From: a virus
Lineage: Duplodnaviria; Caudoviricetes
Length of the DNA stretch: 64,000 bases
Strand: one strand, 5' to 3'
IMG/VR virus record: IMGVR_UViG_3300005444_000009
Coordinates: 2,191 to 66,190 of that record
Part shown: positions 1 to 64,000 of the stretch, piece after piece
How the letters are laid out: the number at the start of each line of letters is the position of its first letter
Position numbering within the stretch: position 1 is the stretch's first letter
The notes under the pieces: model-generated
What the model was told of the DNA's origin: nothing
What the model saw: the letters and a program-made list of their open reading frames with translations, nothing else
The model's database searches: none
Position numbers and translations under genes: made by a program

Positions 1-228
1 CCACGAGCCCCACCTGAAGTCAGGCCAGCACGTCTGCCGACACGGCCGCAGCTTCACCTCACACACGCTAAAGCGCTGTGCGGTAAGGTGATATAGAATC
101 TCAGACGCCGCGGCGACGGCGACACCACTTACCGCGGCGGCACCCGTCTCGAGTAGCACGTTGCACTCGCCACCTGGCCAGGTCGGCGTCCACGCCTGGC
201 AGGGCCCCCAGCTGTACGTATCAGCCAC
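1..228 (-). CDS. Head-to-tail adaptor, N-terminal part (runs off window edge)
   Basis: Not in ORF track. GTG at 228 with GGAGG SD; reads MADTYSWGPCQAWTPTW...AASEILYHLTAQRFSVCEVKLRPC, like actinophage adaptors; lies downstream of the major tail gene. Confidence 0.65.
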   Translation of the reverse strand, partial: MADTYSWGPCQAWTPTWPGGECNVLLETGAAAVSGVAVAAASEILYHLTAQRFSVCEVKLRPCRQTCWPDFRWGSW

Positions 229-334
229 TTGAACACCTCCCTGAGCCAAATCTATGCCGTCTGAGACACCCGTAGACGGGCAAACGCCGGCAGCTGCGGC
301 GTTGCCGCTGGCCACCGGCGTTCAGCACCGTAGC

Positions 335-1018
335 TTACGTCAGCAGGAACGCGCCACACTGCGTCGGAACGGTAGGTGGCGGCGTCGTAGTGATGTTCCA
401 GAGCCAGTCGTCGATGTATGACGTCGTGTCGATCGCGCCCGGAAGCCACGACGTACCGGTACCCGGACCGTCACCCCACAACGAGGACGGGAAGTTCGTC
501 ATCGCCTCGGCGGACAACTCCAGGGGACCGTTCTCGATCGTAAACGAGCCGACCTTGGCGTTCCACACGTGTGGCCACGCCCAGTACACGTACCGCTGCG
601 CGCCGGTGATCGGATCACACTGACCTGGACCGCTCAGAGGTTGCCACGTCTCCAGCGAGAAGTGCGCCTCGGGGTTGTTGTAGCCGTAGGCACCACCCGT
701 GCCGGTGACCGACGCCGCGAGTAGCAGACGTGAGCCAAAGATGATGACCGACGCGTCCGGGTCGAGAACGCAGAGCTGGAGTGTCAGGTTCGAGTTTACG
801 TACTGGTTGGGACCCTGACGGTTGATGCACATCTTACCGTTGGCCTTCTTAGTACGAATCTGATCGCCGTCCTCGTACTGCGGCTCGGACTGGACGCTAA
901 TGTAGCCGTCCGTCACGACCACCGCGCTCGAGGCTCCGGTGACCGGCGAGCCGCACGTGTCGAGCTTGACTAAGCGCAGAACGGTACCCTGCGCAGCGGC
1001 ACCACACTGAGCTACCAT
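335..1018 (-). CDS. Major tail protein
   Basis: Start reassigned to ATG 1018 (AGGAG SD); MVAQCGAAAQGTVLRLVKLDTCGSP pattern of cluster-B-like tail tube proteins; follows the capsid genes. Confidence 0.7.
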   Translation of the reverse strand: MVAQCGAAAQGTVLRLVKLDTCGSPVTGASSAVVVTDGYISVQSEPQYEDGDQIRTKKANGKMCINRQGPNQYVNSNLTLQLCVLDPDASVIIFGSRLLLAASVTGTGGAYGYNNPEAHFSLETWQPLSGPGQCDPITGAQRYVYWAWPHVWNAKVGSFTIENGPLELSAEAMTNFPSSLWGDGPGTGTSWLPGAIDTTSYIDDWLWNITTTPPPTVPTQCGAFLLT

Positions 1019-1026
1019 GATGTCTC

Positions 1027-1926
1027 CTACGTCGCAGAGTTCCAGGTGCCTGTAATGACACCTCCGAGACTGACGGGAATCGCGAAGTGGCAGCAGTCCC
1101 ACATTAATGTAAACTGCTGCTCGACGATCAGCACCGTGTCATTGGTGCTGCGGCGCAGGATCTCACTCGCGTCTTGATCGATGAACATAGGTTCAGACTG
1201 CAGCATCTTCACGCTGCCCGTTGCGTAGATCCAGGTCGTACCCGCCGTAGGCGTCGCGCCAGCCGGTGACGTGCCTGTGTATCCCGGAGCTGGTACGATG
1301 ATTGAACCAAGCGGCGTAAGCAGTCGAGGGCCCTTCTTCTCCAAAACATGATTCGCCGCAAGGTGAACCCCGACGCCGCGCTGCATGTGAAGAATAGGTG
1401 TGCCGCTGTAGCAGTCGGCCATCGCCTGCTCGAGTCGACCGATGCCCTCGACGACGTCGACTGCACCTGTGACGATAGTGGTGGCCGCGGACTGAAGAGT
1501 AACTGTGGAGCCGCCGACAACCTCCGTGATTGCGGTGTCTTCGGCGAGGTGCTGTGACGTGTTGAAGTCGCCACCCGACCAAAACACACGCTCGACGATC
1601 GTCTGTGCGTTGTTGTTGTGCGCCGCTAGGGTTCGACGCCGCAGCTCTTCCATGCCCATGCCAACGAGTGAGCAGTCAACCCACGTGTAGACCGCGAACG
1701 AGTTCGAGGCCCGGTTACCCAGTGAGCCGGTGGCGGTCTTCGATGTACCAAAGCCGGTGACGCACTCCGTAGTCGTCTGCAGTGGGAATGAGCAGATATC
1801 AGGCGTGAACTGCACGCCAAGCTTCTGGTGTCCTCGATACGGATGTGGACCGTCGATCGCGTCGCGGAGCCGGTACAGCAGAGGCTCGAACTTCGGCGGG
1901 GTTACCCAGTCGCGGTTACTTACCAC
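1027..1926 (-). CDS. Second capsid protein, probable major capsid pentamer protein
   Basis: 299 aa directly downstream of the major capsid gene; same position and size as the Rosebush-type pentamer gene. Confidence 0.6.
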   Translation of the reverse strand: MVSNRDWVTPPKFEPLLYRLRDAIDGPHPYRGHQKLGVQFTPDICSFPLQTTTECVTGFGTSKTATGSLGNRASNSFAVYTWVDCSLVGMGMEELRRRTLAAHNNNAQTIVERVFWSGGDFNTSQHLAEDTAITEVVGGSTVTLQSAATTIVTGAVDVVEGIGRLEQAMADCYSGTPILHMQRGVGVHLAANHVLEKKGPRLLTPLGSIIVPAPGYTGTSPAGATPTAGTTWIYATGSVKMLQSEPMFIDQDASEILRRSTNDTVLIVEQQFTLMWDCCHFAIPVSLGGVITGTWNSAT

Positions 1927-1977
1927 CGGTCATCCCTCCTCTCCTGTACCGGTTCGCTGGGGAGTGGTGAGCAAGGC

Positions 1978-3657
1978 TTAGACGCCACACTCGGTGAGGT
2001 CGGCCGCGCCGGTCGTACCGTCCGGGCAGATGTTGACCGTCAACCTGCGCACCTCGTGGCCCGGGTTGAACATCAGCCAGCACTCCTCCATCCACTCCGC
2101 GGTAAAGTCGTTGGTCTGGTTGAGAACCGAGTCGCGGATGATGCCGAGGTCGAGGCGTAGACCCGTGCCGAGCACGACGGTGCCGGGCGCGAAGAGCATG
2201 AACTCGACGGTGGTCGGCCACGCGGTGGGAATCGTACCAGGAACGCCCGGGAAGCCCGCGGTGCGCTCCTGGTAGTCAGCGACCCACTGAATGCGAATGT
2301 TGATCGCGTCGAACAGCGACATCAGGTAGGCGTCAGTCGCCGCCAGCATGTCGGTACCCGAGCCCATGCGCCTCCGCAGGTCGGATCGCATCGGACCGCG
2401 GAGCCAGCGGGGCGCCACAACCTCGAGAACCGCGTCCTGGCACATCGAATACCGCGACCGATAGTCCGTCGCCTGCAGCTCGAGCGCGCCGAGCACGTTG
2501 GCGACGACGCCGGCGCTCGCCGAGCCGTTGGTGACGGTGAACGAGGCGCTGAAGGCCCTGAGCTCGTTGATGCGCGCTCGGTTGATCTTGCGGAAGTGCG
2601 ACACCATCACGAGGCGCGTGTGATTCGCGATGAGCTCCGGGTAGGAGTCGTTGGTCAGGTTGCCGACGGTAAGGCAGATGCCGTCACAGTGGAGGCGAGC
2701 CTCGTTGAAGCCGGGACACGGCACTCGACCGCAGGTCTTAACGCCGGACTGCGCGGTACCAGTGACGGCCGCGATGTCTTGCGTCTCCGTCCAGGACCAG
2801 AGCGCGCCACCAAGCACGACGTCGGCAAACGACGGCGAGGTGGGCCAACGAAGGCCGCCACGGTTGATGCCGACGGTCGGCAGGTCGAGCGCGCCGTCCT
2901 CACAGACGATGTTGAAGAAGTCGTACGAGATCTCGGACGGAGAGCACCAGCCGCCGGCCGCGACGAGGATGTCCGGGTTCGCAGCTGCCGTCATGACGGC
3001 GTTGAACTCGGCCAACGTCGAGTCCGGACCGAGCGTGTACTTGTGGTCACGGATCAGCGAGGCGATCGGGATGCGCGGCGCGTCGAGGCCCCGCTGCGTG
3101 ATCGGCATGTGCTGCGCTCGCGCGGTCATCGCCGCTACGAGCTCCTCCATGCCGTCGAGCTTCTGTCCAGCGGCGAAGCCCGGGATGTCGGACGAGGCCG
3201 TCAGCACGGGCTCGGCGCGAGGAGCCGCGACGGCGGGCGCCTGGCGCTGCGCGTCGGCCAGCGACGGATTTCGGAAGTTACCCATCGGCCGAGGCTGCGT
3301 GGTCGCGCCGCCAACGTTGGCGGCCGCGGTGACGGGTTCGGCGACGGGAGCGGGCTCCGGCATCGGCTCAGGCTCCGGCTCGCGCAACTCGTCCATCAGC
3401 GCCTTGGCCGCGGTCTTCTTGTCGGTCGCCGCGGTAACCGCAGTCGCACGTCGCGTCTGCTCAAGCTTGACACGCTTGATGTCTCCGGCCAAGGTGGCCA
3501 TCTCGTCGGCCTCGGCAGCCTGCGTCGCTACGTCCGCGGTGTCACTCGCGAAGAGTGTGTCGAACCGCGTGTTTGCGGCCTCGACGAACTGAGTGAGCTG
3601 CTCAACGCTGAGGGCTGTGATGTCCTCAGGGAGGCTCGGAGTCTGCTGCTCAGGCAC
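1978..3657 (-). CDS. Major capsid (hexamer) protein with N-terminal scaffold-like domain
   Basis: 559 aa; helical Ala/Glu/Pro-rich N-terminus, then LVAAGGWCSPSEISYDF, the signature of cluster-B-like capsids. Confidence 0.85.
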   Translation of the reverse strand: MPEQQTPSLPEDITALSVEQLTQFVEAANTRFDTLFASDTADVATQAAEADEMATLAGDIKRVKLEQTRRATAVTAATDKKTAAKALMDELREPEPEPMPEPAPVAEPVTAAANVGGATTQPRPMGNFRNPSLADAQRQAPAVAAPRAEPVLTASSDIPGFAAGQKLDGMEELVAAMTARAQHMPITQRGLDAPRIPIASLIRDHKYTLGPDSTLAEFNAVMTAAANPDILVAAGGWCSPSEISYDFFNIVCEDGALDLPTVGINRGGLRWPTSPSFADVVLGGALWSWTETQDIAAVTGTAQSGVKTCGRVPCPGFNEARLHCDGICLTVGNLTNDSYPELIANHTRLVMVSHFRKINRARINELRAFSASFTVTNGSASAGVVANVLGALELQATDYRSRYSMCQDAVLEVVAPRWLRGPMRSDLRRRMGSGTDMLAATDAYLMSLFDAINIRIQWVADYQERTAGFPGVPGTIPTAWPTTVEFMLFAPGTVVLGTGLRLDLGIIRDSVLNQTNDFTAEWMEECWLMFNPGHEVRRLTVNICPDGTTGAADLTECGV

Positions 3658-3711
3658 AGGACAACCCTCTCGTGTGTGCTCTAAAGCTGGTGACCTGGCC
3701 CGTCGATTGCG

Positions 3712-3740
3712 ATACTACCTGACACTAAGCTACTTGTAAA
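3712..3740 (-). promoter_or_regulatory. Sigma70-type promoter for the capsid gene
   Basis: TTTACA-N17-TAGTAT, about 55 nt upstream of the capsid start. Confidence 0.55.
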
Positions 3741-3745
3741 AATTC

Positions 3746-3916
3746 CTACTCCGAGTTGGCGTTGCCGATCGCGTTCTGCGCCGACTGTGTGTACGTCTCA
3801 GCCTCACGCACCGCCTGCGCTGCCAGCGTCGCGAGCGCGAGCTGCGCGTCCGCCGCGTCCTGCGCGGCCTGCACGCTGGTAACCTGATCAGGTCGAGTAC
3901 GACCACATCCGCACAT
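3746..3916 (-). CDS. 56-aa head-module protein (MCGCG...)
   Basis: Not in ORF track. GGAGG SD; MCGCGRTRPDQ then Ala-rich helix; fills the gap between protease and capsid genes. Confidence 0.6.
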   Translation of the reverse strand: MCGCGRTRPDQVTSVQAAQDAADAQLALATLAAQAVREAETYTQSAQNAIGNANSE

Positions 3917-3918
3917 CT

Positions 3919-5928
3919 CTACCTCCCGAGTGACTTAGCCAGCTCCCGCTTACGCGACGCTGGATCACGACCGATGCTCTCCGCCAGCGCCTGCTTCGTG
4001 GACCGCACCAGCTGGTGCATGTCGACGCCCGCCGTCACCGGCGCATCGGTGAAGTTGACCGGCACCGCGGCCGCGGAGAGTACGCCGTCATTGTACAGCA
4101 CACTTGCCTTCGTCCTAGCGAGCGGAAAGCCCGGCACCGGCACGAGGTGAGCTGCGATGAACTCACGGATACCCGCGCGGTCAGGATGCGGCTGCACGTC
4201 CAGCGACAGGGCGCAGCCGAGCGCCTGCGCAACCTGGCTTGAGTCGGCCCCCGGGTTCAGCGCGCCTCCGACCCAGATGGCGCCGTCACGCGCGTAGCCG
4301 ACCCGGACGTTAGCCAGTACCGAGCACGAGTTATCGTAGTGCTCGATGCGGTCGTTGAGGGTGCCGTAGTTCTGCGTAGCCGCGTGACCGCAGCCGGCGG
4401 TGATGACTCCAGTAACAACCCTCTCACCTCCCTGCACGATGGTCTCGCCCTTGTGGAACCGGCTGAAGTCGAGGCTGCGCGGCACCTTAGTCTTGACGCT
4501 GCGGTGAGTCGTGTCGGCCGGCGCCACGATTCCGAACACGCGTCCCTCATCCGTGATCGTTAGCGCGCCAGTCGACACGACATCCGTGGGTTCATTGAAC
4601 CAGTGAGCGGGTGGCAGGTTCGGAATCGTGATCGTGTGCGACGACGCCGTTAGAACCGTCGAGTCGCAGTCGCAGTTCTCGGTCGGCTCGGCGGACGCCT
4701 TCAACGCGCCGGTGAAGCGGAGCTTCGCCTCGACGAACGCGGGGAACGGCACCATCGTCGCGCCACGGATGCGGCCGCGGTGAAAGATCGTGGTCTCGGG
4801 CTTAGCGAATGGGTTGCTTCCGTCCTCCGAGTCGGCGAAGACCATTTCGACATCGGCGTCCTTGACCTTGTCCACATCCACGGAGACGCCGCCAACGTTC
4901 ATCGTGTTGCGGATGCCGTCGCCGTGTTCGCCGGCCAGCGCTGAGCCGAACACGTTGCCCCAACCGTAGATCTCATTCGAGCGACGCGCAGCGTGCGTGA
5001 TCTCACCGACCGTGATGGAGCCGTTGTGTCCACCGATGTTCGCCGGCTGGTACTGCAGCGGCATCGGCAGTTCGGCCCAGTCGAGGCTACCCATGCCGAA
5101 CAGGCGACTGTCCCCCGACTCGACTCCCTCTACAACGAGCACACCCTCCCAAGGTTCATCGGCGTAGGTCTGCATCTCCTCAACCTTCTTTTTCTTACTG
5201 GCGGCAGTCAGCGCGAAGTCATTGTCATCTTCCTCGTCATAGTCGTTACTTTTACGATTAAGAAGTGAGTCATCATCCGCTACTGGAGGTCCCGGTTTAT
5301 ACTTCGCACGTCCCTCACGCGACAGTCGACTCTTCGTAGCCTCAAACTGATCTGATGTGACGTCTAGCATACCCTTCAGTGGGTTATCGACGAATTTTCC
5401 GTCTTTACCGTGTCGATGACCGTGATCATCAACGATGTCGAACGCCTCCATCACCGACCACCCATCAGGCAAGTTACCCGTAGCCTTGAGTTCACGTGCG
5501 CGCTTCTTAATAAACGTTAGCGCGCGTGCTCGATTCTTCGCTCGACCGATCGCCTGAATGGCATTACCTAGGTCCTTCGTGTTGCGGATTGGGTATGAAC
5601 CGTCGGGAAGTGCCTTACCCTCCTGGGCGAGGCGCTCGCGCTCCTCCTGGCTAATGTCCGCGAAGTAGATCAGCTCAGAGCCGCTCTCCACACCCTTCTC
5701 TGCGGGCCACTCACCCGTCGCAGCCTTATGGTACTCGGCGCACAGTCCCTGCGGCCGCGAGACGTGCCTGCCGAGCTGCGCCACGCAGCGTGCGAACGAG
5801 CCGTCGGTGCCCCACCCGATCTTAATGGCACCTGGACCGTGAACCCAGTAGTTGCGCAGGTCGTGTCCACCGCCCGGCGCGTTGACGTCACGCTCACGCG
5901 CGAGCTCCAGCTCGATGTCATCACTCAT
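3919..5928 (-). CDS. Capsid maturation protease with extra N-terminal domains
   Basis: Start reassigned to ATG 5928 (MSDDIEL). WEGVLVVEGVESGDSRLF...LPMPL protease core, preceded by a WGTDGSFARC...CAEYHKAATGEWP domain and an ALPDGSYPIRN...AIQAIGR domain. Confidence 0.75.
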   Translation of the reverse strand: MSDDIELELARERDVNAPGGGHDLRNYWVHGPGAIKIGWGTDGSFARCVAQLGRHVSRPQGLCAEYHKAATGEWPAEKGVESGSELIYFADISQEERERLAQEGKALPDGSYPIRNTKDLGNAIQAIGRAKNRARALTFIKKRARELKATGNLPDGWSVMEAFDIVDDHGHRHGKDGKFVDNPLKGMLDVTSDQFEATKSRLSREGRAKYKPGPPVADDDSLLNRKSNDYDEEDDNDFALTAASKKKKVEEMQTYADEPWEGVLVVEGVESGDSRLFGMGSLDWAELPMPLQYQPANIGGHNGSITVGEITHAARRSNEIYGWGNVFGSALAGEHGDGIRNTMNVGGVSVDVDKVKDADVEMVFADSEDGSNPFAKPETTIFHRGRIRGATMVPFPAFVEAKLRFTGALKASAEPTENCDCDSTVLTASSHTITIPNLPPAHWFNEPTDVVSTGALTITDEGRVFGIVAPADTTHRSVKTKVPRSLDFSRFHKGETIVQGGERVVTGVITAGCGHAATQNYGTLNDRIEHYDNSCSVLANVRVGYARDGAIWVGGALNPGADSSQVAQALGCALSLDVQPHPDRAGIREFIAAHLVPVPGFPLARTKASVLYNDGVLSAAAVPVNFTDAPVTAGVDMHQLVRSTKQALAESIGRDPASRKRELAKSLGR

Positions 5929-6169
5929 CTTCACTACCTCCGACCGCGGCGCGGTACGCGCCGCCGAGCTGAGCGTACTGCTTAGGTGTGAGGCGCGAGT
6001 CGTACTGCACCTCATCAAACGAGTTCTCCGCAGGCTCCGAGTCCTCGAGCGAGTTCTCGTCGACCTCGGCGCGCGGCTCCCAGCCAAAGTCGCGGAAGCG
6101 CGCGACGGTCTGACCAAGCGTAGTCCGGCCCTCGACCAGGGCATCAATCATGTCTGTGACTGCTGACAC
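5921..6169 (-). CDS. 82-aa acidic hypothetical protein
   Basis: Start and stop overlap both neighbours. Confidence 0.6.
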   Translation of the reverse strand: MSAVTDMIDALVEGRTTLGQTVARFRDFGWEPRAEVDENSLEDSEPAENSFDEVQYDSRLTPKQYAQLGGAYRAAVGGSEDE

Positions 6170-7689
6170 TACACCGCACCTTCCTTCGACACCAGCTTAG
6201 CAGGTTGGCCGTCAACGTCATTGCTGTACACAGCCCAGTTGTCGAAGGCGTTCGCCTTACGCAGCGACGAGAATCCGTGGCGCGTGTCAGCCGAGGTCAT
6301 CGCGTTCTGAATGTTCGCGGGAACGAATCGGCCGCCGAGGCCGTGTCCGCCGAGCCAGCTCTGCAGGTCCTGCCGGTAACGCTGCGCCACGCGCCGGCGG
6401 GAGGTCTCGTCGGAGACGTCGACGAAGATGCCGTCAACCCGCTTGTAGCCAGCCTCATCCATGCGCTTCACGCGGCTGAAGACGAGTCCTGGGTTAGCCA
6501 TCGTGCCGTCGAAAATGATGTTCTTGCGGTCACGAAACGCGCGATCGGCCAGCATGTCCGCGATTCGAACAGACTCACGGTGAACCAGCGTCGACCGCTC
6601 CATCGGCGAGAAGTCACCGGGTAGGTCCGGAACGAGGCCGCGTCTCGCTAGCTCATCCTTGATCTCATCAGGATCGATCTTGAGAAACTGGCTGAGGTCA
6701 ACTCCCGCCTGCTGCGTGATGACGGTAGACTTACCGGCGCCGGCGTTGCCGCCGAGCAGAATCGCCCGACCACCGTTCGGCACGTCGGCGGCCTTGGCGT
6801 AGAAGTCGTCAACGATCTCACGGTGAATCGCGTCGCGTTCGCGGCTCCAGACGCCGTTCTTATCTTGGTGCGTGAAGTTGGTACCGCTGTAGCGGTTCTT
6901 GTAGAGAGTCGACTCCAGCGCATGAACACGCTTCGCCAGATTCACGTCGCTGATAACGCGGAAGCCCTTGTACGGATTGTGGTCCTGCTGGTTGTGTTGC
7001 CCGGGAAGGTGGAACTCCTCCAGCGCGGCGGCCGTCAGCGACCCGAGCGGCACGTCGACGTTCTCTCCCCCGAAGGCGACACGCACACGGTCGAACGTCA
7101 CAGGACCGACGCGCTCGGCGGCCTGCGTGAACAGCTCGTGCGGGTGCTCGGAGTACGCCAGCGTCACGTGCGGTATCCACGGGCTGTGGTTCTCAGCGAT
7201 CGTGTAGTCGTCCGACTCTCGTACCTCGTCGAAAACGTTGTCGTGAAGCTGCTCGAGCTCCGCGCCGCCGTTCCCGACGCCGAGTACCAGGGCGGGCTCA
7301 TCACCTGTCGGGTTGAAGACGTTGACCGCAAACGCCTGCGCCTGGATCGGTCCAAGGCCGCTGGCAGCGTTCCGGACGACTCCTAGGATCTGATCCCGCT
7401 GGTCAGGCGTGAAGTTTGTCGCGTCGCCGAGGTAGACCAGCGTCAGGTGCAGCTGATCGGGATCCTCGAAGCCGTCCAGCGCCAGTCGACGCGCGTCCTC
7501 CTCGGTTGGCACCAGCGCGATCATTGCGCCGTCGTGCGTGTCAGCGGCCGCTACTGTGATCTTCGGTACGCCGAAGGTGTACGTGTCAGCTCCCGCGAGG
7601 AACGCAACTGCCTCAGCCTCGGTGAAGCCGGGCTCGTCGTCGATCAGCTCGAACTGGACGTTAGTCGGGTCACTCAGCGGGGTCGTCAC
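6169..7689 (-). CDS. 2H phosphoesterase (LigT/Acb1-like) fused to a zeta-toxin-like P-loop kinase
   Basis: Two HxT motifs (HLTLVY, HVTLAY); C-terminal GGNAGAGKST Walker A, IDPDEIK and FDGT motifs. Confidence 0.8.
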   Translation of the reverse strand: MTTPLSDPTNVQFELIDDEPGFTEAEAVAFLAGADTYTFGVPKITVAAADTHDGAMIALVPTEEDARRLALDGFEDPDQLHLTLVYLGDATNFTPDQRDQILGVVRNAASGLGPIQAQAFAVNVFNPTGDEPALVLGVGNGGAELEQLHDNVFDEVRESDDYTIAENHSPWIPHVTLAYSEHPHELFTQAAERVGPVTFDRVRVAFGGENVDVPLGSLTAAALEEFHLPGQHNQQDHNPYKGFRVISDVNLAKRVHALESTLYKNRYSGTNFTHQDKNGVWSRERDAIHREIVDDFYAKAADVPNGGRAILLGGNAGAGKSTVITQQAGVDLSQFLKIDPDEIKDELARRGLVPDLPGDFSPMERSTLVHRESVRIADMLADRAFRDRKNIIFDGTMANPGLVFSRVKRMDEAGYKRVDGIFVDVSDETSRRRVAQRYRQDLQSWLGGHGLGGRFVPANIQNAMTSADTRHGFSSLRKANAFDNWAVYSNDVDGQPAKLVSKEGAV

Positions 7690-10600
7690 GGCTCCACCCT
7701 CAATCTTACCTTCGCGCCGGAGCTGTACAACGGCTGAACGCTGAGCACACGGTATCGAAGTCCCGCCGCGAGCAGCATCTCATACTCCGACTTGTGTTTA
7801 CTGATGTTCCCGTAACCGCCGACGTATGCCGCTGGGGTACCCTCTGGAACCTCAATAGTGATCTCAACGTTGCCGGACCACGTTCCCTTCTCGACGCTAG
7901 TAGATAGGAACCCCTTATCCTGAAAGACCTTACCCTCAAACTTCTTAATGTCGTTAAACGTTGCGGCGTCCGTAAGACCGGGAAACTGTGATGCATCGGT
8001 CTTCCGATAGACGATAATGTCACGTGTAATCGGCCTCATTGCGTCCTGCGCATGCTGCGCGCTTCGCGCAGCGGAGAGGTTTAGGCTCGACTCCGACGTC
8101 TTAAGGCCGCGAAGAACGCCATTCATCTCCTTGTATGAATCTCCCGTGTACTTAATCAGTGCAGATCTCTGAGAAGACTTCCACTCAGTATCCGGTGTAC
8201 CGGTCATAGTCTTCTGCATAAACTGCGCTTCGGAGTCGGAGATCGGCTCAAACGTCACATTTTTCGTGTGAGGTACACCAAGTTCACTTGGGTTCTTGAC
8301 CTTCGCCAGAAGCGCCTGTAGACCTAACCCCGGAACGGTTGAGCCGGACGGCGTCGTTACGGTCGACGAGTTCAGGACCTTCGTCGCGGTGCTCTTACCT
8401 GACGGCGTCTGTAGCCAGTCGAGAATTTTCTTCTCGTATGCGTTCTTATTTCCACCCACGGTGTACTTTGACGCACGCTCATCAATGACCTTGAGTGCCT
8501 GTAGAAGGTTAAGCTTGTCGAGCGGGTAACTCGCGTTGTGCGCCTCGACGGCCTTGTGCAGCTTCTTAAAGATGTTGGCGGGCTGTGAACTTAGGGTTGT
8601 CGGCGTGCCGCCATACTTAAAGTTCTGCCAGATGGCGTTCTTCTGCGTGTCCGCGAGTAGCGGTGGTGTGCCGTGCATCGCCTGCAGCTGCGCCGCGTCG
8701 AACTTAGAGGGCGCGGTCGGCTTCTTTGGTGGTGTTGGTAGCGCGGGCGCTGACAGCGTCGGCACCGCGGGTGTCGGCGTACCGGAGACGCTCGGTCCAA
8801 AGCCGCTGGTGCCGAGCGCCGACGCGCCGGGTGGCGGCGTCACCCAGTCCGTGTCACCGCTAAACTTCTTGTAGGCCTCACCCTTTCCGTAGCCCGCGAA
8901 GTTAGTCCACGTGCCGTCACTCATTTGTGTCTGAAGAATGAACTTCTTGGTGGACTCTCTCCACGCGAGTCTCATCTTCAAACCGTTAAGTGAGTTAGTT
9001 TTCTCCGCGATAACCGCGCCGTCGGGATAAGACTGCTTATAGATCGCGTTCGTGTTCAATTTGATTGGGACGCCGCCCTTACCGCCGAGCGTGCCGGTGG
9101 ACTTCAGGGTCGACGTGGTCGAGTTCGCGGGACTCGGCAGAGCTGACGTACTCGGCGGCGCGGTAGTCGTCAGCGCGGCGGTCTTACCGGGGATACCCTT
9201 AGAACTGATGTCCTTCGGTCCCTGCTTACTCGCGGGCACGACGGTCAGCGTGACGACCTGTTCGGTGTGATCACCGTACTGCGCCTTGTCGGCGGCGGTC
9301 GCGGCGCGAACCTCGTTCACGTGGAAGTTCGTACCGGCGCCGAGAATGAACTCGTTCTCGTGGCTGTAGCCGGGAGTGGCGCTGCTGACGTAGACGCCCG
9401 GCGTACCCTCGGGTGCATTAATGATGACCTTGATCGGCTTCTTCGCGTAGTCGAAGCTAATGTTCGTCGGCGCCACGACGCTGGTCGACACGAAGCCGCG
9501 GTCAGTGATCTTCGTACCCTCGAGCTTCTTCAGCTTATCGGTCGAGATCTTCATCGTCTCGAAGCCGAACTGCTGCGCACCCGTGCCGCGGTGCAGCTTA
9601 ATGTTCCTCGTCAGCGGCGTCATGGCGCCCTGCAGCGTCGCCGCGGACGTGGCGGCCTGCGCCAACTGTGAGTCACTGAACAGTTTAAGCCGAGTCTCGT
9701 CGTTGCGCAAAACGCCGTTCATCGACTGGTAGCCGGTCTTCGTCGTATAGAAACTGACGGCCGACTTCTCCGCAGGTGTCCACTGCTTCTTACCCGATAG
9801 AAGAAGCATGTCGTGCTGCAACTTATTCATTTCGTCGGTCGTGACGTCGCTAAACGACTTCTGTGAGACCTTAGGTTGGCTAATGTCGCCGACAAACTTC
9901 GTCGCACTGTGTGCCGAGAGATGATGATTGTAGCCGTGTGGTGGTGGAGTCGACGGCGTGGGTGGCAGTGGCGGAGGTAGTGGCGGAATCGACTTAGTGC
10001 CGGCCGTGTTAGTCGCGGTAGGCTTAAGCTTACCATTGTCGATGAGCTTCTGAACCTCGTCCTCGAGCAGCTCATTGCCCTTGAAGTCGACGAGTCCTGC
10101 CCAAATGCCGTAGCCACCTGCGCCGTCAGGACCACCGAAGTCAGGCGAGTCCAGCGAGTACACCGCGGCGCCTGAGCCGTCGTTGAAGTACTTAATCCAG
10201 GCAATCTGCTTACCGTCGGCGTTGAACGCGGGCGACATGAACTGCGGTCCAGAAATGTCATCCGGGTCGACCTTGACCTTCGAGGTCACCTTCGGCGCCG
10301 GACTTAGCGGTGGAGCACTGCCCGACTTAAGGCTGTCCATAAACGCAACGAGGTTGCTCCACTTACCCATGGCTTTCAGCGTTGCGGTCTTCTTCTCTGC
10401 GACTGCCTTTGCCGCAGGTGACATTGAGTCCCACTTGGCCTGATCGACCTCGAGCGCAGCCCAACTTGCGAAGTCGCCGTTAGTCATGTTAGTGAGCTTG
10501 TCCACCAGTGCGGCGTCGCTGTCGTTAGACACGTCGATCGTGTGCCACGTCGAGATCTGGGTACTAGCCGAACCCATGCCAAACGTCGTGGCGTTGTACG

Positions 10601-12479
10601 CACCTGCCTCAATGAGCTTCTTGTCGTTGTCAGAGAGCTTGTCCCAGACGTCCTTCTTACCCGCTAGGTTCTTCGCAAACCACGCGTCGAATGCCAGCGG
10701 CGCGGTCGCTCCACCGGGTGGGAAGTTAAGACTGGCCAACGTAACGGGGGCGTTCGGGTCAGGTGCGTCGGGCTCGAAGCCGGGCATAATCTGCTTACCC
10801 GACGACGCCGCCCAGTTCGGGTCGTTCTCCAGGTACGTCTGCAACTGCCCCTGGTCATACGTCGCGACCGCGAGCCAACCGGGTCCCATCTGCGTCTGGC
10901 GCACGAACTGCTTCTTGTCGTCATTCCAGACGATGCGCTGCGGGTTGCCGTACAGAGGATTGTTCTTCTCGGCGATCAGCGCGCCGTGTGCGAACTTCTG
11001 GCCGAGGTCAATTCCGATCTTCTCCGCCGGCGACTTGACCGTCGGCGCGGCGGAGCCGGGCACCACCCAGTCGCTCTCCTTTGAGAACTTCTTATAGGCT
11101 TCACCCTTACCGTAGCCCGCGTGAGGCACCCACGTCGCGCCGTCGAGCTTGTACACGACGAACTTCTTCGTACTCTCGTTCCAGCGAAGCTGCCACTCGC
11201 CCTTCGCGTCGACCTTCTCCGCCACAACCGCCATGTGTGCGTACTTCTGCTTATAGATGACGTTCGTGTTGATGTGAATCGGCTTGCCGGTAGGCTTCTT
11301 AGGATTTAGCTTAGGTGTTGGCGCAGGCACTCCACCGCCGGCGGCTGCCTCAGCCTCAGCTACAGCCTCCTTTACGTCCTTCCAGTCACCACCGTGAAGT
11401 TTCTTTTCGAGCTCACCGATCGTCAACTTTTCGGAAACGTTCATCCACTTACCGGAGATCAGCTTCTGAACGTAGTACCCAGAGCCGCTTTTTTGTACGC
11501 GCTTTCCTGAACTCTCGTTAACGCCGAGAAGTAGGGTACCATTCGACGTTGCACTTTGAACGATCTCTAGGAGCTTAGGTATGCTTACCATTTTTTCGGC
11601 AAACTGTCCGTGAGCATCACGAGGGTGCTTTGCCTCGTCGGCGGCGGTCCACTTCTTGGCGGCAGTTAACGTCTCGGAATCGTCATCACTAAAGACAAAC
11701 TCTACGGTGCAGCGGCACTGAATGACGTTGTCGGCGCGGCCGTTCGGGTCGCCGGGAAACTGCAGGTACTCGCCGCCGACGCTGAACGCTTGGTTGAGGC
11801 CAACGGTCTGGCCGTCGGCGAGCCGGTGCTCCGGTCGTGTGCGCTCATCATCGGTGGCCAGCCAGCGCTTAGAGCACTCGGCGTCTGTAAAGCCGCCGAG
11901 CTGCACCTGCGCCACCGACGCGGCGTTCGCGGCGGAGATCACCTCCGTCTTTGCAATGACCAGCGCACGCTTCTCGCCGATGTCCTTCGCCACGTTGCGA
12001 ACCCGCGCGGCGAGCTGGTGCGTCGTCTCGCCCGCCTCATAGCCCTCGGCCAGCGTGTCTTTGATCGAGTTCCAGATCAGGTTGCCAACGTTCTTTAGTC
12101 GATTCACCGCGGCACGAAGGTAGTCCTCGGCGGTCAGCGGGTCGATCGGCAAGGTGTCAACGTGCAAAGTGTCGCCGACGAAGCTCCAGGTCTGCTGCGC
12201 CGCGGCGGTGTACGTCTCAAGGAGAAACGGGTACAGCACGGCATCCACGTAGCTGGACCACGTGTCGGGCGCGGCGCTCAGCTCGACGGGGGCCAGGGTG
12301 GCGACCCCGGCCACGGCCGCGGTGGTCGAAATGCTCGGCACCGGTCCAGCCGCCGCGGTAACCAGGGGGTTAAGGCTGACGGCTCTGAAGGCGGCACGGA
12401 TGCCGTTCCGCGCGAGGCCCTCCATGACCTGCTCGCGTGTTTCAAGCTGCGACATGGATAGACCAGCTACATGCCTCAT
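7686..12479 (-). CDS. MuF (gpF-like) minor head protein with repeat domains and two VIP2-like ADP-ribosyltransferase domains
   Basis: MuF motif KRWLATDDERTRPEH...FPGDP...IQCRC; ART1 HRG/FVSTS/ENE; ART2 YRK/FLSTS/EYE; alternative start ATG 12455. Confidence 0.85.
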   Translation of the reverse strand: MRHVAGLSMSQLETREQVMEGLARNGIRAAFRAVSLNPLVTAAAGPVPSISTTAAVAGVATLAPVELSAAPDTWSSYVDAVLYPFLLETYTAAAQQTWSFVGDTLHVDTLPIDPLTAEDYLRAAVNRLKNVGNLIWNSIKDTLAEGYEAGETTHQLAARVRNVAKDIGEKRALVIAKTEVISAANAASVAQVQLGGFTDAECSKRWLATDDERTRPEHRLADGQTVGLNQAFSVGGEYLQFPGDPNGRADNVIQCRCTVEFVFSDDDSETLTAAKKWTAADEAKHPRDAHGQFAEKMVSIPKLLEIVQSATSNGTLLLGVNESSGKRVQKSGSGYYVQKLISGKWMNVSEKLTIGELEKKLHGGDWKDVKEAVAEAEAAAGGGVPAPTPKLNPKKPTGKPIHINTNVIYKQKYAHMAVVAEKVDAKGEWQLRWNESTKKFVVYKLDGATWVPHAGYGKGEAYKKFSKESDWVVPGSAAPTVKSPAEKIGIDLGQKFAHGALIAEKNNPLYGNPQRIVWNDDKKQFVRQTQMGPGWLAVATYDQGQLQTYLENDPNWAASSGKQIMPGFEPDAPDPNAPVTLASLNFPPGGATAPLAFDAWFAKNLAGKKDVWDKLSDNDKKLIEAGAYNATTFGMGSASTQISTWHTIDVSNDSDAALVDKLTNMTNGDFASWAALEVDQAKWDSMSPAAKAVAEKKTATLKAMGKWSNLVAFMDSLKSGSAPPLSPAPKVTSKVKVDPDDISGPQFMSPAFNADGKQIAWIKYFNDGSGAAVYSLDSPDFGGPDGAGGYGIWAGLVDFKGNELLEDEVQKLIDNGKLKPTATNTAGTKSIPPLPPPLPPTPSTPPPHGYNHHLSAHSATKFVGDISQPKVSQKSFSDVTTDEMNKLQHDMLLLSGKKQWTPAEKSAVSFYTTKTGYQSMNGVLRNDETRLKLFSDSQLAQAATSAATLQGAMTPLTRNIKLHRGTGAQQFGFETMKISTDKLKKLEGTKITDRGFVSTSVVAPTNISFDYAKKPIKVIINAPEGTPGVYVSSATPGYSHENEFILGAGTNFHVNEVRAATAADKAQYGDHTEQVVTLTVVPASKQGPKDISSKGIPGKTAALTTTAPPSTSALPSPANSTTSTLKSTGTLGGKGGVPIKLNTNAIYKQSYPDGAVIAEKTNSLNGLKMRLAWRESTKKFILQTQMSDGTWTNFAGYGKGEAYKKFSGDTDWVTPPPGASALGTSGFGPSVSGTPTPAVPTLSAPALPTPPKKPTAPSKFDAAQLQAMHGTPPLLADTQKNAIWQNFKYGGTPTTLSSQPANIFKKLHKAVEAHNASYPLDKLNLLQALKVIDERASKYTVGGNKNAYEKKILDWLQTPSGKSTATKVLNSSTVTTPSGSTVPGLGLQALLAKVKNPSELGVPHTKNVTFEPISDSEAQFMQKTMTGTPDTEWKSSQRSALIKYTGDSYKEMNGVLRGLKTSESSLNLSAARSAQHAQDAMRPITRDIIVYRKTDASQFPGLTDAATFNDIKKFEGKVFQDKGFLSTSVEKGTWSGNVEITIEVPEGTPAAYVGGYGNISKHKSEYEMLLAAGLRYRVLSVQPLYSSGAKVRLRVEP

Positions 12480-14125
12480 CCAGCGCCTCCTCGTGGTCGA
12501 GAGGGCTGCTGGGGTTCGGCGACCGACGAGCTCGTCGGCGACGGGCCAGCGTTACCGCTCCGCCCGCCGGCCGCCTGGTCTGGGTTGGGCTTAGGCTGCT
12601 CGAGCCGCTGGGGCTGGCCGGCGAGCTGCGCCTTGGCCAACTGCTCCGCCTGCTGAACCGTCTGCTCGGGCGGCTTCTCATCGGGAAACAGCTTGTAGAA
12701 CGAGTCGGGAATTGGAAGACCCTGGGCCGCCAGGCCGACCAGAATCTGCTTCTTAAGTTCCTGGTCATCGGGCTTGTCGGCGTCGTCCAAGCCGATGCTC
12801 TTGAGGTACGCCTCATCGGAGATCGAGTTTCGACCGCGTGCGTCCCGCGCGTTCTCGGAGTTGTCGGGATCTGCCGTTAGGTCGGAGATGTCGTACCAGA
12901 CGACGTACCGACCCTTGCCGTCCGGTGTCGTGATACTGCCGCCACCCGCGGTCAGCATCGGCCAGAGAAACACCTCAGTCAAGCCGCCGACGAGCAGCTC
13001 CATCGTGCTGCCGAAGTAGTACTTGACGTTGTCGGCGCTGTCGAGGTAGGCGTTCCAGTGGTTAAGGTCGCCCTTACCCTCCATTGCCTCAGGAGGTGCG
13101 GGAAGTTGACGCGCCAGGCTTTCGACGGCCGCGCGACGCGCATCAATAACCTTCTCGTCAACCCCGTTCGCGATAATGAGGTGCTGAAATTTATCGATGA
13201 ACTCCGACTTAACGCGCAGCGGTACCGGCATCGCACTTCCCGGACTACCCGGGTCGCGAATGCCACGTTGGCCGATAGCGACAAGCTCGGCGATGAACGG
13301 GTCTGGCGCGTCCTTGAACTGCGGGTTAACCGGAAACGTGATTTCCTCCGGAATGAGGAGAAAGCCGTTGAAGACCAATCGAGAGAGCAGCGTCGCGACA
13401 ATGTGTCGGTTGTACAGGTCAACCTGGCGCAGCGTCGTCAACGCGTTCCGTGACCAGCTGGTGACGTTGAAGTCGAGCTCGTCGTCAGGTCGGAAGATGC
13501 GCGCCACGAGACTCTGCGGTCCGAGCGGTCTCCAGCGGTCCGGCTCGTCGAGAACGTCGAAACCCGTCAGAACCTCACCGTAGGCATTCTTTAGTGGTCG
13601 ACCCTGCGCGTCTCTCAGTGGCTGCGTAGAGCGCCTGACCTGCTTCGCCGACTTAACATCGTAGACTCGCCGACCCCCCTGGTTTAACTTGTCTTCGGCG
13701 ATGAAGAAGCCGACGCCGGGAATGCCGAGGTGTCGACCCCACTTAAAGAGGTACTGCGTCTCACCACCTTTAGCGTTGTTGACGAGGTCCTGCACCAGCT
13801 CGGCGGCGGGACCTTCGGTAATCGGCTCGGGCTCCCTAAGACCGTCATCGTAGCGCTGGATTCCCGCCACTAGGTGCATTCGACTAATGCCCGACGCGTA
13901 CCAGTCCATCACGCTGCCGTACTCACCGACGCTACGCGAGTACTCCCAGAGTTCATCCTGCCAGCTTCGGTAGTTCAGAGCGTAGGACTCGCGGTTGACG
14001 CCCTGCAGCGACTGTGCCGACGCGATGAGGATCTGCCGCTCGTGCTCGCTGAGCTCCAGCAGCGCGCGCTGCTCGGCCAGCGCTCCCCCGCGGGGTCGTG
14101 TGCGGTTCGCCGGCAGGTCAGCCAC
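12476..14125 (-). CDS. Portal protein
   Basis: 549 aa upstream of MuF; WQDELWEYSRSVGE, FNGFLLIPEEI and HWNAY patterns of cluster-B-like portals. Confidence 0.8.
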   Translation of the reverse strand: MADLPANRTRPRGGALAEQRALLELSEHERQILIASAQSLQGVNRESYALNYRSWQDELWEYSRSVGEYGSVMDWYASGISRMHLVAGIQRYDDGLREPEPITEGPAAELVQDLVNNAKGGETQYLFKWGRHLGIPGVGFFIAEDKLNQGGRRVYDVKSAKQVRRSTQPLRDAQGRPLKNAYGEVLTGFDVLDEPDRWRPLGPQSLVARIFRPDDELDFNVTSWSRNALTTLRQVDLYNRHIVATLLSRLVFNGFLLIPEEITFPVNPQFKDAPDPFIAELVAIGQRGIRDPGSPGSAMPVPLRVKSEFIDKFQHLIIANGVDEKVIDARRAAVESLARQLPAPPEAMEGKGDLNHWNAYLDSADNVKYYFGSTMELLVGGLTEVFLWPMLTAGGGSITTPDGKGRYVVWYDISDLTADPDNSENARDARGRNSISDEAYLKSIGLDDADKPDDQELKKQILVGLAAQGLPIPDSFYKLFPDEKPPEQTVQQAEQLAKAQLAGQPQRLEQPKPNPDQAAGGRSGNAGPSPTSSSVAEPQQPSRPRGGAG

Positions 14126-14127
14126 GG

Positions 14128-14517
14128 TTAGCTCCGATCACGGTTAACGCACGACTCGGCGGTGACGCTCCAGCCCGTCGCGTACGACGCCGTCAGCGCG
14201 ACCAGCACCCACAGCATAGTCTCGGGCCAACGGTACGTCAGGTACGTCAAGCCGCCGCCGACCCACACAGACATGCACCAGTCGCACTCCCAGAGGTATG
14301 CCAGCGACGACATCACGAGGTTGGTTTGCCTACCCCCGATCGCGATCTTGCGTTCCGCACCCTTCGCGTCAGCCCAGGCGCCCCACCGTTGGATGAACGC
14401 CTCGCGCGGAACACCGATTAGTGGAATCTTGTCGCGCGTCACGAGCCTCGTTCCGCGCGCCGTCGCTGGCAGCAGCAGAACGATGAGTAGCACGAGGTTG
14501 GGGAGAGAGAGCGACAC
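14128..14517 (-). CDS. Membrane protein, DUF1360-like
   Basis: RGTRLVTRDKI and LWECDWCMSVW motifs; hydrophobic segments; precedes portal. Confidence 0.6.
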   Translation of the reverse strand: MSLSLPNLVLLIVLLLPATARGTRLVTRDKIPLIGVPREAFIQRWGAWADAKGAERKIAIGGRQTNLVMSSLAYLWECDWCMSVWVGGGLTYLTYRWPETMLWVLVALTASYATGWSVTAESCVNRDRS

Positions 14518-14546
14518 AGAGAGATACTACAACGGAGAGACGGAAA

Positions 14547-14576
14547 AGCCGCCTGGCCGGTGTTGGCCAGGCGGCT
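14547..14576 (-). terminator. Intrinsic terminator
   Basis: 12-bp stem AGCCGCCTGGCC with 6-nt loop, followed by T-run on the minus strand. Confidence 0.7.
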
Positions 14577-14645
14577 CTCTTAAGGCTAGGGCAACTTCTC
14601 TCGGAGCGGTCGCACCCAGCTTTTAAGTTATTTTCTCTACGTTGC

Positions 14646-15122
14646 TCAGGCCTTCGGCTTAAGCAGCTCCGCAATGCAGGAGTCGACCCAGACCGTCTCC
14701 GCCGGTGAGGCCTGCGGAATCACGGAGTACGTGTCCGCGAGGAACTTCGTCACGAACTCCCGCGACAGTCGAATCATCGGATTGATCGACTCACCTGTGC
14801 TGAGCACAACGGGCGGGAACTTGAACGTCATGATGTAGCCGTAACGCTTGCTAATGCGCAGTACGGTCTCACCCAGTGAGAGCGACGTGCCGAGCATCGC
14901 GTCCTGCAGCCACTCAGCGACGTAGTCGCGCGAGAACCACATCGTCAGCGTGCGAATGTTGTCTGGGTCGGCGGCCTCACCGTACCTGAAGCTCATGCCG
15001 AATGCGAGCGGGTTGTCCGTGTTGTAGATGAACGTGACCAGTGCCTGGCCGTGGTCGTGACCCTTCAGGCACGTCGCGACGCCGATGGCCTTGCGCTTCA
15101 GGGCGTTGTTCTTTCTGTTCAT
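14646..15122 (-). CDS. Divergent SsgA-like protein (SALP)
   Basis: YNTDNPLAFGMSF, WFSRDYVAEWL and KFLADTYSVIP...VDSCIAELL align with SsgA/SsgB motifs as recalled. Confidence 0.65.
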   Translation of the reverse strand: MNRKNNALKRKAIGVATCLKGHDHGQALVTFIYNTDNPLAFGMSFRYGEAADPDNIRTLTMWFSRDYVAEWLQDAMLGTSLSLGETVLRISKRYGYIMTFKFPPVVLSTGESINPMIRLSREFVTKFLADTYSVIPQASPAETVWVDSCIAELLKPKA

Positions 15123-15147
15123 GTCGATCCTCACTTCTCGATGTCGT

Positions 15148-15288
15148 CTACTCGCCCGAGTAGCAGGTGTCGCAGCACAGAACGGTCAGGAACTCGATCA
15201 GCTCATCCTCGGGAACAAACTTCCCGCAGCTCTCACAGCGCGCGAGGTCGTTGAGCTCGGCTTCCAGTTCCCGTGCTGTCATCATCAT
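15148..15288 (-). CDS. 46-aa zinc-ribbon microprotein
   Basis: Not in ORF track. CESC...CCDTC; ATG 6 nt below a -10 box (leaderless). Confidence 0.6.
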   Translation of the reverse strand: MMMTARELEAELNDLARCESCGKFVPEDELIEFLTVLCCDTCYSGE

Positions 15289-15294
15289 GCTACT

Positions 15295-15323
15295 ATCATA
15301 TCACATTAATGGGCGCCGTGCAA
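15295..15323 (-). promoter_or_regulatory. Sigma70-type promoter with extended -10
   Basis: TTGCAC-N17-TATGAT; the -35 sits mostly in the loop of an 8-bp hairpin (15311-15336). Confidence 0.7.
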
Positions 15324-15342
15324 CCGCGCGGCGCCCAAAACT

Positions 15343-15765
15343 TCACTTAAATACGTAGACGCACTTGACCTCGAGCGCGCCGCCGACCTTAGAATCACGT
15401 GCAACCTCAGTCGTGCCGCGCGTGATTCGACAGTCTAGTCTTTCACCGTAGATCTGTGAGGCCTGGACGAGAATGCGTTGTCCCTGCCGAACGGGCGCCA
15501 GGGCGCGCTGGTAGGGCGACGTAAGTGCGTACTCCTTGTACCGCTCCGGGCTGGCCTCGACCTCAACGGTTACCTGGTCCTTAAGAGTTCGACCCTTCGG
15601 CGGTTGACCGGTGCGCTCCGCAGGCGTGAATTCCACCCACACAATGATCAGGTCGTCCCTGTCGATCAGCTGCTTAACCTTGGGCACAATCGCAAACGCC
15701 GCGACCGCCACCGCGAGAACCACGATGACCCCGATGGGCTTGATTGTCTTAGTGTCGCTGCTCAA
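15343..15765 (-). CDS. Membrane-anchored MmpS-like protein
   Basis: TTG start 6 nt after GGGAGG; N-terminal TM helix; C-terminal LDCRIT...EVKC disulfide pattern. Confidence 0.55.
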   Translation of the reverse strand: MSSDTKTIKPIGVIVVLAVAVAAFAIVPKVKQLIDRDDLIIVWVEFTPAERTGQPPKGRTLKDQVTVEVEASPERYKEYALTSPYQRALAPVRQGQRILVQASQIYGERLDCRITRGTTEVARDSKVGGALEVKCVYVFK

Positions 15766-15992
15766 GTCTTTCCTCCCAAGCGGGAGGGACGCGGGTCGTC
15801 GCCGTAGCCACATTCTCCCGCGTCCCTCTCGGGTTTCCGGTGAGGATCCCTGCCGCACATTCTTCGCCCCGCGCCAGCCTCAGGTCCCAGTTGCCGACCA
15901 GCACGGCCGTGTCTTGGCTAACGCGTCTCCCTCACCGGAGGTCTTTAGTTGTAGCTGGGCAGGTGCGCCGTCGGAGGTAGACCTACCCAACT
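15766..15992 (-). ncRNA. Candidate structured 5' leader / cis-regulatory RNA
   Basis: About 225 nt between a promoter and a start codon; three stems of 10-12 bp plus an anti-SD hairpin; G-U pairs in P1 favour the minus strand. Confidence 0.5.
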
Positions 15993-15997
15993 AGTTC

Positions 15998-16026
15998 ATC
16001 GTATCACTTCGCTGTGATCGATGCAA
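15998..16026 (-). promoter_or_regulatory. Sigma70-type promoter with palindromic spacer
   Basis: TTGCAT-N17-TACGAT; ATCAC-N6-GTGAT at 16003-16018. Confidence 0.7.
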
Positions 16027-16042
16027 ACTCCCTCACTATCGG

Positions 16043-16165
16043 CTACCGGTTCTGCGAGTTTCCGAAGCAGGGCTTCGTGTTCTTGTGCCGGTTGCACGAG
16101 TCGATGCACGCCACCGCGCCGAACAGGACGAGAACGATGGAGATGAAGATGACAGCTTGCTTCAT
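16043..16165 (-). CDS. 40-aa lipoprotein-like microprotein
   Basis: Not in ORF track. MKQAVIFISIVLVLFGAVAC signal/lipobox-like sequence; GAGG SD. Confidence 0.55.
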   Translation of the reverse strand: MKQAVIFISIVLVLFGAVACIDSCNRHKNTKPCFGNSQNR

Positions 16166-16189
16166 GTGTAAACATCCCTCAAACTTGGA

Positions 16190-16342
16190 CTACTTGACAC
16201 CGGGAAGGTCGATCTCTCCAGGATTCGGCATCTTCGAGCTCGGATCAATGAAGAGGTCAGCGAGCCAGCTGAACTGATCGCGGAGGAGCACAATCAACAC
16301 GAGGATGATGACAAAACCCCACACGATGGTCTTAACCTTCAC
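16190..16342 (-). CDS. 50-aa single-TM microprotein
   Basis: Not in ORF track. MKVKTIVWGFVIILVLIVLL; GAGG SD. Confidence 0.55.
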   Translation of the reverse strand: MKVKTIVWGFVIILVLIVLLRDQFSWLADLFIDPSSKMPNPGEIDLPGVK

Positions 16343-16351
16343 TCTTCTTCC

Positions 16352-16633
16352 TCACTTCTCGTGCTTCTTCATGCTGCGCCAGAAGAACGTAAACACGACG
16401 GCCAGAATGATCGCCGTGACGATCAGCGACGTCGCGTTGAACGCGACGGCGCGCTCTCCGTTGTCTGGAGCTGGCGAAGGCGACGGCGCCGCGGCGTGCG
16501 CCGCGTTGTCGCCGATCGGCCAGCAGCCGGTCAGGATGGCCGTGCCGATCCAGATGAGCAGAATCAGTGGAACGATCCACGCCCACCAGCTCTCGGGAAT
16601 CTTGAACTTCCGATCCGCCACACATTCTCCCAT
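16352..16633 (-). CDS. Two-TM membrane protein
   Basis: Two hydrophobic helices joined by an APSPSPAP linker; start uncertain. Confidence 0.6.
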   Translation of the reverse strand: MGECVADRKFKIPESWWAWIVPLILLIWIGTAILTGCWPIGDNAAHAAAPSPSPAPDNGERAVAFNATSLIVTAIILAVVFTFFWRSMKKHEK

Positions 16634-16647
16634 CTGCAGTTGTTTAC

Positions 16648-16689
16648 CTGAGTTTATCATACCAAACGAGTATGATCAAGTAAACTCAG
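16648..16689 (-). promoter_or_regulatory. Promoter embedded in a 42-bp imperfect palindrome
   Basis: TTTACT-N17-TATGAT inside CTGAGTTTATCATAC-N7-GTATGAT-CAAG-TAAACTCAG. Confidence 0.6.
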
Positions 16690-16776
16690 TTCTTAAGATT
16701 TACACCGACGGTCTCATCGGCAGCCGCCTCACGGCTGGACCCGCTCTGCCTCCCGGCGATCGGGTTTCGACCTGTC

Positions 16777-17412
16777 TTACTTGTCGGCGTCCACGACCTC
16801 GAACGTGGGCTCATCGCCCTCGTCGGGCACCTGGCCGACCTGCTCCTCGAGCACCTCGGTCAGCTCATCGTCATCGTCGACCGCGTCGACCGCGTCGGCC
16901 GACTCGGCGAACACGACGTCGTGGCGCGAGAAGACGTCCTCGACGAACCCGTCCGGGTGGATGATGCGCATCCGCGCGTCATCTGACATGTCCTTCATGC
17001 GCTCGCCGATCTCGTTGCGCGCGGCGGTGAAGGTGCGCGAGCGCCAGTCGATGCCGTTCTCGCCGTACTGCACGCGCTCCCAGACCTCGCCGGCCTCCGG
17101 GTCGACGCCGGTCAGGGTCTCGATGTACCGCCACCGCGGAACGATGACCTCCTCGTGGAACGTACGCTTCACCACGCGGTAGCGCTCGTGCGTGTCGGCG
17201 TCCGGGTCCTCCTCCGCGCGCAGCGTATCAACATAGTTCGCCGCAGTCACGAAGCGCCGGGAGCGCCACCGGAGCGCGACGACGTTGCCGTCCTTGACGA
17301 AGGGAACGTCGGACCAGACCTCCTGCTTAAGCACCTCCGGGTGCTCCGGAGTGGGCTGGGTCTCGACCTCGCCGATGTACCGCTGCACGTAGTGGAAGGT
17401 ACCGTTTTCCAT
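16777..17412 (-). CDS. Hypothetical protein with internal duplication and acidic tail
   Basis: EVW...WRSRxFxxA appears twice; D/E-rich C-terminus. Confidence 0.7.
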   Translation of the reverse strand: MENGTFHYVQRYIGEVETQPTPEHPEVLKQEVWSDVPFVKDGNVVALRWRSRRFVTAANYVDTLRAEEDPDADTHERYRVVKRTFHEEVIVPRWRYIETLTGVDPEAGEVWERVQYGENGIDWRSRTFTAARNEIGERMKDMSDDARMRIIHPDGFVEDVFSRHDVVFAESADAVDAVDDDDELTEVLEEQVGQVPDEGDEPTFEVVDADK

Positions 17413-17514
17413 GATCTTCTCCCTCTGTGGGGTTCTCAGACGTGGCTTCTAGTTAGGGCCATCATCAGCAGTCGCGTTACGACTGGACACCCGGTAATGG
17501 GCGGGTGTTTCGGC

Positions 17515-17628
17515 CTAGCGGGACAGCACCTTCAGCAGGAGGTAGCCTCCCACGACTAGCACCATCGACCCAATCATGATCCAGGGGTGGTCCAGACCCC
17601 ACTGCAGGACGTCCCAGCGCGTAATCAC
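17515..17628 (-). CDS. 37-aa single-TM microprotein
   Basis: Not in ORF track. GTGA overlap with upstream gene; MITRWDVLQWGLDHPWIMIGSMVLVVGGYLLL. Confidence 0.5.
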   Translation of the reverse strand: MITRWDVLQWGLDHPWIMIGSMVLVVGGYLLLKVLSR

Positions 17629-17777
17629 GGCTGGCAGCAGCGGTAGTCGCCGCAGCTCTCACCCGGGGCAAGCTCGGGGCAGAGGTTCTGGGAGTAGTGG
17701 TAGTGGCCGCAGCTGCGGCAGTGGTCCTCATCGCGAACGAGCTCGAACTGCGGGTCGTCATCTTCGATGTAGTTCAT
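17625..17777 (-). CDS. 50-aa Cys/His-rich microprotein
   Basis: Not in ORF track. AGGAG SD; CRSCGHYH...C...CGDYRCC. Confidence 0.6.
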   Translation of the reverse strand: MNYIEDDDPQFELVRDEDHCRSCGHYHYSQNLCPELAPGESCGDYRCCQP

Positions 17778-17817
17778 CTTCGGTCTCCTTAGTTGGCCGT
17801 TTTTTCCTCCTGAGTTA

Positions 17818-17854
17818 ATTGTATCACATTATTGTGACCATAGTCACAATAATG
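17818..17854 (-). promoter_or_regulatory. Promoter overlapped by a 12-bp inverted repeat containing a perfect CRP-type box
   Basis: -10 TACAAT; CATTATTGTGAC-CATA-GTCACAATAATG; TGTGA-N6-TCACA at 17833-17848. Confidence 0.6.
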
Positions 17855-17886
17855 CGGTAAAACTTTTGTCACGTTTGTGACTTATT

Positions 17887-18201
17887 CTAGTCCTCGGCCG
17901 CGATAGTCGTGCCCGGGAAGTACAGGATGACGTCCAGACCCATGTTGTCGAGGCAGGGCCGCGACATCATCTCGGCGAGCAGGCCGCGGTTCTCGATGTC
18001 ATTGTGGAGAACTACAGCCAGCGCCGCGCCGAGCGCGGCGATGTGCTGAAGCTCGATGACGAAACCCACGCAGTGCGTGCCGCCCATGCCGCGACCAGAG
18101 TAGGTCTCGCGAATGTAGTCATCGCCGACCCCGACGCCGAACATATCGAAGAGAACGCCCTCGACCGCAGCGAGCTGGCTGCGCTTAATCGTCCTTCTCA
18201 T
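17887..18201 (-). CDS. Hypothetical protein
   Basis: GAGGAG SD; YSGRGMGGTHCVGF and LDNMGLDVILYFP are conserved-looking motifs. Confidence 0.7.
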   Translation of the reverse strand: MRRTIKRSQLAAVEGVLFDMFGVGVGDDYIRETYSGRGMGGTHCVGFVIELQHIAALGAALAVVLHNDIENRGLLAEMMSRPCLDNMGLDVILYFPGTTIAAED

Positions 18202-18217
18202 CTTCTCACTCCTCAGC

Positions 18218-18430
18218 TTAGAACTTCTCGACGGGCGTGCAGTCGTACTGCACGATGTAGTTGCGAACGACGGCCTTGGCCTGAGTCTCGACGGCCCGGC
18301 GGCCGTTGACTATGATGACATATGAGTCTCGACCGTACCGCGCACGCGGCGCGGCGAGGAACGTACGAACGCACACCTTATCTCCGGTGCTCCGGCTGAC
18401 GTACCTAGAGTCGACGTACGGACGCTTCAT
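18218..18430 (-). CDS. Basic hypothetical protein
   Basis: Start reassigned to ATG 18430 after AAGTGAGGAGTGAGAAG. Confidence 0.6.
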   Translation of the reverse strand: MKRPYVDSRYVSRSTGDKVCVRTFLAAPRARYGRDSYVIIVNGRRAVETQAKAVVRNYIVQYDCTPVEKF

Positions 18431-18441
18431 CTTCTCACTCC

Positions 18442-18567
18442 TCACTTAATCAGTAGAACCACTGCGTAGATCAGGGCGCCGCCGACCAGCAAGCCACCCA
18501 CAATCATGCCGCTGTAGGCGATCGCGGCGATGAACAGCTCAACCAGGTTCTTTTCCGTTTTCCTCAT
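18442..18567 (-). CDS. 41-aa TM microprotein (leaderless)
   Basis: Not in ORF track. ATG 6 nt below -10; long hydrophobic run. Confidence 0.6.
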   Translation of the reverse strand: MRKTEKNLVELFIAAIAYSGMIVGGLLVGGALIYAVVLLIK

Positions 18568-18573
18568 ACGTTA

Positions 18574-18602
18574 ATCATATCACATTAATGTGATGTATGC
18601 AA
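18574..18602 (-). promoter_or_regulatory. Sigma70-type promoter with perfect 16-bp palindrome
   Basis: TTGCAT-N17-TATGAT; ATCACATTAATGTGAT at 18579-18594. Confidence 0.75.
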
Positions 18603-18622
18603 CTACTAATGTGAGCTAATTT

Positions 18623-20221
18623 TCAGTAGCCTCGACGCTCCCCGGACCAGCTACCAAACCCGGCGTTCGATCCTAGGCCGGTGAAGCTGCCGTTCATCAG
18701 GTCGCTGGCACCGACGGAGCCGAGAAGGCTGGGCGCCTCCAGTAGCGCGTTCGTCTTGAGCTCAGCCGTCCAGCTCGCGGGCACGAACGCCAGCAGCGCA
18801 GACTCGGCCAAGTCGGGCGACACGCCGAGCCTCTCGATGATCTTACTCTTCGCCTCGATCTGCACACGACCCTTAGCGTCGACGATCTTATACAGCGGCA
18901 TCGTCAGCTCGCTGATCAACTGGTCCTGCAGCTCTGGGTTCAGCGCAGATAGGTCCCAGCTCTTCGTGCGCGACAGCTCGCGGCCAAGCCACCACATCTC
19001 GGCGCGGCGGTTAAAGTACAGGTGCTCGTTGCCCACCGTAGCCGTCATCGCGACGTTGATCGGCACCACGGACGCGTCGTGCCCCGTCGCATCGGTCGCA
19101 CGCTGCGCGTCGAGCACCTCCAGTGGCGCCGAGGCGTGCCTGCTGGACAGGGCGCGTAGGTGACCGTAGACGCCCCAGCCGACGCCGATGCTGTCGACCT
19201 TGACGAACGCGACGCCCCACTCGCGTAGAAGCTGAACGATCGACCCGACTGTGGTCGTTGGGTCGGGCGACACGAACTGCTGGACGTGAAGTATCGTGTT
19301 GCCTCGTCGGATCGTCACGACGGTCCGGTCGTTCCCGGCGCCGACGTCGACCCCGGCCTCGGTGTGCATCGTCGGGTCGACAGGCAGCTCGAGGTAGCGA
19401 CACTGCGACGCCCAGTCGTGCGGCACGACCTGCCAGGGCGAGCCGACGGTCGGAAAGTTACCCTCGCACTTTGACTGGAACAGCGCCGAGTGCGCACCCC
19501 AGACCTTACGGCGGTCCTCCACCCAGCCGGGGCTAATGAGCATCTCGCGCAGGCGGTCGGAGACGACCTCACCGGTAAAGTTTGGCGTGTGCTGATAAGA
19601 AATGTGAATTACGTGCCAACCCGAGCCCGGCTTGCAGATGTCCTCGAACATACCAGCGCCGTCGGGGTTACCCACGGCCACCATGCGCGCGTTCTCGTTG
19701 GACGCCAGTGATGACCCCTCGTTCCACAGGTGCAGGGGTATCCCGTACGCCTCGTCGAATATCACCATGAGGTAGCGAGCGTGAAGGCCCTGGAAGGCGG
19801 CCTCCACGTGGTCGGGTGGCTTCCGGCCGAGCGCCGCCAGGAACTTTCCGAGGAACCACTCCCGCTTATTGGTGTGGCCGGCGAGGCCGAGTCGCTCGTG
19901 GTGCTGGTTGATCTCGTTCCACAGAACCGCGTCGACCTGCTTAGACGTCGGCGCCGTTGAGATGACGCGAGCCTCACCTGCCGGGTGAGCGTCGATCCAC
20001 CAGCACGTCAGCAGTCCCATTGTGTAGCTCTTACCCGCGGAGTGGCACGATCGGATCGCCACCTTCGGGTGATCCCGGACGGCCTGCAGAATCTCACGCT
20101 GCTTCGACCAGATCTCGACCTTGGCCCGCTCGATCGCCCAGCGCGTCGGGTCGCGGCGCCACTTCAGGTTGGCGGGCGCCGCGTACTCGGCGAACAGCTG
20201 AGCTCTCGTCTTAGCCTGCAC
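18623..20221 (-). CDS. Terminase large subunit
   Basis: Walker A IRSCHSAGKS, Walker B VIFDEA, nuclease motifs GVDVG and SPDLAES. Confidence 0.9.
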   Translation of the reverse strand: MQAKTRAQLFAEYAAPANLKWRRDPTRWAIERAKVEIWSKQREILQAVRDHPKVAIRSCHSAGKSYTMGLLTCWWIDAHPAGEARVISTAPTSKQVDAVLWNEINQHHERLGLAGHTNKREWFLGKFLAALGRKPPDHVEAAFQGLHARYLMVIFDEAYGIPLHLWNEGSSLASNENARMVAVGNPDGAGMFEDICKPGSGWHVIHISYQHTPNFTGEVVSDRLREMLISPGWVEDRRKVWGAHSALFQSKCEGNFPTVGSPWQVVPHDWASQCRYLELPVDPTMHTEAGVDVGAGNDRTVVTIRRGNTILHVQQFVSPDPTTTVGSIVQLLREWGVAFVKVDSIGVGWGVYGHLRALSSRHASAPLEVLDAQRATDATGHDASVVPINVAMTATVGNEHLYFNRRAEMWWLGRELSRTKSWDLSALNPELQDQLISELTMPLYKIVDAKGRVQIEAKSKIIERLGVSPDLAESALLAFVPASWTAELKTNALLEAPSLLGSVGASDLMNGSFTGLGSNAGFGSWSGERRGY

Positions 20222-20230
20222 CAGCTCAGC

Positions 20231-20401
20231 CTAGCTCAGGGTCCAGCCGAGCATCAGGTCGCGCAGGTTGAGGCCCGCCGCGTAGATGAGGCCGAGCAGT
20301 AGAAGAACGCTGGCGGCGTACCGGTGCAAGTTACGCTCAACCCAGCGCTTCACCCGGTTCCACCAACTACGACGCTTGAACGGAAGTGCATAGGTACTCA
20401 T
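20231..20401 (-). CDS. Small TM protein
   Basis: Start reassigned to ATG 20401; C-terminal hydrophobic helix. Confidence 0.55.
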   Translation of the reverse strand: MSTYALPFKRRSWWNRVKRWVERNLHRYAASVLLLLGLIYAAGLNLRDLMLGWTLS

Positions 20402-20461
20402 AGTGACTAACTGTAGCACGCGTGTCAAACCGTAGCCACACTAAGTCACATTATGTACGGC

Positions 20462-20495
20462 GAAGGCCCCCAGCCTGGCGGGGCTGGGGGCCTTC
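20462..20495. terminator. Terminator-like hairpin
   Basis: 14-bp stem GAAGGCCCCCAGCC with 6-nt loop. Confidence 0.7.
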
Positions 20496-20521
20496 TCCTC
20501 CCGGGGATTAAGGTCTAGGTG

Positions 20522-21061
20522 CTACTTCTGGTCGACGTAGAGCTGAGGCGCCTTAACCGCCAGCGGCCGGTCGGTCTGCTGATACATGCCGTTCCACGTC
20601 ACCTTCGTGCCGTCCACGGTGAAGAAGAAGATGCCGTCCTCGTTCGGACCGTAGGAGCCGTCGTCACCCGGCGCCTCACCGAGCGCGTAGCACGCGGCGT
20701 CGGCGTAGGTGCAGATGTGAACCGCGGAGTCCATCGGCGCCATCTGCGACTGGTTGCTGGACACCTTACCCTTCACGACGTAGTACCCGATGACCTCACC
20801 GGTCCACGAGAACGTGTAGACGTAAGTGACCCGGTTCGGGTCGTTGTCACGGTCGAACTTGCGCCTGAGGTTAACGCACTCCTGCGACTCGTTCTTCTCG
20901 CCGCAGAGCACGACCGACTTCTCCTTGTTGGCGCGAGCCTCCTCACCCTTCGTTGAGGTCGAGCCGCCGCAGGCAGTAGCCACAACGAAGACGGCGACGA
21001 CGCCGAGGCCAGTCAGGCTCTTCACCAGTGTGGACACCTTGATCGTACGCTCACTTGTCAC
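20522..21061 (-). CDS. Lipoprotein of unknown function
   Basis: VVATAC lipobox; GKVSSNQSQM and DGSYGPNEDGIFFFT are conserved-looking motifs. Confidence 0.75.
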   Translation of the reverse strand: MTSERTIKVSTLVKSLTGLGVVAVFVVATACGGSTSTKGEEARANKEKSVVLCGEKNESQECVNLRRKFDRDNDPNRVTYVYTFSWTGEVIGYYVVKGKVSSNQSQMAPMDSAVHICTYADAACYALGEAPGDDGSYGPNEDGIFFFTVDGTKVTWNGMYQQTDRPLAVKAPQLYVDQK

Positions 21062-21501
21062 TTCACGTTCTCCTTGCAGTCGGTCCGGGAGTCCTCGTCA
21101 TTGATCCGGTTGGGTGTCTCGCTGTCGTGCCAGTCCTCGACCAGGACCTTGCCCGACTCCGCGTTGTAGTCCTCCACAGCCGTCCGGCAAGCCATGATCT
21201 GGCCGTCCAGGTTCTGCTGCGCGATGCGGTCGTTGGGATGCGCCCTGACGGTCGCCGCGAGCTGGTCGATGTTCCGGTCCAGCGCGATGACCCCGTAGTA
21301 CTTATCCCGCAGCATCGACTGCGCCGCCACGCGGTTTTTGGCGTTCTGGTTCATGATCACCGTGTCGCCGTCGCCCTTGATCCCCGCAGTGTTGACGCGG
21401 AAGAACCAGACGCCGATCGAGATCGCGGCGATGATGCCCAGTACCAGGAGTCCAACCCCAAGAATCTTCCAGATGCTCGGGCCTTCGTCGTAGTCGTTCA
21501 C
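21058..21501 (-). CDS. Single-TM coiled-coil protein coupled to the lipoprotein
   Basis: N-terminal TM; CRTAVEDYNAES; 4-nt overlap with next gene. Confidence 0.75.
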   Translation of the reverse strand: MNDYDEGPSIWKILGVGLLVLGIIAAISIGVWFFRVNTAGIKGDGDTVIMNQNAKNRVAAQSMLRDKYYGVIALDRNIDQLAATVRAHPNDRIAQQNLDGQIMACRTAVEDYNAESGKVLVEDWHDSETPNRINDEDSRTDCKENVK

Positions 21502-21566
21502 CGGGTTTTAGTCTCCCCTCTAGTGGTGAACTCGCTCATACAGACTAATGTATCACACGTCTGCAA

Positions 21567-21947
21567 CTAAACGGGTCTAACCTCACCAAGATTTAGTAGA
21601 ACCTCGCTGGGCTCCACCTCGCCACCGGTCGCGACGTCCACGTCGAGCGTCCAGGGCGACCGCAGCGTCACCTGCCGCTTAATGAGAACCAGGCCGTCGC
21701 GCGCGTCCATGCCGTTGCGTCGGCGGTCCTCGTTGGTCAGGCGCGCGTGGCGCAGGATTCGGTCGCCGTCGTCGTCCTCGTACAGCGGAGTCTCAAGAAG
21801 CAGCTCTCGCATGGAGTCTGGGATTGTGCCGCCGTTCGACTTGAACTTCGGCTCCCAGACCTGCTCGTCGTTGAAGACCCCGAACGTCGTTGTGACCGTG
21901 AAGTCGTTGACGTCGAAGCCCTCGAATGTGTCGTGTTGTTCGCTCAT
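21567..21947 (-). CDS. Hypothetical protein
   Basis: 126-aa ORF in operon context. Confidence 0.65.
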   Translation of the reverse strand: MSEQHDTFEGFDVNDFTVTTTFGVFNDEQVWEPKFKSNGGTIPDSMRELLLETPLYEDDDGDRILRHARLTNEDRRRNGMDARDGLVLIKRQVTLRSPWTLDVDVATGGEVEPSEVLLNLGEVRPV

Positions 21948-22030
21948 CCGAAGAACCCCAGTAGGTAGAGTACGAACCCCAGCAGCGCCGCGATGATCAG
22001 TGCTGTACCAATCTGATCAAGTACCTTCAC
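21944..22030 (-). CDS. 28-aa TM microprotein
   Basis: Not in ORF track. MKVLDQIGTALIIAALLGFVLYLLGFFG; 4-nt overlaps on both sides. Confidence 0.55.
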   Translation of the reverse strand: MKVLDQIGTALIIAALLGFVLYLLGFFG

Positions 22031-22575
22031 TGGTGCCTTACCTCCTCCCGGGCGTGCTCGGGCAGACCGAGCTTACCCCAACGGTTCCACAGTTCTTGAC
22101 TTCGTGCCGCGGTACACGCGTCGCACGGCACGTTGTACGACGTGAGGTGCCGGTTGTACCCGCGCAGCGTCCCGACGTCGGAGCCGCAGGTGGGCACCAG
22201 TGAGTGCCTGGTGACGTTGCGCCGCAGCGGCGTAGGCGACGCCGCGGGTACCTCGGTGACCTCCGTCTCGCCCTTCTCGTAGCGCCGCGCCTTGCGCATT
22301 GCCTCACGGGGCTGCCGTGCTGCCTTGTGATACCGGTCGACCCGGCCGTAGGCGTTGAGCCGGAAGTCGGCGACGCCGAAGTCCTGCTTGACCCTGAAGC
22401 CGAGCGCCGCGAGTACCTCGGCGCAAGCCCAGATCTGCTCATCATCGTCGCCGTCCGGATCGTAAAACGTGCTGGCGACGAAGAGGGCCGTAGCCCGCAG
22501 CTCCTGAGGAGTACGACCTACGGCCGGAGTAATGTGCCTCTTGTGCATGGAGTCGCCGTCGGTCTGGGACCTCAC
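22027..22575 (-). CDS. Hypothetical protein with C-terminal CGTxxGY..H..C..C metal-binding motif
   Basis: CGSDVGTLRGYNRHLTSYNVPCDAC, a motif common in actinophages. Confidence 0.7.
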   Translation of the reverse strand: MRSQTDGDSMHKRHITPAVGRTPQELRATALFVASTFYDPDGDDDEQIWACAEVLAALGFRVKQDFGVADFRLNAYGRVDRYHKAARQPREAMRKARRYEKGETEVTEVPAASPTPLRRNVTRHSLVPTCGSDVGTLRGYNRHLTSYNVPCDACTAARSQELWNRWGKLGLPEHAREEVRHQ

Positions 22576-22823
22576 TTGACGCCCCAGCAGACCTGGAGCC
22601 CGTTGTTCGCGGCGGGCTCACACGTTACCTGGGTGTTCGGCTCCCTATCGGCATTCTTCGGTACGCAGCCGCTCAGCAGCAGACCGGCGCCGATCAGCGT
22701 GAGCCATAGGACCGCCATGATAATCATCCAGCCCCAACGGTTCGAGAACCCAACCCAGCGGCGACGTCCGCAGCGCAAGTCGTCGCAGACCAGAGCAAAT
22801 TGTCCCCTGTACCTTCGTCTCAT
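22572..22823 (-). CDS. Lipoprotein-like protein with N-terminal Cys motif
   Basis: GAGGAG SD; TM helix ending in LLSGC. Confidence 0.55.
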   Translation of the reverse strand: MRRRYRGQFALVCDDLRCGRRRWVGFSNRWGWMIIMAVLWLTLIGAGLLLSGCVPKNADREPNTQVTCEPAANNGLQVCWGVK

Positions 22824-22833
22824 CTTCACTCCT

Positions 22834-23103
22834 CTACAGCGTGACGTTGTGGTAGAGCCGTGCGTGACGAGCTGCGGAGCCCCACGCGTCACTCCAGGTT
22901 TGCGTCGTTGACATGACCACCTTGTACTCGACGATGCAGCAGTCACAGCGCATTCGCCAGACTACGCGAGTGTCGGAGCGCCAGCGCTGGTCATCTCGCC
23001 AGATCTTAATCTTTCCGCTCAACCAGATCACCCTCACGTCACGCTCGGGAAGCCAAACTCTCTCGCCGTTCCGCCAGACCCGGCGCCCTTGCGCGTAGGA
23101 CAC
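22834..23103 (-). CDS. Trp/Arg-rich hypothetical protein
   Basis: ORF in operon context; CDCC...H motif. Confidence 0.55.
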   Translation of the reverse strand: MSYAQGRRVWRNGERVWLPERDVRVIWLSGKIKIWRDDQRWRSDTRVVWRMRCDCCIVEYKVVMSTTQTWSDAWGSAARHARLYHNVTL

Positions 23104-23132
23104 GATGGGGCGCGGGATCCGGTAGGTCGGCG

Positions 23133-23528
23133 CTAGTCTTTTGGGTCCTCCACGGCCGGAACGTCGGGAGGCGCGGTGTAGTCCATGTCCGCCGTCAGCG
23201 GGTGACCGTCGTCCCTGAACACGACCCGAACGCTCTCCGCGTCACGCATCACGTAGGTCAACCTCTCCCAGTCGAGCCGGTTCGGCCGACCCGTGTCGAG
23301 AGCGTCGCTGGTGATGCCGGACAGGTACCACTGCGTGTCCGTGGCCTTAACCGCGGCGTAGTGGAACACCGTATCGCTGTCAGCGTACACCTTGTCAAAC
23401 GCAATGATGGTGCCGACCTCGAAGCGGTCGCCGGGGAAGCGCTCCAGCTCCGTCAGCTCCTGCTGCATGTTAGCGATCTGCGCCCGCAGAACGTTGACGC
23501 GACTCACGCGCGTAACTCGACTCGTCAC
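23133..23528 (-). CDS. Hypothetical protein
   Basis: Strong SD; YAAVKA...WYLSG motif. Confidence 0.7.
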   Translation of the reverse strand: MTSRVTRVSRVNVLRAQIANMQQELTELERFPGDRFEVGTIIAFDKVYADSDTVFHYAAVKATDTQWYLSGITSDALDTGRPNRLDWERLTYVMRDAESVRVVFRDDGHPLTADMDYTAPPDVPAVEDPKD

Positions 23529-23690
23529 TTCCTCACTCCTCTCAATCTCCTTGGCGTACTGACCGGCCAGCGCTGTGAAGGTCCGGCCGGTACCCAGGAA
23601 CCCCTGGTTAATTCCTCCCGGTAAGACTCATTCCGGGACACGTCGTGCCGTTCCAGTGGTTAGGGGTGTGGCGGATGCGTCTTAGTGTTT

Positions 23691-23867
23691 TCACAGCGCA
23701 GCATCGCTACCCTGATGAATGGGGCATCGTTCATCCTGATCCAGTATCCTCTCTGCCCACTCGGTAGGCTCACGCGGGTCGACGCCAAAGCCTCGCAGCC
23801 AAGCGCACGTGCACCCAGCGACGCGCGCTTCGTAGCAGTCCTGACCCGGCTCCAGCTCGATTCCCAC
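23691..23867 (-). CDS. 58-aa protein with CTC...CPIH motif (leaderless)
   Basis: Not in ORF track. GTG 6 nt below TAGGAT -10. Confidence 0.55.
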   Translation of the reverse strand: MGIELEPGQDCYEARVAGCTCAWLRGFGVDPREPTEWAERILDQDERCPIHQGSDAAL

Positions 23868-23909
23868 GATTAGATCCTACCATATGAGTGCAACCGATAC
23901 GCCTCACGG

Positions 23910-24002
23910 TCAACCGGTTATCAGCTCACCCAGGCAAGCCACAGCGACAAACAGTACACCGATGATGACGGCGACGGTGAAGCACTTCCAGAACAGATTC
24001 AC
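23910..24002 (-). CDS. 30-aa TM microprotein
   Basis: Not in ORF track. MNLFWKCFTVAVIIGVLFVAVACLGELITG. Confidence 0.45.
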   Translation of the reverse strand: MNLFWKCFTVAVIIGVLFVAVACLGELITG

Positions 24003-24005
24003 TCG

Positions 24006-24389
24006 TCAGCACCTCTCACACTTTCTAAAGCCGGCGTTCCACTCACTTTGGGCAACGGCGTGTCGACACATTCCGACGACGTAACCCTCACGCGGCCCGA
24101 ACGCCTCCGAGACGAACGGTTCGCCGGGCGTGAAGTTGCGCGTGTATGACGTCTTCACTGCGTTCTCAGCCGTTCCGGGCATCGGGTCGACGGAGAGCGC
24201 AATGATTGGCTGGTTCCCCTCGAGCAATGCGTCGACGTCAGCCTGCCTGAACCGGCAGTGACCACCCGGCGTCCTAATCGCGCTGATCCGACCCGCCTTG
24301 GCCCAGCGCGTAACCGTCTTAGGATCCACTCGGAAGAGCGCGGCGACCTCGCCTGGGGTCAGCAGTTCCGACTTCGAGCCGTTCTTCAT
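24006..24389 (-). CDS. bldC-like: BldC-like MerR-type regulator fused to a C-terminal Cys/His domain
   Basis: LLTPGEVAALFRVDPKTVTRWAKAG..IRTPGGH closely matches Streptomyces BldC as recalled; C-terminal CRH...SEWNAGFRKCERC. Confidence 0.8.
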   Translation of the reverse strand: MKNGSKSELLTPGEVAALFRVDPKTVTRWAKAGRISAIRTPGGHCRFRQADVDALLEGNQPIIALSVDPMPGTAENAVKTSYTRNFTPGEPFVSEAFGPREGYVVGMCRHAVAQSEWNAGFRKCERC

Positions 24390-24603
24390 TCTCAACCGCC
24401 CTTCTCACTTCTCCGTCTGGCGCCATCCTAGCGCCCTCCGTCCAGTACCGGCCCGCTCCCTGCACCCACACCGAGTAGAAGTTCTCACGCTGGTCGAGCT
24501 TAATGTCGGTTGTAATGAAACCGGCGTTGAACTCGATCGCGTGCGTTGTGCCGTCATCGAGCTTCACGACAACACCAGCCCACTTAACTCTAGGACTACT
24601 CAT
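24319..24603 (-). CDS. Hypothetical protein
   Basis: Start reassigned to ATG 24603; overlaps bldC-like gene by about 70 nt. Confidence 0.5.
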   Translation of the reverse strand: MSSPRVKWAGVVVKLDDGTTHAIEFNAGFITTDIKLDQRENFYSVWVQGAGRYWTEGARMAPDGEVRRAVENEERLEVGTADPRRGRRALPSGS

Positions 24604-24808
24604 CGATGTCCTCACCGCGTTTGATGAGCAGCACCTGCTCCTGCAGGGTAGTCGCCGCATTGATGTCAAGATGGTGAAGTGCCTCAGATTCCTTGCGCAG
24701 CTTGTCGCGGTAGTCCGCCAGCGCTAGGTCGAGCACTCGCAGCTCAATGTCAGTCAGGTCAATCAGCGACGCCTCAGGAATGCGCCGGAATCGAATCTTG
24801 GCCATCAT
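24596..24808 (-). CDS. Small helical protein
   Basis: GAGGAG SD before ATG 24808. Confidence 0.6.
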   Translation of the reverse strand: MMAKIRFRRIPEASLIDLTDIELRVLDLALADYRDKLRKESEALHHLDINAATTLQEQVLLIKRGEDIDE

Positions 24809-24838
24809 TACTCTCCTCAAAGACTCACTTCTCACTTC

Positions 24839-25045
24839 TCACTTCTTTGGCCAGTAGAAGAAGGCACAGCAGCCGAGAATCGCCAGGATGATGACGACTC
24901 CGATCAACTGTCCAACCTTACGCGCCCACCACAAGTCATTCACGACGTAACCTTCTCCGTCTTCTCGCTGGTTCTTAGGCCTAGAGCCCTCGAGCCCTGT
25001 AGTCATCCACTGTCCAGTGATTCCCGCAGCCTGGACAGTAACCAC
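24839..25045 (-). CDS. Small TM protein
   Basis: C-terminal hydrophobic helix; start uncertain. Confidence 0.5.
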   Translation of the reverse strand: MVTVQAAGITGQWMTTGLEGSRPKNQREDGEGYVVNDLWWARKVGQLIGVVIILAILGCCAFFYWPKK

Positions 25046-25232
25046 AGATCCACACTAGGTAGCAGTCTGGGCACTCATCGCCGTCCGGCATTTCACTGAC
25101 GTCAGAGTCGACACCAGGCGGGCACACAACTCCGCAGAACATGAGATTAGGTCTGCAGTCGCAGAAGATGTGATTACGCACAAGCTTAGCCAGCGCTGCG
25201 ACCTGCTCACTTACGAGCTCATCACCGATCAT
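24981..25232 (-). CDS. Cys-rich small protein
   Basis: Multiple CxC/CxxC motifs. Confidence 0.55.
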   Translation of the reverse strand: MIGDELVSEQVAALAKLVRNHIFCDCRPNLMFCGVVCPPGVDSDVSEMPDGDECPDCYLVWICGYCPGCGNHWTVDDYRARGL

Positions 25233-25995
25233 CTACTCGTTCCTCACTAGTCTCGGCCGCCTCCAGCTCCAGCAGCTTCCTACTCATTATACCAAGCGCA
25301 CGCTCACGAACGTCTTCACTAAGACCCAACTCCTCGAAGGTCAGCGACGTGGCTCTGAGCATGAGCTGCGCCTCCAGCTCGACCTGCCTAACCAGTCGCT
25401 CAGCGACGCCCGACTGGATCGCCATCTGGCTCACGCGCGCCAACTTGTCGTGCCACAGCTCAGACTGCTTAACCCAGTAGTGCATGTTCGTACCCTGTGC
25501 ATCATGCGTGCGTCCCGCCTCCGAGATCGCGTTCTCGCTCGGCGGCTCGAGCTGCCTATCCACCTCAGCCTGCGCCAGCTTCTGCTCACAGAAGGCCACC
25601 TTGCCCGCCGCTATCTTCACCGCCGTCAGCAGCGCCTCCCAGGGCGTCACGTCCAGCGCCCGTGCGAACGCGTGCGCCACGATCCACGCTCCCTCCCTGT
25701 TGCCTCGCTCCGTGTTGCCGCCGTGTCGATAGCATAGCCCAACTCCCGCGTGCGACGTGCCGGACCCGGCGGGCACGTCGCACAGGTACCCGCGGTTCGG
25801 CCCCGACTCGATGAGCGCGAAGCACAGAGTGACGTCCGGGTTCCGCCGCAGCGCCTCACCTCGCTGCCCCTCGCCCGCCCACGTCAGAGTCTCCACGTCC
25901 ACTACGAGTCCGTCCCCGAGCCACGTTCGCTCCTCCGCGACTCGCCGGGATTCAGCCACCTCCCAGGGCATCAGCTCGAACCTCGGCTCAGTCAC
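25222..25995 (-). CDS. Probable terminase small subunit (HGGxSTG-like)
   Basis: C...CDVPAGSGTSHAGVGLCYRHGGNT zinc motif followed by long helices; first gene after the repeat-rich intergenic region. Confidence 0.6.
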   Translation of the reverse strand: MTEPRFELMPWEVAESRRVAEERTWLGDGLVVDVETLTWAGEGQRGEALRRNPDVTLCFALIESGPNRGYLCDVPAGSGTSHAGVGLCYRHGGNTERGNREGAWIVAHAFARALDVTPWEALLTAVKIAAGKVAFCEQKLAQAEVDRQLEPPSENAISEAGRTHDAQGTNMHYWVKQSELWHDKLARVSQMAIQSGVAERLVRQVELEAQLMLRATSLTFEELGLSEDVRERALGIMSRKLLELEAAETSEERVDDR

Positions 25996-26007
25996 CTTAA
26001 GCCTCCT

Positions 26008-26373
26008 CCGTTTCCGTTTCCGTTAGTTTCTTGTATGAGCCGAAAAACGCCGCAGATTGTCTGTGTTGTCCGTCTGAGTCCAGATCCCGTATCTACATAG
26101 TCGGTCTAGATGAGTCCAAACTCCGTATTGGCAATAGAATCTATATAACTGGAAACTGGAAACAAATATATCTCAATCTAAGCATCTAGAAACTCATTCA
26201 TCGAGCTCAGCTGGCTCACACCTACTTATGATCCTACCTCTTCGACCGGAAACAGAACCGGAAACGCAACCGGAAACTTTCACCGATTTCGTCCGACCGG
26301 AAACTCACGTACTCACGCATTCGTCTCACTTAAGCTCATACTCGACGCCGACCGGCAACGGCTTGTTTCCGGT
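26008..26373. repeat. ACCGGAAAC repeat array beside an AT-rich stretch (candidate ori/pac)
   Basis: Copies at 26245, 26257, 26269 (12-bp period) and 26296; inverted copy at 26365; variants at 26148-26163 and 26351. Confidence 0.75.
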
Positions 26374-26406
26374 TTCGACGCCCGCTCCGAAGCCGCCGCG
26401 CCTCGG

Positions 26407-28962
26407 CTACGGGCCCTCGACGGCCGGCGAGTCGACCAGCAGCCGCACGCCGTGCCAGACCTTCGGCGTCTTTCCCGCGATGCGCATCGTGTCCCGCTTC
26501 AGGCCGCGCGCTCCGAGCTCACGGCCGAGCTTCGTGCTGCTCTGCACGTCCTTAAACCCGTTCTCGAGGCACCACCACCGGTACGACCCGTACAGCCTCG
26601 CGGACTCGCAGTACGAGTCGACGGCGCCGAGCTCGACGCAGTCGGCCAGCCACGAGCCGATCGTGTCCTCCTCGGCGCGGTACTCCCTGGTCGCGAGCGC
26701 GACGGCCTCCACGCCGCCGAGCTGCCCGAGCGTCCGCCAGTCCCGCAGGCCCGTCACGGCCCAGTTCAGTATGCCCGGCAGCTCGCTAGCGAGCACGTCC
26801 TCGTAGTCCAGGATCTTCGTGTCCGCGGTCAGCGCCGCCGTGAACGGCACGAGCTGCAGCCTGCGCCAGATGCCCTCGTCGTTGCCGCGGATCTCCGGCT
26901 TGTGGTTGCCCGAGATCCACAGCTTGAACTGCGGCGTGTACCTGAAGAAGTCCTGCCGCATGAACCGCGCCTTGATCTCGCGCCCGGTCATCATCTTGAT
27001 CCGCTGCTCCGCGAGCTTCTTATCACGGTCGGTCTCGTCGCAAACGACCAGGCGCGCGCCGCGTAGGTCCGCCAGCTGGGTCGGGTGGCCGCCGGTGCCG
27101 GTCAGCAGGTTCTCGTCCCCGGTAGTCGCGTACGTCCCCATGAGAGTCTTAACGATGTCCAGGAACGTCGACTTACCGTTGTCCCCAGTTCCCCACAGAA
27201 AGAACAGCTTCTGCTCACCGGTCTGGCCCGTTAGGGTGTACCCGACCGCCCGGCGCAGCCACGCGGCCAGGTTCACGTCGCCCCTGGTAACGAACTCGAC
27301 GTGCTTCTCCCACAGCGGGCAGGTAGCCCCGGCGTCGAAGGCTACGTCCGCCAGCCGGGTGTTTAGGTCCTCCGGCAGCGAGTCTCGGAGGAGCCCGGTG
27401 CGCAGGTCCAGCGTGCCGTTGCGCAGGACCAGCAGCCACGGGTCCGAGTCCAGGTGATCCGGCTTGATCGCGATGCCGGGCTCCGCCGCCGCCGAGTCGA
27501 GCATCGCGCGGCGCCGGGCCAGCGCCTGTGAGGTCTTAGCCCAGTTCTCCACGTGCTCCCGCCGGTCGCCCTCCAGGCGGCCCGCCTCCACGTACAGGTC
27601 CTCGATGACCACCCGGGTCAGGTTTAGCGCACGGTTCAGCTCGTCCGGCGCCCAGCGCGCGCCGTCCCACAGGTACCAGCGGCCCTCGCCGACGCAGAAG
27701 CGGACCGCCTCGCGCATGCGCTGCGCGAACCGCGAGCCGTTCCCCGTGTCCGTCGTGTGGAACGTCAGGTCCGGGCGCTCCAGGAGCTCGGCGGCGGTCG
27801 CTCCGCCCGCGCCTCCCCGAGCCGCGCCGTCGACCTCACCTCCTGGTATGATTACCGACGTTGCTCCCTCCGAGGATGTGACCATGCCGGACTCGGCACC
27901 AGCTGGCGACCATGCAGCTGGTGCCGCGTTCGCTTCTTCAGCCGAGCGCTCCGACCTCGGCGGGCGCCACGCCGGAATGTCCGAGACGTCCTCCGGCTGG
28001 ACCTCATCCCAGACCCGCCTGAGCTTGTAGGCGCACGACTCCCAGGGAAACACGTCGCCCGGCGGGTGCTCCATGCGCAGCCACTCGTGACGCAGCGCCG
28101 CGGCCGCGTCCGCCCGGGTACTCCCGGCCCGCCGCAGTCGGAAGCACAGGTCGTTGATGAAGTAGTCCCGGTGCCCCGCTGGGCAGCCTCCGCCGTGAAT
28201 GATCTGGTGAAAGTTATAGTCGTCCGGGACCGACGCCGCCGAGTCACCCACCTTACGAGAGGTGTAGCGGCCGCCCTTAACCGTCAGCAGCCAGCTCAGC
28301 AGGTTCCCGGTCGCCTCCGCCTCCGCGGCGTCCACGAGCGTGCTGTACTGCCCACCCGCCACGTGCGCCGACGGCGGAGCTAGGACGTAGCCGCCGTCCG
28401 CCTTGACGTCCACTCCCGGCAGGACCCTATTTCTACTCTTAACGCGCAGGTTCGGGTCGACGCGCAGCCACAGGTGCACGCCTCCCGACCCGGTCTGGAT
28501 CCGCCGCGTCGGCGTTGGCAGGCTCGACCCGCCGGTCCACGACTCCCAGTCGTCCAGGACCTCCAGGCCCGCCGGGAGGTCCACCCTGGACGGCTTGGCC
28601 TCGGCGTCGATGACGACCAGTCCGCGACCCGTGGCCACGCCTAAGTTGAACGGCGCCCAGCCGTGCGGCTTGATCCCCGGCGGAGTGAACCACTGCCGAA
28701 CGGTGTCTACGGCGAGCTCCGCGTCATTGTGCCCGTGTGGGACCAGTCGGCCGACGGGGTGCTTTCCCGCGTTCTCGCAGGTAGGTGAGCCGCAGGCGCA
28801 GCGCAGCTCGGTGACGAGCTCACCGCCCAGCTCCAGTCGGTGTGCCCGGACGCCCCAGATCGGGAACACGCGAACACCACGGCCGACCAGCGCCAGCGCG
28901 GACTCGAGAACTTGACCTCCCAGCTCCGCCGGGTCCCAGCCTACCTGTGGTAGATTAGACAA
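26407..28962 (-). CDS. Bifunctional primase-polymerase fused to D5/P4-type SF3 helicase
   Basis: FPIWG, NLGVATG, LVVIDAE, TGSGGVHLW, GVDVKADGGYV; helicase WGTGDNGKSTF and KFxPQFKLW-like motif. Confidence 0.92.
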   Translation of the reverse strand: MSNLPQVGWDPAELGGQVLESALALVGRGVRVFPIWGVRAHRLELGGELVTELRCACGSPTCENAGKHPVGRLVPHGHNDAELAVDTVRQWFTPPGIKPHGWAPFNLGVATGRGLVVIDAEAKPSRVDLPAGLEVLDDWESWTGGSSLPTPTRRIQTGSGGVHLWLRVDPNLRVKSRNRVLPGVDVKADGGYVLAPPSAHVAGGQYSTLVDAAEAEATGNLLSWLLTVKGGRYTSRKVGDSAASVPDDYNFHQIIHGGGCPAGHRDYFINDLCFRLRRAGSTRADAAAALRHEWLRMEHPPGDVFPWESCAYKLRRVWDEVQPEDVSDIPAWRPPRSERSAEEANAAPAAWSPAGAESGMVTSSEGATSVIIPGGEVDGAARGGAGGATAAELLERPDLTFHTTDTGNGSRFAQRMREAVRFCVGEGRWYLWDGARWAPDELNRALNLTRVVIEDLYVEAGRLEGDRREHVENWAKTSQALARRRAMLDSAAAEPGIAIKPDHLDSDPWLLVLRNGTLDLRTGLLRDSLPEDLNTRLADVAFDAGATCPLWEKHVEFVTRGDVNLAAWLRRAVGYTLTGQTGEQKLFFLWGTGDNGKSTFLDIVKTLMGTYATTGDENLLTGTGGHPTQLADLRGARLVVCDETDRDKKLAEQRIKMMTGREIKARFMRQDFFRYTPQFKLWISGNHKPEIRGNDEGIWRRLQLVPFTAALTADTKILDYEDVLASELPGILNWAVTGLRDWRTLGQLGGVEAVALATREYRAEEDTIGSWLADCVELGAVDSYCESARLYGSYRWWCLENGFKDVQSSTKLGRELGARGLKRDTMRIAGKTPKVWHGVRLLVDSPAVEGP

Positions 28963-29011
28963 AGGTACGACCTCCTCGGTTGTGCCGCCCGTCGGGCGTC
29001 GGGTCCCCCCC

Positions 29012-29171
29012 GTAACCGGTGTCGACGGCGGCGCCCCGGGCTCGAGTTACTTGCTAGGTAGCTCGGTCCCGGGGCGCCTGGGTTCAGTTAGCCGGTCACA
29101 ACTCGATTCTAAACCGAACCGCGGTCGCGTGATCAGCATCAGGAACCACACGCGCGACGGCGATCGGTTAC
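29012..29171. other. Structured divergent intergenic region
   Basis: Closing 7-bp GTAACCG/CGGTTAC, 11-bp stem 29030-29078, 8-bp stem 29124-29158. Confidence 0.4.
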
Positions 29172-29223
29172 CGTAGACCCGTAGGCGTTGACCTTGAGGC
29201 TAGGACAAGTGAGGTGAGAGAAG

Positions 29224-29673
29224 GTGACGAGTAAGTTGACCGTTCAGCCGAGTCTCGTGGAGCTCGAGGGCCGTAACGGCTCGCGACACGAGTTCACCGG
29301 CGCGCTGCTGGGATCAGGCAGCAGCCGCAGCGAGCACCACTCCGACCACCGCGGCGAGTCCGCACAGCGCGGCACCAAGTGCTCCGCATGCCGCTGGTTC
29401 GAGGTGGCCATCTACCGGCGAGAGCCCAATCGTCACAATCGCGGCGTCGCGGACTACGTCGTGCACACTGTCGGCAACACAACGGTGCACGGTGAACGTC
29501 GCCTCAGCCGCATTAAGTACACCCGCAGCGCGTTCGACGTCCTTGAGCTGCTGACGGTGCGACCCGTCGACCGCGACCCGTTCATCGCCGCGCAGTCGGC
29601 GCGCGCACTGGCGCAGGCCGCTCAGCTCGATGAAGACATTCGTGACGCGTACATCAACCGAGCGGTGGTGTAG
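29224..29673 (+). CDS. Hypothetical protein
   Basis: First gene of the plus arm; CSACRWFEVAIYR motif. Confidence 0.7.
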   Translation: MTSKLTVQPSLVELEGRNGSRHEFTGALLGSGSSRSEHHSDHRGESAQRGTKCSACRWFEVAIYRREPNRHNRGVADYVVHTVGNTTVHGERRLSRIKYTRSAFDVLELLTVRPVDRDPFIAAQSARALAQAAQLDEDIRDAYINRAVV

Positions 29674-29675
29674 CG

Positions 29676-29858
29676 ATGCACGAGGCCATACTTGCCGCGG
29701 CGGTCGTTGGCGTGGCGCTAATCACCGGAGTCATCGTTGGACTGGTCGTGTACCTCGTGTTCATGCGTAGCCTCGGGGAGGACGACGGCTACCCACGGCT
29801 GCGCGCCGCTAGGACGCCGGCTCGTCGGTCGCCGTTCGCGCCGGAGCGCACCGAGTGA
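29676..29858 (+). CDS. Small TM protein
   Basis: N-terminal hydrophobic helix. Confidence 0.55.
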   Translation: MHEAILAAAVVGVALITGVIVGLVVYLVFMRSLGEDDGYPRLRAARTPARRSPFAPERTE

Positions 29859-30181
29859 TCCAGTACGGCTCTGGGCGCTACCGCCGCGGCGCGTCGCTGA
29901 TCTGGTACGCCCGCGGCGCGGGTGGCCGGATCTGCGACCTTCCGCATAGGCACCTTGACATGATCGCTGAGGCGATCATTCACGCTCACCCGAAGTACGT
30001 AACGCGTCCCGTGCGTGAGCTGCTCGTCTCCGGTCGGTTCATCCGGTCACAGCACTGGCAGCTGCGCGGCGTTACTCTGGCGCAACTGCGAGAGCGGCAG
30101 CTACTGAACTCGTCGCGCGCCTACGCGATTCGGCGACACAAGATGATTACGATTATGTCGACAGCGCCGCCTACCGTGTGA
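29855..30181 (+). CDS. Basic hypothetical protein
   Basis: GTGA overlap with upstream gene. Confidence 0.55.
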   Translation: MIQYGSGRYRRGASLIWYARGAGGRICDLPHRHLDMIAEAIIHAHPKYVTRPVRELLVSGRFIRSQHWQLRGVTLAQLRERQLLNSSRAYAIRRHKMITIMSTAPPTV

Positions 30182-30187
30182 TAGTAT
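30158..30187 (+). promoter_or_regulatory. Possible promoter for the tRNA
   Basis: TCGACA-N18-TAGTAT with extended TG. Confidence 0.45.
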
Positions 30188-30255
30188 TAGTCCTATCCTG
30201 AATACGCGGGCGGTCGCTGACGCCCTGGTCACGACCGCTCGTAGTCAGGTAGCAG

Positions 30256-30330
30256 CGCGGGTTGGGGAAGCTCGGAGTTCCCGCGGGCCTCATAAGCCCG
30301 AGATCACTGGTTCGAATCCAGTACCCGCGT
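30256..30330 (+). tRNA. tRNA with CAT anticodon (Met-type), CCA not encoded
   Basis: Full cloverleaf: CGCGGGT/ACCCGCG, GGGA/TCCC, CGGGC-CTCATAA-GCCCG, ACTGG-TTCGAAT-CCAGT. Confidence 0.92.
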
Positions 30331-30451
30331 CGAGGGGACCCCCGGCTGTGGAGATGCCAGGATAACAAGGGGGATAGTGAGCTCGAGCGGAACAGACCGG
30401 TCACACCGGCGTCCCCCCGCTCAAGATAAGTGAGAAGTGAGGTGATGAGCT

Positions 30452-30757
30452 GTGCCGCAGCTCGACGTAAGTCTCGTACTCCAGGTCAATGAGTATCGAG
30501 CTCTTCTTGAGGTCGCGATGTCCAACGCCGCGGACGCCGACGCGCGAGTTGTCTTTCACAGGCGCCGGATCCGGCGCTACTGCATTCGGCAGCACTACTC
30601 CGAGAACGCCATGCGCGACAAGTTCAAGTTGGACTACGACTTGAGTGACGCTCTGGACTCATACCGCTACTGGTGTAGCGAGGTCCAGCGGTACGCGTCC
30701 GCGATTCAGGCGCTCGCCGCCGTCTACCAGGTAAAATCTTCTAGTGAAAGAGAGTAG
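30452..30757 (+). CDS. Hypothetical protein
   Basis: Preceded by tandem AAGTGAG and GAGGTG SD. Confidence 0.65.
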   Translation: MPQLDVSLVLQVNEYRALLEVAMSNAADADARVVFHRRRIRRYCIRQHYSENAMRDKFKLDYDLSDALDSYRYWCSEVQRYASAIQALAAVYQVKSSSERE

Positions 30758-30763
30758 TGAAAA

Positions 30764-31648
30764 GTGAGTAACCAGGACTGGCAGAACAACTTCATTAAGC
30801 GCTGTGAAGGTGTCGACTGGCGCGTCGAGCTCTCGGCGTCGAACCACTACAAGGTCTACTCGGCCGAGCGTGGCTTTCTGTTCTCCTTCTCGAAGACGCC
30901 GGGCGACAAGCGAGCCATGCTCAACGCGGTCTCCGCCGCGAAGAAGCACGGCATCGAGCAGCTGGAGACGCAGGTGAAGCTGCAGCGTGAGCGTGAGCGA
31001 CTGGTCCGAATCGAGAAGGACCGCGAGACCAACGGCTTCGTTGTAAGTGACGTGACGACGGAGGCCGACCTTAAGCCAGCCGCAGCCGTCGAGCAGCCCA
31101 ACCTCGGCTTCGTCAACGGCGTTCAGATCATCGCCATCGCGCCGGCAAAGATTAAGACTCCCGTGATGACAGAGCCGCGTCCGCTGGCGGACGCCGAGGA
31201 GCTCATGCTGGCCGATGAGTCGGTGGTGTACCGCTGCCGCAAGCCTGCGGCGACGACTAACCACCCCGAGCTGGAGGGCATCTGTGAGCGAACGTTTCCA
31301 GTCGTCGGCAGCCTGCAGGCGCACATCACGTACCACAGTCGTAAGACCATGCCGTCGGTGACGATAGCCAACCAGACCCGGCTCGCCCGGGCAAGCTCGA
31401 AGGAGACTCCCGAGGTGCCCACCACGAAGACCAAGGCCGAGAAGGTGACCAACGCTAACTCACCCACCGAGCTCGGCAAGCGCATCGACGCGGCGCTCGA
31501 CGCCGTCGGACTGCTCGCTGCGGCGGCAACATCGATCAAGGCCGAGCTGACTGACCTCAAGACGGACCTCGACAAGATTCAGATCGCGGACCCCGCGACG
31601 GTCCAGAAGGCCGCACAGTTCGACAACCTCAAGGCCATGCTGAGCTAG
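30764..31648 (+). CDS. HicA-like N-terminal domain, C2H2 zinc finger and coiled coil
   Basis: WRVELSASNHYKV...KTPGDKRAMLN; CERTFPVVGSLQAHITYH. Confidence 0.65.
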   Translation: MSNQDWQNNFIKRCEGVDWRVELSASNHYKVYSAERGFLFSFSKTPGDKRAMLNAVSAAKKHGIEQLETQVKLQRERERLVRIEKDRETNGFVVSDVTTEADLKPAAAVEQPNLGFVNGVQIIAIAPAKIKTPVMTEPRPLADAEELMLADESVVYRCRKPAATTNHPELEGICERTFPVVGSLQAHITYHSRKTMPSVTIANQTRLARASSKETPEVPTTKTKAEKVTNANSPTELGKRIDAALDAVGLLAAAATSIKAELTDLKTDLDKIQIADPATVQKAAQFDNLKAMLS

Positions 31649-31659
31649 TTTTATACCTA

Positions 31660-31694
31660 CGGCTCGGGACGCCCCAGCTCAGCGTCCCGAGCCG
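31660..31694 (+). terminator. Terminator-like hairpin
   Basis: 13-bp stem CGGCTCGGGACGC with 9-nt loop. Confidence 0.65.
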
Positions 31695-31734
31695 CCGTTC
31701 CTTCCTAATCTACTTTGAAGTTGGAGAATGACAA

Positions 31735-32277
31735 GTGACCGTTGAGATCATCGAGGCCGCCCCGGACGCTGACGTCCCGGGCGGTTCCTCATTTCTAGCC
31801 GACGCACTGACACACGACGATGAGGTCGACAGCGACGCGACGCAGGTACTCCAGAGCGTCGCGTGGCCAATGGACCCGGAACTCGAGCCTAATCCTCCAC
31901 GTAGGTCGTGGTACCGTCGCGCCCTCGGCGTTCTGCGTCGAGCTCTGGCGTGCGTTCGAGAGTCTGTCGGCCGGTTGACCAGCGGCATCGACGTCGCTAC
32001 CCGGCGTTGGGTCTACGCCGGTCGGCACCACATCGTCAAGCCCGTAGGCCACCGGGTTCGCACGACCCCGCTCGGACGTGACCGGTCCACCTCCGAGTAC
32101 AGCCGCGCCGTCCAGCGGCGCACCCGCGAGGCCGCCGACCAGGAGGGTGACTTAGCCGACTACTTCCGACCCGGCGACACGTTCGTCGACTGGTGGACCG
32201 CGACGCACGAGTCGCTCCGCCGGGCGCAGTTCAACCGCAAGTATCTACCGGCGCACGGTGAGTGGCTATGCTCATAA
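31735..32277 (+). CDS. Hypothetical protein
   Basis: 180-aa ORF translationally coupled to the kinase gene. Confidence 0.6.
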   Translation: MTVEIIEAAPDADVPGGSSFLADALTHDDEVDSDATQVLQSVAWPMDPELEPNPPRRSWYRRALGVLRRALACVRESVGRLTSGIDVATRRWVYAGRHHIVKPVGHRVRTTPLGRDRSTSEYSRAVQRRTREAADQEGDLADYFRPGDTFVDWWTATHESLRRAQFNRKYLPAHGEWLCS

Positions 32278-33344
32278 TCCTCGAGGGGCCGGACGGCGTC
32301 GGTAAGACGACGCTGGCCGAGAAGCTGCGTTCACTGATTCTCAAGGTCGATCCACGGAGCACGGTGTGCGTGCTGCGCAAGGGTCCGCCGACGTCTCATC
32401 CACTGGATGAGTACCTCACGCCGCTGCTCAACTACCGGCCGAACCAGGGACTTCACCTGATCCTCGACCGTTGGCACATCGGCGAGTGGGTATACCCACG
32501 CCTCAGCTACCGCAACTCTCAACTCGATAACGCGGTGTACTGGTACCTCAACCAGTGGATTCGCCGACTCGGCGGCCTACTGGTGTACTGCCACACCGAC
32601 GCGGCGCGCGCCGAGCAGATCTACCGTGAGAGAAGCTCAACCCACTACTTCGAGCAACCCGGCGTGTACGAGAAGGCTGAGCTGCTGTTCACCCAGGCGT
32701 TGAACTTGGCCGAGCTTCCGCAGGTGACCTACGACTGGGACGATCCCGAGGTCGTCGACCCGGCGAACATCGTGCGCACGGCACAGACTCGCGACGACTA
32801 CATGACGCACCTTAACGACTTCGTGACATATGTCGGTCGACGTCGTCCCGAGTACCTACTGGTTGGTGAGGTGCGACACGGCCTCGACGTCCAGGCGCAG
32901 CAGTCGTTCTCAACCGATCCACGTCCGGCGTTCATGCCCTACCGAGCGACGTCGGGCCACTGGCTCATAAGTTCACTTCTCACCAGTGAGAGGTTGCGCC
33001 AGTCGGCGGGACTGGCCAACGCGTGTGACGTCGACGACGTACACGCCCTGTGGTACCTCCTGGACAAGCCTAAGGTAGTCGCACTGGGTCGCAGCGCAGC
33101 CAAGGAACTTGGTAGGATCGGCGACATACCGTTTGGGATCACGCCGCACCCGCAGTTTGGCCGACGCTTTCACTACCGAGATCAGGCGTCATACGCGGAT
33201 ACGATCTTTCGCGCACTCGAGAATCAGGAGGACCACTCTAAGTGGCGAGGCTCATTGAAGGACGCTACGGCTGTGACATCTACGGCGAGGTCATTGAGAC
33301 CGTTAGGCGCTTCGGTAGACGGCAAGACTCCCGCAACGGAGTAG
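32268..33344 (+). CDS. dNMP (thymidylate-like) kinase fused to a UDG-fold domain
   Basis: LIILEGPDGVGKTT, ILDRWH; C-terminal LLVGE...SGHWL...VVALGRSA...HPQF. Confidence 0.75.
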   Translation: MLIILEGPDGVGKTTLAEKLRSLILKVDPRSTVCVLRKGPPTSHPLDEYLTPLLNYRPNQGLHLILDRWHIGEWVYPRLSYRNSQLDNAVYWYLNQWIRRLGGLLVYCHTDAARAEQIYRERSSTHYFEQPGVYEKAELLFTQALNLAELPQVTYDWDDPEVVDPANIVRTAQTRDDYMTHLNDFVTYVGRRRPEYLLVGEVRHGLDVQAQQSFSTDPRPAFMPYRATSGHWLISSLLTSERLRQSAGLANACDVDDVHALWYLLDKPKVVALGRSAAKELGRIGDIPFGITPHPQFGRRFHYRDQASYADTIFRALENQEDHSKWRGSLKDATAVTSTARSLRPLGASVDGKTPATE

Positions 33345-34192
33345 TCTACGACCTATCCGACATCACAATTTCTCTCGAGTCGCCGCTGAACGCGCTGCCC
33401 GTCGGCTGCGGACGTAACCTCAACCCGCGTATCGCCGCGGCGGAGGCTCTTCAGCTAATCGGCGGCTTCACCGAGCCTGAGTGGTTGTGCCGCATCGCGC
33501 CGCAATTCAGTAGATTTCGCGAGGATATCGTCATCGGAAGCAGCAAGTCGCCTTGGTTTCACGGCTCATACGGCATGAGAATCAGTACGAGTAACCAGCT
33601 CGAGGTTGCTTACCGACGCCTGTACTCGACTCCAGAGACTCGACAGGCGGTCGTGACGCTGTGGGACCCTAAGATGGACACCGAGGAGGATCACCTCGAC
33701 TACCCGTGCACCGTCGCGCTCAACTTTAGGTTGAGTGGCACGCACTATCGGCAGCACGATCGCCTCAACATGCAGGTACTGATGCGATCAAACGACGTGT
33801 GGCTCGGTCTTCCCTACGATCTGTTCCAGTTCACGCAACTTCAGTTGACGATGTGCAATGTACTTGGCGTTCAGCCCGGCACGTACACACACACAGCGTG
33901 GTCGATGCACCTCTACCTCACCGACCTCGAAAAGTCATATGACGTGACCGATACACTCAACACTCCTAAGCTAATGCCGCACGTTCGTGGCTTCGGCGGG
34001 CGTGGCGAACACTTCATTGAGGCACGTGATCGTGCACGTCACACAGCTCTTCGTGTTATAGAAGATCCGACCGAAAGTGAGAAGTGGTATCTTGACACCC
34101 TCAAGGACTTTCCCATTAATCCATCCTCGGTCGACGTGGCACCAGACCCGGATCGCGATGGCGCGGGAGCTGGCGAAGCGCAGTCTGTGTGA
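33242..34192 (+). CDS. Thymidylate-synthase-fold enzyme, probable dCMP hydroxymethylase
   Basis: YPCT catalytic Cys; MRSNDVWLGLPYD has Asp at the specificity position. Confidence 0.8.
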   Translation: MARLIEGRYGCDIYGEVIETVRRFGRRQDSRNGVVYDLSDITISLESPLNALPVGCGRNLNPRIAAAEALQLIGGFTEPEWLCRIAPQFSRFREDIVIGSSKSPWFHGSYGMRISTSNQLEVAYRRLYSTPETRQAVVTLWDPKMDTEEDHLDYPCTVALNFRLSGTHYRQHDRLNMQVLMRSNDVWLGLPYDLFQFTQLQLTMCNVLGVQPGTYTHTAWSMHLYLTDLEKSYDVTDTLNTPKLMPHVRGFGGRGEHFIEARDRARHTALRVIEDPTESEKWYLDTLKDFPINPSSVDVAPDPDRDGAGAGEAQSV

Positions 34193-34631
34193 CCGCGACC
34201 AGGTCGGCTGCATCATTACCGACGCCAACAACAAGGTCATCGGCGAGGGCTACAACGGTCCGCCGCGCGGCTTCTGGCACGGCAACGCGTCGTGCTCAAG
34301 CTGGTGTCAACGCACCGTGAACGCGATGATCGACTCGGATCAGGGGATGTACGCCGACTACTCGGACTGCCCCGCGCTCCACGCGGAGGCCAACGCCTTG
34401 ATGATGTCGGATCGAACGCTACGTGCCGGCGGTACGATCTACGTCACCAGTAACGTCTGCATCGGCTGCGCGAAGCTCATCGCCAACTCAGGTCTTGCGT
34501 CTGTAGTCGTCGAAACCGAGTCGGCCGCGGAGCACCGCAACCCCAGTAAGTCATACGAGTTCTTAGTTGGCTGCGGACTCAACGTGCGCGTTAACTCCGT
34601 GGACTTAAGTAGGAAGGCAACACAGGAGTGA
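34077..34631 (+). CDS. dCMP deaminase
   Basis: RSLCDRDQVGC, GYNGPPRG, LHAEANAL, CIGCAKLI. Confidence 0.9.
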   Translation: MRSGILTPSRTFPLIHPRSTWHQTRIAMARELAKRSLCDRDQVGCIITDANNKVIGEGYNGPPRGFWHGNASCSSWCQRTVNAMIDSDQGMYADYSDCPALHAEANALMMSDRTLRAGGTIYVTSNVCIGCAKLIANSGLASVVVETESAAEHRNPSKSYEFLVGCGLNVRVNSVDLSRKATQE

Positions 34632-36406
34632 GCGTACTTAGCAGCTGTAAACTGCACCTCATCGAGTCGTTCGACGAGGCGCAGGCGTTCATGGACTGGT
34701 TTGGCAACCTCGACGCCGAGGCCGCGGTCGGGGTCGACACGGAGACCACCGGCTTTAAGTGGCACGGCAGTGATCACGTACGCATGGTGCAGGTCGGCGA
34801 CGGTATACACGGCTGGGCGATGCAGTGGGACCGCTGGTCGGGTCTGTTCGCCGCGGCCATGAAGCTGCACGAGGGTCCGATCGACATGATGAACGCTAAG
34901 TTCGACTACCCATTCCTGCGTAAGGGTGGAGTTCTTTTGCCCAAGTCGCAGATTCGCGACGTCGGCGTCATGGCGCACATCCTCGAGCCGCACATGTCAC
35001 GCGCGCTTAAGAACCAGGCGAAGCGGCACATCGACCCGCAGGCGAACGCGCTGCAGTGGCGACTCGACGAGGCCATCGGCGCGCACGGCGGCTGGAGTTG
35101 GGCCACCGTGCCGTGCGACTTCGAGCCGTACTGGTCATACGCCGCCCTCGACCCGGTGCTCACGTACCTCCTCAGCGAGCATCACCTGCCGACGATCCAG
35201 GAGCAGGCGCCCTACGCCTACGAGCTGGAGAACGCCTTCCAGTGGGTCGCCCTCAACATGGAGACGCTCGGCGTGCCGGTCGACGTCGAGTACGCACAGC
35301 TTCACTACGATAAGTTCATGCGCTACTGCGAGGAGGTCGAGGACTGGTGTAAGCGCGAGTACGGCATCAAGCCGGGCAGTAACGCGGCGGTGATAGAGGT
35401 GCTGTCGCGTGCTGGATTCGTGTTCTCGAAGGCTACGGCGTCCGGCGCAGTTTCGCTGGACAAGGAGGTCCTGGGGGGCATTGAACACCCGCTCGCGAAG
35501 GCCGTCCTCCAGCGTCGACAGCTCCAGAAGATCGCGTCGACTTACCTGCGGTTCTACGTCGAGCACGTCGACTCCGACGGCCGGATTCACCCGTCGATCA
35601 ACACGCTCGGCGCTCGCACGAGTCGGATGTCGATGTCCGAGCCCAACTTCCAGAACCTGCCTGTGCGTGGTGGCAACCCAGGTATTAAGGTCGTCCGCAA
35701 CTGCGTGCGCTCACGTGACGGCTACACGCTTGTGTTCGCCGACTTCGACCAGATCGAGATGCGCGGCCTCGCTATCATGTCGCAGGACCCGGGTCTCATC
35801 GCGGCGTTCAACCTGCCCGATGACTTCTTCGTCACCATCGCTCGCAACCTGTACGGCGACACGACGCTGGAGAAGTCCGACCCGCGGCGGCAGCCGACTA
35901 AGAACGGTATGTACGCGAAGATCTACGGTGCGGGCATTCAGAAGCAGGCGGTGACCGCGGGCGTCTCCTATGACGTCATGCGCTTCATCAACGACTCGCT
36001 GAACCTAGCCTACCCAGGCGTCGAGCGCTTCGCCAGCTACACGCTCGCCGAGGCGCTGAGCCGCGCCAGCGGCGACAGCCTCGGGTACACGACGTGTCCC
36101 CTGACCGGCCGCAGGCACTACGCGGAGCGTGGCAAGGAGTACGCGCTGGTGAACTACAAGATTCAGGGGTGGGCCGCCGCGCTGTTCAAGCAGAAGCTCC
36201 TCGAGGCGGACGCCGCGGGTCTTGACCCATACATGATCATTCCGGTTCACGACGAGATCATTCTCGAGGTACCGGACGAGGACGTTCGGGACGTCGTTCA
36301 CACACTCCACAAGGTCATGAACGACGACAAGACGTACCCCGTGCCGATCTCTGCCAGCGTCGCCACGGGCAAGCGCTGGGGCGAGAAGAAGGAGTGGGAA
36401 GAGTGA
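34628..36406 (+). CDS. polA: DNA polymerase family A with 3'-5' exonuclease
   Basis: VDTETTG; ADFDQIEMR; motif B RQPTKNGMYAKIYG; motif C PVHDE. Confidence 0.95.
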   Translation: MSVLSSCKLHLIESFDEAQAFMDWFGNLDAEAAVGVDTETTGFKWHGSDHVRMVQVGDGIHGWAMQWDRWSGLFAAAMKLHEGPIDMMNAKFDYPFLRKGGVLLPKSQIRDVGVMAHILEPHMSRALKNQAKRHIDPQANALQWRLDEAIGAHGGWSWATVPCDFEPYWSYAALDPVLTYLLSEHHLPTIQEQAPYAYELENAFQWVALNMETLGVPVDVEYAQLHYDKFMRYCEEVEDWCKREYGIKPGSNAAVIEVLSRAGFVFSKATASGAVSLDKEVLGGIEHPLAKAVLQRRQLQKIASTYLRFYVEHVDSDGRIHPSINTLGARTSRMSMSEPNFQNLPVRGGNPGIKVVRNCVRSRDGYTLVFADFDQIEMRGLAIMSQDPGLIAAFNLPDDFFVTIARNLYGDTTLEKSDPRRQPTKNGMYAKIYGAGIQKQAVTAGVSYDVMRFINDSLNLAYPGVERFASYTLAEALSRASGDSLGYTTCPLTGRRHYAERGKEYALVNYKIQGWAAALFKQKLLEADAAGLDPYMIIPVHDEIILEVPDEDVRDVVHTLHKVMNDDKTYPVPISASVATGKRWGEKKEWEE

Positions 36407-36624
36407 GTAGTAGAGCTACGTGGGTTAACATCATTCAACGCGAGCTCGTCAAGCACAAGAACGTGATGGCAGTCGCCGTCACGCTGCGCTCTAGCGTTCG
36501 GTTCAGCGGCAAGGTAACTGACGCTCCTGAGACGTCGGTCCTTACGCTCTACCGCGCAGTCACCGGCATCGACCGAGCCACGTACGTCGACCTCGACGAA
36601 GTCGCTGCGATCGAGGTGCTCTAG
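36403..36624 (+). CDS. Small hypothetical protein
   Basis: GTGA overlap with polA stop. Confidence 0.55.
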   Translation: MSSRATWVNIIQRELVKHKNVMAVAVTLRSSVRFSGKVTDAPETSVLTLYRAVTGIDRATYVDLDEVAAIEVL

Positions 36625-36806
36625 TGGCTTCACTCTGGAAAGTCAGCCGCAGCGACAGCTACCTAGGACCGTTTGCTGAGCTAGCTGATGACGTAACAGG
36701 CGAGTACTCACTAACCGTGGCAGACGGCGCTGAGGGTGCACATATTACAGTAAGTCGTGAAGAACTGCTTGACCTAGCGTACAAGATCTATGAGGAACTT
36801 AGATGA
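36624..36806 (+). CDS. Small hypothetical protein
   Basis: Coupled to both neighbours. Confidence 0.55.
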   Translation: MASLWKVSRSDSYLGPFAELADDVTGEYSLTVADGAEGAHITVSREELLDLAYKIYEELR

Positions 36807-36955
36807 ATCTTAAGTACTGGTGGCGCATTATTACTCGTCGTGAGACCCCGATAGAGAAGGCGCGACGTGCGTCGCGCAGCGCACAGCGTATCAGCCGTCA
36901 GCTTGGGAAGCGACCCTTCAGCGATCAGGACACAAATGATCCTCATTGGCGTTGA
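36803..36955 (+). CDS. 50-aa basic microprotein
   Basis: Not in ORF track. ATGA overlap; MNLKYWWRIITRRETPIEKARR. Confidence 0.45.
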   Translation: MNLKYWWRIITRRETPIEKARRASRSAQRISRQLGKRPFSDQDTNDPHWR

Positions 36956-37385
36956 CCCAGGTAAAATCACGGGCATCGCCGTGTGGTGGTCACCCGACTT
37001 CTGGGAGGCAGAGAACGGTAAGAAACCCCTGGACACCGCAGAGGTTGAAGCTTCAGCAGTTGCACGTGTGCTGCGCCGCATGCTCGACGGCGAGCGGCCT
37101 ACACTTATGGCCGTGGAGCGATACGTCCAGGGACAGAAGAAGACGCACCAGCCCGAGGCGCATCAGGTCATCGGCGTCGTCCGGTCACTGGCCGATGAGC
37201 TCGTGGTCCGCTGCGTGTACCAGAACCCGGGCTCGGCGAAGAAGATCGGCACCACGGCGAGACTTAAGAAACTCGGCTATCACGTTCCCACCAAGGACAA
37301 CCACGCCAACTCAGCGACCGCGCACATGCTACTGCTGATGGCGACGTTCCACCCAACTGTGTATGCAGAACTCGTGGGAATTTGA
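36936..37385 (+). CDS. RuvC-like Holliday junction resolvase
   Basis: MILIGVDPGKITGIA, VERY, DNHANSA. Confidence 0.8.
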   Translation: MILIGVDPGKITGIAVWWSPDFWEAENGKKPLDTAEVEASAVARVLRRMLDGERPTLMAVERYVQGQKKTHQPEAHQVIGVVRSLADELVVRCVYQNPGSAKKIGTTARLKKLGYHVPTKDNHANSATAHMLLLMATFHPTVYAELVGI

Positions 37386-37416
37386 TAGAATCTTAGTGAC
37401 AAGTGAGGAGTGAGGT

Positions 37417-39258
37417 GTGCCACACGCTGACATTGTGAGTATGGAGTCGAGCAAGATAGTCGTACAGACTCACTGGAATGAACGTGAACTCGTTAAACAG
37501 ATACCTGGCGCGGGCTGGGACAACGACGCGAAGGTCTGGACGGTTCCGCTAACGTGGCCCGCTTGCATTCAGCTTCGCGGCATCTTCGGCCAGCAGCTGA
37601 CGATCGGGCAGCTTCTGCAGCACTGGGCCTACGTGGAGCGCGAACGCCGAGTCGATAAGGCCCTCGCGCTGCGCAACCTAACCGAGGCGCCGATGCCGCC
37701 GTCTGATGACCGACTTCGGCTGTTCCAGCGTGCAGGCGTCAACTTCATGTACGTTGGCGAGTCGATCGTGCTGGGCGACGACATGGGATCAGGTAAAACA
37801 ATTCAGGCCCTCGAGTTGCTTCGGTTCATCGAGTCCCTCGCTGAGGAGTCGCTGCCGGCTCTGGTCGTCTGCCCCAACTCGATGAAGTTTACGTGGGCAC
37901 TGGAGGCCGGAATCTGGTGTAAGGCGGCCAAGCCCTACGTCGTGGACGGCGGATTGGTGACTAGGCGGAAGATTCTCCAGGAAGCGCAGGCTGACCCCAA
38001 GGCGCTCATCATCATTAACTACGAGGGTCTTCGCAGCCACTCACGGCTCACGGGATTCGGCTCCGAGCGGCTGCGTCGCTGTGAGCCCTGCGGCGGTTCA
38101 GCGACCACGAAGTACACGGCGTGTGAGGTCCACAACAAGGAGCTCAACGTCATACCACTTAAGACGGTGATCCTCGACGAGGCGCACAAGATTAAGGATC
38201 CGCACGCGAAGCAGACCCGCGCCGCGTGGGCTGTCGGCCAGACCGACACGGTCACGCGACGCTACGCCCTCACCGGCACAGTCATCGCCAACGACCCGTC
38301 GGACGCCTGGTCCATCTTCCACTTCATCGCCCCGCGGGAGCATCCCACGAAGACGAAGTACGTCGACCGCTACTGCCTCCAGTCGTGGAACGCCTACGGC
38401 GGCCTCGATGTCAAAGGTCTCCACCCGGCAACGCGCGACGAGTTCTACCGGCTCATCGACCCGCGGTTTCGTCGGATGCCCAAAGCACTAGTGCTGGCGC
38501 AACTGCCGCCGAAGATTCACTCGGTACGACACGTCGAGCTGACGCCGAAGCAGCTTAAGGCCTACCGCGACATCGACGCGGAGCTCGTCACACGGCTGCC
38601 GGACGGCAGCATCATGGTGGCGGCCAACGACCTCGTGGCGCAGACCCGACTTCTCCAGTTCGCCAGCGCCACAATGGAGTCGACGCCCGATGGGTTCCGC
38701 ATGTGCGATCCGTCCAGTAAGGTCGACGCGCTGGTGGACATCCTCGAGGAGCGTGACGGTAAGCCAACGCTCGTATCTGCGATGCACGTGCAGCTCATCA
38801 ACCTCGCGGCTTCGCGGCTGACGAAGCTTAAGATTCCGTACGGTCTCATCACCGGGCAGCAGCAGAACTTCGAGCGTGAGGTCGCGCTTCGAGCCTTCCA
38901 GGACGGTAAGCTTCCCGTTCTTATGTTCACGCTCGCTGCCGGCGGCAGCGGCCTGACGATGACGGCGGCCGACACGCAGGTTCGACTCCAGCGATCGTGG
39001 TCACTCATCGACAACCTACAGGGTGCCGATCGTAACCACCGCATCGGGTCGGAGATCCACGAGTCGATCCACTACATCGACGTCGTTGCACAGGACACGG
39101 TGGAGGAGGACCAGGTCGAGCGGCTGTGGGAGAAGGCCGAGCGGCTTGAGGAGATCAACCGAGACCGCGCGCGGCTGCAGCTCGACCGACAGTCAACCGA
39201 CGAGCTCGACGTCGAGGCGGCACGCATCGAGAGCATGCCTATGATGGAGGCACTGTGA
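37417..39258 (+). CDS. SNF2-family helicase
   Basis: GDDMGSGKT, LDEAH, LTGT, QGADRNHRIG. Confidence 0.92.
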   Translation: MPHADIVSMESSKIVVQTHWNERELVKQIPGAGWDNDAKVWTVPLTWPACIQLRGIFGQQLTIGQLLQHWAYVERERRVDKALALRNLTEAPMPPSDDRLRLFQRAGVNFMYVGESIVLGDDMGSGKTIQALELLRFIESLAEESLPALVVCPNSMKFTWALEAGIWCKAAKPYVVDGGLVTRRKILQEAQADPKALIIINYEGLRSHSRLTGFGSERLRRCEPCGGSATTKYTACEVHNKELNVIPLKTVILDEAHKIKDPHAKQTRAAWAVGQTDTVTRRYALTGTVIANDPSDAWSIFHFIAPREHPTKTKYVDRYCLQSWNAYGGLDVKGLHPATRDEFYRLIDPRFRRMPKALVLAQLPPKIHSVRHVELTPKQLKAYRDIDAELVTRLPDGSIMVAANDLVAQTRLLQFASATMESTPDGFRMCDPSSKVDALVDILEERDGKPTLVSAMHVQLINLAASRLTKLKIPYGLITGQQQNFEREVALRAFQDGKLPVLMFTLAAGGSGLTMTAADTQVRLQRSWSLIDNLQGADRNHRIGSEIHESIHYIDVVAQDTVEEDQVERLWEKAERLEEINRDRARLQLDRQSTDELDVEAARIESMPMMEAL

Positions 39259-40250
39259 CTGTAGTGGATGGAGTTCGCCTCCTCTCCAACTCCGAGGTGC
39301 AGACGTTCAAGGACTGTCCGCGTAAGTGGTGGCTCGCCTGGCACCGCGGCCTGAAGCCTAAGCGTCGGTCTGTGATCGGACCGCGCTCCACGGGGCAGCG
39401 TGAGCACGCTGCGCTAGCGGCGCTGTACACGCCGGGTGGGGTGCCCCAGGACGCCTGGCGCGTCCTCAGTGAGGTGCACACCGAGGATGAGCAGCGCCTG
39501 AATGAGTACGTCGCGGCGCTCGAGTTCGGCGAGAACCCGGGAGGTGGCGCCGACGAGCTTCGCAGGAAGCTCGTCAGCGACTTTGACCTAGAGCGCGCCA
39601 TGCTCGAGGGCTACCTCGAGTGGCTCGTCGAGACCGGCGTCGACTCACAGCTCGAGGTCATCTCCGCAGAGCAGCGGGTGGAGGTACCGTTCACGACGCT
39701 CAACGGGCAGCAAGTCAACCTCATCGCGAAGATCGACGCTCGCGTGCGCAACCTACTGACCGGCGGCCTCAAGTTCATTGATCACAAGACCGTCGGGTCG
39801 CTACTCGACCCGGTTCTCGGACTCAACCAGCAGATGCTCCACTATCACGTCATCGAGGATCTACTGACGCAACCTAGGCAGCCGCGCTGCGAGGGCGCGC
39901 TATACAACATGCTTCGTAAGGTTAAGCGCACCCGCGCCTCGAAGCCGCCGTACTTCGGCCGGACGCCGATTGATCACAACAGGCACGAGCTGAGCGCCTA
40001 TAGGCTGCAGCTTCTCGGCGTCATTGACAAGATTACATTAGCTGAGCAGTTCCTCAACTCCGCGGTGCCTCACCAGCGTGCGGTGCCTGCTCGGCCGTCG
40101 CGCGACTGCTCGTGGAAGTGCGACTTCTTTAAGATCTGCCGCATGTTCGACGACGGCTCTCGCGTCGAGGCCGCGATCGAGGATCACTACGTTGCTGGCA
40201 ATCCGCTGGCGTACTACGACGACAGGGAGACGGATGAATCGAGTAGTTGA
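39255..40250 (+). CDS. Cas4/RecB-like PD-(D/E)xK exonuclease
   Basis: FKDCPRKW, KIDA...IDHKT, CSWKCDFFKIC. Confidence 0.85.
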   Translation: MTVVDGVRLLSNSEVQTFKDCPRKWWLAWHRGLKPKRRSVIGPRSTGQREHAALAALYTPGGVPQDAWRVLSEVHTEDEQRLNEYVAALEFGENPGGGADELRRKLVSDFDLERAMLEGYLEWLVETGVDSQLEVISAEQRVEVPFTTLNGQQVNLIAKIDARVRNLLTGGLKFIDHKTVGSLLDPVLGLNQQMLHYHVIEDLLTQPRQPRCEGALYNMLRKVKRTRASKPPYFGRTPIDHNRHELSAYRLQLLGVIDKITLAEQFLNSAVPHQRAVPARPSRDCSWKCDFFKICRMFDDGSRVEAAIEDHYVAGNPLAYYDDRETDESSS

Positions 40251-41016
40251 CACGGACAACGTCGCGTCATTCCTCATCTTCTCCAACTCGAAGGAGGGTA
40301 AGTCGACGCTGGCCAGCACGGCGCCGCTACCGCTTCTCGTGCTGGACGCGGAGGGAAGTTGGAAGTTCATCGATGAGGTCGGCTACAAGTCTGGGGTGCC
40401 GCTGCGTAAGAAGGCGTGGAACCCGATGCTCGAGCCGATCCCGCGGTACGACGGCACGTGGGACGTCGTGCGCGTTCACGTCGACTCGTGGCAGACCATG
40501 CAGCAGGTCTACCGTCACCTCACGCAGGTGGAGCACGACTTCGTCACCATCGTGCTGGACTCGGTAACCGAGCTCCAGCGGCGCTGCAAGGCGAACATCC
40601 GCACCACCAGTCCGCAGATGGACCAGCAGCGCTGGGGTCAGCTGCTGGACGAGATGGACGGCGTCATCCGCGGGTTCCGCGACCTGACGCTGCTCAGCAA
40701 CACGATTCGCTGCGTCGTCTTCGTGTCAGAGATGGCTATGAAGGACGGCCAGTTCCGGCCCTACATGCAGGGTCAGATTCGTGACACCATGCCGTACTGG
40801 GTCGACGCCTGCGGCTGCCTCTTCACCGAGCTCCGCCCGAACGGCGACCAGCAGGTTAAGGTGAAGAGGCTGCTCATCGGCGCCGGCGTCAGCGCGGCGC
40901 ACGTTGTCGGCGAACGCTTCCAGGGGCGGCTGCCCGACATCGTGGACAACCCGAACATCACCGAAATGATGAACGCAATCTATCCAGGCACGAACGGTAG
41001 CAAGGAGAGCAAGTGA
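40234..41016 (+). CDS. Sak4-like AAA ATPase / ssDNA-annealing protein
   Basis: Start reassigned to ATG 40234; SKEGKST, LDAEG, IVLDSVTELQ. Confidence 0.8.
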   Translation: MNRVVDTDNVASFLIFSNSKEGKSTLASTAPLPLLVLDAEGSWKFIDEVGYKSGVPLRKKAWNPMLEPIPRYDGTWDVVRVHVDSWQTMQQVYRHLTQVEHDFVTIVLDSVTELQRRCKANIRTTSPQMDQQRWGQLLDEMDGVIRGFRDLTLLSNTIRCVVFVSEMAMKDGQFRPYMQGQIRDTMPYWVDACGCLFTELRPNGDQQVKVKRLLIGAGVSAAHVVGERFQGRLPDIVDNPNITEMMNAIYPGTNGSKESK

Positions 41017-41627
41017 GCGAAATCGACTGGGCATCACTACACAAGGACGCGACAACCACGCTGACCGGCGACTTTCCCGTCGTCATCGTGGAGGCCACCG
41101 CGCAGAAGACCAGTAACGGCGACAAGGACATGATCAAGTACAAGGCCAAGGTCGAGTCCGGCCAGTACGCGGGTCGACCGCTGTGGGGTAACTTCACCAT
41201 CTCCCCCGAATCCCCGGGAGCCATGCGGATCCTGTTCTCGCACTGGGCCGCGCTCGGCATCGACGGCGCCTTCTTCCAGGCCAACCCGCAGGCCCCCGTG
41301 GCCGTGATCGCGCAGGCGCTGGTGGGTCGCAAGGCAATCGTCACCATCGGCACGCGCCAGTGGAACGGCGCCGACCGCGAGGAGATTCAGGCGTGGAAGC
41401 CGCCGGCGATCGGTCAAGCTGCAGGTGTCATTGGTGGTCTGCCGGGGCTTCCCAGCGGTATTCCCAACGCGGGCGGTAATCTCGGCTTGCCGATCGCTAC
41501 GCCGCCCGCAGCCACCGGTAAAGGCGTGCCTCCGATGCGCATGGCCTCCGTTCCGGAGGCCGGCGCCGTCGCCACCGAGCCGGCGGTCGCCGAGAACGGT
41601 GAGGCTCCGCCCCAGCTTCCGTTCTAG
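41013..41627 (+). CDS. ssDNA-binding protein (DUF669-like)
   Basis: OB-fold-like pattern after the AAA gene; flexible tail ending PPQLPF. Confidence 0.7.
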   Translation: MSEIDWASLHKDATTTLTGDFPVVIVEATAQKTSNGDKDMIKYKAKVESGQYAGRPLWGNFTISPESPGAMRILFSHWAALGIDGAFFQANPQAPVAVIAQALVGRKAIVTIGTRQWNGADREEIQAWKPPAIGQAAGVIGGLPGLPSGIPNAGGNLGLPIATPPAATGKGVPPMRMASVPEAGAVATEPAVAENGEAPPQLPF

Positions 41628-41655
41628 GAAGTACAACTAACGACGATCATATGGT

Positions 41656-41686
41656 AGAGTGGTGGATGTGAGACATCCACCACTCT
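41656..41686 (+). promoter_or_regulatory. 14-bp inverted repeat overlapping a possible extended -10
   Basis: AGAGTGGTGGATGT-GAG-ACATCCACCACTCT, just upstream of the DNA glycosyltransferase operon. Confidence 0.5.
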
Positions 41687-41708
41687 CATCCTAAGTGAGG
41701 AGTGAACT

Positions 41709-43052
41709 TTGAGAAAGCGAGTCGGCTACGCGAAGCTCGGCCGGTCGATGCCCCTAGCGCTCGAGAACTGCGGCAGCCTCGGCGGCGACGTCGAGATGGT
41801 GCCCACACTGAAGCTGCTGGCGGAGCGTCACCCAGACGTGGACTTCATCCTGATCGGCCGGAACTCGGGTGAGCTGCCCGAGGACGTCGGTCTGCCGAGC
41901 AACGTGCTCAACCCGTGGCGAGTCTGGAAGCCGATCATTCGGCGTGAGCTTCAACGTGCGGGCCTGAACTACTCGAACCTGACGATCCCCGACCACCGTG
42001 AGGTTACCGCGCTGATTCACAAGTACACCTGGGAGGAGTTCAGCCTCCTCGATGAAATGATCATGTGGCTTGGCCAACACGGCACCACGAACACACCTCT
42101 GCCGTCCGTCAGCGATCGTCAAAAGCTCACCAAGCCCTACGACTGGGCGACGCTGTATGGCTCGTACCTGCTGCAGGGAATCAACGCCTGGCGCGACGTC
42201 GACCCACTTAACCGCGAGGAAGTGCTGCTCAACGCGGACGTTCGCAACTACGTCAAGTACCGCGACAGTAAGTGGCCGTGGCAGCATCCTGTACTGGCAC
42301 AGTACACGTACACAAACAATGTGAAGCACGAGAGGTACGGCGCCGACACAGACATGTTCCTAGAGTTCTCACAGCGCCCAGTGTCAGACAGTGTGAACTG
42401 GATCGAGAACGGCGCGATCTGGACGTCGCGAGTCCAGAACGTCTACTCACGCCTAGAGATCTCGTCGCTGATTCCCGGCACGCCGTTCGGCGACACGATC
42501 AAGTTCAACGGCGACTTCAACCGGCCGCACGACTTCGGCATCGTCGTCAACGAAACGCGGCGTGAGGTCAGCGAGGCGAAGGCACGCCGCACGGTGCTGC
42601 GCGACTGGGTGCTGCCGATTGACAACATTGGGTTCATTCACGGTAAGTGGTCGCAGCGCTCGCTGGACGAGCTAGGCGTCGACATCAATCCGGTGCCGCA
42701 GCTCGAGTACATCCCGAAGCTGCAGACCGCGCGGTGCACCTTCACGACACCGGCCAGCGGCTCGGGCTGGGCGACCGCGAAGCCGTGGGAGGCGTTCGCC
42801 GCGGGAGTGGTGTGCTTCTTCCACCCAGACTACGATGACCAGAACAACATCCTCGGTGACATGCGCAACCGGGAGGTCGCCGACTGGCTTCGCTGCGAGA
42901 GTCCGCAGCAGCTCGCGGATCGAATCAGGTACACGTGCTACAACCGTGAGGTCTGGGAGTGGCTCGTCGACGAGCAGCGTGAGCACTTCAACAAGGCGGT
43001 CGAAGAGAAGACGTACCTTAAGATGATCGAGGAGAGGTTAGACCTGCCGTGA
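41709..43052 (+). CDS. T4 beta-glucosyltransferase-like DNA glycosyltransferase (GT-B)
   Basis: C-terminal KPWEAFAAGVVCFFHPDYDDQNNIL...LADRI...EQREHFNK parallels T4 BGT as recalled. Confidence 0.7.
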   Translation: MRKRVGYAKLGRSMPLALENCGSLGGDVEMVPTLKLLAERHPDVDFILIGRNSGELPEDVGLPSNVLNPWRVWKPIIRRELQRAGLNYSNLTIPDHREVTALIHKYTWEEFSLLDEMIMWLGQHGTTNTPLPSVSDRQKLTKPYDWATLYGSYLLQGINAWRDVDPLNREEVLLNADVRNYVKYRDSKWPWQHPVLAQYTYTNNVKHERYGADTDMFLEFSQRPVSDSVNWIENGAIWTSRVQNVYSRLEISSLIPGTPFGDTIKFNGDFNRPHDFGIVVNETRREVSEAKARRTVLRDWVLPIDNIGFIHGKWSQRSLDELGVDINPVPQLEYIPKLQTARCTFTTPASGSGWATAKPWEAFAAGVVCFFHPDYDDQNNILGDMRNREVADWLRCESPQQLADRIRYTCYNREVWEWLVDEQREHFNKAVEEKTYLKMIEERLDLP

Positions 43053-43897
43053 GAGGTTCATCAGGCGCACGGTTCATTGACAGTTCTCCCGTTATGATCA
43101 CTAAGCAAGACACGGCCGTTACCGGTCGACGTGTACGCGACCAGGGGATCTGGCTCCAGCAGCTGAACGAGTCGTCCGTGCTTCCTGTAGTCTTCGCGGT
43201 GCACCAGAATCGCTACGACATGGAGCGACTCGACGTCGGCACCATTCCCACCACGTGGGAGCAGACGTTCGAACTCTGCAGCGACATCATCGCTGAGTTG
43301 GAGACTCACCTGTGGTACAAGAACTTCAAGGGACGCGTGCCGCACCTCATGGAGTTCGACCGTGGTGAGCACAACGGCTACATCATCGACCTCCTGACGG
43401 ACGTCGGGCTGCGCAGCTACCGCCGAAAGCTTCACCAGTTCGTTGGGAACGTCGACTGGTTCGGCTACAAGACGCCGCGGGTGGCGCGTACGCACGGCGA
43501 CTGCATCATCGACAACGTCGCCTGGCGGCGCACCGAGTCAGAACTTAACAAGCTGGTGCTGCTCGACCCGATTCCTGCGACGTCGGCGCTACCCGACCTC
43601 GCCTGCGTCGACGTCGGCCGCGTCATCCAGTCCGCCGCTGGCTACGAGGTGACGCGCTACTTCGAGGACACGCGGCCGCTGCTCGGCATTCCACTCGATC
43701 AGCGTGTTGACGACGTCCTTAACGGCTGGCTAAGTGATGAGTTCTGTCTCAACGAGGTACGCGCGTCGCTTCACTTCAGCATCATTCACATGCTGCGCGG
43801 ACTACGCACGGCGCAGCGCGTCGCACCTAAGAGCTGTAAAGCTCTCGAGCTACTAGTCGATCAACTTGTGGAGGTTACAGAGACGTGGATGCAGTAA
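43049..43897 (+). CDS. APH/choline-kinase-fold phosphotransferase (putative sugar kinase)
   Basis: THGDCIIDNV and LLDP motifs. Confidence 0.75.
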   Translation: MRGSSGARFIDSSPVMITKQDTAVTGRRVRDQGIWLQQLNESSVLPVVFAVHQNRYDMERLDVGTIPTTWEQTFELCSDIIAELETHLWYKNFKGRVPHLMEFDRGEHNGYIIDLLTDVGLRSYRRKLHQFVGNVDWFGYKTPRVARTHGDCIIDNVAWRRTESELNKLVLLDPIPATSALPDLACVDVGRVIQSAAGYEVTRYFEDTRPLLGIPLDQRVDDVLNGWLSDEFCLNEVRASLHFSIIHMLRGLRTAQRVAPKSCKALELLVDQLVEVTETWMQ

Positions 43898-44610
43898 TCC
43901 TCGCCGGCGGCAGGGGACAGCGCGTCGCCGGCATTACCAAGCTGTTTCACAAGCCGCTGCTCGAGATCGAGGGTGAGCCTCTGCTCCTGCGCGCCGTTCG
44001 GCAGGCACGTAGCCTCGGCGTCGAGGTACCCGTAGTCGTTACGTCGCCAGCCATCGCCACGCTGGTAGCGCAGGTCCTCGGCGACGTACCCGCTAACCTG
44101 ATCATCCAGCGTGAGCCGCTTGGACCGGGCGACGCTCTTCGGGTCGGCCTGCAGGTGCGCAACCGCAGCGTCGGCAGCTACCGCGTTCTCGTGCTGCTGA
44201 GCGACAACTACACCAGCGACGCCGACCTCACCGCGGTCTGTTCGTACGAGGTCGCCGTCGGCGTGCACACCACCCCGCGAGCCGAGGCGCAGCGATTCAC
44301 ATGGTACGACCCCGACCGCGACACGTGGATCGAGAAGCAGACCATTCCCGACGGCTCACCCGTGGAGTGCTGGGTCGGACCGTTCGTGGGTTGGCGTAGT
44401 AAGATGGAACGCGTTATGAGTCGTGTGTGTGAAACTCGTAAGCTCAACGGCGGTGAGGCCCTCATCGGCCCGTACCTCGGAGAAATGACCAACGAGACGC
44501 GCACGGTTCGGGTTGAGGTCGACTCGATCGACGTCGGTACCGTCGAGTCTTACCAAGCAGTGAAGGAGCGAGTAGGTGACTCAAGTATTGCCGTCGGACG
44601 ATCCCACTGA
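43885..44610 (+). CDS. Sugar-1-phosphate nucleotidyltransferase
   Basis: VILAGGRGQR...HKPLL; LLSDN; DVGT. Confidence 0.85.
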   Translation: MDAVILAGGRGQRVAGITKLFHKPLLEIEGEPLLLRAVRQARSLGVEVPVVVTSPAIATLVAQVLGDVPANLIIQREPLGPGDALRVGLQVRNRSVGSYRVLVLLSDNYTSDADLTAVCSYEVAVGVHTTPRAEAQRFTWYDPDRDTWIEKQTIPDGSPVECWVGPFVGWRSKMERVMSRVCETRKLNGGEALIGPYLGEMTNETRTVRVEVDSIDVGTVESYQAVKERVGDSSIAVGRSH

Positions 44611-44737
44611 CGAGGCACTCAAGGGACACATCGAGGGAAACCCGTGGCCGTGCGCCGTCATGGTGTTGATCGTCTGTCTAACGTTCCTCGGCATATGCCT
44701 GGGGGGCGTCTACATGGTTGTGAATTTGAGGCAGTAA
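44576..44737 (+). CDS. 53-aa TM microprotein
   Basis: Not in ORF track. Hydrophobic C-terminal half; TAATG coupling to next gene. Confidence 0.5.
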   Translation: MTQVLPSDDPTDEALKGHIEGNPWPCAVMVLIVCLTFLGICLGGVYMVVNLRQ

Positions 44738-45402
44738 TGAACGCTATGGACACGTTCTCGCGCATGCTGAAGCTGCAGGAGCAGCTTCAAACCGAGTCAT
44801 TCGGGTACAACTTTCAGCAGATGCTGGCGTCCGAGCGCATCCAGTACGTCAAGGACATGAAGTTAGCCCTAGAGGCGGAGCTTCAGGAGGCGCTGGACGA
44901 GACGTGGTGGAAGCCGTGGACTAAGCCACGAGGTTCGTGGGTTAACCGTGAGGCCTACTTCGGCGAGCTGGTGGACGTACTCCACTTCTGGATGAACATG
45001 ATCCTGGTGCTCGGCGACGACCCGGAGGAACTCGCCAGTGAGATTTTCACGCGCTACTGCCTGAAGAATCACATTAACGAGCGGCGCCAGCGTGAAGGCT
45101 ACGACGGCGTCTCGACGAAGTGTGGCGGCTGCGGCCGTGCGCTAGACGACACAGCGGTCGCGTGTCGCCGTGTCGGCGATCAAGGGTGGTGCGCGTCTCG
45201 CAATGCAGACATCAACTATATCGGTGACGGCGCGAGTCGAGACGCAAAAGCTGAGTTGAAGCCAATTAAGCCGGTGATCTGTGAGCACTGCCGCTACACG
45301 ATCAACGAGCACGGCTGTGTTCCAGCGACGATCGAACGGTGGGGTCACTGCGGCGCCGACCAGCGGCAGCTGCCGCCGATCAAGCCACACGCGATACAGT
45401 AG
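44737..45402 (+). CDS. Dimeric dUTPase/dCTPase (all-alpha NTP-PPase) with C-terminal Cys motifs
   Basis: Start reassigned; ELQEALDETWWKPW and GELVDVLHF. Confidence 0.8.
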   Translation: MNAMDTFSRMLKLQEQLQTESFGYNFQQMLASERIQYVKDMKLALEAELQEALDETWWKPWTKPRGSWVNREAYFGELVDVLHFWMNMILVLGDDPEELASEIFTRYCLKNHINERRQREGYDGVSTKCGGCGRALDDTAVACRRVGDQGWCASRNADINYIGDGASRDAKAELKPIKPVICEHCRYTINEHGCVPATIERWGHCGADQRQLPPIKPHAIQ

Positions 45403-45406
45403 CATC

Positions 45407-46927
45407 GTGACGTATACCGCTATCGACTGTCAGGGATTCGCCGGAGGCTTCACGCTAGGAGTAGCGCAGGCTGGCTTTAAGCTGGTGGCTAAGCGTGAGA
45501 TGAAGGGTGGCTTCGGGGTTCGAAACTGCGAGGTCAACCGGCACCTCCTCGGCGACTCGTGGACAGTCGAGGCGGTCAACCCGGAGGCGTGGTCCGTGCC
45601 GCTCGGCGGCGCGGACCTCGTCTTTGGCAACCCACCCTGCTCAGGATTTAGCGTGCTCTCTACGAAGAGCTTTCGCGGCACCGACTCGAAGATCAACGCC
45701 TGCATGTGGGCCTTCGCCGAGTACGCGGCGCGGGTTCGTCCAGCGGTCGCCGTCTTCGAGTCGGTGCAGCTCGCGTTTACCCAGGGACGATCGCTGATGC
45801 AGGACCTGCGGACACGCGTCGAGGAGTTGACCGGTGAACAGTGGGAGCTCTGTCACGTGCTCCACAACGCCTACTCGGTCGGCGGACCGGCGATGCGTAA
45901 GCGCTACTTCTGGGTCATCAGTCGGATTCCGTTCGGCGTCGAGGTGCCGAGGTTTGACCGCTACCCCGTGCTCACCGACGTCATCGGCGACCTCGAGTTT
46001 CAGCCCGAGGCGTGGGAGGCACGACCGTACCGCGATGACGCTACGTGGTACTCAGCGCAGTTGAGGAATGTGTTCACGGGACGTGTGGACGGTCACATCT
46101 CGATCGATAACCCGAACACACGACGCACACGATCACTTCTCGCAGCGGTTGAGTGGAATCCCGGCGAGCACGCGCAGGTCGTGACTCGGCGCTACTTCGA
46201 CGAGCACGGCGATCTTCCACCCGGGTGGGAGCACCTCGTGGATAAGCTGAAGGGGCAGGACTTCTTTCAGGGATTCAACACTCCCACGATGTGGCGGCCC
46301 AGCGAGTGGGCACGCGTCATCACGGGCGCCGGTATGCTCAACGGCGTTCACTGGTCCCAGCAGCGCACATTTACGCACCGTGAGACGGCGCGAATCCTCG
46401 GGTTTCCGGACTCGTGGCTGATCGACCCGCTGCGCGGCGCACCTAACCTATTCCTCACCTGGGGTAAGGGCATCACGGTTCACTGCGGCCGGTGGATCGC
46501 AGAGTGGGTCAAGCGTGCGCTGGACGGTAGACCCGGAACGCACGTCGGTGAGGTCATCGGTGAACGTGAACATCGCATTGACGTAACAAACGCCTGGCGA
46601 GTGAACTGTGGTACAGTTAGCTCGACTACGATAATCAACCGGAAGGTGAGCACCATGACCGAAGCAGCCGTGGAAGAGGCTGTCGCAGCTCCGAAGGGCC
46701 GTCCTCGTCCCAACGACACCATCGAGCGGGACGAGCTGGTCTTTAACATCCTCGTCGAGCCGATGAGCCGTGAGACGCTCGCTCTGAAGCTCACCGAGGC
46801 GGGTACCCCGATGGAACCGAAGCTGATCTACCTGAGCCTCTACCGCCTGCGGCGGGACGGCCGGATTGAGGGCAAGCGCGCCGACGGCGCGCACAAGTGG
46901 TCTCGCGTCGAGGCTCCGGCAGCCTAA
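45407..46927 (+). CDS. DNA cytosine-C5 methyltransferase-like enzyme with C-terminal winged-helix domain
   Basis: Start reassigned to GTG 45407; GNPPCSGFS, FESV, RKRYF, RETARILGFP; atypical motifs I and X. Confidence 0.75.
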   Translation: MTYTAIDCQGFAGGFTLGVAQAGFKLVAKREMKGGFGVRNCEVNRHLLGDSWTVEAVNPEAWSVPLGGADLVFGNPPCSGFSVLSTKSFRGTDSKINACMWAFAEYAARVRPAVAVFESVQLAFTQGRSLMQDLRTRVEELTGEQWELCHVLHNAYSVGGPAMRKRYFWVISRIPFGVEVPRFDRYPVLTDVIGDLEFQPEAWEARPYRDDATWYSAQLRNVFTGRVDGHISIDNPNTRRTRSLLAAVEWNPGEHAQVVTRRYFDEHGDLPPGWEHLVDKLKGQDFFQGFNTPTMWRPSEWARVITGAGMLNGVHWSQQRTFTHRETARILGFPDSWLIDPLRGAPNLFLTWGKGITVHCGRWIAEWVKRALDGRPGTHVGEVIGEREHRIDVTNAWRVNCGTVSSTTIINRKVSTMTEAAVEEAVAAPKGRPRPNDTIERDELVFNILVEPMSRETLALKLTEAGTPMEPKLIYLSLYRLRRDGRIEGKRADGAHKWSRVEAPAA

Positions 46928-46945
46928 AACTTCACAGGAGGCGTC

Positions 46946-47278
46946 GTGACATCAGGCGCTGACGCTGACGGCCGGTCGTGGCAAGCGACCGGCCGTCACG
47001 ATCTTGAACCTGACTCCCGCACGGAGCTCGGCATTCTTCGCATCGAAACGAAGCTCGACGGCTTCATCCAGGTGCAGGCCATTCGCGACGAGGCGATCCT
47101 AAGAGAGATCAAGTATCTTCGCGACGCTCACACTACAACGTCGACCGACCATGAGGCTAGAATTCGAGCTCTAGAGGGCAAACGCTACGTAGAGCCAAAG
47201 ACGGTGTGGACAACTTTCAGCATACTTACCGCCTTAAGCAGCGTAATCGTCGCCATTGTGAGCCTAGCCACGCGGTAG
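46946..47278 (+). CDS. Coiled-coil plus C-terminal TM protein (lysis-associated)
   Basis: AGGAGG SD; upstream of the lysin gene. Confidence 0.6.
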   Translation: MTSGADADGRSWQATGRHDLEPDSRTELGILRIETKLDGFIQVQAIRDEAILREIKYLRDAHTTTSTDHEARIRALEGKRYVEPKTVWTTFSILTALSSVIVAIVSLATR

Positions 47279-47289
47279 GAGGTGACACA

Positions 47290-47403
47290 GTGAGTCTTGT
47301 TGATGATGAACCGCAGTTCGAGCCAGTCGAGCCAGTCGAGCCAGTCGATGAAGATGACGGTGGAAATTCTACGACGGACATCGATGTCGAGAGGGAAGAC
47401 TAG
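47290..47403 (+). CDS. 37-aa highly acidic peptide with (EPV)3
   Basis: GGAGGTG SD before GTG 47290; GAGCCAGTC x3 at 47320-47346. Confidence 0.5.
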   Translation: MSLVDDEPQFEPVEPVEPVDEDDGGNSTTDIDVERED

Positions 47404-47405
47404 TT

Positions 47406-48296
47406 ATGTCAACACGAGGAGTTGACTACACCGGCGGCGCAGATATCGCCGCGCTGGTCGCCGCGGGAATCAAGTTCGCGTGCCGCTACGGCGGCCCAGG
47501 CGGGTCGTGGAAGCACATCACCCCGGCGGAGGCGCAGGCTTTGAGCGCGGCCGGGATCGCGGTCGTGGCGAACGCCGAGGGGTCGGCGAGCGGCCTGATC
47601 GGCGGCTGGTCCACCGGTGTGGATTGGGCCCGCCAGGCGGAGGCGCATTTCGCCGCGTGCGGCATGCCACCAGACAAGCCGATCTACTTTAGCGTGGACT
47701 TCAACGTCACCTCGACGCAGTGGGAGGCGGTCGCCGCGGCCCTGCGCGGCGCGGCGGAGGTTCTGGGCGGGGTGCATCGCGTTGGCGTGTACGGCGGCCG
47801 TCGTGCGATCGAGTGGGCTCGCGGGAGTAATGTCGCGCGATGGTTCTGGCAGACCTACGCCTGGTCCAGCGGTGTGTGGATACCGGGTAATCACATCGAG
47901 CAGTACAGCAACGATGTCCCACTTGCGAGTATCCGGCTCGACCTCGACCGAGCTCTGACGAGCGACTACGGCCAGTGGATGATTGGAGATAATATGAGCG
48001 AATGGAGTCAAGCTGATCCGTACGGGCCAGATCCGGATGGCTTTAACCGGACGCCCGCGCAGAAGCAGCGCGACGATCACGCGGCGCTGTTCTTCGGTGA
48101 AAGACCGGTAACTGAAACAGGTCAGCCGGTAGGCCCGGAGCCGTGGATCGTAGCAAAGATGAACGAGATCGAGGCTAAGATTGGTGCACCTGCATCGGTA
48201 GACATCCCCGCGTTAGTCGCGGCGCTCAAGCCGGAGCTCGAGGCGGCGGCCGAGCGTGCGGTGCGCAAGGTTTTTGCGGATGGAGCGACGCCGTAG
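47406..48296 (+). CDS. Endolysin, DUF1906 (Rv2525c/GH25-like) glycoside hydrolase
   Basis: GVDY, FACRY, IYFSVDF, VGVYG, WFWQTYAWS. Confidence 0.88.
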   Translation: MSTRGVDYTGGADIAALVAAGIKFACRYGGPGGSWKHITPAEAQALSAAGIAVVANAEGSASGLIGGWSTGVDWARQAEAHFAACGMPPDKPIYFSVDFNVTSTQWEAVAAALRGAAEVLGGVHRVGVYGGRRAIEWARGSNVARWFWQTYAWSSGVWIPGNHIEQYSNDVPLASIRLDLDRALTSDYGQWMIGDNMSEWSQADPYGPDPDGFNRTPAQKQRDDHAALFFGERPVTETGQPVGPEPWIVAKMNEIEAKIGAPASVDIPALVAALKPELEAAAERAVRKVFADGATP

Positions 48297-48541
48297 TGAC
48301 CAGCATTCTCGAGAAGAAGCCACCACGGTACTGGGAGACCAGCGACTTCTGGAAGGACATCGGCGAGCGCGTCGTGACGTCTTACCTGATCGCGCTGGCG
48401 TTGCTGGTGACCGTCGCGGACTTCGACCTGTGGAGCGGTAAGGCGTGGCTCGGCGCGCTGGTCGGCGCCGGCATCTCCACCGTCAAGGCGCTCATCGGAG
48501 CGCTGCGCAAGAACTCGACCACACCCGTGAGCATCATTTAG
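48296..48541 (+). CDS. Holin
   Basis: FWKDIGERVVTSY motif, two TM helices, coupled to the lysin gene. Confidence 0.75.
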   Translation: MTSILEKKPPRYWETSDFWKDIGERVVTSYLIALALLVTVADFDLWSGKAWLGALVGAGISTVKALIGALRKNSTTPVSII

Positions 48542-48552
48542 TATTCACTAAG

Positions 48553-48583
48553 CGGCTCGCCCAAAAGAATCTTGGGCGAGCCG
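48553..48583 (+). terminator. Intrinsic terminator
   Basis: 12-bp stem followed by TTT. Confidence 0.75.
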
Positions 48584-48584
48584 T

Positions 48585-48613
48585 TTGCATGTGGTCATAC
48601 TGTGTTGTATGAT
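48585..48613 (+). promoter_or_regulatory. Sigma70-type promoter
   Basis: TTGCAT-N17-TATGAT immediately after the terminator. Confidence 0.7.
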
Positions 48614-48678
48614 TAATACGTAAGCCGCTGAACGACACAGAGCGAGTCAGCGCAGGGACTAGTGAGAAGAGATCAGAG

Positions 48679-48885
48679 ATGACGAAGGTCCAGATTAAGG
48701 ACGCCTACGGAAACACCTACGACGCAACGCTAGTCAAGGTTGCGCGAAAGTACGTCTACGTCCAGATCGACTTTGGCTTTGGCCTCGAGACCGTTCCATT
48801 TGAACGTCTTACTGGCCGCACCTCTCAAGGGTACGAAGAGAAGTACAACTCCACGCCGATGTTCTTGCAAAAGACGGCGAGGTAA
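48679..48885 (+). CDS. Small beta-rich hypothetical protein
   Basis: First gene after the promoter. Confidence 0.6.
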   Translation: MTKVQIKDAYGNTYDATLVKVARKYVYVQIDFGFGLETVPFERLTGRTSQGYEEKYNSTPMFLQKTAR

Positions 48886-48890
48886 TCGTA

Positions 48891-49289
48891 ATGAAGTGCG
48901 GACACTGCAAGGCCAAGCACGACACGGTCGCTCAGGTTCGAGCCTGCTCCCTGGGTCACGTTCAACCGACCGCGCCGCAGTTTCACCCAGTGACCGAGCC
49001 CGGGATGTACCGACGCGACGGCGAGATCTACCAGGTCGTTAAGTCGAAGAGCGACAGACTGTACGCTAAGCACCTGGTGTTCACGTATGTAAATGGGCAC
49101 GTCCACAAGATCGAGCTTGACTACAGCAAGGGTATGATCTTCAACATCCACGCCGAGGACCGCTTGACGATCGCCGAGGCCGCTGAGATCGGTAAGCTTA
49201 CCGCACACTGCGTGGTCTGCCGGAAGAAGCTCAAGGTCAAGAAGTCGATCGACGCGGGTATCGGTCCCATCTGCGCCAAGAAGGTGTGA
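48891..49289 (+). CDS. DUF6011-like zinc-binding protein
   Basis: CVVCRKKL...SIDAGIGPICAKK; N-terminal CGHC...H...C. Confidence 0.75.
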   Translation: MKCGHCKAKHDTVAQVRACSLGHVQPTAPQFHPVTEPGMYRRDGEIYQVVKSKSDRLYAKHLVFTYVNGHVHKIELDYSKGMIFNIHAEDRLTIAEAAEIGKLTAHCVVCRKKLKVKKSIDAGIGPICAKKV

Positions 49290-49290
49290 A

Positions 49291-49488
49291 GTGAGTCAAG
49301 AGCGCAACCTCGTTGGAACGTACCGTAGGCAGGGTACATTCCGTGCGCAGCACGCCGAGAAGAGCGGGCGTGCTGCGCAGCGGACTCCGCTGCCCCCGCG
49401 ATGCCGCGACTGTAGACTGCCTGGTACGATAGGTGTAATGATCGACGGTGTGAAGGAGTTCTTCTGCGCCGCGCACGTTGAGATCTGA
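49291..49488 (+). CDS. Small basic zinc-finger-like protein
   Basis: CRDC...CAAH. Confidence 0.55.
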   Translation: MSQERNLVGTYRRQGTFRAQHAEKSGRAAQRTPLPPRCRDCRLPGTIGVMIDGVKEFFCAAHVEI

Positions 49489-49502
49489 GGAGAAGTGAGA
49501 AG

Positions 49503-50489
49503 ATGACCGTAGAGATCGAGGACCAGACCCAGACTTACGCAGACGTGGACCAGGCGTTCAGTGCACGTGAGGTTCCCTGGATGAAGATGGGCAAGCTAAC
49601 CAGCGAGCCCGTGACAGCGGCTGAGGCCGCGGAGCTCGGGGGACTCAACTTCGAGGTGGAGATGCTCGACGTCGCGTACGTGTCCGGCACCATCGGGCAG
49701 AATCCGGTCTGGAAGCCCATCCCGACGCGCAAGGCGATCGTCGCCAAGGACAACGGTGACTTCATGGGGTTCGCGTCAACGAAGATGTACAACTCGCTGC
49801 AGTACGCGGAGGCGTTCAACTTCATGGACACCGTCGGGCTGCACTACGTCGCGGCAGGCACGCTGCGGAAGCGGCGGCAGGGCTTCATGGTCGTCAAGCC
49901 GGAGATCCAGTTTAACGTACTCGACGGCGACGACCCACATAGCCTATACGCGGTGCTTCGCACCAGTCACGACTGCTCGCGCGGCATCGAGGTGTCCGTC
50001 ATGCCTCTTCGCGAGCGCTGCATGAACCAGTTGACCCTTCGCACCTTCGCCAAGGACGCGCAGTACCGCTGGTCGATCAAGCACACCACCACGATGCACG
50101 CCAAGCTCAAGGAGGCACAGGACTCGCTCGCTAAGATCGGCATGTACGTCAAGCGGTTCGAGGGAATCGCCAAGCGTCTGGCCGACGTCACCGTCAGCGA
50201 GGACAAGGCGCACAACCTGCTGAAGATCGTCATCCCGCAGCCGAACGGCAAGACGGACCGGACCGAGGAGCAGTGGAAGGAGCGCCTGAACGACATCATC
50301 AACCTCTGGCAGACGGCGCCGACCGTAGCCTACGCGGGTACCGGCTGGGGGCTCATCAACGCGGTCTCGGAGCACTTCGACTGGATGCGCACTGGCGGAA
50401 CGCCCGAGTCTCGGTTCCTCAACGCACTCGAGGGTGAGACCCACAAGAAGGTCAACAAGATGGCCGGTCTTCTGCTTTCGGCGCACTAA
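49503..50489 (+). CDS. DUF932 (TIGR03299-like) protein
   Basis: PWMKMG, LRTSHDCS, RCMNQL, WGLINAVSEHFD. Confidence 0.85.
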   Translation: MTVEIEDQTQTYADVDQAFSAREVPWMKMGKLTSEPVTAAEAAELGGLNFEVEMLDVAYVSGTIGQNPVWKPIPTRKAIVAKDNGDFMGFASTKMYNSLQYAEAFNFMDTVGLHYVAAGTLRKRRQGFMVVKPEIQFNVLDGDDPHSLYAVLRTSHDCSRGIEVSVMPLRERCMNQLTLRTFAKDAQYRWSIKHTTTMHAKLKEAQDSLAKIGMYVKRFEGIAKRLADVTVSEDKAHNLLKIVIPQPNGKTDRTEEQWKERLNDIINLWQTAPTVAYAGTGWGLINAVSEHFDWMRTGGTPESRFLNALEGETHKKVNKMAGLLLSAH

Positions 50490-50797
50490 TGAAAGCTCAC
50501 TGGGAGCACCGAGCACTCTGTCGAAGAGTCAACCCGGAGGTGTTCGAGGACCCCGCGCACGAGGAGACGGCGCTGGCGATCTGCCAGCGCTGCCCCGTAC
50601 GCATTCAGTGCCTCGAGTATGCGCTCAACCTGACTCCAGCGCCCGAGGGCGTCTGGGGTCAGACCACGTTTGAGGAGCGTCAAAAGATCAAACGGGGCGG
50701 ACACCGCGCCTCGTGTCCCGGCTGCGGCGGCTACGACCTGTACAGCGACGGAGTCGCTGAGATCTGCGTGAGCTGCGGCATCTCGTGGCTGACCTAG
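50489..50797 (+). CDS. whiB-like: WhiB-family regulator with C-terminal zinc ribbon
   Basis: ALC...ICQRCPVRIQCL...GVWG; then CPGC...CVSC. Confidence 0.88.
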   Translation: MKAHWEHRALCRRVNPEVFEDPAHEETALAICQRCPVRIQCLEYALNLTPAPEGVWGQTTFEERQKIKRGGHRASCPGCGGYDLYSDGVAEICVSCGISWLT

Positions 50798-50835
50798 TCG
50801 TAATCACACCTCCTCAGACACCCGCTCGCAGGCGA

Positions 50836-50873
50836 AAGCCCGTCTCCTGGTAGTAACACCAGGAGACGGGCTT
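50836..50873. terminator. Bidirectional terminator at the convergence of the two arms
   Basis: 16-bp stem AAGCCCGTCTCCTGGT with 6-nt loop. Confidence 0.85.
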
Positions 50874-50880
50874 CCTACTT

Positions 50881-51957
50881 TTACGCCTGGCTACGCCGCC
50901 CGAGCGGGCTGGATCGCTGGATAGCCAGCGCGTCAGCCCACGACTCCCACCAGCGCCAGGCGTTTTCCTCGATGGTCTGCTTCGAGACGGCCTCACGCGA
51001 CTTAGCGCCGAGCTCCAGCCGCGCCTGCTCACTGTCGATCAAGGTGCGCAGCTTAGTCTTCCACTCACTAGGTTTACTGGCGAGCCAACCAACGCCGAGC
51101 TTATGTAGGCGAGAGTACTCGGCGCGCGGAGACGCAATCGCTGGAATGCCAAGGGCGCCATACTCAAGCAACTTAAGCCACGACTTCGCCGCATTGAACT
51201 TACTGTCGGCCAGTGGAGCAACGCCGATGCCGAGTGAGTTGACGGCTAGCGGCCACGCCTCGATGTCGACCGGTCCCGTGAACTCGATTTCAACGCTCAG
51301 CGGCACACCGAACGCCTTATGGATGCCGTCGAGCGGCCCGGCGATCTTGAACTTAGCGCCGAGCTGTAGAAGCTGCGCCGGCGTGGGTCCCATCACCTGT
51401 AGGTCGGTCGGGTGGGAGTGAACCGAGCCTGCCCAACCCACGACGTTCGAGTCGACGTGAGGCACGTCAAGCATCATCTTCGGTACCGCGTTGTAGAGCA
51501 CTCGACCACGACCGTGCTTGGCATATCGCTGCAGTAGCGCCGGCGTCGACACGGTGACCAGCGTCGCAGTCTCACAAGCCAGCAGCGTGTTCTGCCACGA
51601 GTGATCGGCGTACGGGCTGCTCGGGTGAAGCATGTGAAACGCCGGATTCGCTGGGTGAATGCACGTTAGGTCGTCGTCCATGTCGACAACCACGGCGATG
51701 CCGTTCTGCCGCAGCAGCGCGAACGCCTGTACCAGGTACTTATGCGTAACACGCTGGAACACGATTACGTCGGCGTCGCGCGGCACGTTCACCGAGACCA
51801 TTCGATCGCCACTCATCTTCGCCTGCAGCGCGCGGTTGCGCTCCCTCGTTGCCACGATCTCGATGGAGTGACCCATTCGTTGGAGCTGCTCCGCCGGCCA
51901 GATCAGGCGATAGTGTCCGCAGCCTGCCTCATCCGCGGGAAAGACATAGACCTTCAC
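50881..51957 (-). CDS. GT-B (GT4-like) glycosyltransferase
   Basis: GCGHYRL, VDMDDD, KSWLKLLEYGALGIPAIAS. Confidence 0.85.
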   Translation of the reverse strand: MKVYVFPADEAGCGHYRLIWPAEQLQRMGHSIEIVATRERNRALQAKMSGDRMVSVNVPRDADVIVFQRVTHKYLVQAFALLRQNGIAVVVDMDDDLTCIHPANPAFHMLHPSSPYADHSWQNTLLACETATLVTVSTPALLQRYAKHGRGRVLYNAVPKMMLDVPHVDSNVVGWAGSVHSHPTDLQVMGPTPAQLLQLGAKFKIAGPLDGIHKAFGVPLSVEIEFTGPVDIEAWPLAVNSLGIGVAPLADSKFNAAKSWLKLLEYGALGIPAIASPRAEYSRLHKLGVGWLASKPSEWKTKLRTLIDSEQARLELGAKSREAVSKQTIEENAWRWWESWADALAIQRSSPLGRRSQA

Positions 51958-52205
51958 CTACGAACCGCCTTCCACGCTGGACGAAGCTCCCACGAAGGCA
52001 CCTCGTAGCCGATCGCGTCGCATATGATAACGAAGCATGGAATACAGAATATGCCGCCCGGATCGTAGCCGGTCCATGGTTCACTCTTCCACTCGGCGAC
52101 GACGTTGTTCCAGAACGTGCTCTCGGTCCACCAGCGAACGTTAACCACGCCGCAGATCTGGCACGGACCATCACCCACAAGGTGTTCCGGAATGATCGCT
52201 ACCAC
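51954..52205 (-). CDS. Small Cys-containing protein
   Basis: CQIC...CIPC. Confidence 0.55.
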   Translation of the reverse strand: MVAIIPEHLVGDGPCQICGVVNVRWWTESTFWNNVVAEWKSEPWTGYDPGGIFCIPCFVIICDAIGYEVPSWELRPAWKAVRR

Positions 52206-52786
52206 CGGTCCGTCCTTCCCGAGGTGTTATAACCGTGATGATGCCACGTCCACGTGATCTCTGGAACGTGAAGAAATCGCGCGCCGAGGTCCAGCAGTCG
52301 AAGGTAGAATCCCCAGTCGTCGTAATCTGACTGCACGGATGCCGGTGGTCCGAAGAGCGCCTGCTGCGCCAGTCCCGTGTGCACCAGCGACGTTACCGGA
52401 ATGTATGATTGCTTTCGAAGCAAGTCGGCGTCGAACGGCCTACCGAAGCGACCCCACTCGTCGTTGAGAGGAATTGATACACCGGCGGCGTCAACTACAC
52501 GGCAGCCGCTGTACACCACCGTAGCGCCCTCTCGAAGCGCGTAGTGGACCAGTATGTCGAGGTGCTGCGGCAGTAACTCATCATCATCATCCAGGAACGC
52601 TACCCACGATGTGTTGGCCTGCACCAGCGCGCGGTTGCGAGTTGCGGCCGAGCCCTCACGCTTCGTATCCACACTGATAATGATGTCCACCGGCTGGTGC
52701 ACCTGCGCCGCGACGCTGGCAACGGCGCGCGTCAGCTCAAACTGTCGCGTAGGAATGTGCGGCGTCACTACGGTTACTCGATCCAC
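52199..52786 (-). CDS. GT2-family glycosyltransferase
   Basis: Start reassigned to GTG 52786; TRN, VAFLDDDD, YDDW. Confidence 0.85.
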   Translation of the reverse strand: MDRVTVVTPHIPTRQFELTRAVASVAAQVHQPVDIIISVDTKREGSAATRNRALVQANTSWVAFLDDDDELLPQHLDILVHYALREGATVVYSGCRVVDAAGVSIPLNDEWGRFGRPFDADLLRKQSYIPVTSLVHTGLAQQALFGPPASVQSDYDDWGFYLRLLDLGARFLHVPEITWTWHHHGYNTSGRTDRW

Positions 52787-52787
52787 G

Positions 52788-53363
52788 TCACCACCTCGTT
52801 GAGAGTCCACTGGTGTGTGAACCGTGTAGTCGATAGTGCCAGGTGATCTTATCTGTTCCCGCGAAGTTGCCACCACTGAGCTCTGAGCAGCGCAGTACGA
52901 ACATCCAGTCCTCACCCATCCAGTCCTGGTGTAGCGGACCGTTAGGCAGTAAAAAACCCGCCTCCTTGGCTAGCTCGGTGCGCACCATCACCGTCATTGT
53001 CGTGTGATGCGGCTCAGCGGGATTCCACTGCCGACCACGGTGCATCGGGAACGGGTTGTTGCCGTCGAACCACGAGTACACGTAGTCGGCGTTGAGGTCG
53101 TGCGCGAGTGACCACAGCGTTTCGATGTGATCAGGGTAGAAGTAGTCGTCATCATCGAGGAACGCGACCCACGACGTGCGAACACCGTCTAAAGCTCGCT
53201 GGCGGTTGATCGCGGCGCCGTGCTTCTCGACGTCGAGCGAACACGAGATGCCGCCGGTGAGTGACACGGTTTGTCCGTGAACGCTCGCGACTGCGGCCTG
53301 CAGTAGGTTGTCGACCCGCGGTGGAATTGCCGAGATCGCGACGGTTACGTCGAGTTCAGTCAC
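52788..53363 (-). CDS. GT2-family glycosyltransferase (paralogue)
   Basis: Start reassigned to GTG 53363; VAFLDDDD, GEDW; same TSG..RW ending as its neighbour. Confidence 0.85.
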   Translation of the reverse strand: MTELDVTVAISAIPPRVDNLLQAAVASVHGQTVSLTGGISCSLDVEKHGAAINRQRALDGVRTSWVAFLDDDDYFYPDHIETLWSLAHDLNADYVYSWFDGNNPFPMHRGRQWNPAEPHHTTMTVMVRTELAKEAGFLLPNGPLHQDWMGEDWMFVLRCSELSGGNFAGTDKITWHYRLHGSHTSGLSTRW

Positions 53364-53872
53364 CGCTTCAGAGCTCCTACGGCGCACTGCCACCTAGGTC
53401 GTGGATCGGCAACCGGCCAGAGCAGCTTGACCTCATCCATGTCCATCGAGGTAACGTTTGACCAGCCTGTGTCTTCCAGTAGCTCCATGATTCGCTGCTC
53501 AGTGCACTCCCACAGGTGAACGTCGCCCATCCAGCGACCTGCGCCGAAGCGCAGCGAGTCCAGCGTAGCTCCGTACTCGTCGGACCCAGTTTCGCCGAGC
53601 AGTTCACGGCCGCGAGTGACGTCCGGGCCAACTACCATGATCGCACCGTTGTTGATCATACATGCACGTAGGTTCACCAGCAACCTACCGGCGTCCACCA
53701 GGTTGAGGTGCTCGAGCACGTGGCCTAGATAGGCGCACTCAACGCTGTTCGCCGGCCACGGCAGGTCACCAGCTAGGTCGACACGCTGGTCTACACGGTG
53801 CGGCATCTCTGGTAGGTCGACGTTGATCCAGCCGTCTGCGTAGCGATCTCCACAGCCGAGGTTGAGCTGCAT
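53360..53872 (-). CDS. Class I SAM methyltransferase
   Basis: Start reassigned; LNLGCG, INVD, GHVLEHL. Confidence 0.85.
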   Translation of the reverse strand: MQLNLGCGDRYADGWINVDLPEMPHRVDQRVDLAGDLPWPANSVECAYLGHVLEHLNLVDAGRLLVNLRACMINNGAIMVVGPDVTRGRELLGETGSDEYGATLDSLRFGAGRWMGDVHLWECTEQRIMELLEDTGWSNVTSMDMDEVKLLWPVADPRPRWQCAVGALKR

Positions 53873-53883
53873 ATTCACCTCAC

Positions 53884-55095
53884 TTAGATAATGATAGGAG
53901 CCGGAATCGGCACGATCCAGCGTCCGTCGCTGGCCGTGAACTGCTGCTCGTTTCGCATGATCGAACCCGCGTAGTTCCACGCCAGTAGTAGGTACGTATC
54001 TACGTGCTCAGTGGCCGTAGGTTTGCAGATCTTGATGGCGGTACCGGGAATGTAGCGGTCTTGCTTGGCGATCGTCGTATCCGTTACGAACTTAACGAGA
54101 CTTCCGTCAATACCGCAAAAGTTGAGTAGCGTCGTCGCCTTGGCTGGCGCGCCGTAGCCAGCGACCACACGTCCGGCGGCACGTTCAACCATGAGCAGCC
54201 GCAGAAGCCGCTCTCGCAGGCGCTCAGCACGTCCCTGAAGACCAAGGTAGACGTTCGTGTCGGCTAACCAGGCCTCGGAGTTGCTGATGCTTGAAACCGC
54301 TCTCAACGCCTCACTCTTCCGACGTAGCTTGACACGTAGTGAGCCACCCTGTCGATCGGTCAACTGTGCGTCTACGACGTAGAGACCGTGATTACGAGCG
54401 GCTGATCGTAAACTGGTTAGTGAGAAGAAGTTGCGGTGCTCGTGATACACCAAGTCGATCGCGTTGTTGAGCAGCATGTCCGGCAGGTACTGCACCTCAA
54501 CGTAGACGACGCCGTCGTGCGTAAGCAGTTCATCAACACCTGCAAAGACATCGGAGACGCTTTCAACGTGAGCGAGGACGTGGTTCGCGACGATGACGTC
54601 GGCAGGTCCGTGCTGCGCGTGGATCTCGTGAGCTAGGTTACGACCAAACGGCTTGACGATCGTTTCAATTCCTCGCATTCCCGCGACCTCAGCGGGACCG
54701 AGCGCGGGATCGACGCCGAGGACGCGCCAGCCAGCCTGTGTGAGGTGACGCGAGAAGTCTCCGTCATTTACACCGATCTCAACGACGAACGGCTTTCTCG
54801 CGAGGCCGCCGTCTCGTAGGTGCCACTCGTTGAGAACGTCACTCGCGTAGCGCGTGTGATATGCTGACAGCGGCGCAGACGCGCTGGAGTAGAACGAGTA
54901 GCCGGAACCGAACAGGTCCGGTACGACCTCGAGAAGCTGAACCAGATGACAACCGGCACAGACCGCGAGCTGCAGTGGGTAGTGCGTGACTGACTCATCG
55001 TCCTTAGTGTAGTTGTCGGCGATTGGCGACAGCCCGAGGTCGAGGATTAGCCGGAGGTCGTTGTAGCCGCAGGCGCTACAGTTGGTTCTCTTCAC
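53884..55095 (-). CDS. NDP-hexose C-methyltransferase (TcaB9/NovU/EryBIII-like)
   Basis: CSAC/CAGC zinc site, VEIGVNDG, ANHVLAH, YHEH, GYGAPAKATTLLN. Confidence 0.88.
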   Translation of the reverse strand: MKRTNCSACGYNDLRLILDLGLSPIADNYTKDDESVTHYPLQLAVCAGCHLVQLLEVVPDLFGSGYSFYSSASAPLSAYHTRYASDVLNEWHLRDGGLARKPFVVEIGVNDGDFSRHLTQAGWRVLGVDPALGPAEVAGMRGIETIVKPFGRNLAHEIHAQHGPADVIVANHVLAHVESVSDVFAGVDELLTHDGVVYVEVQYLPDMLLNNAIDLVYHEHRNFFSLTSLRSAARNHGLYVVDAQLTDRQGGSLRVKLRRKSEALRAVSSISNSEAWLADTNVYLGLQGRAERLRERLLRLLMVERAAGRVVAGYGAPAKATTLLNFCGIDGSLVKFVTDTTIAKQDRYIPGTAIKICKPTATEHVDTYLLLAWNYAGSIMRNEQQFTASDGRWIVPIPAPIII

Positions 55096-55707
55096 TCATC
55101 TGCTCCACTTCGCGTTAAAGATCTGTTCAGCACGCTCTCTCATCTCACGTGATTTCTCGGTCTTGTAGCCGAGAACGGTGTGATGGTGCGTATCGATGTC
55201 CGCGACGTAGACGCGCTTACCGGCGCGTTTTGCCTCGAGGCAGACGTCGTCGTAGCCGTGAAACTCGTAGCGCTCGTCGAAGCGCAGCTCCTGGATCGCC
55301 CACGGCGAGAACGCCATGAACGATCCCTCCACGATGTCAACGTCACCCGCTTGTCGGCCGAAGTCGATAAGCTGTGCGTCGGTAAGCTGGTGACCGACCG
55401 GGTCGACGTTCCACCAGTGAAGAGACGGTCCTCCGCCAGCGACACCAATGATCGCGATCTCTGGGACCGTAAAGATAGAGACGACTTTATGTTCAGTTAA
55501 TGGATCAGTCATCTCAAGGTCATCATGCAGCAAAATGACAGCGTCTAGGTCATAGACCCGGAAGCCGTCTAGGATCGCGTTGTAGGCCACCGAGATCGAC
55601 GTCTGGTTGAACGCCGTCAGAACTGGTCGGTCCTTCGGAATACGTGGTTCGACGTACCTATGAAACTTGTCCCACGTGCCGACGCAGCATCCGTAGCCAA
55701 TCTTCAT
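55096..55707 (-). CDS. GT2-like glycosyltransferase (StrF-like)
   Basis: AYN, LHDD, IIGVAG, FDERY.FHGYD. Confidence 0.75.
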   Translation of the reverse strand: MKIGYGCCVGTWDKFHRYVEPRIPKDRPVLTAFNQTSISVAYNAILDGFRVYDLDAVILLHDDLEMTDPLTEHKVVSIFTVPEIAIIGVAGGGPSLHWWNVDPVGHQLTDAQLIDFGRQAGDVDIVEGSFMAFSPWAIQELRFDERYEFHGYDDVCLEAKRAGKRVYVADIDTHHHTVLGYKTEKSREMRERAEQIFNAKWSR

Positions 55708-55871
55708 CCTATTCTTCTCCTCAACTCTTCACGCTTCAGCTGCTCGCGACGCACTTTCATCCAGTCAGAACGCTCACAGCGACATAGCCACGAGCCGTCA
55801 AACAGCGCGTGCCACAACCAAAACCAACGGTAGCGTCGGCTCTCATAGTAGTCGTCGTCTGGCGCTACCAC
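55704..55871 (-). CDS. Small hypothetical protein
   Basis: Fills the gap with short overlaps on both sides. Confidence 0.4.
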   Translation of the reverse strand: MVAPDDDYYESRRYRWFWLWHALFDGSWLCRCERSDWMKVRREQLKREELRRRIG

Positions 55872-56584
55872 GGCCGTCGTCCCCACTTGAGTGCAAACGT
55901 CTCGCCGTCGCGTCCGGCCTGCTCAGCGAGCGCGCCGTGCGTCGTTGAGTTAGCCAGCGTGTTGAGAGGCGCCTCGCCCGGCAGCATCAGAACGCCGCCG
56001 GCTCGAATTGCCTGCCACTCGAAGTCAGTGTCGCCCCACCACCAGCGCATGGACTCGTCGGCTCGCAGACCGAGTTCACCCCGGACGACGAACGCCCACG
56101 GGCACATGCGAGTCGTGATGTTGCCGTCGATCTGTGTCTTAAGGTACGGCATACCGTGAGCAGTGGTCTGCGTGTGTGTACACGCGATCGCGGGGACGTT
56201 CAGGTGCTTTAGTGCCTCAGGCGTGCGAAACAAACACGCTGCAACGTTGTCGAACCAGTTAGGTGGCAGCGACGTGTCGTCGTTGAGGACTGCGACGTCC
56301 CACAGCTTCTCACCCATGATCTTGGTGGTAGCAGCGATAACGTTAAACGCTGAGTTCCACATCTTGTATAGGTGGGGCGGCTGCTCGTCATCGCGCCTGA
56401 CTATCGTTCGGACGTTGGCCTGGGTACGCAGCCACAGGCTAGACAGCGGCTCATCGGACGCGTTGTCGATGACGTAGACGAGGTCGACTTGATTCTCGAG
56501 CTGTCGCAGCAGCGCAACAAGATGTTCACGCCGATTGCGCGTCGGAATAACTGCGTAGCGAGTAATTGCTCTAGCGGTACTCAC
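55865..56584 (-). CDS. GT2-like glycosyltransferase
   Basis: AVIPTRNR, VIDN, VLNDD, WWWGDTD. Confidence 0.8.
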   Translation of the reverse strand: MSTARAITRYAVIPTRNRREHLVALLRQLENQVDLVYVIDNASDEPLSSLWLRTQANVRTIVRRDDEQPPHLYKMWNSAFNVIAATTKIMGEKLWDVAVLNDDTSLPPNWFDNVAACLFRTPEALKHLNVPAIACTHTQTTAHGMPYLKTQIDGNITTRMCPWAFVVRGELGLRADESMRWWWGDTDFEWQAIRAGGVLMLPGEAPLNTLANSTTHGALAEQAGRDGETFALKWGRRPW

Positions 56585-56622
56585 TCTTCTTACTGTATCA
56601 CGAGGTTTATGTAAAACTAGCG

Positions 56623-57312
56623 CTACGGTGCCGGAACTACCAGTACGCGACGTCGCGCTATGCCACCCGTGCCAGCGCCACCACGGCGATGATACAGTGT
56701 GCAGTTGTACGGTGCGCCGGCATTGAGATCCTCAAGTAAGTGAAAACTACTCGCACGAATGACAGCTATTGTGTCAGTGCGTGCGGTACGTGCGTCGTCC
56801 GCGACGAGTACCGGCGTCCCGGCGTCCAGCGCGCTACCCGTCGCTACCTGCGGCGATACTAAGGTAAATGAACCCAATGTGTTGCTCAGTTCACCGCCCC
56901 AGTAGATGGCAACTCGACCACTCGAAGGTGCGATAAAGTCAACGGCGACGAGAGTAGCCCCTGCACTAGTGTATGCACCCGACACCGTTGTGTCGATCGT
57001 GTCAGATGAGGCAAACCGAGTTACTGCACTGGCGCCTGGAACACCGCCACCGGACGCACTTATCACGTAGTTTCCACTTGGTGGAATAAACACTACCGGT
57101 ACGCGCCAGCCGATACCTAGAGCACCCACCAGTGAAATCAGCGGTACAATCTTAGTGACATCACCGTCGTAGCGGCCGATGGCTTGAATATCACTAAGAA
57201 CGTTTACGACAACTGCATACCTAAGCTGCCAATCAGCGTTGAGTCGACTTACACCGTCGATGATCTGCACCGGGTCAACGGTTGGGTGGCTACCCGTGTA
57301 AAGTTCCGTCAC
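56623..57312 (-). CDS. Minor tail protein
   Basis: Start reassigned to GTG 57312; last gene of the tail operon. Confidence 0.6.
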   Translation of the reverse strand: MTELYTGSHPTVDPVQIIDGVSRLNADWQLRYAVVVNVLSDIQAIGRYDGDVTKIVPLISLVGALGIGWRVPVVFIPPSGNYVISASGGGVPGASAVTRFASSDTIDTTVSGAYTSAGATLVAVDFIAPSSGRVAIYWGGELSNTLGSFTLVSPQVATGSALDAGTPVLVADDARTARTDTIAVIRASSFHLLEDLNAGAPYNCTLYHRRGGAGTGGIARRRVLVVPAP

Positions 57313-58478
57313 GTTGGATACGCCTTTCGCGCAACGTGCTGCATGGCTGCACCCTCGATCAGCGGAAGCGACCACGCCAGTTCGAGCCAGTTGTCTCCCT
57401 GCCAGCGCAGCACATCGTAGCCGTCGTGTCGTGGATCGGGAACTGTGTAGAGCTCTATCCGCTCAAAGATCGTGGCTCGCTGGCCGATATTCGTCGCGAC
57501 TGCCTTAGCCTGCTCAATCGTGTTTACTTGCCGATTCTCTACAAACGGAATGATGAAGCCTCGGTTTGCGATCGAGTGTGGTGCACTTGACGGCACGTCA
57601 TAGCGTCCAATAATCTCACTTGACTGCGCCTCAGCGCCGTTTGAGATAACGACGAACGTGTTTGGTGCATCAATAAGATCATTAGTTCGAGAGATCTTTT
57701 CCTGTATAACACGACTTCCCGAGTCGAGGTCAAATGTTGCAATGGCCGTCGCAGGGTCAAACGAACGAATGAAGTGCATCTTCGAGTCATTGCCAAACCA
57801 AGGGGAGAAGTAGTCTCCGTCCGTGGCAAGCTGTTCAACCATGAAACCCCGTGATGTACCCGCTGGCCAACCCGAGTCGGTAAAGAATGGAGTTGCCTCG
57901 ATATCAACCGTAATGGGAAGGTCAGCAAGTAGTGCGAGAATCACGAGCTGAACTCGAGGTGCTACGGCGTTTACGAGACCACCTACGATCGTTGCGCGCT
58001 GACTAAAGCTCTCAGAGATTCTCTGATCGACGATGAAGCTTTCATCATAAAGCGAGCCACTTGAGATTTCACCATGTCTATGATTTAAGTCGTGATGACG
58101 CGCATCTGTAATTGAACTGCTGTGTGTTACTCCCTCACTAATCTTGATGTGAATTTCACTGTTGTACATGTAGCGACCGAGTGGAAAGTCCTCGCCGTCT
58201 AAAACCATAAATGGTTCGATACGTGACGTGATAACGTCCACCAGTGCTGATTCATCTGCATCAAGTATGAAGTTATCGAGCCGCCGCGTGATGGTACGCC
58301 CTACGTCGTGCGATAGAGTTGGCACCGAGTCTAGAAATGGATGAACTTCCCGCCGGTATCCCGTGTTAATGTCGACAAGGTCAAATCTGTAGGTTGACGT
58401 TCTTTGTCCGACGTAAGGGAGTAGATCGAGCTTCGGTAAAAGTGACTCAAGAGTTAACGTACGCGCCCAGCGACTCAT
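57309..58478 (-). CDS. Minor tail protein (hub-like)
   Basis: Position after the large tail-tip gene; FPLGRYM and PDPRHD motifs. Confidence 0.65.
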   Translation of the reverse strand: MSRWARTLTLESLLPKLDLLPYVGQRTSTYRFDLVDINTGYRREVHPFLDSVPTLSHDVGRTITRRLDNFILDADESALVDVITSRIEPFMVLDGEDFPLGRYMYNSEIHIKISEGVTHSSSITDARHHDLNHRHGEISSGSLYDESFIVDQRISESFSQRATIVGGLVNAVAPRVQLVILALLADLPITVDIEATPFFTDSGWPAGTSRGFMVEQLATDGDYFSPWFGNDSKMHFIRSFDPATAIATFDLDSGSRVIQEKISRTNDLIDAPNTFVVISNGAEAQSSEIIGRYDVPSSAPHSIANRGFIIPFVENRQVNTIEQAKAVATNIGQRATIFERIELYTVPDPRHDGYDVLRWQGDNWLELAWSLPLIEGAAMQHVARKAYPT

Positions 58479-61400
58479 GAGATACCTACCGGATCGATTG
58501 GTGACGCCGTGTCGCTAACCTCGGTAACACGTACCTCCGCCATGTAGACGGTACGGTTCATGCGTACTGAACCCTCAGGCACCGCGACGTTCGCGAACCA
58601 GCGGTTACCGAGTTCATCACGAACACAGACGTAGTCGATGTCAGCCCAGCCCAGGTCGCGTAGGCTGCGGAAGTTTCCGAGAGACGGCAGCGCAACGGCC
58701 GCCGCGTTAACCAGTAACACTCGAGTAAACTGCTCGCCGCCGCGCTCGAGCGGGTGGAACGCCGTGAGGAAGTTTCTGCCGAACATACGCTGCAGCTGGA
58801 GAGTGTCAACCTCAGGGAAGATAAACTGCTCGATCGCCTCACCCTCGAACTGCATCGTGTAAGCCAAGCTAGCGCTAGGTGACTGGTTACTCGTCATAAT
58901 CAACAGTGAGTTACCGTCGCCGCTAATGGTGACTCCCGGCGATGGAATCGTGGCGCTGCCGGTAACCCACGGCCCAGCGAAGTCCAGGGCATTCAGCGTG
59001 CGCATTCGATACTCGCTGAGCTGCCCAACTCGCGCCTCGAGGTCGACGAACGATGTGACGCAATCGGGATGCTCGGTGAGCATGATGGTCTGCCAGTCAG
59101 TGATTGGGTCACGTCGCTGGATCTCAAGTTGACCGCCACCGTAGAGACGGCCGTCGATGACGCTGAAGTCCTCGAAGCTGATCACCGGGTTGATGTTCGT
59201 GTTGCCACCCGACTGTGTGGCGCGTACACCCGACTGCCCCGTCGGGAAGCTCGCGTCGACCGCCTCGAGCGTCCAGTTCACCGGCGGTAAGTCACGATCT
59301 CCGATCCAGACCTTGGCCTTGATACTTGAACCACGCAACTGAATGTAAGCGTATATCTTCGTGTCAGCTTGATATGAGCCGATGACGACCGAGCCGCTGA
59401 TGTTCGTCGACACGCCCGCCAGCACACGGAAGATCGCGACGCTGACGGTCGCCGACGTGTTGAACGCTGCCGACATAACGTAGTAGTTGCTGCCGTCGAC
59501 CGCCCGGAAGCGTGACTGGCCGTTGAGTCCCGCGCCGGTAGCCACCAGTGAGGTTGATATCGTCACAAACTGGTCGACGTCGCCGAACGTCGTCGGAAGC
59601 AGCGCGTTACGCGACGCCGTGTCGCCCGTCGGAAGCAGCATGTTGCCGCGTCCGTCGACGTAGAAGTTTGTGGCAGTACCACCACTAGTCGTCCACAGCA
59701 GGCCACTCGAAGATGTGTCCCACGTATTCGTGTTTACTCTGTTAAAGTTGTCACAACCCCCGAACGTTGCCCACGACAGCCGGTTGCCAAGGATTGCCGT
59801 CGGCACACAGCGCGGATCGGTACCGCAGAACTGGCCGACACCCGTTACAGCCTGCGACGTCGCACTAACTGTGAATCCAGTTACCGCCGGTGGTTCCTGT
59901 GAGAACAGCAGCACCGCGTCGGTAGTCGAGTCAGTTGCCGTGCCGCTGATAGGCGGTGACTGCCACGTCAACTCAATCGTACTGCCACTTGGTGGTGTAT
60001 ACGTCGCAGGTCCCGTCTGCGCAACAGTTGGCACAGAGTCACGTAGATCCGCCGGAGATGACGCCGCCAAAACTTGCCACTGGTTGCCAGCGGTCTCTAG
60101 GGCGGAGGTCCACTGCCACGTCGAGGTAGCACCTGCGGTCTGCGTCGACCCACCACTCGGTAGAGTAAGGTTAACTTCACGCCAGCCATCCACGATCTCA
60201 GGCAACGCGTCGAAGTCAGCTACCGAGATCGACACAACTGAACCGCCACCAGTTGTGCTAAAAGTAAGTGGTACCGTTGTGTCGCCAAACCTACGAGCGT
60301 AGAAGCGAACTTGCGTCACAGTCACGCTAGAGCTCGAGAGGTTCAGTACCTCCTGAATCGGTGCGTGTCCAGCGTAGACGGGAGCACCTACGCTAGTGCC
60401 GTACGCGTGAACACCCGTAACGATCGCCGTTGCGGTATGCAACGTAATCGTAACGATCTCATCAGTCGACTCACTGGTGAACTGCTGCCCCTCAATTACT
60501 CGCGTGTCAATAACGGCGCCACGATGACTTAACAGTTCATAAAGTTGACGAAGCCGACGAAGTCGTGGAGCGCCGCGTGCAATGAACGTTGGCTTAACCT
60601 CGTGATGTCCAAGCGTAAGAAGATATTCACCCGCAGCTAACGCCGTAGGTGTTGCAAAGCTCAGATCTTTCAGTGGAACAAGATTAACTCCCTCATTAAT
60701 CGTGCCTCGACCAGGAAGACCAACGTTCAGCGCTGTAAAGCGACCACCCACGCGAACGCGAGTTTCCTCACAGTAGAAAACTTCAAGTGCGCCGTAGCCG
60801 AAGTCGACGGTACCGTCTAAGTCATCAACAATGATGAAACCACTCGGATGAATCATCACTACTCGACGACTACTAAGAGGAGTTACTGTTGAAAACAGTA
60901 GAAGCTCATCATAACGCCAGGGGAGAGCAAGCGCAGATGGATCTCCAGATGATGAAATAGTTCCCGTGAGATTGATGTTTACGTTACCGAGATCCACGTA
61001 CTTAATGTCAGTTATAAGTGCTAAGGCACCAACTGAGGTGATTGCCGCAGGTCCCTCCGCAAATGACTGATAGTCATTAAAGTGATCGCTTCCCGTGCCA
61101 CCGTCAACCGCGGCGGCGATCGCAAACTCAATGAAGTCTAGCGCTCCGTCTAGGTCGGTGCCTGCTGTGTAGAGAAATCGAACGCTTAAGATGCGTTTAC
61201 CTTGAAGCTCCTGCGCATACTGCTCTACCGCAAAGTTAAGTCCGATGGCTGGAAGTCCAACTAACGTCGTCAGCGACTGTGTAACGTTATCACTTGGATT
61301 TGTCCACGCAGCGGCACCACTGCTTATGAGGGACTCACCGTTTCCCGTGACCAGTGCGTTCGATACGGGAATAACAACTCGCCGAATCGGTCCAGTTTGA

Positions 61401-61624
61401 TCTTCAACACCGACTGGGTAGATGTTAATCGTCTCAGCGACGTAGTTAACAATCTTACTTGGCGGAGACTCAACCCAGAATGCACCCGATACGATCGCGG
61501 TAGCTGCGCTTAGTTGAAACGTATAGCCCGACTCAGTGATCTGATCAGGTTCATAGGCTGCGTCGCGAATTGGCACCCACTCTTGACCCATGATGATCGG
61601 CGTATGAGGATTATAGTTTCCCAT
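58475..61624 (-). CDS. Large minor tail / tail-tip protein
   Basis: 1049 aa after the tape measure gene; beta-rich, with a DNFNR...WTTSGG lectin-like segment. Confidence 0.75.
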   Translation of the reverse strand: MGNYNPHTPIIMGQEWVPIRDAAYEPDQITESGYTFQLSAATAIVSGAFWVESPPSKIVNYVAETINIYPVGVEDQTGPIRRVVIPVSNALVTGNGESLISSGAAAWTNPSDNVTQSLTTLVGLPAIGLNFAVEQYAQELQGKRILSVRFLYTAGTDLDGALDFIEFAIAAAVDGGTGSDHFNDYQSFAEGPAAITSVGALALITDIKYVDLGNVNINLTGTISSSGDPSALALPWRYDELLLFSTVTPLSSRRVVMIHPSGFIIVDDLDGTVDFGYGALEVFYCEETRVRVGGRFTALNVGLPGRGTINEGVNLVPLKDLSFATPTALAAGEYLLTLGHHEVKPTFIARGAPRLRRLRQLYELLSHRGAVIDTRVIEGQQFTSESTDEIVTITLHTATAIVTGVHAYGTSVGAPVYAGHAPIQEVLNLSSSSVTVTQVRFYARRFGDTTVPLTFSTTGGGSVVSISVADFDALPEIVDGWREVNLTLPSGGSTQTAGATSTWQWTSALETAGNQWQVLAASSPADLRDSVPTVAQTGPATYTPPSGSTIELTWQSPPISGTATDSTTDAVLLFSQEPPAVTGFTVSATSQAVTGVGQFCGTDPRCVPTAILGNRLSWATFGGCDNFNRVNTNTWDTSSSGLLWTTSGGTATNFYVDGRGNMLLPTGDTASRNALLPTTFGDVDQFVTISTSLVATGAGLNGQSRFRAVDGSNYYVMSAAFNTSATVSVAIFRVLAGVSTNISGSVVIGSYQADTKIYAYIQLRGSSIKAKVWIGDRDLPPVNWTLEAVDASFPTGQSGVRATQSGGNTNINPVISFEDFSVIDGRLYGGGQLEIQRRDPITDWQTIMLTEHPDCVTSFVDLEARVGQLSEYRMRTLNALDFAGPWVTGSATIPSPGVTISGDGNSLLIMTSNQSPSASLAYTMQFEGEAIEQFIFPEVDTLQLQRMFGRNFLTAFHPLERGGEQFTRVLLVNAAAVALPSLGNFRSLRDLGWADIDYVCVRDELGNRWFANVAVPEGSVRMNRTVYMAEVRVTEVSDTASPIDPVGIS

Positions 61625-63664
61625 TTAAATCGCCCTCACTTGCGCCCGAAGATTACGCTGAGTCAAAAGAGATATGATACCTTCACCCACAGCTCGACCA
61701 ACGGTTCGCGCCTGCTCAGGTGTCGGCGTCGTACCGCTGAAGTTGACATTAATCGCACCTGCGCCAAACGTTACCGACGGACCACCGACCGCGTCTACGA
61801 TCATCTGCTCGAGATCTCCGAGAGGAGCCACAACCTCATCTTGGCCTCCCTCAGCGATCTGCGCGATGACGCCGCCCGGTCGCGCCCCGACGATTCCGCC
61901 GGTAGCCAGCGACGGAATGCGCGACAGCGAGAACGGCAGCAGCGCGTCGAGGTTAGCGATTCCCAAGTTGATCGTAGCAATGAACCTATTGAGGCCAGTC
62001 TTAATGCCTCGTACGATGTCACCTGCGACGTCGTTGATGAAGTTCCCCGCGTTGCGAAAGCCGCCGATAAACGAAGTGATCAACGACTTACCCGCGGCCG
62101 CGAATGTCCCACCCAGTGCCAGTAGTCGACCGGGTATGCTTCCGATCGCGTCAACTATCGTGTTGCCTGCGTTGACTGACGTTGTGCCGATCTGCTCCAT
62201 GCCCCGCGTGACCACGCCGAAGAAGTCGAGAATCACAATGATCGTCGACACAACTACCGTGAACAACTTGAGGAACAAGAGCAAAACCCCGCCAAGCACA
62301 AATGCCGTTACAATACCGAGCTGTGTGAGATCCTTGAGAAACTTCTGTCCGTCCTCTGAATTAAGAAAGTCAGTGATTACTTTAAAGATGTCGGTGAGTA
62401 ACTGCAGAAGAATCGCGCCGCCCTCGATGGTAGCCGGCGTAAATAACGCGCCGAAAAAGTCAAGGATAGCGCCACCCAGGTCGCCAATCTGCTTAAGTGC
62501 CACGAGTGCGTCGTCGATAAACTTCTGAAACGATCCGTTCTCGATCGACTTATTGATGAACTCTGCGAAGCGCAGCAGCAGCCCCGAGAACTTGTCCGCA
62601 AGAGTCTTAATTGTCGGAAGCGCGGCGACTGCGATGTTCATGAATGCGCCCGCCAACGCGATCATCGCTGGACCGAGTGTCTTCAAGATATCATTAGTCG
62701 TGGTGAATAACTGGTTTATGAAGTTAACGCCGTCCGCGCTGTTGAAGAGATCAATGAACATCGCAATTAGCTGCCCGGTAGTTCCTGCCACGAGCACGAG
62801 GCCGTTTTGCAGCGGACCAATGATGGTCTTAACTAGTCGAGTCAGCTCGCCAACCAGTGGGGCGAAGAGTGCCTGCTGCACAGCGAGCTGCAGCTTGCGG
62901 AACGGATCAACGATCTTTGCAAACTCCTTGGCAACTGCGCGAGCCGACGGCGCCAACTTCTTCAGCGCCTCGTTGATGCCCTCCTTGTCACCCTGAAGAA
63001 TGGCACTAAGCGCGTCGCCGAAGTTCTGGAAGCCGATGATCAGCGGGGCGAGAGCGGCGACGAGGACGGCGATGGATCCGGGCAGTAGGCCAATTAGGCC
63101 GATGAGCTGTGACACAGCCGCGCCGAGACTAACGAGCATACCGATTAGTCCAGGTAAGATCGTAATAAACAACGGCATAAGTGAACTCAACAGAGTCGAC
63201 CCAAATGACGTAAAGAATGTGCCTAATGTACTTAAACCGGTCTTCGTCGAGTTGAAGAGATCACTGAATGACTCACCTATGTGCCTAAAGGCCTGCTTCC
63301 ACAGAGGAACAACACGCCGCTCTAGGTGTGTACCGTTCTGAACAGCGTGGAGGAACATGTTGTCAAAGTTCTTACCGACGATCCGTCGTAGGCCGTCGCT
63401 CTCGACTCCGAGGCCGTGGATCGCGTCGCCCATCTCGTGCTCAATGACGTTGGCTGTCTTCTTGACCGCATCATCGACCTCCTTGAGCGCCTTCTCAGCC
63501 TCCTTCGAGGTCTTCTTGAAGTGCGCGTCGATGTCGTCAAGCGCGTCATTCATCGACTTGTCGAGTTCCTTCACCTCATCGTCGATGATGTCCTTGATGT
63601 CCTTGCGGAACTCCTTGGTGCGCGCCACGATGTCGACGTAGGCGACGTCGATCGGTGCAGTCAC
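61625..63664 (-). CDS. Tape measure protein (679 aa)
   Basis: Start reassigned to GTG 63664; long amphipathic repeats; LATGGIV...IAEGGQDEVVAPL. Confidence 0.88.
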   Translation of the reverse strand: MTAPIDVAYVDIVARTKEFRKDIKDIIDDEVKELDKSMNDALDDIDAHFKKTSKEAEKALKEVDDAVKKTANVIEHEMGDAIHGLGVESDGLRRIVGKNFDNMFLHAVQNGTHLERRVVPLWKQAFRHIGESFSDLFNSTKTGLSTLGTFFTSFGSTLLSSLMPLFITILPGLIGMLVSLGAAVSQLIGLIGLLPGSIAVLVAALAPLIIGFQNFGDALSAILQGDKEGINEALKKLAPSARAVAKEFAKIVDPFRKLQLAVQQALFAPLVGELTRLVKTIIGPLQNGLVLVAGTTGQLIAMFIDLFNSADGVNFINQLFTTTNDILKTLGPAMIALAGAFMNIAVAALPTIKTLADKFSGLLLRFAEFINKSIENGSFQKFIDDALVALKQIGDLGGAILDFFGALFTPATIEGGAILLQLLTDIFKVITDFLNSEDGQKFLKDLTQLGIVTAFVLGGVLLLFLKLFTVVVSTIIVILDFFGVVTRGMEQIGTTSVNAGNTIVDAIGSIPGRLLALGGTFAAAGKSLITSFIGGFRNAGNFINDVAGDIVRGIKTGLNRFIATINLGIANLDALLPFSLSRIPSLATGGIVGARPGGVIAQIAEGGQDEVVAPLGDLEQMIVDAVGGPSVTFGAGAINVNFSGTTPTPEQARTVGRAVGEGIISLLTQRNLRAQVRAI

Positions 63665-63666
63665 CG

Positions 63667-63999
63667 CTACCTCCCCGCTCTCTGCGTCACCGCAATGGCG
63701 GTGACGTCGGCGAAGCTGACTCCACCGGAGTTGAACCACGTCGGCGGTCGAACGCCGGTGCGAGTTTGCACCTCAGCGACCGCCGGCGCAATATCACGCT
63801 CGGCAACGCTAAGCTCACCGATGAGCTTCAAGTTGAGGTCGTTACGTAGGCGAACGTGCTCCTTAACTCGGTGCTCCACGATCGCCTCCTCAACTAGGTA
63901 GAAGTGCAGTAGGTCTAAGAAGTCTCCTGGGTCAAGTCGGCGGGGATAAGCTCCTCGAGCGAGGCACCAGCCGTTGAAGAGGTGCCACCGTCGTCGGTC
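63667..63999 (-). CDS. Tail assembly chaperone, post-frameshift part (partial)
   Basis: Frame stays open to the window edge: LFNGWCLARG...FLDLLHFYL; another frame reads TDDGGTSSTAGAS and ends near 63916. Confidence 0.6.
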   Translation of the reverse strand, partial: DRRRWHLFNGWCLARGAYPRRLDPGDFLDLLHFYLVEEAIVEHRVKEHVRLRNDLNLKLIGELSVAERDIAPAVAEVQTRTGVRPPTWFNSGGVSFADVTAIAVTQRAGR

Positions 64000-64000
64000 T

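Follow-up and report, generated by a model that had tools for sequence, protein, structure and literature searches.

A distant relative of T4 DNA beta-glucosyltransferase coupled to putative sugar-donor genes in the genome of an uncultured soil actinophage

The first of three coupled phage genes analysed here encodes a genuine, if distant, relative of T4 DNA beta-glucosyltransferase (BGT; CAZy GT63 lineage). It is followed by genes for a kinase and a nucleotidyltransferase (NT), and all three belong to a nucleotide operon of T4 style. The best explanation, to which we give a probability of about 0.7, is that this phage has glycosyl-5-hydroxymethylcytosine in its DNA and makes the sugar donor itself. 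Folds, motifs, homology and conserved linkage are observations; from them we infer the base, the DNA acceptor, the donor and the biological effect. All coordinates (Table 1) refer to the window, meaning the whole stretch of 64,000 nucleotides that was analysed.

Table 1. Position and assignment of the genes discussed in the text.
Feature	Coordinates	Strand	Assignment or basis
P-loop nucleotide kinase with an additional C-terminal domain	32262-33344	+	predicted hm-dCMP kinase
Thymidylate synthase (TS) homologue, dCMP hydroxymethylase signature	33242-34192	+	PF00303 E 2.9e-19
dCMP deaminase	34077-34631	+	PF00383 E 9e-16
GT-B glycosyltransferase, T4 BGT lineage (447 aa)	41709-43052	+	predicted DNA hmC glycosyltransferase
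APH/choline-kinase-fold small-molecule kinase (282 aa)	43049-43897	+	predicted sugar kinase feeding NT
Sugar-1-phosphate nucleotidyltransferase, NT (241 aa)	43885-44610	+	PF00483, PF12804, PDB relatives
All-alpha dUTPase_2/MazG-type NTP pyrophosphatase, predicted dCTPase in gp56 role	44644-45402	+	PF08761 E 2e-9, PHROG 18650 E 1.1e-33
C5-cytosine DNA methyltransferase-like gene	45281-46927	+	PF00145 E 2.4e-17
GT1/GT2/methyltransferase cassette	50881-55707		kind linked to virion glycosylation

The IMG/VR record (66,190 bp) carries terminal repeats, the PolA of the window is closest to those of Microbacterium and Arthrobacter phages, and WhiB is found in relatives, in agreement with the actinophage setting proposed in the preliminary description. 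The three coupled reading frames reported there were recovered on the plus strand, with start/stop overlaps. The GTG start of the kinase gene overlaps the TGA stop of the transferase gene (GTGA, 43049-43052), with GAGGAG about 10 nt upstream; N-terminal RGSSGA is conserved among kinase homologues, so the GTG at 43049 is the start. Kinase and NT reading frames overlap by 13 nt, with GGAGG upstream, and the TTG start of the transferase gene (41709) is preceded by a stem-loop (around 41660-41690) and a GAGGAG Shine-Dalgarno site. The trio had been placed after an SSB gene. A gene is indeed present upstream (41013-41627), but its SSB-type matches are weak (PHROG 378, E 6.8e-5), and a DUF669 match (E 0.0036) falls below the cut-off. 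The Asp-type TS, the P-loop kinase and the dCTPase-like gene invoked as partners were all located. Megablast of the trio against GenBank phages gave no match; the same gene order was found in dozens of independent metagenome contigs, which means that the trio is more than a chance assembly.

The AF2 model of the transferase (pLDDT 87.6) had T4 BGT as best Foldseek match (E 2.7e-9), with BGT entries at ranks 1 to 6. VIA-align superposed 311 of the 351 BGT residues (Z 22.2, rmsd 3.6); BshA was the runner-up family (Z 17.9), and BshA, PimA, MshA and OGT all scored between Z 15 and 18. Identity to BGT is only ~12%, and the protein exceeds BGT by 96 aa (447 versus 351 aa), close to the ~100 aa initially estimated. 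When the whole PDB was searched with the broad family profile A3, T4 BGT was the sole match (E 3.6e-8, BGT residues 149-349); the narrow profile A1 reached only E 0.086 with T4 BGT, and a global hhalign comparison of the family with T4 BGT gave a probability of 93 (E 4.4e-8). HMMER and hhalign both pair '...RVWETMASDAVMLIDEEFD...' of T4 BGT with 'KPWEAFAAGVVCFFHPDYD' of the transferase, which confirms the resemblance to the BGT C-terminus noted in the preliminary description. Fold and profile therefore both group the protein with T4 BGT, as had been suggested. A single-sequence phmmer search of the PDB gave no match, tblastn found one phage only, XG4, and the ESM Atlas returned only unnamed viral clusters. 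As no family of Pfam-A, PHROG or NCBIfam claims the transferase at E 0.01 or better, it belongs to a separate, unnamed sister family to GT63, and is not a member by curated thresholds.

Residues R293, K358 and E361 of the transferase align with R195, R269 and E272 of BGT, which bind the nucleotide in the C-terminal domain. R293 and K358 show no variation in either A1 or A3; the same is true of E361 in A1, while in A3 it is conserved to 90% or more. The N-terminal alignment is unreliable, hhalign setting A160 opposite the catalytic Asp100 of BGT at no confidence. The transferase has a helix (147-164) and a strand (172-175) followed by A-D177-V-R179, and BGT has a strand followed by D100-I-R102. 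This common strand-then-DxR pattern points to D177 for the Asp100 role and, judging from the order of secondary structure, the invariant D177 is likely the equivalent of Asp100.

The clade comprises 378 family representatives at 50% identity, with many contigs of 60-100 kb. A TS homologue was present in 35 of the 38 related loci with at least 9 kb of upstream sequence, and the transferase stays beside it in three differently arranged genome types (L057, L063 and L065) as well as in XG4, an unrelated cultured Pseudoalteromonas phage. The XG4 transferase bridges the families: it aligns with the window family by hhalign (probability 99.5, E 3.9e-23) and with T4 BGT by BLASTP (E 7e-5 over 282 aa). 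Directly preceding it are genes for an AfhF-like phosphatase and an NT-APH kinase fusion. Supported by this gene linkage, the transferase is predicted to act on 5-hydroxymethylcytosine (hmC) in duplex DNA.

Alternatively, the transferase could act on a non-DNA acceptor, for example a protein of the virion, a polymer of the host cell wall or a small molecule, in which case it would be incidental that its gene lies in a replication operon. GT-B enzymes of similar shape, including the four families scoring Z 15-18, do serve many acceptors, the phage has a separate GT1/GT2/methyltransferase cassette, and the counterpart of the catalytic Asp100 is assigned only tentatively. We nevertheless consider this unlikely. 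BGT outscores every other GT-B family by about 4 Z units, in addition to being the only PDB sequence match, and the transferase has kept its linkage to the TS homologue through three genome rearrangements and even in a phage of gammaproteobacteria. As for the GT1/GT2 cassette, it is conserved in relatives irrespective of which genes follow the transferase, and in this it behaves as a system of its own.

The second gene of the trio had been described as an APH-fold kinase, and both its fold and its intact catalytic motifs bear this out. Foldseek matched its AF2 model (pLDDT 93) to maltokinase, MTR kinase, choline kinase and APH, with maltokinase and MTR kinase heading the list; in VIA-align (Z 14-16.6 over 237-260 residues) choline/ethanolamine kinases came first (Z 16.6-15). 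The beta-3 Lys, alpha-C Glu, HGDxxxxN loop and metal-binding Asp of the APH/choline-kinase fold are all present, and K19, E59, H149-G150-D151...N156 (HGDxxxxN) and D173 are invariant in 24 homologues, one of which carries PF01636. The window kinase itself matched no Pfam, PHROG or NCBIfam family, and phmmer against the PDB gave only chance LexA matches (E > 0.1). Comparison with the kinase domain of RB69 gp52 by hhalign gave a probability of 74 (E 2.8e-5). The fold does not distinguish sugar kinases from choline or aminoglycoside kinases.

Pfam and PDB relatives agree with the original assignment of the third gene and make it a sugar-1-phosphate NT: PF00483 (E 1.1e-12) and PF12804 (E 1.2e-12) both cover the N-terminal 120 aa, the signature LAGGRGQR...KP is present, and among PDB entries the protein is closest to HddC (E 4.9e-8), RmlA, a Man-1-P guanylyltransferase and MurU. 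The C-terminal, substrate-binding half matched no model, and similarity to RB69 gp53 is weak (E 0.013).

Fifty related loci have a complete site, or slot, directly after the transferase, and nucleotide-sugar genes fill it in 48 of them. The cassettes vary: kinase and NT, an NT-kinase fusion with an arabinose-5-P isomerase, a GDP-mannose 3,5-epimerase (GME), an MtdL-type furanose mutase, or NT alone. A GME homologue, an MtdL homologue or both occupy it in 34 of these 50 loci. L053 and L058 encode a single fusion protein of NT and APH-fold kinase at the slot, and XG4 also has such a fusion; the fusion is accompanied by a KpsF-like isomerase in L053, L054, L056 and L058. In a quick IQ-TREE tree, the clustering of cassette types may only reflect shared descent. 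Two assignments were revised. The relatives' cassette had been read from Pfam (RGP, Epimerase) as a plant-type UDP-arabinose mutase with a generic epimerase, a reading dropped after comparison with the PDB, by which the two are best taken as a putative GDP-L-galactose/fucose mutase (MtdL) and a putative GDP-mannose 3,5-epimerase. The SIS protein of L053 was first a candidate heptose isomerase (GmhA); NCBIfam groups it with KpsF/GutQ arabinose-5-P isomerases.

No isomerase, HAD phosphatase, MtdL or GME was found in the window, and tblastn with RB69 gp51, RB69 gp55 and the L053 SIS protein gave nothing significant there (E up to 1). To call the module self-contained was thus too strong, as an isomerase or phosphatase supplying the sugar was not found. 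Folds, motifs and linkage do uphold the proposed pathway to glycosyl-cytosine, but not its claim of a sugar other than glucose: since sister phages have NT alone, a common host sugar-1-phosphate, glucose-1-P included, stays a possible donor source, and glucose is a possible attached sugar.

LicA is a choline kinase and LicC a cytidylyltransferase, and a comparable pair could make a CDP-alcohol-type donor. The kinase and NT would then not feed sugar to the transferase; nor would they if they made a nucleotide-sugar for the GT1/GT2 cassette. Either would fit the top VIA-align scores of choline/ethanolamine kinases, the unmatched substrate-binding half of the NT and the second transferase set in the same genome. 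Set against this are the start-to-stop overlap of all three genes, the undoubted nucleotide-sugar enzymes found at the same site in relatives (a GME matching plant GME at E 8e-64, an MtdL mutase at E 1e-29, a KpsF-type isomerase), the constancy of the GT1/GT2 cassette while the slot varies, and the report that the homologous NT-kinase enzyme of RB69/HY126 makes UDP-arabinose (PMC13326640). We regard this alternative as quite unlikely, although the GT1/GT2 cassette could be a second consumer of the donor.

The acceptor base was approached through the TS homologue, whose best PDB match is the CMP hydroxymethylase MilA. The diagnostic residues are Cys146, N177D, an acidic residue at 143 and a kept Asp169, D169N marking 5-hydroxycytosine synthases (PMC13326640). 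At the E. coli ThyA positions the window protein has C146, L143D, D169 kept and N177D, a signature like that of T4 gp42, from which RB69 gp48 differs by D169N. All 26 linked homologues that could be read at the four positions, XG4 included, have the gp42 signature; three further ones, truncated or listed in a first table alone, match it at every position read. From these residues the TS homologue is predicted to be cytosine-specific, and it would make hm-dCMP, the acceptor base.

The neighbouring P-loop kinase, which matches dTMP kinase at its N-terminus (TIGR00041, E 5.8e-6), is still found beside the TS homologue in L057 and L063, although these loci are rearranged, and the RB69p045 'nucleotide kinase' matches positions 32262-32504 (E 2.8e-6). 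The pyrophosphatase is 50% identical to T4 gp56 over 46 aa (BLASTP, E 2e-9); the true start of its gene is probably the ATG at 44737. The C5 methyltransferase-like protein keeps the PPC, ESV and RKR motifs compared with M.HaeIII, and its gene was present in each of the 42 related loci for which 5 kb or more of downstream sequence was available, as well as in the XG4 module. A seemingly intact C5 methyltransferase would have no substrate on fully substituted DNA, which counts against our preferred reading.

We judge it very unlikely that the base is another one, with the TS homologue making either 5-methyl-dCMP or, like its RB69 counterpart, 5-hydroxy-dCMP, and the transferase acting on that base or not on DNA. 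In favour of this alternative, some TS homologues that combine N177D with an acidic residue 143 are proven 5-hydroxycytosine synthases (PMC13326640), the window shares its NT-kinase logic with the phages concerned, and the C5 methyltransferase hints at some unmodified cytosine. Against it, the window protein retains Asp169, as do all linked homologues and the XG4 protein, whereas all tested 5-hydroxycytosine synthases are D169N (PMC13326640), and the transferase resembles the hmC-specific T4 enzyme, 5-hydroxycytosine phages being without BGT homologues (PMC13326640).

With glycosylated hmC as the preferred reading, cytosine would be replaced by hmC at the nucleotide level. The TS homologue would convert dCMP into hm-dCMP, which the P-loop kinase would phosphorylate, while the gp56-like pyrophosphatase would remove dCTP and the dCMP deaminase would keep up the supply of dTMP. 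After replication, the transferase would move a sugar from a nucleotide-sugar to the hydroxymethyl group in duplex DNA. The donor would be made by the kinase and NT, both coupled to the transferase: the APH-fold kinase may phosphorylate a sugar, the simplest case being the anomeric carbon, where maltokinase, MTR kinase and AmgK act, and the NT would join the sugar phosphate to an NMP. The sugar on the DNA should block restriction enzymes and Cas nucleases.

Compared with the T4 pathway (gp42, gp1, gp56, Cd and BGT), the window has a TS homologue with the gp42 signature, a gp56-like pyrophosphatase and a dCMP deaminase, as well as a transferase whose closest structural and sequence relative is BGT, albeit a longer one, ~12% identical and claimed by no curated model. 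The differences are that T4 draws UDP-glucose from its host, whereas the window phage carries its own kinase and NT; that the nucleotide kinase is a dTMP-kinase-like fusion protein and not gp1-like; and that a PolA-based replisome, a siphovirus-type actinophage genome and an added C5 methyltransferase-like gene are found.

With RB69, DLP3 and HY126, whose DNA carries arabinosyl-5-hydroxycytosine (PMC13326640), the window shares a TS homologue, an adjacent thymidylate-kinase-like nucleotide kinase and a glycosyltransferase that is predicted, in the window, to act on DNA; the window phage would also resemble them in making its donor itself, by an NT and an APH-fold kinase. However, their TS homologues are D169N and yield 5-hydroxycytosine, and their transferases are GT4-like and not of BGT lineage (PMC13326640). 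They also have an arabinose-5-P isomerase and a HAD phosphatase, neither of which was found in the window. The analogy initially drawn with RB69 has to be revised: in RB69, which has no BGT homologue, arabinose is attached to 5-hydroxycytosine and not to hmC (PMC13326640), and the TS homologue of the window has a hydroxymethylase signature. The window kinase and NT may be a split, reordered counterpart of the bifunctional AfhE of RB69/HY126-type phages: both domains are present with their catalytic motifs, but as two genes in kinase-NT order, whereas the AfhE type (RB69 gp52:53, DLP3 gp82, HY126 AfhE) is one protein in NT-kinase order.

The salvage pairs AmgK-MurU and NahK-GlmU likewise consist of an APH-fold anomeric kinase followed by a sugar-1-P NT, and MurU is among the matches of the window NT. 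Maltokinase and MTR kinase are anomeric kinases as well. These pairs differ in being cellular cell-wall recycling enzymes, and action at C1 is only predicted for the window kinase.

The clade to which the locus belongs is large, consists of soil actinophages and has no cultured member. To our knowledge, nearly all that has been established about glycosylated phage cytosine comes from phages of Gram-negative hosts (T-even, RB69, DLP3 and RL38J1). As known here from its genes, the module would combine the T4 base and a T4-type transferase with RB69-type donor-supply logic, and would vary a known anti-restriction device, a sugar on modified cytosine. The donor genes are exchanged between phages, always at the same place. 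A bolder reading, which we hold only tentatively and think somewhat doubtful, makes this slot a plug-in bay for sugar-donor cassettes, through which a single BGT-lineage family would attach to hmC several sugars never yet seen on DNA, the C5 methyltransferase-like enzyme being a working part of the pathway and not an ordinary methylase. The sugar might then be a salvaged one in the window phage, L-galactose or L-galactofuranose in relatives with the GDP-mannose epimerase and MtdL-type mutase, and arabinose in those with the NT-kinase fusion and KpsF-like isomerase. Confirmation of the predicted role of the module would bring new DNA sugars and a DNA glycosyltransferase family with differing donor specificity for hmC labelling, and would be a warning that the DNA of such phages could withstand restriction enzymes, Cas nucleases and cloning as well as certain sequencing chemistries.

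A precedent for the epimerase and mutase is the sugar pathway of the antibiotic A201A, with the GDP-mannose 3,5-epimerase MtdM and the GDP-L-galactose mutase MtdL (PMC9937993). The likeness concerns relatives only, namely the 34 of 50 complete-slot loci with GME and/or MtdL homologues after the transferase. MtdM/MtdL-type genes are absent from the window, and in the relatives they adjoin a DNA-type transferase rather than an antibiotic gene cluster.

The source viral genome (IMG/VR, uncultured) is 66,190 bp long, has direct terminal repeats and was judged complete; the window (G+C about 61%) covers nearly all of it. Between about 29 and 50 kb, the + strand carries replication and nucleotide genes. 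A stem-loop precedes the transferase ORF, as does a ribosome-binding site of sequence GAGGAG, and the stop of this ORF is overlapped by the GTG start of the kinase (GTGA), a start fixed at 43049 by the conserved N-terminal RGSSGA. Kinase and nucleotidyltransferase genes overlap by 13 nt, with a Shine-Dalgarno site for each. Upstream of the trio lie a P-loop kinase, a thymidylate synthase (TS) homologue, a dCMP deaminase, PolA, an SNF2 helicase, an exonuclease, and Sak4-like and weakly SSB-like genes; downstream are a dUTPase_2/MazG-type pyrophosphatase and a C5-cytosine methyltransferase-like gene. Family matches to the dCTPase-like gene set in about 35 residues after the beginning of the ORF at 44644, so its true start is likely the ATG at 44737. 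A strongly hydrophobic ORF of 25 codons, whose TAA stop overlaps this ATG, may encode a small membrane peptide or be mere chance.

Coordinates of the features discussed (window positions unless a related locus is named; L069 is phage XG4)
Feature	Position	Strand	Remark
P-loop kinase	32262-33344	+	upstream of trio
TS homologue	33242-34192	+	upstream of trio
Transferase (gene 1)	41709-43052	+	447 aa
Kinase (gene 2)	43049-43897	+	282 aa
Nucleotidyltransferase (gene 3)	43885-44610	+	241 aa
Hydrophobic ORF	44660-44737		25 codons
C5-cytosine methyltransferase-like gene	45281-46927		42 related loci
Same gene in XG4	L069:5363-6580
GT1, GT2, GT2, methyltransferase, NDP-hexose C-methyltransferase, GT2-like	50881-55707	-
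XG4 module	L069:100-7552		complete counterpart
203-aa protein	L019:12124-12735		between kinase and nucleotidyltransferase genes
Slot example	L020:5458-6603		related IMG/VR locus
Slot example	L041:11265-12260		related IMG/VR locus
Slot example	L053:11293-13394		related IMG/VR locus

No Pfam, PHROG or NCBIfam model matched the transferase, nor did a single-sequence phmmer search against the PDB give a match. Its family counts 706 matches in a 90%-clustered database, many from contigs of 60-100 kb, and 378 representatives at 50% identity (E up to 0.001), 107 of which reach E 1e-30. Foldseek with an AlphaFold2 model (41 homologues, mean pLDDT 87.6) returned T4 DNA beta-glucosyltransferase (BGT) at ranks 1 to 6 (best E 2.7e-9). 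VIA-align also put BGT first (Z 22.2, 311 of 351 BGT residues aligned), ahead of BshA, the next family (Z 17.9), and of T4 alpha-glucosyltransferase (about 16), and the best named match in a viral structure library was a metagenomic "DNA beta-glucosyltransferase". The preliminary description had drawn a parallel with a C-terminal stretch of T4 BGT, which the profiles bear out: the narrow profile reached only E 0.086 against BGT, aligning exactly that stretch, and the broad one, with remote representatives included, had BGT as its sole PDB match (E 3.6e-8, BGT residues 149-349). Global hhalign of the family against BGT gave a probability of 93 and E 4.4e-8. R293, K358 and E361, invariant or nearly so, lie opposite R195, R269 and E272, the UDP-binding residues of BGT. 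Opposite the catalytic Asp100 hhalign places A160, in a part of the alignment that carries no confidence. Judged by secondary-structure order, with a helix and a strand followed by D-x-R, the candidate equivalent is D177, which is among just seven residues that are invariant in the broad alignment.

The best PDB relative of the TS homologue is the CMP hydroxymethylase MilA. Aligned with E. coli ThyA, T4 gp42 and RB69 gp48 (sequences from public records), it has C146, L143D, D169 and N177D; T4 gp42 is identical, and RB69 gp48 has D169N. RB69 and DLP3 have arabosylated 5-hydroxycytosine, a product of TS homologues, and the proposed rule takes D169N as diagnostic, N177D as a mark of cytosine specificity and an acidic residue 143 as indicating a non-methyl product (2026; PMC13326640). 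Under this rule, the kept D169 with N177D and L143D makes the window protein a predicted hydroxymethylase. The downstream pyrophosphatase matches T4 gp56 directly (E 2e-9). In the 360-aa P-loop protein, the first 80 residues or so alone match nucleotide kinases, namely dTMP kinase and RB69p045, the "nucleotide kinase" adjoining the RB69 TS homologue (E 2.8e-6); the C-terminal two thirds had no family match in this analysis.

Only 24 kinase homologues were found in a word-indexed search, with K19, E59, the HGDxxxxN loop (H149-N156) and D173 invariant. The kinase model (pLDDT 93) has an APH/choline-kinase fold. Mycobacterial maltokinase and methylthioribose kinase, which both phosphorylate an anomeric carbon, came on top in Foldseek. 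Choline kinases, APH enzymes, maltokinase and glucosamine kinase were tied in VIA-align (Z 14-16.6), so that the fold assignment of the model is clear and fold scores do not single out a substrate. The N-terminal half of the nucleotidyltransferase matches PF00483 and PF12804, and its closest solved relatives are HddC, RmlA, a mannose-1-P guanylyltransferase and MurU; NCBIfam matches are spread over many sugar-1-P nucleotidyltransferases, none favoured. Compared with AfhE, the bifunctional nucleotidyltransferase-kinase of RB69/HY126-type phages, the two window proteins are a split, reordered counterpart (window kinase against RB69 kinase domain, hhalign E 2.8e-5). A search of the window for the RB69-type isomerase and phosphatase found neither, which suggests that the kinase phosphorylates a free sugar directly, as in AmgK-MurU-type salvage. 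Since a sister clade has the nucleotidyltransferase alone, a common host sugar-1-phosphate, glucose-1-P included, is a possible source of the donor. In one relative of the window phage (locus L019), a 203-aa protein without a Pfam match lies between the kinase and nucleotidyltransferase genes; it could perform an extra sugar-activation step, e.g. as phosphatase or isomerase.

The main new result is that the site just after the transferase gene is variable. Across 63 IMG/VR loci with transferase relatives at 29-99% identity, the genes are usually arranged as P-loop kinase, TS homologue, deaminase, PolA and, further along, SSB-like gene, transferase, variable slot, pyrophosphatase and C5 methyltransferase-like gene. 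Of the 38 loci whose upstream flank reaches 9 kb or more (some near-duplicates included), 35 have a TS homologue, and even in three genome types of different arrangement (L057, L063, L065) the transferase is found within 1-3 kb of it. Among 50 loci with a complete slot, 14 hold an MtdL-type GT75 pyranose-furanose mutase (E 1e-29 to PDB 7XPR; PMC9937993), 11 this mutase with a GDP-mannose 3,5-epimerase (E 8e-64 to the plant enzyme), and 9 the epimerase alone. The window type, kinase plus nucleotidyltransferase, occurs in 7, a nucleotidyltransferase-APH kinase fusion with a KpsF-type arabinose-5-P isomerase in 4, and a nucleotidyltransferase alone in 3; 2 have no nucleotide-sugar gene. The mutases are of the GDP-L-galactose/fucose furanose mutase type. 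Such varied cassettes suggest that several different sugars may be carried on DNA in one phage clade. On the transferase tree, loci with the same type of cassette group together (19 changes versus 40 with shuffled labels), which may reflect shared descent only; switches between sister phages occur, e.g. L019 versus L020.

The sole GenBank phage match of the transferase is Pseudoalteromonas phage vB_Psh_XG4 (PP712099, unannotated record; marine gammaproteobacterial host). Its module runs from a TS homologue with the gp42 signature through a HAD-like protein resembling RB69 gp51 (AfhF-like), a 559-aa nucleotidyltransferase-APH kinase fusion, a transferase of the window family (hhalign probability 99.5, E 3.9e-23; BLASTP to T4 BGT, E 7e-5 over 282 aa), a second GT-B enzyme and the C5 methyltransferase-like gene to a gp56-like pyrophosphatase. 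That the whole module turns up again in a phage whose host is unrelated speaks in favour of a functional unit. XG4 is cultured, and its virion DNA is open to direct analysis.

Judged from these sequences, a T4-like mechanism is the most likely reading, with a probability of about 0.7. Cytosine would be replaced by hydroxymethylcytosine (hmC) at the nucleotide level, hmC would be glycosylated post-replication by the BGT-lineage enzyme, and the phage would supply the sugar donor itself, through its kinase and nucleotidyltransferase. The likeness to T4 lies in base pathway and transferase lineage, that to RB69-type phages in the logic of donor supply. In the literature we found no description of these two combined, of a BGT-lineage enzyme with a private donor, of a swappable cassette site or of an actinophage setting; PMC13326640 mentions neither Actinobacteria nor Streptomyces.

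The alternatives concern base, donor and acceptor. In the C5 methyltransferase-like gene the catalytic motifs PPC, ESV and RKR are kept, and all 42 loci with 5 kb or more of downstream sequence (some near-duplicates included) have this gene; its linkage to the hmC/glycosylation module has no exception and extends to two unrelated phage lineages, XG4 included. Fully substituted DNA should be no substrate for such an enzyme, a puzzle for the hmC reading, beside which a base other than hmC has to be weighed against the gp42-like residues of the TS homologue. An acceptor other than DNA is set against the first rank of BGT in the structural searches. Finally, the donor might not be a sugar, or might serve the other transferase cassette of the window, on the - strand. 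At least the GT1 gene of that cassette, plus the two GT2 genes where the flank reaches them, is conserved in relatives whatever the slot holds, so that the cassette looks like a system separate from the DNA module, probably for virion glycosylation.
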